Source: Pseudomonadota bacterium
GTDB lineage: Bacteria; Desulfobacterota; Desulfobacteria; Desulfobacterales; JBDRRP01
Reading direction: 5' to 3'
Length of the DNA stretch: 20,000 bases
Assembly (NCBI GenBank): GCA_043825735.1
Contig: JBDRRP010000045.1
Location: forward strand, 50,693-70,692
Below, piece after piece: positions 1 through 20,000 of this stretch (position 1 is the stretch's first letter; each line of letters starts with the position of its first letter). The translations under genes and the position numbers were made by a program. Under the pieces are notes generated by a model. It did no database searches. It saw only the letters and a program-made list of their open reading frames with translations, and was not told the DNA's origin.

Positions 1-38
1 AGGGGATAGTCGTTTAAGATATCGGCAATCGGATTCAT
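1..38 (-). CDS. 5' end of a gene leaving the window (MNPIADILNDYP...), possibly homocysteine S-methyltransferase-like
   Basis: ATG at 38 reading off the left edge, divergent from hrpB. The 12 codons resemble, from memory, MmuM/YbgG N-termini (MNPIxxILxxYP). Too short to be sure. Confidence 0.3.
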   Translation of the reverse strand, partial: MNPIADILNDYP

Positions 39-194
39 GATGGCTTTCGCAAGGGTTGGATTTAAAGGTGAAAATATCATAAAAGAAAAACAGGCGCTCT
101 GTCGAGGAAGACATGCGGTGGTGGCGAAAGCCGCATTGAATACCGGCTTTCTTCGTATCCTCTGTGATCTCTGTGGTGAAATATCCGTGCGCTT

Positions 195-2705
195 ATGACT
201 AATACCATTCCTCCGCTGCCGGTCATGGATGCGGTCGGCGACGTGCGCCGGGCGCTCGCCGAGCGCGGCCGCGCCGTGCTCCAGGCCCCGCCGGGCGCCG
301 GGAAAACCACGGGCATCCCTCCGGCCCTGCTGGACGAGCCCTGGCTGGCCGGGCGGCGGATCATCGTACTGGCCCCCCGGCGCCTGGCCGCACGGGCCGC
401 CGCCGCACGCATGGCCCACATGATGGGAGAATCCGTGGGTGCCACCGTGGGCTACCGCGTGCGCATGGACACGAAGGTCAGCGCCGCCACTCGCATCGAA
501 GTGGTCACCGAGGGCGTTCTCACCCGGCGGCTCCAGCACGATCCGGCTCTGGAAGGCGTGGGCCTGGTGGTCTTCGACGAGTTCCACGAGCGCAGCCTCG
601 ACGCGGACCTGGGCCTTGCCTTGTGCCTGGACATCCAGGGGGTGCTCAACGCCGATTTGCGCCTGCTGGTCATGTCGGCCACGCTGGAAACCGCGCCGGT
701 GGCCGCGCTCCTTGGCGAAGCACCGGTGATCTCCTGCCCGGGAAAGGCCTATCCCGTGGAAACCCGCTTCGTGGGCCGGCACACCCCGGATCCGGCCATG
801 GCCGGAATCACCGAGGTCATCCTAACCGCCGCTCGGGAAGAAGACGGCAGCCTCCTGGTGTTTCTCCCCGGCGCCGGCGAGATCCGCCGGGTGGCAGCGC
901 TGCTTGACGTGGCCCGCCTGGGCAGCGAATGGATCATTGCCCCGCTCTACGGCAACCTTACCAGAACCCAGCAGGATCTGGCCATCTCACCCGCACCCCC
1001 GGACCGCCGTAAGATCGTACTGGCCACGTCCATCGCCGAAACCAGCCTCACCATCGAGGGCATCCGTGTGGTGGTGGACAGCGGGCTGCAGCGCACTGCC
1101 CGGTTCGATCCGGGCACCGGACTCACCCGGCTGGTCACCATTCCGGTGTCCAGAGCCGCAGCGGATCAGCGCCGGGGCCGGGCCGGCCGGACCGCCCCCG
1201 GAATTTGCCTGCGCCTGTGGTCCGAGAGCATGCACCACGCGCTGCCCAGCGCCCACCGGCCCGAAATCCTGGAGGCCGATCTCGCCGGCCTGGCCCTGGA
1301 GCTGGCCCTTTGGGGGGTGGCCGACCCGACGCGGCTCAAGTGGTTGGATCCGCCCCCGCAGCCGGCCACTGCCGCGGCCACCGAACTGCTCCGGTCCCTG
1401 GGCGCACTGGATGACAGCGGCGCGATTACCGCTCACGGCCGAAAGATGGCGGCCCTGCCCGCCCACCCGCGGCTGGCCCACATGATGGTGGCCGCAGACG
1501 CGGAGGGCGCTGCGGCCGCCGCCTGCCACCTGGCCGCCCTTCTTGGTGAGCGGGACGTAGTGCGCTGGGATCGCGGTCAGGCAGATGTGGATATGGCTGT
1601 CCGCTTGAGCCTGGTGACGGCTGCCGAAATCAGGGGATTTTCGGGCGGCACCGTCGATCCGTCTGCACTGAAGCGGGTCCGGCAGGTGGCCGCTCAGTTT
1701 CGCCATCACCTGAAAAGCCGGGAAGACAGGAAACCGGCCGCCGCCATCGGCCGGCTGCTGGCATGGGCCTATCCGGACCGCATCGCCCAGGCCCGCCCGG
1801 GCCAGCGGGGACGATATCTGCTCTCCAGCGGCCGGGGCGCGTTTTTGTACCCCGACGACCCCATGGCCGCCGAACCGTACCTGGTGGCGGTGGAACTGGA
1901 CGGGGACCGTAATGAGACGCGCATCTTCCGGGCGGCCGCCTACCCCAAGGAAACATTGCAGGCGCAATTTGCCAGCGCGATCCGCTGGAAGACCACCGTC
2001 GCCTGGGACGCCGACCGGCAGGCGGTGTCCGCCCGAAGGCAGGCCTTTCTGGGCGCCCTGTCGCTCCAGAGTGAATCCTTGGCCGATCCCGACCCGGCGC
2101 TCGTGTCGGCCGCGCTGATGGAAGGCATCCGCCGCGCCGGCATCGACTGCCTGCCATGGACCAAACGGCTGCGGGCCTGGCAGCGCCGGGTGATGTTTAT
2201 GCATCGCAGCGCTCCGGAAGACTGGCCGGACCTTTCCGACGATCATCTCACGGCATCCCTGGAATCCTGGCTGGGTCCGGTTGCCGCCGGCATGGTCCGG
2301 CTCAAGGAGCTGGCCCGGGTGGACCTGACCGGGGCATTGACATCCCTGGTGCCCCGTCACCTGCAGCGGCGCCTGGACGATCTTGTCCCCACCCACTTTG
2401 TGGTTCCCAGCGGCTCACGCATCCCGATCGACTACGCGGGAGAAGCGCCGGTGCTGGCCGTGCGCCTCCAGGAGATGTTCGGCCTCACCGACACCCCCAC
2501 CGTGGCCGGCGGCCGGGTGCCGATCGTGATTCATCTTCTCTCCCCCGCGAGCCGGCCGGTTCAGATCACCCGGGACCTGGCCAGTTTCTGGCGCACCGGC
2601 TACCCGGAAGTGAAAAAGGACCTGAAAGGCCGCTACCCCAAGCATCATTGGCCGGACGACCCCCTGACGGCCATGCCGACGGCCCGGGTCAAGCCTCGGG
2701 GGTAG
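195..2705 (+). CDS. hrpB: ATP-dependent RNA helicase HrpB
   Basis: 836 aa. Walker A APPGAGKTT, DEFHERS, MSAT, LATSIAETSLTIEG, QRRGRAGR, and HrpB C-terminus LLSPASRPVQIT...KGRYPKHHWPDDP. Confidence 0.96.
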   Translation: MTNTIPPLPVMDAVGDVRRALAERGRAVLQAPPGAGKTTGIPPALLDEPWLAGRRIIVLAPRRLAARAAAARMAHMMGESVGATVGYRVRMDTKVSAATRIEVVTEGVLTRRLQHDPALEGVGLVVFDEFHERSLDADLGLALCLDIQGVLNADLRLLVMSATLETAPVAALLGEAPVISCPGKAYPVETRFVGRHTPDPAMAGITEVILTAAREEDGSLLVFLPGAGEIRRVAALLDVARLGSEWIIAPLYGNLTRTQQDLAISPAPPDRRKIVLATSIAETSLTIEGIRVVVDSGLQRTARFDPGTGLTRLVTIPVSRAAADQRRGRAGRTAPGICLRLWSESMHHALPSAHRPEILEADLAGLALELALWGVADPTRLKWLDPPPQPATAAATELLRSLGALDDSGAITAHGRKMAALPAHPRLAHMMVAADAEGAAAAACHLAALLGERDVVRWDRGQADVDMAVRLSLVTAAEIRGFSGGTVDPSALKRVRQVAAQFRHHLKSREDRKPAAAIGRLLAWAYPDRIAQARPGQRGRYLLSSGRGAFLYPDDPMAAEPYLVAVELDGDRNETRIFRAAAYPKETLQAQFASAIRWKTTVAWDADRQAVSARRQAFLGALSLQSESLADPDPALVSAALMEGIRRAGIDCLPWTKRLRAWQRRVMFMHRSAPEDWPDLSDDHLTASLESWLGPVAAGMVRLKELARVDLTGALTSLVPRHLQRRLDDLVPTHFVVPSGSRIPIDYAGEAPVLAVRLQEMFGLTDTPTVAGGRVPIVIHLLSPASRPVQITRDLASFWRTGYPEVKKDLKGRYPKHHWPDDPLTAMPTARVKPRG

Positions 2706-2904
2706 AAAACCGAATTGCGCCTTAACGGCTTAAAAGCGGCAGGGATTCAGGGATTGCGAATTGGCGGCCTTCGGCCGGAGGGCATATCCCCCGGTTTTCT
2801 CTGCGTCTCGGCGTCTCAGCGCGAGAATGGCTTTTTTGCTGGCGGATAAGTTGTGCGGATGAAAGGGTGGCCTCATCCTGGAAGATGCCGTTGATGGATG
2901 GGCA

Positions 2905-3753
2905 CTATTTAGCGTTCAACGGGCGCACAGCCACGATCCACGGCTCCAGCCGGCTGCCGTAGGCCAATGTCACCTCGTAACGCGACGCGTCCGGATTTTC
3001 CCGCCGAGAAGTGTTTCCGCCCGCAATGGTCTCGAATGTCTTGCGAAAATCCAGCGGCACGAAAATATTTCCCACACTGAGCCTTGAGATATGCCCGAGC
3101 AAGGTCTTTCTGGCTTTGTCATAGGAGTAATCGGGTTCCACCAGGCCCCTGACAATAACGAACCGCGTCCGGTCTTCATATTTCTCGCGCAGAATCTGCG
3201 GGTTCAGCCCGGCATCGATCGCAAACAGCCGTGACTCACTCTCCCGTTCTTTCTTCAACCGATTTTCAGCTCTTTCGAACTGGTCGGCGACGGCCTTGTC
3301 ACCATCTTTCTGTTTCAATAGATCCGCGACGCTTTCAAATGACTTTTCCGCTCTTTCAACAGCTTCACGGTATGAGGCGCCGTCGTATTCGAGCACGATG
3401 AACACTTCCTTTGAAATGGGTCGTTTGCGGGATGCCGCGCGCGTCTTCGCATCGATAGCGAATCCCAATGCCGTCAATTTTTCGGAATCGAGCCATAAGG
3501 GTGACGTCCATCCGGAATATCTGTTGTAATCTTCCTCCATGCCCAGGACCCGCCAATTAAGACGCAGTGACAGGCCGCTGTTTTCTTTTTTAAGCCGGTA
3601 TGGCAGCGGCAACTCCCTTTCGGTGAGCGTGATCTGCGATTCGGGCTCACCCGATCGATTCGAAGCCACCCCGGTGAGGACGATGATGTTGGTCGCTGCG
3701 AGGATGATAACCCCCAGCAAAAACAGCCCGCGGGAAGATGAGAGCCATGTCAT
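2905..3753 (-). CDS. DUF4824-like membrane-anchored protein
   Basis: True start is probably ATG 3753 (MTWLSS): AGGAGG RBS at 3761-3766 and ATGA overlap with the upstream stop. N-terminal TM helix, NRSGEPES..LTEREL, ENSGLSLRLNWR, C-terminal YGSRLEPWI. Confidence 0.75.
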   Translation of the reverse strand: MTWLSSSRGLFLLGVIILAATNIIVLTGVASNRSGEPESQITLTERELPLPYRLKKENSGLSLRLNWRVLGMEEDYNRYSGWTSPLWLDSEKLTALGFAIDAKTRAASRKRPISKEVFIVLEYDGASYREAVERAEKSFESVADLLKQKDGDKAVADQFERAENRLKKERESESRLFAIDAGLNPQILREKYEDRTRFVIVRGLVEPDYSYDKARKTLLGHISRLSVGNIFVPLDFRKTFETIAGGNTSRRENPDASRYEVTLAYGSRLEPWIVAVRPLNAK

Positions 3754-4826
3754 GCGCACACCTCCTTTACTTTCCCGGTCAATGAGCTGCGGAGCCGTTT
3801 GAATACCAGCAATATCAATATCGCCGTGAGGCCGACGATCAGAAAGAAAAGATATTTTGGCATCCAGTCCCACCACCAGTCGTAAAATTTCGTATACAGA
3901 AAAATCGTGAAAAAGACGTTGCCGGTATTGACCACCTCCGGCCAGCCCTTCCGTATGCCAAGCCAGATGGCCCCGGCACTGAAAACAAAGCCCGCGCTCT
4001 GATAGACATTCTCCACAGACGCGTTGCTCCAGTGAAGATAACTGCCCATGCCCCAGTTGGATAAAATCAGTACCGGTATAAAAAACAACAGCATCGCAAA
4101 AACGCGATAAATGACGGCGAACCCGGAAAACCTGTGGTGAGGGATCACCGGTACGAAAAACAATATCAGTGCCGCCGGAAAGAAATTTTCAGGCCGCTCC
4201 CCGAAACTGATCCAGTAGCACCCGCTCCATGTCCCGGTCTTGGCCGACAGAAAGCAGGCAAAACTGATAATGCCCGCGGCCAGGAGCAGGCGTGCATCAA
4301 TGCCGTAGGCAAGGATGAATGCAAAAACGGCCCACACCAGAAACGCGTTCGGGGACGGGGTGATGTTAAAGATCTGGCCCAGCATCGAGAGGTTCAGCAC
4401 AAAGCAGGCAATGCTCACCATGCCCATCAGTTTGGAGAAATAACCTGTTTTTTCGCGGCGGGAGACGACCATGGTACCGGCAAGCGCGATAACAGGGGCG
4501 GCGATGAGAATGAAGACCTGAACGGTCGTCGAGAACCTTCCCCAAAATTGATAGAAGAGAAAAAACACGCTCGCCGCCAGTGCGACCGCGCCCAGAAAGG
4601 AAGCGATTTTCATCCCCAGGCTGAGTTGTTTTTCACCCTTGCTTGAATCGACATCAAAGGCTGACGACAGATGCGCAATCAAATCCTTATGGTAGTCAAA
4701 GATGGCAGAATGCTGGTTTTCACTGAGGGATACGATGTTTTCCTGTGCGATGATCTCCAACTCGGCACGGAAACTTCCGATCTGGTCAACTCTTCGCTGA
4801 GCATCGGCTTTCGATGTGACCGGCAT
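3750..4826 (-). CDS. DUF2157-like polytopic membrane protein
   Basis: 358 aa with many TM segments, motifs LGQIFNI and FYDWWWDWMPKYLFFL. Translationally coupled to the downstream gene. Confidence 0.75.
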   Translation of the reverse strand: MPVTSKADAQRRVDQIGSFRAELEIIAQENIVSLSENQHSAIFDYHKDLIAHLSSAFDVDSSKGEKQLSLGMKIASFLGAVALAASVFFLFYQFWGRFSTTVQVFILIAAPVIALAGTMVVSRREKTGYFSKLMGMVSIACFVLNLSMLGQIFNITPSPNAFLVWAVFAFILAYGIDARLLLAAGIISFACFLSAKTGTWSGCYWISFGERPENFFPAALILFFVPVIPHHRFSGFAVIYRVFAMLLFFIPVLILSNWGMGSYLHWSNASVENVYQSAGFVFSAGAIWLGIRKGWPEVVNTGNVFFTIFLYTKFYDWWWDWMPKYLFFLIVGLTAILILLVFKRLRSSLTGKVKEVCA

Positions 4827-4853
4827 TGATCCACCCTTCCGAAATTGATTTTA

Positions 4854-5642
4854 TCATGAAATATTCATCTGCCGCAGCCACGCGATGATTCGGTCGGCGA
4901 CCTTCTGCCAGTGTCCCTCCAGCATCATATCGTGGGCCATCCCGGGGAAGATTTCCGCCGTCGTGCCATAAGCTTCGGCGGTGGCCACCACTTCGTCCGG
5001 GGTGAAAATGGTGTCGCCCGCCGCCCCCAGTACCAATACGTCGGTGTTGACGTTATACGGTTTCGGCAAACTGAACAGCATGTCCAGAAAGGCAAAATAG
5101 GATTCATCCTGCATGTGGTGGAAATATCCCTCGAGTTTTTCGGGTGAGATGTCGCTGGAGAAAAACGCTTCGCGGGTCAGCGCGGGGCTGCCGATGATGG
5201 GATAAAGGCTCAGCAGCAGGTTCGCCTTGATGAACGCCAGCGGATGGCGCCCTGCGATGCGCAGCGTCGTTCCGAGGGCGCCCCCCACGGGCACCGATGC
5301 CAGCAGTACGGCCGCCGGGGCGTCGTTTTTTTCCAGGTATTTCTGGACCACCAGGCCGCCCATGGAGTGCCCGACCAGCACGGGCGCGGCGGATAGCTGC
5401 GCAAACACCTGGTCGACATCGCTCACGTAGTCGTCGATCCGTGTCGTAAACAACCGGGCCGGACGCTCACTGCTTCCGTGGCCACGAAGGCTCAGTGCGT
5501 GGGCAGCATATCCGCGCCCTGCGAAATACGGCAGAAAGTACTCTTCCCAGCACCAGGCGCCGTGCCAGGCACCGTGAACGAACAGCACGGGGGTGTCATG
5601 CGTGGCGCGCTCTGGGGTGTGCGTGATGACGTCGAGATTCAT
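4854..5642 (-). CDS. alpha/beta fold hydrolase
   Basis: HGAWHGAWCW oxyanion motif, GHSMGG nucleophile elbow, Asp (GDTIF) and His (AHDMML) triad residues. Confidence 0.92.
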   Translation of the reverse strand: MNLDVITHTPERATHDTPVLFVHGAWHGAWCWEEYFLPYFAGRGYAAHALSLRGHGSSERPARLFTTRIDDYVSDVDQVFAQLSAAPVLVGHSMGGLVVQKYLEKNDAPAAVLLASVPVGGALGTTLRIAGRHPLAFIKANLLLSLYPIIGSPALTREAFFSSDISPEKLEGYFHHMQDESYFAFLDMLFSLPKPYNVNTDVLVLGAAGDTIFTPDEVVATAEAYGTTAEIFPGMAHDMMLEGHWQKVADRIIAWLRQMNIS

Positions 5643-5756
5643 TAGAAGAGTCCTTCCTGAGAGGTATGGAGAAGCGGCGGAAACGGCTCACTCGTTACCA
5701 GTTCTTTGTCTGCCCGCGCCAACGGCTGATGGTAATAAATCCGTATCCCGAGGTCT

Positions 5757-7502
5757 TCACTTGTAGCTGGCCAGCACTTCGAGAATGCCGCGTCCCACGG
5801 CGGCGCACTCGGCCTCGGAGATGTTGGCCAGGGCCACCCGAAGGGACCAGTCCGGACCGGCGAACCCCTTGCCGGGCAGGCAGACAATGGCCTGCGCTCT
5901 GGCCAGACGGAACACGAAATCCATCGGCTCGCCCTGCATCATCTTTTCGGCAAAGTCCTTGCCGTGCTTGGCCTCGGCCAGACGTCCCAGATCGATGAGC
6001 GCGTAGTATCGGGTGAGGTTGTCGCCGGCGGGCGCCGCCATCCCCAGCGCGTCGAACAATGCGGCCCAGCGCTTTTTGAGGATGCCCATGATGGACGCCT
6101 TGTAGACATAGCGCCCGTCGAGCAGCTCGAAGAGGGCAAACAGGCACATGGCGGCCTGCTGGGGTCCGGAGAGGCCGCCGGTGTGTGCCAGAGCCACCTG
6201 CCGCGAATCCATCTCGAGCCGCTCATAAAACGGTATGGTCTTCGGGTCGGTGGAAGTCAGGCGGTAGCGCAGGTCCAGCCGGGCCTGGTCGCGTGTGGGC
6301 AGGCGGGCGATGATCCGGTCCACCACGCAGTTTTCGTGGACCATGACGGCCCCGAGTCGCCACCCGGTGACGCCGAAATACTTGGAAAAGGAGTACACTC
6401 CCAGGATGTTCTCCGGCAGGTACTGGCCGAATGTGGTGAAAGTGTCCACGAAGCTGGCGTAAACTGTGTCGGAGATGATGACCATGTCCGGGTTGTACTT
6501 GCGGATCGTGTCGGACATGCGCTTGACCGTGTCCGCGTTGAGGGAGACCGAAGTGGGGTTGGTGGGGTTGACCATATAAAGCGCTTTCACCTGCTTGTCC
6601 CTGAGCTTGGCCACCTCGGTGTCGGGGATCTGCCAACCCATCGCCTCGTCGCCCCGGATGTAGACAGTCTTCAGTCCGTAGTCGGCCAGTAATGGCAGCT
6701 CCAGATAGGGCGAAAAAATGGGCGTGACGATGGCCACTGTATCGCCGGGCCTGAGGACCATATTCTCTCGCAGTGAATTGAAGATATAGATCATTGCCGC
6801 GGTGGCGCCCTCGGTGGCGAAAAGATGGAATTTGCCCTTGGGCGGCTTTCCAGAAAAAACCACCCGGTCCAGGTACCGGCTTACGACGGCCTCGGTGACC
6901 GGAAAGATCCGCGGCGGGTCAGGGTAGAAGTCGCCCTGGATGCCGTCGGTGAGTTGGAAGACCACGTCGTCGGGGGCCATCCCGAGCCGGGTCCTGGCAT
7001 AATTCATGGCCTCGCGCAAATACACCCCGCCGTGTGCGCCGACCTGTCTGATCATGAACGCATCGAATTTGTCCGACAGTCCCTTGGCGTCGAGCCGATA
7101 GCCCACGTCGTCGATTTCTGAACCGGCGCCGGCCTGCTCCGCGGCAAACAGGGTGAGCTGAGCCAGCGCCGCTCTGGCGGTGGTGTTGAGAAAATTGGGG
7201 TTGCCGCGCCCGGCGTTGATCCATTGGCCGCCCGATCCCTTGGCGGCGGCCTTTTTGGCGTCATCGATGAGCAGGTTCTTGATTTCGAAAGGGCTTTCCT
7301 TGCGCAGATCCGCCCAGTCCGGCGCTGCCGGTGCACCCGCTGCGGCCACCTGGGCCGGGCTGAGCCCCATGAGTGCCCCTGCCGCTGAGATGGACACCCC
7401 CATCGTTGCAGCATACCGGAAAAAATCACGCCGGCTGATGCGTCCGGCGCTTGCCTCGTCTGCCAATTCGACGACATAAGGGTGGGGGGTGCTGTCTGGC
7501 AT
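5757..7502 (-). CDS. PLP-dependent aspartate 4-decarboxylase/aminotransferase (AsdA/AspD family) with Tat signal peptide
   Basis: Start ATG 7502 with AGGAGG RBS at 7507-7512. Motifs SPFEIKN, NAGRGNPNF, ATEGATAAM, VNPTNP, DTVY, SFSKYFGVTGWRLG (PLP Lys), DSRQVALAHTGGLSGPQQ. N-terminal SRRDFF plus hydrophobic stretch and AxA. Confidence 0.9.
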   Translation of the reverse strand: MPDSTPHPYVVELADEASAGRISRRDFFRYAATMGVSISAAGALMGLSPAQVAAAGAPAAPDWADLRKESPFEIKNLLIDDAKKAAAKGSGGQWINAGRGNPNFLNTTARAALAQLTLFAAEQAGAGSEIDDVGYRLDAKGLSDKFDAFMIRQVGAHGGVYLREAMNYARTRLGMAPDDVVFQLTDGIQGDFYPDPPRIFPVTEAVVSRYLDRVVFSGKPPKGKFHLFATEGATAAMIYIFNSLRENMVLRPGDTVAIVTPIFSPYLELPLLADYGLKTVYIRGDEAMGWQIPDTEVAKLRDKQVKALYMVNPTNPTSVSLNADTVKRMSDTIRKYNPDMVIISDTVYASFVDTFTTFGQYLPENILGVYSFSKYFGVTGWRLGAVMVHENCVVDRIIARLPTRDQARLDLRYRLTSTDPKTIPFYERLEMDSRQVALAHTGGLSGPQQAAMCLFALFELLDGRYVYKASIMGILKKRWAALFDALGMAAPAGDNLTRYYALIDLGRLAEAKHGKDFAEKMMQGEPMDFVFRLARAQAIVCLPGKGFAGPDWSLRVALANISEAECAAVGRGILEVLASYK

Positions 7503-7749
7503 GACGCCTCCTTTTGGGTTCAGTGTTATCGGAGCGCCCCACGAGCGGGGAGGGCTGGGGCAAAGTGGGTGCGGACACCATAACACGAATGCGGTGTGAC
7601 GAAAATGTTAGCTGCCGATGGCGGCTGACAGTAGCGGCAGGCTGTCGCACTCTTGACCAGAATAAAACCCGCCCTATTCTTGTACACGTTGCAGCCGCGC
7701 GTCGGTGTCTGTGCAAAATGATCCAGGTACCGAACAATGGAGGGGGATC

Positions 7750-8454
7750 ATGCATAAAGACCGGAAGATCTCCAGGCGCACCTTCCTTGCCGCAGCCGGC
7801 GGCACCATCGTGAGCATCGGTTTGCCCGGCGTTTTCATAAAATGCTCGGACGCGGATCAGCGCGCTCTGGCAGCCGACACCAGACCCGACGGCAGGCGCC
7901 GCCTTCCACCCGGTCAGCAGGCGGTCGAAAGGATCCCGAATATGGGCGGCACGCCTGGAACCGCTACTGCTGCAAACTGGCGCCTGCGTGTCCATGGGGA
8001 GGTGGAAAGACCGCTCGTTCTTTCCTACCGAGAGCTGCTCGCCCTGGACCAGGTGAATATCATCTGCGATATTCACTGTGTCACGGGCTGGACGCTTCTG
8101 GATTCCAACTGGCGCGGCGTTCGCCTGGCAACGATCCTGGATATCGTCAGGCCCCGCAGAAGCGGCGGTTTTGTCATTTTTGAGGCGGCCGGAGGTTACA
8201 CCAGCAACGTTCCCATCAGTGAGGCCCGAAAGGAAAACGTGATTCTTGCGCACAGTTTCTTTGGTGAGAAACTGCCGCAGGCGCACGGCGCTCCGGTGCG
8301 TGCCCTGGTCCCTGATCGCTATTTCTACAAGAGCGCCAAGTGGATAGAGGCGGTCAAAGTCACCGTTGTCGATGAGCCCGGGTTTTGGGAAAGCCGGGGT
8401 TTCAGCAACGCCGCCGATCCATGGAAGGAAGAACGTTTTCAAAAGAAGCAGTGA
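7750..8454 (+). CDS. molybdopterin-dependent oxidoreductase (sulfite oxidase/MsrP-YuiH-like) with Tat signal
   Basis: Start ATG 7750 after GGAGGGG. SRRTFL twin-arginine motif, LPPGQ, CDIHCVTGW (Mo-ligating Cys), HGAPVR, YKSAKW, GFWESRGF. Confidence 0.88.
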   Translation: MHKDRKISRRTFLAAAGGTIVSIGLPGVFIKCSDADQRALAADTRPDGRRRLPPGQQAVERIPNMGGTPGTATAANWRLRVHGEVERPLVLSYRELLALDQVNIICDIHCVTGWTLLDSNWRGVRLATILDIVRPRRSGGFVIFEAAGGYTSNVPISEARKENVILAHSFFGEKLPQAHGAPVRALVPDRYFYKSAKWIEAVKVTVVDEPGFWESRGFSNAADPWKEERFQKKQ

Positions 8455-8506
8455 GGCAGATGGCTGACGGCTTTAATTGTATCAATATTGACATAACAAA
8501 TATTGA

Positions 8507-8764
8507 ATGATAGCCAAAGAATGCTATGGCTGCCGCCGGCATGAGGAAACGCTCATCGAGCAATTATCTGAAAGCCAAAAATTGAAGCGCACCGCATCCG
8601 AAAAAGACATAAAAACCGTTCAGGATTTTCAACGGAAAATTCGCTTCGAAATCTGGGGAGAAGAGGTGATCCAAAAGCAGGTGAAAGCCAGCGCCAATAG
8701 CGGCCGCGTGTATCTGCCGCCCGGGTGGGTCGGCCATAAAGTGAAAATTGTCCGAATGGACTAG
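8507..8764 (+). CDS. small DUF2080-like protein
   Basis: C-terminal FEIWGEEVIQKQVKASANSGRVYLPPGWVGHKVKIVRMD resembles DUF2080-family proteins. Start uncertain. Confidence 0.65.
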   Translation: MIAKECYGCRRHEETLIEQLSESQKLKRTASEKDIKTVQDFQRKIRFEIWGEEVIQKQVKASANSGRVYLPPGWVGHKVKIVRMD

Positions 8765-8810
8765 TACTGTTAAAGCAGCATATCGATTCATGGGGTGCCG
8801 TTTTTTCTTT

Positions 8811-9110
8811 TTAGTTGAGCACGCGTGTGCCGAAGACTTCGAATCGCGAGGCGGGGTGGCGTTTGGCCAGTGATGAAGCGGCCCACTGGGTTTTCAGGCG
8901 ATCGAGAAAGGATGACGGGTCCGCCAAATCCTGGCCGCAGGCCCGGCAAAATGCCGGATAGTCCATGGGCCGCACCTGAAGCAGGTTGGATGCCCTGCCG
9001 TAAAGCGGCGCCGAACGGTTGAAAAACAAATCGTTCATCATTCGGGTGCTGGATCCGGCCAGAATCAAGAGTGCCCCCGACGGCATCGAATGATCCAGCC
9101 ATTTTTGCAG
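8811..9110 (-). pseudogene. internally deleted remnant of the ATPase/DUF234 gene
   Basis: Translates to two pieces of the 14074-15342 protein (LQKWLDHSMPSG...DPSSF joined to LDRLKTQWAAS...TRVLN). Walker A and Walker B are missing. Confidence 0.88.
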
Positions 9111-9138
9111 ACGGGCACTTTGACTGTTGTTATTCATG

Positions 9139-9548
9139 TGCACGAAGGGCGTGGCAAAAGCATCTGCCGCTCAGGCCGCGTGGATCGACTCGCCGGTGTC
9201 AATGCCGACCCGGTGGGGCGTCTTTTCAACGGTGACCGGGTAGGCCCAGGTCACCGCCCCGGTGGGGTTTCGAAACAAAAAGGTCATGTGCCGCTGCAAG
9301 TCGTCGAGAATGGCGATCACGGTTTCCCGCGGCAGGTCAAGGGCGCCGGCGACATCGTCCGGCGTTACGGGCCGGCCGTAGCGCGGCAGTTCGCGCACCA
9401 CGAAATGGTGGACCCGGCGATGGCCGGCCGTCATAAACCGCAAATTGCGCCCGATTTTCAGTTTGCCTTTTTCGCTCTGTTTTTCCCAAAGTATCGGCGG
9501 CACACCGATCATGGACTTCCACAGCTCCGCCATCAGCTTGTTGGACAT
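9139..9548 (-). pseudogene. truncated paralog of the MerB-like selenoprotein
   Basis: 125 aa closely similar to 15820-16197, same UGA at 9171-9173 followed by AADAFATPFV. A deletion then removes the SECIS 3' arm and the C-terminal half. Confidence 0.85.
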
Positions 9549-9666
9549 TTCTCATCCTCCTTTCCAAGGTCAAATCGGTTTCCGGCGAAATGGCAATTAC
9601 TTTTATGCTAATACAGAAAGCGCCAGTTGGTCTTTTCCCAAAGTGATGTTGAACCACGGAGCCATC

Positions 9667-9697
9667 GGGATAGGGTGTGAACCTGTACACGGGTCAA
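9667..9697 (-). promoter_or_regulatory. copy of 19-bp-spacer promoter (TTGACC-N19-TATCCC)
   Basis: Conserved island shared with 16336-16366 while the neighbouring leader sequence has diverged. Confidence 0.55.
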
Positions 9698-9786
9698 GCG
9701 ATATTTATTTTCCGTCCGCCCGTGGACGGATCGGTTTCATTCAATCGACCGTGCTCAGCGCCGCCATGATGCAGGTGCTCATATTC

Positions 9787-9921
9787 TGATGCATTCGTAA
9801 AAAGTCTGAAATCACCACAGAGGACGCAGAGAGCGCAGAGATAACTTTTTAATTATTCATAATATTCTCTGCGGTCCTCTGCGCTCTCTGTGGTTCAAAA
9901 TCACTTTTTACGGTTACATCA
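9787..9921. mobile_element. MITE/REP-like palindromic element (135 bp)
   Basis: Terminal IRs TGATGCATTCGTAAAAAGT / ACTTTTTACGGTTACATCA (16/19 match). Internal IR ACCACAGAGGACGCAGAG...CTCTGCGCTCTCTGTGGT around an AT-rich core. Confidence 0.8.
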
Positions 9922-10057
9922 CACATTGACATTTGTCGCATTGCTGATGAGTTATTCTTTCAATGTGTAGGTCTGACCCTATGTTTTTTCGCGCTCCCGG
10001 CGCCCCATGGATCTTGCGGGATAGGCGAGCCGTATCATCGTCCTTCCCGGGTTTTCA

Positions 10058-10107
10058 CTGTATTATTTACGTTGACATCGTAAATATTACAGGTTATTTG
10101 TGTTTCC
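10058..10107 (+). promoter_or_regulatory. sigma70-like promoter with operator palindrome, probably leaderless
   Basis: TTGACA at 10072-10077 sits between 14-bp inverted arms CTGTATTATTTACG / CGTAAATATTACAG (13/14 match). ATG lies 30 nt after the -35 box, and no Shine-Dalgarno is visible. Confidence 0.6.
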
Positions 10108-11379
10108 ATGTCGAATTTTCCCCCATACCTGACGCGAAGCCTGACAGACCGCCTACCGCCGCCCGACACCCCGCGCATCGCCGTGCTTACCGGTGCCCGG
10201 CAAACCGGGAAAACAACCCTTGCCAGACGGGTTTACCCGGGCCTTCGCTACATCAATCTTGATGCGCCGGAAAACCGCGATGCTTTGCGGGAAACCAGCA
10301 CCATCGGCTGGGGGCAAACAATCGGAAACGCCATTATCGACGAGGCCCATAAAGCGCCTGTCGTATTTGAAAAGGTGAAGTACGCCTTTGATGAAAAGGA
10401 TATTTCTTTTACCGTGCTGACCGGTTCCAGCCAGATCCTCCTTTTGAAAAACATTTGCGAATCGCTGGCAGGCCGGGCTTTTTTTTATGAACTCTGGCCG
10501 ATGATGCAATGCGAGTTGTGCAGTCACCTGTCGTCCGGGGAAACCGGTCCACCGATGTTGCACCACCTGGCGGCAGCGCCTGACATCGGCGCATTCATGT
10601 CTTCGATGTCAAACATGGTGCTCGAAGCTGAGGATTTCCCGAGTAAAGCGATTGAAGCCCACCTGCTCGCGTGGGGCGGTATGCCCTCACTGCTTGAGCT
10701 TTCCGACGAGGACCGGTGGCAGTGGTTGAAAAACTATGGACACACCTACCTCGAGCGCGATTTGCGGGACCTTTCGCGCATGGATGATCTGGCACCTTTT
10801 CGCAAGTTTCAGAAACTATCCGCGCTACGCTCGGCGATGCTGCTGAATTATTCTGAACTGGCCAGAGATGCCGCAATCAGTGTGGACACCGCCCGCCGTT
10901 ATCTTGAATACCTGCGCATCTCCTACCAGATCGTGCTGCTGCAGCCCTACTACCGCAACCTGACCAGTTCGGCGGTCAAGACACCCAAGCTGTACTGGAC
11001 CGATATCGGCATCTGGCGACAATTGACCGGCTTTCGCGGCGCGTCTTCCGGGCAACTGTACGAGAGCATGGTGGTTTCCGAAGTGATCAAGTGGGTGCGA
11101 ACGGCTCAGGACGATCTTGATGTCTATTACTACAGGACGCGGTCGGGTCTGGAGGTGGACTTGCTTTTGGAAAATGCTCAGGGGGTGATCGGCATAGAAA
11201 TCAAATCACGCGAGACCATCTCCGGCCCTGACACCAGCGCACTCAAGGCCGTGGCCCTGGCCCTGGGGGACCGCTGGCGCGGAGGACTGGTCATTTACTC
11301 CGGGCGACGGATCGAACGGATCGCAGACCCGAATATCTGGGCAATCCCCAGCCGGCGGCTGTTCCAACCGCTGCAATAA
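10108..11379 (+). CDS. AAA_14 ATPase with DUF4143 (PD-(D/E)XK-like) C-terminal domain
   Basis: GARQTGKTT, IIDEAH, LTGSS, ESLAGR, WGGMP, KTPKLYWTDIG, YYRTRSGLEVDLL, IEIKS. Confidence 0.92.
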   Translation: MSNFPPYLTRSLTDRLPPPDTPRIAVLTGARQTGKTTLARRVYPGLRYINLDAPENRDALRETSTIGWGQTIGNAIIDEAHKAPVVFEKVKYAFDEKDISFTVLTGSSQILLLKNICESLAGRAFFYELWPMMQCELCSHLSSGETGPPMLHHLAAAPDIGAFMSSMSNMVLEAEDFPSKAIEAHLLAWGGMPSLLELSDEDRWQWLKNYGHTYLERDLRDLSRMDDLAPFRKFQKLSALRSAMLLNYSELARDAAISVDTARRYLEYLRISYQIVLLQPYYRNLTSSAVKTPKLYWTDIGIWRQLTGFRGASSGQLYESMVVSEVIKWVRTAQDDLDVYYYRTRSGLEVDLLLENAQGVIGIEIKSRETISGPDTSALKAVALALGDRWRGGLVIYSGRRIERIADPNIWAIPSRRLFQPLQ

Positions 11380-11566
11380 GCCCGGCGCAGAGGATGCTTC
11401 GATCGCTGTACATATTTTATGTTCCATGATATCAGGCGCTTACAATGCTTAAATTTATATTCTAAGATGTCCCCAACTCCCACGCTTTTTATGGAACTAT
11501 CGAAATTGACGATTCACGACAAGTTTCTGCCGCCCAGGGGCACCAGACGCCGTTTATGGGTGGGGA

Positions 11567-12622
11567 CTAACTAGCTGCATTGGCGGTGGCTATCGCGCCG
11601 GCCGCGGCCACAATGGCCGCGGCCTCGTCCGGGCGTGGCGCGAGGGGATAGACGGACTGCCACCCGTCAAGCCCGATAACCACCGGCGCGGCGACCACGC
11701 CGTGAATATCCAGCCATTCACCGGCCAGCGCGACCTGCGCTGGAATCACCCTGAGATCGCTGCCGACAAAGGCCCTGACCATCTCGAGCACGGCGTGGGC
11801 GGTTGCCATTTCAGTGGTGTGACCCGTCGTGAAGTGGGTGAAAAAAGGCTTTACCACCGCGCGCAGATCCGCCGGCAACGCCTGGACATAGGCGTATGCC
11901 GCCTCGATCTGTCCACTTTTGACAAGCTGCAGCATCCGGCCCTTGTGGGTGCGTGATTCATTGGGAAATTCGGCCATTGTCCGCCCCGCACGGGACTTGC
12001 CGCACAGGGCCTCGACCGCGGCCGCTGGGACGCCGCTCACCCGCAACTGGCTCCACAACGCAACGGCATGGTCACCATGCTGGCCCAGCATGAACGTGTT
12101 GACCCGGGGCCTTGCCACGCCCATATCAGCGGCGATCTCGGCGCGCAGCCTCAGCGTGTCCGAGAGCGCGCCCGCACCCAGGACCTGCCTCGGCCCCAGC
12201 CGCTCGGCGAAGATCTTCACGCCGAGTTCCACCGGGTTAGACTGGACGATGACCACGGGCGGCCGCCCCGGGCGCGCAGCCAGCGCATCGGCATAGTTCG
12301 CGAAAATCCGGCCATTGGTCTTGCCCAGGGCTGCGCGGTCGATAGGGGCATTGGGGTCGGTTGAAATGGTGACACCCGCCAGCATGACAACCAGATCGCC
12401 GTCCACCGCGTCAGGATCCAGTACGACTTCGATAGACGGCGCATGGTCTACAAACGCGTCCTCCAGATCGGCACGCAACCCCCACAGCTCGTGCTCACTG
12501 CTTCCGCCATGGTGGCCGACCAATTGCACCCGGGCGCTGGGAGGCAGGAGGTTTTCGTCCAAAAGTTGCGCAGCCACTTGTCGACCGCAGTGCCCCGCGG
12601 CCCCGATGATCGAAACGTTCAT
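11567..12622 (-). CDS. lactate/malate dehydrogenase family protein (atypical)
   Basis: IIGAAGHCG Rossmann motif, SNPVE, LSDTLRL, LGQHGD (catalytic His). GGAGGAG RBS upstream. Confidence 0.88.
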   Translation of the reverse strand: MNVSIIGAAGHCGRQVAAQLLDENLLPPSARVQLVGHHGGSSEHELWGLRADLEDAFVDHAPSIEVVLDPDAVDGDLVVMLAGVTISTDPNAPIDRAALGKTNGRIFANYADALAARPGRPPVVIVQSNPVELGVKIFAERLGPRQVLGAGALSDTLRLRAEIAADMGVARPRVNTFMLGQHGDHAVALWSQLRVSGVPAAAVEALCGKSRAGRTMAEFPNESRTHKGRMLQLVKSGQIEAAYAYVQALPADLRAVVKPFFTHFTTGHTTEMATAHAVLEMVRAFVGSDLRVIPAQVALAGEWLDIHGVVAAPVVIGLDGWQSVYPLAPRPDEAAAIVAAAGAIATANAAS

Positions 12623-13187
12623 ACACTCCTCCGTTGCATGGCGTCAGTCCCCTGTTTTCGTCGTTTAGGGTAGATAAACCATGAATTGGCTAACGTTTGA
12701 CATGCGTTTCCCATTTCAACTAAACTATCATCGATATTTGTAAAAAGTGAAGCATGAATATGCAGGCCCCATGAGAGTGGGCCTGTGCGTCGCTGACTAT
12801 GTCTACTCAGCGATTTGAGCAGCAGATGGCACACCCTGAAGAGATACTTGTGCAGACTCTTTAGGTTATCGCTTACACAACACACCGTCCCCAACTCACC
12901 CCTTATCTCTCTGTTGCGCACGCGCCTCACGCCGGGGCTTTACCGCGTGTAAGAATTGTTGACACTCATCGATTTCCGAAGCTGGTGGCGATCGCCCCTT
13001 ACTATTGTCCATCCATAAACGGCATCTTTCGGCCCAGAGCTGCGTATTCACATTTTTTTAAACCACCGAAATAGAAGGCTATTCCGCTGGTTTCGAAAAT
13101 GCTCAAGCCTTGCTCTGAACTAAAATCTACCATTTCTGGATAGACACTAACTATACCAAAAGCCAAGCGATTCCTGTTGTGATGATC

Positions 13188-13204
13188 TTGGTATGATATT
13201 TGCT
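13188..13204 (+). promoter_or_regulatory. sigma54 -24/-12 promoter
   Basis: TTGGTATGATATTTGCT matches TGGCAC-N5-TTGC with correct GG/GC spacing, 30 nt upstream of ATG 13234. Confidence 0.65.
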
Positions 13205-13233
13205 GATTTCTCAAAAACAATGGAGGGGACGAT

Positions 13234-13512
13234 ATGGCTAAAAATTTCAGTGTACGCGCGAAAAAAAGCAGCGATCGCGCCCTGGCATTAATGTTGTCCG
13301 GCGATTTTGATGAATCAGCCGCCCGCAAACTGATCACTGTTTTGGAAAAAACCGTTCAGGAGACCTTCACCGTGGCCATCGATACGGATTGTTTGAAATC
13401 GGTCGATGCCTTCGGGCTCGATGTATTCCTTCCGCGGATGTCTTTGTTGAACGACACCCGAGCGGATATCGAGGTGACCGGACGGTTCCGGGGGGTTTTT
13501 CGGGAAGCATGA
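13234..13512 (+). CDS. small STAS/anti-sigma-antagonist-like protein
   Basis: 92 aa with GGAGGGG RBS. LxLSGDFDESAA..L and IDTDCLKSVDAFGLDVF fit a STAS-like pattern. Confidence 0.7.
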   Translation: MAKNFSVRAKKSSDRALALMLSGDFDESAARKLITVLEKTVQETFTVAIDTDCLKSVDAFGLDVFLPRMSLLNDTRADIEVTGRFRGVFREA

Positions 13513-13571
13513 GGCGCCGGACACGGCGTCCGGCTTTTCCTTTTAACGGAATACACGAAGGGGGGCTGCAG

Positions 13572-13793
13572 GTGCACACCATCGTTTTAAGGTCGGACAG
13601 TATCCGCAGGGATAATCCGCTGCATGAAACCCTTAGAATGCTGTTTCCGCAATGCCGGATCATCATCATGAACAATCAGGACGCCTCGTTTCAACGCGAC
13701 ATGTCCACAACCCGTCAGAGGCGCCATCGTTTTCGAAAACCAGAGAAAATATCTGATGGTATCGCTTTTCCTTCCGAACGTCAGGCCGATTAG
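13572..13793 (+). CDS. small hypothetical protein (73 aa, LRMLFPQCRI motif)
   Basis: GTG start after GAAGGGGGG RBS, 59 nt downstream of the STAS-like gene. Confidence 0.5.
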   Translation: MHTIVLRSDSIRRDNPLHETLRMLFPQCRIIIMNNQDASFQRDMSTTRQRRHRFRKPEKISDGIAFPSERQAD

Positions 13794-13983
13794 ATATAGC
13801 AGTTTAGGGCGCAGGCCAACACTCTGCCAATTGTTATCCTACCGATGATTCATTTTCTAAAAGTGTGGGTTTGATCCTTCAATTTTCAGGAACTTGAAAT
13901 TCTAGGGGCGTCCCCAAAGTACCATACGGGGCATCGGCCGGCCTGTGGCGAGAACGGTCGGCATCCTGCGCCGCCACATCTGC

Positions 13984-14008
13984 GTAGGGGCGTACCTTGT
14001 GTTCGCCC
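13984..14008 (+). repeat. GTAG-type REP-like element
   Basis: GTAG followed by imperfect hairpin GGGCGTAC-CTTGT-GTTCGCCC. Confidence 0.55.
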
Positions 14009-14073
14009 ATGGCATCGGGGGGCCTGACCCGGCGATTATGGGCATATCGATTCATGGGGTGCCGTTTTTCTTT

Positions 14074-15342
14074 TTAGTTGAAAACGCGGGTGTCGAAGAC
14101 TTCAAATCGCGGGGCAGGATGGCGCTTGGCCATGGATGAAGCGGCCCATTTGCTTTTCAGACGATCGAGAATCGCTTTGGATTCGCCGGCGGTCAGTTTT
14201 TTGAACTTCACTTCCGCCGCCATAAGGCGTGACGGGTTGTCCGGGTCCGGGGCGACCATGTCGATTTCCAGATCACGTTCCCAATAACGCGCCGCGCCAG
14301 GATAACGGCTGCGGCAATAGGCTTCAAAGACCCACGAGGCATGCTCGTGGATGAGTCGGTGCTTTTGCTCCGGCGGGTATGATGCCCACCGGCTCTGATG
14401 GGGCGAAAACACTCCGAACCAGAAACGCATGGCCGGATCCTCGATCTGGTAGAGAATTTTTCGAGTCGAGCGGACGCTTTCCCCATAGGGCAACTCACGG
14501 GTCAGGATGGATGCGTCCATTAATTGCTGAAAAAGCCGAGACAGGTTGGTCTGCGCCGTATTAAGCCGGAGGGCGATTTCCGAAGGCCTGTGGGCGCCCC
14601 GGCCGATGGCCTCCAGCACCGCCAGAGCGTTGAGCCCTCCGACACCCTCATCTCGCAAGAGACGCAGCGGTTCGTTTTCCATGTACGGGGCAAAATCGAA
14701 GTACAAGTCTTCGACAAAATCCACGACATCGCCGCCGGGGTCGACGAACTCCCAGTATTTTGGGATCCCCCCGACACAGGCGAATTTTTCAAAGGATGCC
14801 GGGTCCGCCAAATCCTGGCCGCAGGCCCGGCAAAACGCCGGATAGTCCATGGGCCGCACCTGAAGCAGTTTGGATGCCCTGCCGTAAAGCGGCGCCGAAC
14901 GGTTGAGAAACAAATCGTTCATCATTCGGGTGCTGGATCCGGCCAGAATCAAGAGTGCCCCCGACGGCATCGAATGATCCAGCCATTTTTGCAGGCGGCT
15001 CGGCAAAGAAGGATCAACGGCCGTCAAGTAAGGGAACTCGTCGATGCATAGCACCCAGGGCCGCTGCTGCAAAGACAGCAACTCCAGCAATTCGGCCCAC
15101 GTTTTGGGCGTAATTTCCGTTTCCAGATGCCCCTTCAAATCATCGAACACCTGCCTGAGCTGCAGATCGCTTTGGGCCTCGATCGCCTGACTGTAGAGAC
15201 CGCCCCGGATATTAAGCCAATGTCTTACCAGACGGGTCTTGCCCACGCGCCGACGGCCGTAGACGACCAATAGACCACCGCGCTTGGCAGCCGATTCCAA
15301 TTCCAGCAATTCCCGGTCCCGGTTTACGAATTCAAGCTTCAT
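14074..15342 (-). CDS. archaeal-type ATPase (ATPase_2) with winged helix and DUF234-like PD-(D/E)XK C-terminus
   Basis: Start probably ATG 15342 (MKLEFVNRDREL). YGRRRVGKT, IDEFPYL, AGSS, PLYGR, GGIPKY, EIDMV..AEVKF. Confidence 0.9.
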   Translation of the reverse strand: MKLEFVNRDRELLELESAAKRGGLLVVYGRRRVGKTRLVRHWLNIRGGLYSQAIEAQSDLQLRQVFDDLKGHLETEITPKTWAELLELLSLQQRPWVLCIDEFPYLTAVDPSLPSRLQKWLDHSMPSGALLILAGSSTRMMNDLFLNRSAPLYGRASKLLQVRPMDYPAFCRACGQDLADPASFEKFACVGGIPKYWEFVDPGGDVVDFVEDLYFDFAPYMENEPLRLLRDEGVGGLNALAVLEAIGRGAHRPSEIALRLNTAQTNLSRLFQQLMDASILTRELPYGESVRSTRKILYQIEDPAMRFWFGVFSPHQSRWASYPPEQKHRLIHEHASWVFEAYCRSRYPGAARYWERDLEIDMVAPDPDNPSRLMAAEVKFKKLTAGESKAILDRLKSKWAASSMAKRHPAPRFEVFDTRVFN

Positions 15343-15389
15343 GGAAAATACCATGCCGGAAAACATTATGCTTTTCAAGCATAATGTTT
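15343..15389 (-). promoter_or_regulatory. operator palindrome overlapping the putative -35 of the ATPase gene
   Basis: Perfect 13-bp IR AAACATTATGCTT-N3-AAGCATAATGTTT (15361-15389). Minus-strand TTGAAA at its centre ends 30 nt before ATG 15342. Confidence 0.6.
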
Positions 15390-15441
15390 CTGTAGCATAA
15401 AGATCAGCTTGGTTGCAGATGGACACTTTGACTTTTGTTAT

Positions 15442-16197
15442 TCATGCCGGATCGTCGAAGCCAAACAGGGTGCTCTGCATTTTTCGGGTAACGTAGGCCA
15501 CTTGGGAAAGGGTGAAGTAGGCGCCACGGATGCGATGGGAGCGGCGTCGGTGCTGACGGGCGTGTTCTTCTGACCAGAAGAAGACGCAGACCTTTCAGAA
15601 TCCGTCGATGATGCTCGGCGCGTCTAGGGTGGCCAGGTCCAGGTCCGGCACAAAGGCCATCGGATCGGCCCCGGCGGTGCGGACGGCATAGTTCAGATCG
15701 CTGTCGATCTGGATTTCCAGCGGCGCTCGGCAGCAGGCGCACTCGCTTTGCACGCGGATGGACAGATCCTCGTTTCGCAGGCGCCCTTGCACGAAGGGCG
15801 TGGCAAAGACATCGGCCGCTCAGGCCGCGTGGATGGACTCGCCGGTGTCAAAGTCGATCCTATGGGGCGTCTTTTCCACGGTGACCGGGTAGGCCCAGGT
15901 CACCGCCCCGCCCGGGTTTCGAAACAAAAAGGTCATGTGCCGCTGCAAGTCGTCGAGAATGCTGATCACGGTTTCCCGTGACAGATCAAGGGCGCCGGCG
16001 ATATCGTCCGGCGTTACGGGCCGGCCGTAGCGCGGCAGTTCGCGGACCACGAAATGGTGGACCCGGCGGTGACCGGCCGTCATGAACCGGAGGTTCCGCC
16101 CGATTTTTTGTTTTCCCTTTTCGATCTGCTTTTCCCAGAGCACCGGCGGCACACCGATCATGAACTTCCACAGCCCCGCCATAAGCTTGTTGGACAT
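15442..16197 (-). CDS. MerB-like organometallic lyase, probable selenoprotein with two Sec (U126, U201), 251 aa
   Basis: A single frame interrupted only by UGA at 15820-15822 and 15595-15597. N-terminal HTH, AYPVT..TPHR, IHAA-U-AAD (compare MerB YAWCALD), SECACC, GF-U-KVCVFFWSEE (compare MerB SFCCHVHFFAS). GGGAGG RBS. A hairpin follows each UGA. Confidence 0.85.
15560..15587 (-). promoter_or_regulatory. SECIS-like hairpin for the second UGA
   Basis: mRNA GCGU-C-UUCUUCU-GGUC-AGAAGAA-C-ACGC, starting 7 nt after the UGA. Confidence 0.75.
15782..15800 (-). promoter_or_regulatory. SECIS-like hairpin for the first UGA
   Basis: mRNA CGCCCUU-CGUGC-AAGGGCG, starting 19 nt after the UGA. G-containing apical loop. 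Confidence 0.7.
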
Positions 16198-16335
16198 TTT
16201 TCCTCCCCCTTTTCAAGGTCAAACCGTTTTCCGGGAAACGGCAAATAAATTTGACAATCCTTATATTCGGCGATCAATCGGAGACTGTTCTTGACTCCCC
16301 GCGGATTGTCCCGGCAGTAGCGCATCGTAATGCCC

Positions 16336-16366
16336 AGGATAGGGAGTGAACCTATAGACGGGTCAA
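16336..16366 (-). promoter_or_regulatory. promoter TTGACC-N19-TATCCT (MerR-type spacing) upstream of the MerB-like gene
   Basis: 19-nt spacer, imperfect dyad TGACCC-N7-GGTTCA, conserved in the second copy. Confidence 0.6.
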
Positions 16367-16373
16367 GCAGTAT

Positions 16374-16904
16374 TTACTTTTTGGGTTTCGGAACATTCAG
16401 GTTGAGCATGCGGTGGACGCGGCCGGAAAAGAAAGCGCGGTAGGTTTTGGCAAGTGGCACGGCATATCCGGCGGCGGCCGCCAGATTGAAACCGGCCTCG
16501 ATGTAGATGCCGAACCGGATGGAAAAAACCGTGGCCAGGGGCGCCCAGACCAGGAGGCTCAGGGCGATGCAGACCCAGGCCCAGCGCTCCCGGCGGCGGA
16601 AGGGAATCAGGGACAGGAAAAAAAGGCACACGCACCAACCGGCGACGACGGCGCCCAGAACGGAAAAGATCCAGGGGTGGTAGCGGGCCACGGCCTCGTG
16701 AAGATCGGCGCGTGCCCACAGCGCCTTGGCGATGGCGCTGTTATAGGCGGCAAACAGCGGCCCGGTTGAACCGAATGCCATGAATATGCCGAAGGCGATT
16801 CCCAGGCCGCTGTAAACCACCATCCACCATTGCCAGAGCCGAAAACGCTTTGGACCGCCGTGCTGCAATTCACCCATTGTCCACCTGTGATATATTCTTT
16901 TCAC
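16374..16904 (-). CDS. hypothetical integral membrane protein (about 4 TM)
   Basis: Four hydrophobic segments and a PFRRRERWAW loop. Start uncertain (GTG 16904 or ATG 16877). Confidence 0.7.
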   Translation of the reverse strand: MKRIYHRWTMGELQHGGPKRFRLWQWWMVVYSGLGIAFGIFMAFGSTGPLFAAYNSAIAKALWARADLHEAVARYHPWIFSVLGAVVAGWCVCLFFLSLIPFRRRERWAWVCIALSLLVWAPLATVFSIRFGIYIEAGFNLAAAAGYAVPLAKTYRAFFSGRVHRMLNLNVPKPKK

Positions 16905-17113
16905 CGTGATTCTGTAACCGGCTTATCCACAATTCGCAAATTAACTTTACTCGCAGCACTGAGCTGGAACCACGAAGTGCACGAAGCTGCAAGATGGCGT
17001 TGATGCGTTTTTGATTTGCTGGCGCTGACGACCCTGACCATGAAACTCACGTTTGATGAAACCGTCAAAGGCCAATGCGCCCGTTGATATTTTATTCACC
17101 ACGAGATCGCGAT

Positions 17114-18076
17114 TCATTGTCCGGCCCTGGCCCCGGCGGCGAATGCCGTGATGGCGGTGGCGGTGACCTCCGGCAGTTCCTCCTGGGGGACATGACCGCA
17201 CCCGGCAATGACCTGGAGCCGGCTGCCGGCGATCTCACGGTTAAAGCGCTCGGCATTGGCCAGGGGAATCCACGGGTCCTCGGCGCCCCAGATGATCAGG
17301 GTGGGAACGGCGATCTGCGGGATGCGGGCGACGATGTCGGCGACGGCCTGGTCATCTAATGCCGCCGAGAGCGCCACCTGCGCCGCGAGGGCGCCCTCGG
17401 TGCGCAACCGGTCGAAATAGGCGTCCACCCGTGCCTCGGTCACCCGCTTCGGGTCGTAGTACACCCCTTCGAGCAAGTGGTGGACCATCCAGCGAGAGAA
17501 AAACAGCCCGGCGATGGGCCCCGCCCCGGGCACGGTGGCCGCGCGGATGATCAGCGGTTTTTTGATGGGATACCCGGCGGCGTCGATCAGGACCAGGCGG
17601 TCGATACGCTCGGGGTGCGCAATGGCCAGCATCAGACCGATGCCGCCCCCCAGCGAATTGCCCACGAACACCACGCGCGAGAGCCCCAGTTTCGCCATCC
17701 AGGCATTGACTTCGGCCATGAGGGTCTTGGGTGAATAATCCGCCCCCATGGGCTTTTCCGACCATCCGAACCCCTTCATGTCCAGCGCCACGACCCGGTG
17801 ACCGGCCGATTGCAGTCGGTCAACGATCTCCCGCCAGGTGTCAGTGGAGGAGGCGAACCCGTGGAGCAGCACGATGGGGACCCCGGCGCCCGGGTAATCC
17901 TCGTAGTGGAGCCGAACCCCGTCGACGGTAACGAACCGGTCATGCGCCGACGCCCGGGGCGCCTCCCCGCTGGGCAGTCTTTTCACGAACAGGCCGCACC
18001 CCGAAACGGCCAAAGCTGCCAGGCACAGCAACAGCGGTATCGCAATGAAGTGAAATCGTCGATGGCTCAAGAGCAT
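17114..18076 (-). CDS. alpha/beta hydrolase, probable lipoprotein
   Basis: Start ATG 18076 with GGGAGG RBS. Signal peptide ending VSGC lipobox. HGFASS, DMKGFG, GNSLGG, WGAEDPWIP, CGHVPQEE. Confidence 0.88.
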   Translation of the reverse strand: MLLSHRRFHFIAIPLLLCLAALAVSGCGLFVKRLPSGEAPRASAHDRFVTVDGVRLHYEDYPGAGVPIVLLHGFASSTDTWREIVDRLQSAGHRVVALDMKGFGWSEKPMGADYSPKTLMAEVNAWMAKLGLSRVVFVGNSLGGGIGLMLAIAHPERIDRLVLIDAAGYPIKKPLIIRAATVPGAGPIAGLFFSRWMVHHLLEGVYYDPKRVTEARVDAYFDRLRTEGALAAQVALSAALDDQAVADIVARIPQIAVPTLIIWGAEDPWIPLANAERFNREIAGSRLQVIAGCGHVPQEELPEVTATAITAFAAGARAGQ

Positions 18077-18738
18077 GCGCGCCTCCCGGGATGCCCCATC
18101 AGCAGTCTGTTCTTTGGGGTGATGTCCGCCGGGATTGTCTGTGTCGTGACCGCGTAGCCTTCGTCGCCCAAGCGCACGGCCCTCATGACGTCCACGGCAA
18201 GCGGGCCATTGATCCATCCTTTGAGGCCGCCGGTGTCAGAGGCTTGGATATCCTGGCAGCAGGGCAGAACCGCCACTCTGGCTCCGGCGTTGACGGCTTT
18301 GCTCAGCACAGTATCGGTCAACGCGCCACAGGCGTGTATCGACAGAACGAGGTCGTCTGAAGTGATATCAAAGGCCTGTATGGACGATTCAATGTAGCGG
18401 ACGCGCCCTTGGAGTCTGGGCCATGATTCAGTGATCGACGCGGAAAGCGTGGCGGCACTTTTTGGGAACGTCGCATCGACAGCGACCGCTTCGGGTGAGC
18501 TGTCATCGAGCAGCAGCATGATATGCGCCAGAAGGCCATGCCCACTGGCCAGATCCACAATTCTCCCGCCGCGGTACTTTCTGCGCACCCGCCGGGCGAC
18601 TTCCCACGCCTCGTAAAGTTCCTTGGCCGGAAGAACGCCCGCCCGGCAAACGGCCCTGGCGATGTTTTCAAAAAGGGTGTCGCCCGGAAATTCGGACGAC
18701 TGCTTTGACGTGAGCCGGCTTTTGGATGATTTCAGCAT
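18067..18738 (-). CDS. SAM-dependent methyltransferase (Methyltransf_32-like)
   Basis: Start probably ATG 18738. IVDLASGHGLLA, HACGALTD, LPCC, ITPKNRLL. Confidence 0.85.
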   Translation of the reverse strand: MLKSSKSRLTSKQSSEFPGDTLFENIARAVCRAGVLPAKELYEAWEVARRVRRKYRGGRIVDLASGHGLLAHIMLLLDDSSPEAVAVDATFPKSAATLSASITESWPRLQGRVRYIESSIQAFDITSDDLVLSIHACGALTDTVLSKAVNAGARVAVLPCCQDIQASDTGGLKGWINGPLAVDVMRAVRLGDEGYAVTTQTIPADITPKNRLLMGHPGRRACS

Positions 18739-18792
18739 AATGGGGCTGCTTTTTTCTCCATCTGTCCCTGTATCAAGACCGCCAATGGCAAT

Positions 18793-18929
18793 TTTGATGA
18801 ATCCGTAAAAAAGCAATTTTCTCGCAAAGACGCTAAGCACGCCAAGAAAAACCCAATTAATATTAATGGGTTGTCTTTGCGATCTTTGCGGCTTTGCGAG
18901 AGATCCCGACTTTTTACGGATTCATCAAA
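18793..18929. mobile_element. MITE/REP-like palindromic element (137 bp)
   Basis: Perfect 19-bp terminal IR TTTGATGAATCCGTAAAAA. Internal IR TCTCGCAAAG...CTTTGCGAGA around an AT-rich palindromic core. Confidence 0.85.
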
Positions 18930-19179
18930 TCTGGCGGTCGCCTAAAAGCCATTTTTTGAGAGATCTCGTGATCCAGCGCGCCGGCGCGGCGGTGCCTGCC
19001 CATCCGATGGCCGCCACCATGACATAGAGCATGATCCGGCCGGCCGTGGCCACATCCGGAGGCGTGATGTGGGGAACGATCAGCACCGCGGCGACAAACC
19101 CGGCCAAAAGCCGCCAGGTGTCCGGGGAAAACAGCAGATAAAAGGCAAAATACGTCGGCGTTTTGGGACGTTGTGTCAT
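18925..19179 (-). CDS. small two-TM hypothetical membrane protein (84 aa)
   Basis: ATG 19179 MTQRPKTPTYFAFYLLFSPDTWR followed by two hydrophobic helices. The stop codon lies inside the MITE terminal repeat. Confidence 0.7.
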   Translation of the reverse strand: MTQRPKTPTYFAFYLLFSPDTWRLLAGFVAAVLIVPHITPPDVATAGRIMLYVMVAAIGWAGTAAPARWITRSLKKWLLGDRQI

Positions 19180-19478
19180 AAATTCACGGCATCGGCTGAG
19201 GTTGCTGGAACAGGGGCTTCTATTAGTTGTTTTTTCCCGGGGTTGCAAGCGCATCCGGCCGTACTTTCCCAGACGCGCCGATCGGCATCGGCCGGGCATC
19301 GCTCAGGGCACGCTCTCATCCGGATGCGGCGTCCGCCGTGACCGCTGTCTGCTGGGCCTCAATGGCCGTCTCCGATACTACCGGGTTGCAAAATTTAATT
19401 GAGTTCTTTATAGCATCAATATAGAAGCTGCATATCTACCTGAATCCAAACTGCATTCATAGCTTGAAAGGGGGCGCC

Positions 19479-20000
19479 ATGAACCGGGCTCTCCGAGTAT
19501 GGTGTACGGTTTTGCTCTCCGCCGCGCTGCTGGCAGGGCCAACGACCGCCGCCGATCGCGGCATCGCCGTCACCGGCCCCGGCGCCCTTCCCTACGACAC
19601 CTGGGGCACCTACCATGCGCTGATCATCGGCATCAACGACTACCAGCAGTGGCCCCAGCTCAAAACCGCGGTAAAGGACGCCACTGTCCTCAGCCAGGTG
19701 CTGGTTGACCGTTACGGTTTTGGCAAAAACCGCGTGCTTCTTCGCACGGACGCGGCTGCCACCCGCAACCAGATCACCGCCGACATCCGCGCCCTGGCCA
19801 CCGACATGAAACCCACCGACCCCCTGCTGGTCTACTACGCCGGCCACGGCCAGCTCGAGGAGCTCACCGGCGACGGCTACTGGATCCCCGTGGAAGGCGA
19901 GGCCAACAACCCCAGCTCCTGGATCTCAAACAGCTATCTGAAGGCCATCTTCAGCTCGGAGAAAGTCACCGCCAAGAACGTGGTGGTGATCGCCGACAGC
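19479..20000 (+). CDS. caspase family (peptidase C14) protein with signal peptide, 3' truncated by window edge
   Basis: Not in the ORF track because there is no stop in the window. ATG 19479 after AAGGGGG, signal peptide, YHALIIGINDY, LKTAVKDA, LLVYYAGHG (catalytic His). The window ends at VVVIADS, just before the expected catalytic Cys. Confidence 0.9.
   Translation, partial: MNRALRVWCTVLLSAALLAGPTTAADRGIAVTGPGALPYDTWGTYHALIIGINDYQQWPQLKTAVKDATVLSQVLVDRYGFGKNRVLLRTDAAATRNQITADIRALATDMKPTDPLLVYYAGHGQLEELTGDGYWIPVEGEANNPSSWISNSYLKAIFSSEKVTAKNVVVIADS

Follow-up and report, generated by a model that had tools for sequence, protein, structure and literature searches.

The reverse strand of a 20,000-nt stretch of a Desulfobacterota genome (assembly GCA_043825735.1, contig JBDRRP010000045.1, positions 50,693 to 70,692, hereafter the window) carries several short open reading frames in one register, which raises the question of whether these are separate small genes or pieces of a single gene for a relative of the lyase MerB in which two UGA codons are read as selenocysteine (Sec). 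The initial annotation, made from the letters of the window, had joined a 125-aa ORF, a 65-aa ORF and a tail into one frame broken only by two UGAs. This is what was found: the frame running from 16197 to 15442 on the (-) strand contains 251 sense codons with an in-frame TGA at codon 126 and at codon 201, both ORFs are listed, at 15820-16197 and 15595-15792, and all of the peptides quoted at that time are present. Comparison with relatives confirms the gene as one intact reading unit, predicted to encode a MerB relative with Sec in place of both metal-gripping cysteines. The features of the locus are collected in Table 1.

Table 1 Features of the MerB-like selenoprotein locus and of its decayed second copy (window coordinates).
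Feature	Position	Strand	Details
MerB-like selenoprotein CDS	15445-16197	(-)	251 codons, ATG 16197-16195; basis: translation, Pfam MerB 46.7 bits, AF2 pLDDT 88.6
UGA 1	15820-15822	(-)	predicted Sec126, MerB Cys96 equivalent; Asp129 at +3
UGA 2	15595-15597	(-)	predicted Sec201, MerB Cys159 equivalent
Terminal TGA	15442-15444	(-)	true stop; no hairpin after it; relatives end at the same place
Ribosome-binding site GGAGG	16202-16206	(-)	~5 nt 5' of the ATG; read from the sequence; block conserved in the second copy
SECIS-like hairpin 1	15782-15800	(-)	CGCCCUU-CGUGC-AAGGGCG; stem begins 22 nt 3' of the U in UGA 1
SECIS-like hairpin 2	15560-15587	(-)	GCGU.UUCUUCU-GGUC-AGAAGAA.ACGC
Putative promoter-operator	16336-16366	(-)	-35 TTGACC (16361-16366), 19-nt spacer, -10 TATCCT (16336-16341); motif TTGACCCGTCTATAGGTTCAC
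Promoter motif before decayed copy	9677-9697	(-)	1 mismatch
Decayed second copy	9139-9548	(-)	first 137 codons kept, including TGA 9171-9173; rest deleted

Reading frame and assembly

Over positions 15380-16260 the contigs of sequencing run X1, which may come from the same sample as the assembly, have 0 differing letters in three tiling records, the first of which covers both TGAs; the X1 contigs thus agree with the assembly, and assembly error does not account for the two TGAs. None of the runs listed as containing this stretch is recorded as RNA, and a pair of metatranscriptome runs from the study to which X1 belongs contain no sequence for it, which bears on transcription neither way. The relatives begin at the same aligned position as the protein of the window, and in the translation the two Sec sites lie in the contexts AA-U-A (site 1) and GF-U-K (site 2). 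The neighboring genes in the window code for an ATPase_2/DUF234 protein, an unnamed membrane protein and hydrolases, and this gene is the only one with a PF03243 domain in the genome.

Read-through of the terminal TGA as well, into the downstream ATPase in the same frame, was rejected because no hairpin follows this codon (folding energy -5.0 kcal/mol, z +0.96) and the relatives end within ~30 residues, the run-on into the ATPase being found only in the window's own row of the relatives' alignment.

Decoding of the two UGA codons

All the relatives read as DNA possess TGA at both sites, namely 24 out of 24 from whole-genome searches, 80 out of 80 from species genomes and 80 out of 80 from metagenome contigs (184/184 in total). 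The frame remains conserved as coding sequence beyond both TGAs in all 184, even in relatives with as little as 33% identity, and FFWSEE, the motif conserved best in the family, is located 3' of the second one. Cysteine replaces Sec at site 1 in nine proteins (P0018, P0032, P0091, P0094, P0098, P0100, P0103, P0105 and P0121) and at site 2 in three (P0026, P0092 and P0233). The genome possesses the machinery for Sec insertion, including selA (617.6 bits), two selB genes, two Sec-containing selD genes and two tRNA-Sec genes. The initial annotation had named UGA/Cys interchange, conservation beyond the UGAs and the Sec genes as the points on which its reading would depend, and on each of them the data agree with it. 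It is therefore shown by comparison that both in-frame UGAs are, as predicted, decoded as Sec by the SelB/tRNA-Sec system.

Two other readings of these codons have to be weighed. One is that TGA is translated as tryptophan or another standard residue, and it might appear attractive as 17 out of 21 full-length database proteins have W at both sites. Nevertheless, TGG is found at neither site in any of the 184 relatives, and among the relatives read as DNA those nearest to the W proteins, with identities of up to 83%, show TGA there, so that the tryptophans are most likely TGA codons read as W by a gene caller. Besides, TGA is the terminator of the gene itself and of 38 of 80 relatives (the others end in TAA, 24, or TAG, 18), and the taxa concerned are ordinary code-11 bacteria with tRNA-Sec, which leaves the probability of this reading next to negligible.

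The other is that the TGAs are stops, that only an N-terminal product of 125 residues is made, and that what follows them is no more than a dead remnant or separate small genes. Gene callers predict just that: out of the best 150 library matches, 93 end at profile position 125, directly before Sec1, and standard annotation does cut the genes of this family into fragments, as had been foreseen. A decayed second copy of the gene in the same window also keeps only this part. It shares 85% identity with the first copy over residues 1-150, has one TGA, and shows a pN/pS of 0.17 at a pS of 0.26; its deletion, which fuses it to the remnant of an ATPase gene (8811-9143), has a junction that is also present in a contig of run X1. 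Against this stand the conservation of the downstream 125 codons in 184/184 relatives with FFWSEE after the second TGA, the cysteines found at both sites in relatives, the conserved hairpins described below and the Sec machinery, and an N-terminal product as the only one is considered very improbable.

Hairpins following the UGA codons

A SECIS-like hairpin follows each of the two UGAs and is conserved with compensatory changes, the support for both being comparative. For hairpin 1, 88.8% of the cells are paired compared to at most 64.6% in slid controls, and pair 24-40 is represented by UA in 12 rows, GC in 8 and GU in 2; the decayed second copy has lost the 3' arm of this hairpin. In hairpin 2 the codons for the invariant motif FFWSEE make up the upper stem and the loop. 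The 7-bp upper stem is paired in almost every one of the 22 distinct rows while the lower four pairs are weak, pair 16-33 is UA in 13 rows and CG in 6, pair 22-27 is UA in 19 and CG in 3, and the loop GGUC is kept in 23 out of 24 relatives. The covariation score of hairpin 2 is 0.155, with one slid control scoring higher (0.217), and as its stem doubles as the FFWSEE codons, constraint on the protein and on the RNA is inseparable here. The folding energies of both hairpins are unremarkable (z -0.40 and -0.71), and an Rfam scan of positions 15300-16400 with E values up to 10 gave four chance-level matches and no SECIS family. On this comparative evidence, each of the two UGAs is read with the aid of its own hairpin located a few codons 3', and the third UGA, having no hairpin, terminates translation.

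MerB fold and active site

The initial annotation had suggested a search with the Pfam MerB profile (PF03243), which matches the read-through protein with 46.7 bits (cut-off 27, E value 3.8e-12) over residues 106-239, a range spanning both TGAs. In the alignment to solved MerB chains (3f2g, E value 8e-07) U126 falls on Cys96 of YAWCALD, D129 on Asp99, C153 on Cys117 and U201 on Cys159 of SFCCHVHFF, so the proposal that the two UGAs occupy the positions of both catalytic cysteines with the Asp at +3 retained is correct. In MerB, Asp99 is the proton donor and Cys117 is structural. The AF2 model of the protein (pLDDT 88.6, pTM 0.86) gave 11 Foldseek matches with E values of 0.001 or lower, all of them MerB or MerB2 (E value 4.7e-13, TM scores of 0.75-0.80 normalised by target), and as modelled the protein is a member of the MerB fold. 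U126, D129, C153 and U201 are invariant in 22 out of 22 aligned members, and among the relatives read as DNA 160/160 have the Asp codon at +3 of site 1 and 159/160 have the codon for Cys153.

By analogy, Sec126, Asp129 and Sec201 would make up an active site that is the counterpart of Cys96, Asp99 and Cys159 of MerB, and it is on the same analogy that we infer lyase activity and the substrate. A UxxC motif around the second Sec, initially noted as an added feature of the lyase, was rejected as a family motif since C204, its second half, is present in just 4 of the 22 aligned members, most having Ser.

Promoter and putative regulators

MerR promoters are marked by a spacer of 19-20 nt between the -35 and -10 elements, which contains the operator. 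A putative promoter with a 19-nt spacer, apparently shared by the gene, its decayed copy and an unlinked MerR-family operon, is a feature newly described here. Its pattern has three sites in the 6.8-Mb genome (0 for the reversed control), one 5' of this gene, one 5' of the second copy and one 5' of an operon for an SRPBCC protein and a MerR-family protein on another contig, where the MerR homologue lies at 88740-89255. Genomes G018 and G260 possess two motif sites each, one 5' of this gene and one 5' of the MerR homologue; in 3/3 motif-bearing genomes the operon that contains the MerR homologue thus has the motif in its promoter, and three genomes lacking the motif also lack that homologue. 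Upstream of the gene, the motif is found in 8 out of 80 relatives; only two of the 10 matches in the 1.66 Mb scanned fall elsewhere.

In 18 out of 80 relatives the gene is immediately preceded by a MerR-family gene in the same orientation, with a related motif before merR in 13 of the 18 (judged by eye), and a MarR-type regulator is linked at 20 out of 80 loci. The linked MerR-type regulators contain no conserved Cys. Transcription would start at the 19-nt-spacer promoter, with a putative MerR-family activator devoid of the metal-binding cysteines of the mercury-responsive MerR. Since an unlinked activator of this family appears to share the operator, the gene would be induced on demand, and expression is probably inducible rather than constitutive. 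The absence of conserved Cys in the MerR-type regulators, the MarR type and the ligand-binding SRPBCC protein point to a possible organic or hydrophobic inducer as much as to a metal.

Possible function

Taken as a whole, the data are best explained by a cytoplasmic MerB-fold enzyme of 251 residues with two Sec, which would be an organometal lyase induced through a MerR-type regulator, a reading that we regard as probable though well short of certain. By analogy with MerB, the two selenolates would grip the metal of an organometal and Asp129 would protonate the carbon, so that the bond between carbon and metal is cleaved. Among possible substrates, methylmercury and other organomercurials are the foremost candidates, though no more than candidates. 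A profile search revealed no MerA in the genome over the cut-off (best score 383.9 compared to 454.45), therefore thiols or selenols would have to take over the metal product, or else it would stay bound, in a low-turnover or sacrificial mode. Two selenolates are expected from Hg-Se chemistry to hold Hg(II) very tightly, and because of this, were it to apply to the present protein, and of the lack of a MerA over the cut-off, catalytic turnover on mercury is doubtful.

The same points could suit a protein that is not a turnover enzyme but works stoichiometrically, as a high-affinity trap or chaperone of soft metals (Hg(II), methylmercury or others) or as a carrier of selenium, which we consider possible, though on balance unlikely. 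MerB, for its part, does not let go of Hg(II) before a partner accepts it, a bis-selenolate should presumably bind mercury more tightly than the dithiolate of MerB, the genome has neither MerA nor canonical mer genes, and the apparently inducible expression would fit a trap too. Yet a mere binder would have no need of a proton donor, and Asp129 is kept in 22/22 aligned members and 160/160 relatives; moreover, it is the whole MerB core that is conserved and not the ligands alone. Quite unlikely, in our estimate, is a lyase or transferase acting on some other bond (tin, lead, arsenic, cobalt-alkyl, C-Se or C-S), with mercury being irrelevant. To our knowledge, no chemistry other than Hg-C protonolysis has been characterised for this fold, and all three catalytic positions are kept, both of which speak against it, even though the curated MerB equivalogs NF033555 and NF009710 score far under their cut-offs (40.7 versus 200 and 44.2 versus 193), the regulators have no cysteines of the mercury type, the regulon includes an SRPBCC protein for a hydrophobic ligand, and the association with hgcA considered below is mostly taxonomic. 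Similar caution about a mercury substrate is urged for the related protein SaoL by Haft and Gwadz in their preprint (bioRxiv 10.1101/2022.07.06.499078).

Distribution and mercury genes

The two-Sec lyase that we favour belongs to a family found in at least 429 species genomes. Among 401 sampled genomes it was present in 21, with SaoL over the cut-off in one, and canonical MerB over the cut-off was found in none of 301 genomes sampled from the phylum, nor by profile search in the source genome. The initial annotation had seen no mer or hgc genes in the window, and indeed the window contains neither mer genes nor hgcA, but an hgcA is present elsewhere in the genome (429 bits, cut-off 275). Such a gene occurs in 17 of the 21 family genomes compared to 173 of the 380 others (odds ratio 5.1); after stratification by taxonomic family, 11 co-occurrences were observed with about 9.5 expected, so the link is mostly taxonomy. 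A tblastn search with the genome's own HgcA found no hgcA near the gene in 80 loci comprising the gene and up to 6 kb on each side.

The net amount of methylmercury in sediments, groundwater and paddies is set by its degradation as much as by its production, and the anaerobes dominating such habitats mostly have no merB and merA. It may be speculated that the family is the enzyme, so far missing, that degrades methylmercury in anaerobes independently of mer, namely a Se-dependent lyase under a MerR-type organomercurial sensor with which methylating Desulfobacterota and their neighbors would destroy their own or the community's methylmercury, giving Hg-selenolate or HgSe rather than Hg(0); this idea is tentative, and the chances are against it. 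In any case the family provides a concrete gene for assay, for surveys of mercury cycling that count only merB and hgcAB, and for selenoprotein catalogues. It was absent from the catalogues searched, the supplement of the BSepDB paper containing no MerB, alkylmercury, PF03243 or SaoL, and it is invisible to standard annotation. It would also be unusual among enzymes in having two predicted catalytic Sec, each with a putative SECIS of its own, one of them inside the codons of the most conserved motif.

Comparison with related families

MerB (EC 4.99.1.2), represented by the enzyme of plasmid R831b (PDB 3F0O, 3F2F, 3F2G and 1S6L) and by MerB2 (5C17), has the same fold, and its three catalytic positions and Cys117 align with those of the present protein. 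The differences are that both catalytic Cys are replaced here by predicted Sec, that the identity is ~21%, and that there are ~40 additional N-terminal residues; there is also no merR/T/P/A operon, and control would lie with a different regulator of the MerR family or with one of the MarR family.

SaoL (NCBIfam NF040728), too, is a selenoprotein with the MerB fold that occurs in anaerobes, has Sec where MerB has Cys159 and is truncated at the UGA in database entries. It had initially been taken for a two-Sec family, which does not agree with its description by Haft and Gwadz: the Cys96 site is an ordinary Cys, and a single Sec, the second half of a CU dipeptide, occupies the Cys159 site (bioRxiv 10.1101/2022.07.06.499078). 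A true SaoL sequence read for comparison has MCAID and SCU at these places, whereas both sites are predicted to be Sec in the protein of the window, the second being preceded by Phe or Tyr. The latter scores 37.2 bits with the SaoL profile (cut-off 140), over residues 68-166 only. SaoL is ~213 residues long and belongs to a nine-gene SAO locus, whereas the gene described here stands alone with no SAO neighbors in the window, and in the tree the two are on opposite sides of a branch with an SH-aLRT support of 99. A distinct stand-alone family, separate from SaoL and from mer operons, as the initial annotation had supposed, is thus supported by profile scores, phylogeny and gene neighborhood.

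A second unnamed two-Sec MerB-like family, here called family B (~232-255 residues), forms a separate clade with a support of 100 and was not found in the source genome. Its members have no N-terminal extension, share 22% identity with the protein of the window, and possess Glu instead of Asp at +3. They come from the same bacterial class, have Sec codons at both catalytic positions, and carry the same GGUC hairpin, which in this case lies over an FFRSEEH motif.

Gene structure and reading frame

Translation of the window shows that the MerB-like gene is one frame of 251 sense codons running from 16197 to 15442 on the minus strand, interrupted by two in-frame TGA codons and closed by a third TGA (15442-15444). 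The 125-aa and 65-aa ORFs from which the initial annotation had assembled it are both present in the ORF list. Contigs of sequencing run X1, which may be the assembly's own sample, have no differing letters over 15380-16260, so the TGAs are present in the reads. This last TGA functions as a genuine stop codon; RNA folding gives no fold 3′ of it, and the relatives in 80 loci terminate at the same place with TGA (38), TAA (24) or TAG (18). The downstream ATPase_2/DUF234 gene (14074-15444, minus strand) is in the same frame, 15 nt beyond that stop, which is probably a coincidence (one in three), since the relatives' neighbours differ.

Features of the MerB-like gene, its duplicate and the operon sharing its motif (window positions unless a contig is named)
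Feature	Coordinates	Strand	Description	Basis
Promoter-operator of MerB-like gene	16336-16366	-	TTGACC, 19-nt spacer, TATCCT; intergenic	read from sequence
ATG start of MerB-like gene		-	GGAGG before ATG	read from sequence
UGA 1	15820-15822	-	codon 126	in-frame TGA
Hairpin 1, 3′ of UGA 1	15782-15800	-	CGCCCUU-CGUGC-AAGGGCG	fold and comparison
UGA 2	15595-15597	-	codon 201	in-frame TGA
Hairpin 2, 3′ of UGA 2	15560-15587	-	UUCUUCU-GGUC-AGAAGAA above a weaker lower stem	fold and comparison
Decayed second copy	8811-9548 and 9677-9697	-	promoter, MerB-like gene and ATPase	sequence comparison
SRPBCC (Polyketide_cyc2) and MerR-family operon	G000:C40:87926-89255 (L126 687-2070)		behind the 19-nt-spacer motif	

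Decoding of UGA as selenocysteine

The host genome (G000) possesses the selA/selB/selC/selD set that the initial annotation had proposed to look for, namely selA (617.6 bits), two selB, two selD with an in-frame TGA in each, and two TCA-anticodon tRNA genes. These genes lie on contigs C62, C107, C88 and C73, all beyond the window, with one selB immediately 3′ of tRNA-Sec on C107, and both selD are themselves selenoproteins. tRNA-Sec, selB and selD are doubled and selA is single; the contamination of G000 is given as 3.69%, so a second organism may contribute.

Full-length or near-full-length copies were found in 21 of 401 sampled genomes of the class; relatives are encoded at 429 loci in 185,579 species genomes and, on metagenome contigs, in at least 525 further cases. 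Read as DNA, 24/24 relatives from whole-genome searches, 80/80 from the species genomes and 80/80 from the metagenome contigs carry TGA at each of the two sites. In the latter two sets the +3 Asp codon is retained in 160/160 loci and the Cys153 codon in 159/160. Coding conservation past each UGA, at identities down to 33%, extends to the C-terminus, and FFWSEE[HD]A, which is the family's strongest motif, is located 3′ of the second TGA. UGA/Cys interchange was also found for each site: nine database proteins (P0018, P0032, P0091, P0094, P0098, P0100, P0103, P0105 and P0121) have Cys at site 1 and a stop at site 2, two (P0026, P0092) have Ser at site 1 and Cys at site 2, and P0233 has Cys at both.

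The profile search of 1.84 billion representatives gave 1152 proteins at E≤0.001, and the best 150 of them bear out the expectation that standard annotation splits the family: 93 stop precisely at position 125 of the profile, one residue short of Sec1, 11 stop at position 200, preceding Sec2, and several are 73-residue pieces spanning 128-200. Trp occupies both sites in 17 of 21 full-length database proteins that were inspected, as would be the case if the codons were read as tryptophan. TGG, however, occurs at neither site in any of the 184 relatives read as DNA, and the closest DNA-level relatives of the Trp-bearing proteins have TGA; for these reasons the Trp residues most likely represent TGA translated with an alternative code during gene calling.

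The folding energies of both hairpins are ordinary for their composition (z -0.40 for hairpin 1 and -0.71 for hairpin 2), and the support for them is comparative. Among 24 relatives, which are kin, paired cells make up 88.8% in hairpin 1 and 85.1% in hairpin 2, versus at most 64.6% and 61.2% with the partners slid. Compensatory pairs are 24-40 in hairpin 1 (UA 12, GC 8, GU 2) and 16-33 (UA 13, CG 6) and 22-27 (UA 19, CG 3) in hairpin 2, the covariation of the latter hairpin being 0.155 with one slid control higher (0.217). The FFWSEE codons themselves form its upper stem, and the three relatives with Arg (CGG) replacing Trp have UCG replacing UCA, so that the closing pair is re-formed. In its GGUC loop and spacing the element would fit bacterial SECIS elements of the fdhF type from E. 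coli; an Rfam scan of the gene region gave no match. Comparison shows one gene with two Sec codons, each with its own hairpin, and it is very probable that the two-Sec protein is produced.

MerB domain and active site

Protein searches of the read-through product were performed with Cys substituted for Sec. Pfam MerB (PF03243) matches residues 106-239, spanning both TGAs, with 46.7 bits (cut-off 27), and MerB alone was matched among solved-structure sequences (3f2g, E 8e-07). The predicted placement of the UGAs on Cys96 and Cys159, with Asp kept at +3 and a Cys117 equivalent, agrees with the 3f2g alignment, in which U126, D129, C153 and U201 correspond to Cys96, Asp99, Cys117 and Cys159. An AlphaFold2 model built from 22 family members (pLDDT 88.6, pTM 0.86) retrieved with Foldseek 11 matches at E≤0.001, all MerB or MerB2, with target-normalised TM values of 0.75-0.80 for the ten crystal-structure chains. 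Comparison shows the MerB fold and a conserved Sec/Asp/Sec triad.

Decayed second copy

The second copy retains codons 1-137, with UGA 1 among them; deletions have taken the hairpin 3′ arm, everything else of the gene and the greater part of the ATPase. Over the retained codons pN/pS to the intact gene is low (0.17, pS 0.26), which means either that the copy was a functional paralogue during most of its existence or that the N-terminal piece of 125 residues is still of use.

Neighbourhood and regulation

No mer, SAO or hgc genes are present in the window, as noted initially; the neighbours are the ATPase_2/DUF234 protein downstream and an unnamed 176-residue membrane protein upstream. In 80 loci of relatives a MarR-family (20) or MerR-family (18) gene is located directly upstream on the same strand, and no other neighbour recurs in more than 10.

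The TTGACC/19-nt/TATCCT block is also kept ahead of the decayed copy, and spacers of 19-20 nt are typical of promoters activated by MerR-family proteins. Allowing one mismatch, the motif TTGACCYGNCTANNGNTTCAY has three sites in the 6.8-Mb genome (reversed control, 0): before the MerB-like gene, before the decayed copy and just upstream of an operon on another contig coding for an SRPBCC protein, which may be a ligand-handling partner of the regulon, and a MerR-family regulator 47% identical to those adjoining relatives. Genomes G018 and G260 have exactly two sites each, one ahead of the MerB-like gene and the other ahead of the MerR homologue, and G351, G129 and G084 have neither motif nor homologue. 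A regular expression for the motif matched upstream of the gene in 8/80 relatives, with 10 matches in total in the 1.66 Mb scanned, and a TTCAT variant, judged by eye, precedes merR in 13 of 18 merR-adjacent loci. Comparison shows an operator common to the MerB-like gene and the regulator. The latter has no conserved cysteines and falls under every NCBIfam metal-sensor cut-off, and may therefore respond to something other than a metal ion.

The 20 MarR-adjacent loci (within L048-L119) have a different conserved promoter before marR, in which TTGAC precedes a near-perfect palindrome, TGTTTTTAGAT/GCTAAAAACA, a likely MarR operator; one branch of the family would therefore use a different kind of switch.

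Mercury context and proposed function

The MerB-like gene is the only PF03243 gene in G000, which possesses hgcA (429 bits, cut-off 275) and no MerA over the cut-off (best 383.9 versus 454.45). Canonical MerB exceeded its cut-off in none of 301 genomes sampled from the phylum. In the class sample a strong HgcA match was found in 17/21 carriers versus 173/380 non-carriers (odds ratio 5.1, p 0.0026). The association is weak after allowing for kinship, because carrier-rich families are also hgcA-rich and 11 of the 15 carriers with known family frequencies have hgcA versus about 9.5 expected; no hgcA is physically linked to the gene in the loci searched.

The protein would cleave a carbon-metal bond by protonolysis, its two selenolates binding the metal and Asp129 donating the proton, and the gene would be induced by the MerR homologue. 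We lean towards this full statement, in which a two-Sec protein is an organometal lyase under the control of a MerR-type regulator; methylmercury seems less likely than not to be the natural substrate. Without MerA, release of a metal gripped by two selenolates would need another route.

Relation to SaoL and other MerB-like families

No NCBIfam model (June 2026) claims the protein, which scores 44.2 and 40.7 against the MerB equivalogs (cut-offs 193 and 200) and 37.2 against SaoL (cut-off 140). SaoL, taken initially for a two-Sec family, has one Sec, which lies within a CU dipeptide; its Cys96 site keeps Cys, and the gene belongs to a nine-gene locus (Haft and Gwadz, bioRxiv 10.1101/2022.07.06.499078). 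The genuine SaoL in the sampled genomes (1/401 over the cut-off) has the same Cys and CU layout. SaoL is the only MerB-like selenoprotein found in the tables of a 2026 review (PMC13188914), a table row of a 2022 review (PMC9312934), the main text and one supplement of the BSepDB paper, and full-text searches.

A quick, unrooted maximum-likelihood tree (76 rows), in which SaoL is a long branch, has the window clade on one side of a branch with SH-aLRT 99, and SaoL, a second two-Sec family and the Cys/Cys forms on the other. Members of the window clade are Sec/Sec (42), Cys/Sec (8), Ser/Cys (3) or degenerate (9), and Cys-bearing forms nest among Sec/Sec forms.

This second family, of about 232-255 residues (L134-L143, e.g. 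L138:379-1074, minus strand), possesses the motifs WF[GA]Q-U-[AG]FE and PY[AS]-U-STMNFFRSEEH and scores 87.4 bits with PF03243 and 48.4 bits with SaoL (cut-off 140). It has the same GGUC hairpin 3′ of the second TGA as the window gene, but Glu instead of Asp at +3. These features are present in 10/10 loci fetched, with matches of this type, a portion of them checked, in about 26/401 sampled genomes and none found in G000. A further MerB-like gene, L147 (G450:C171:6520-7020; MerB model 80.8 bits), keeps Cys at site 1, within the canonical YAWCAVD motif, but has TGA in place of Cys159 (AYT-U-PLINFFCSVEH). Several MerB lineages seem to have acquired Sec at their second catalytic site.
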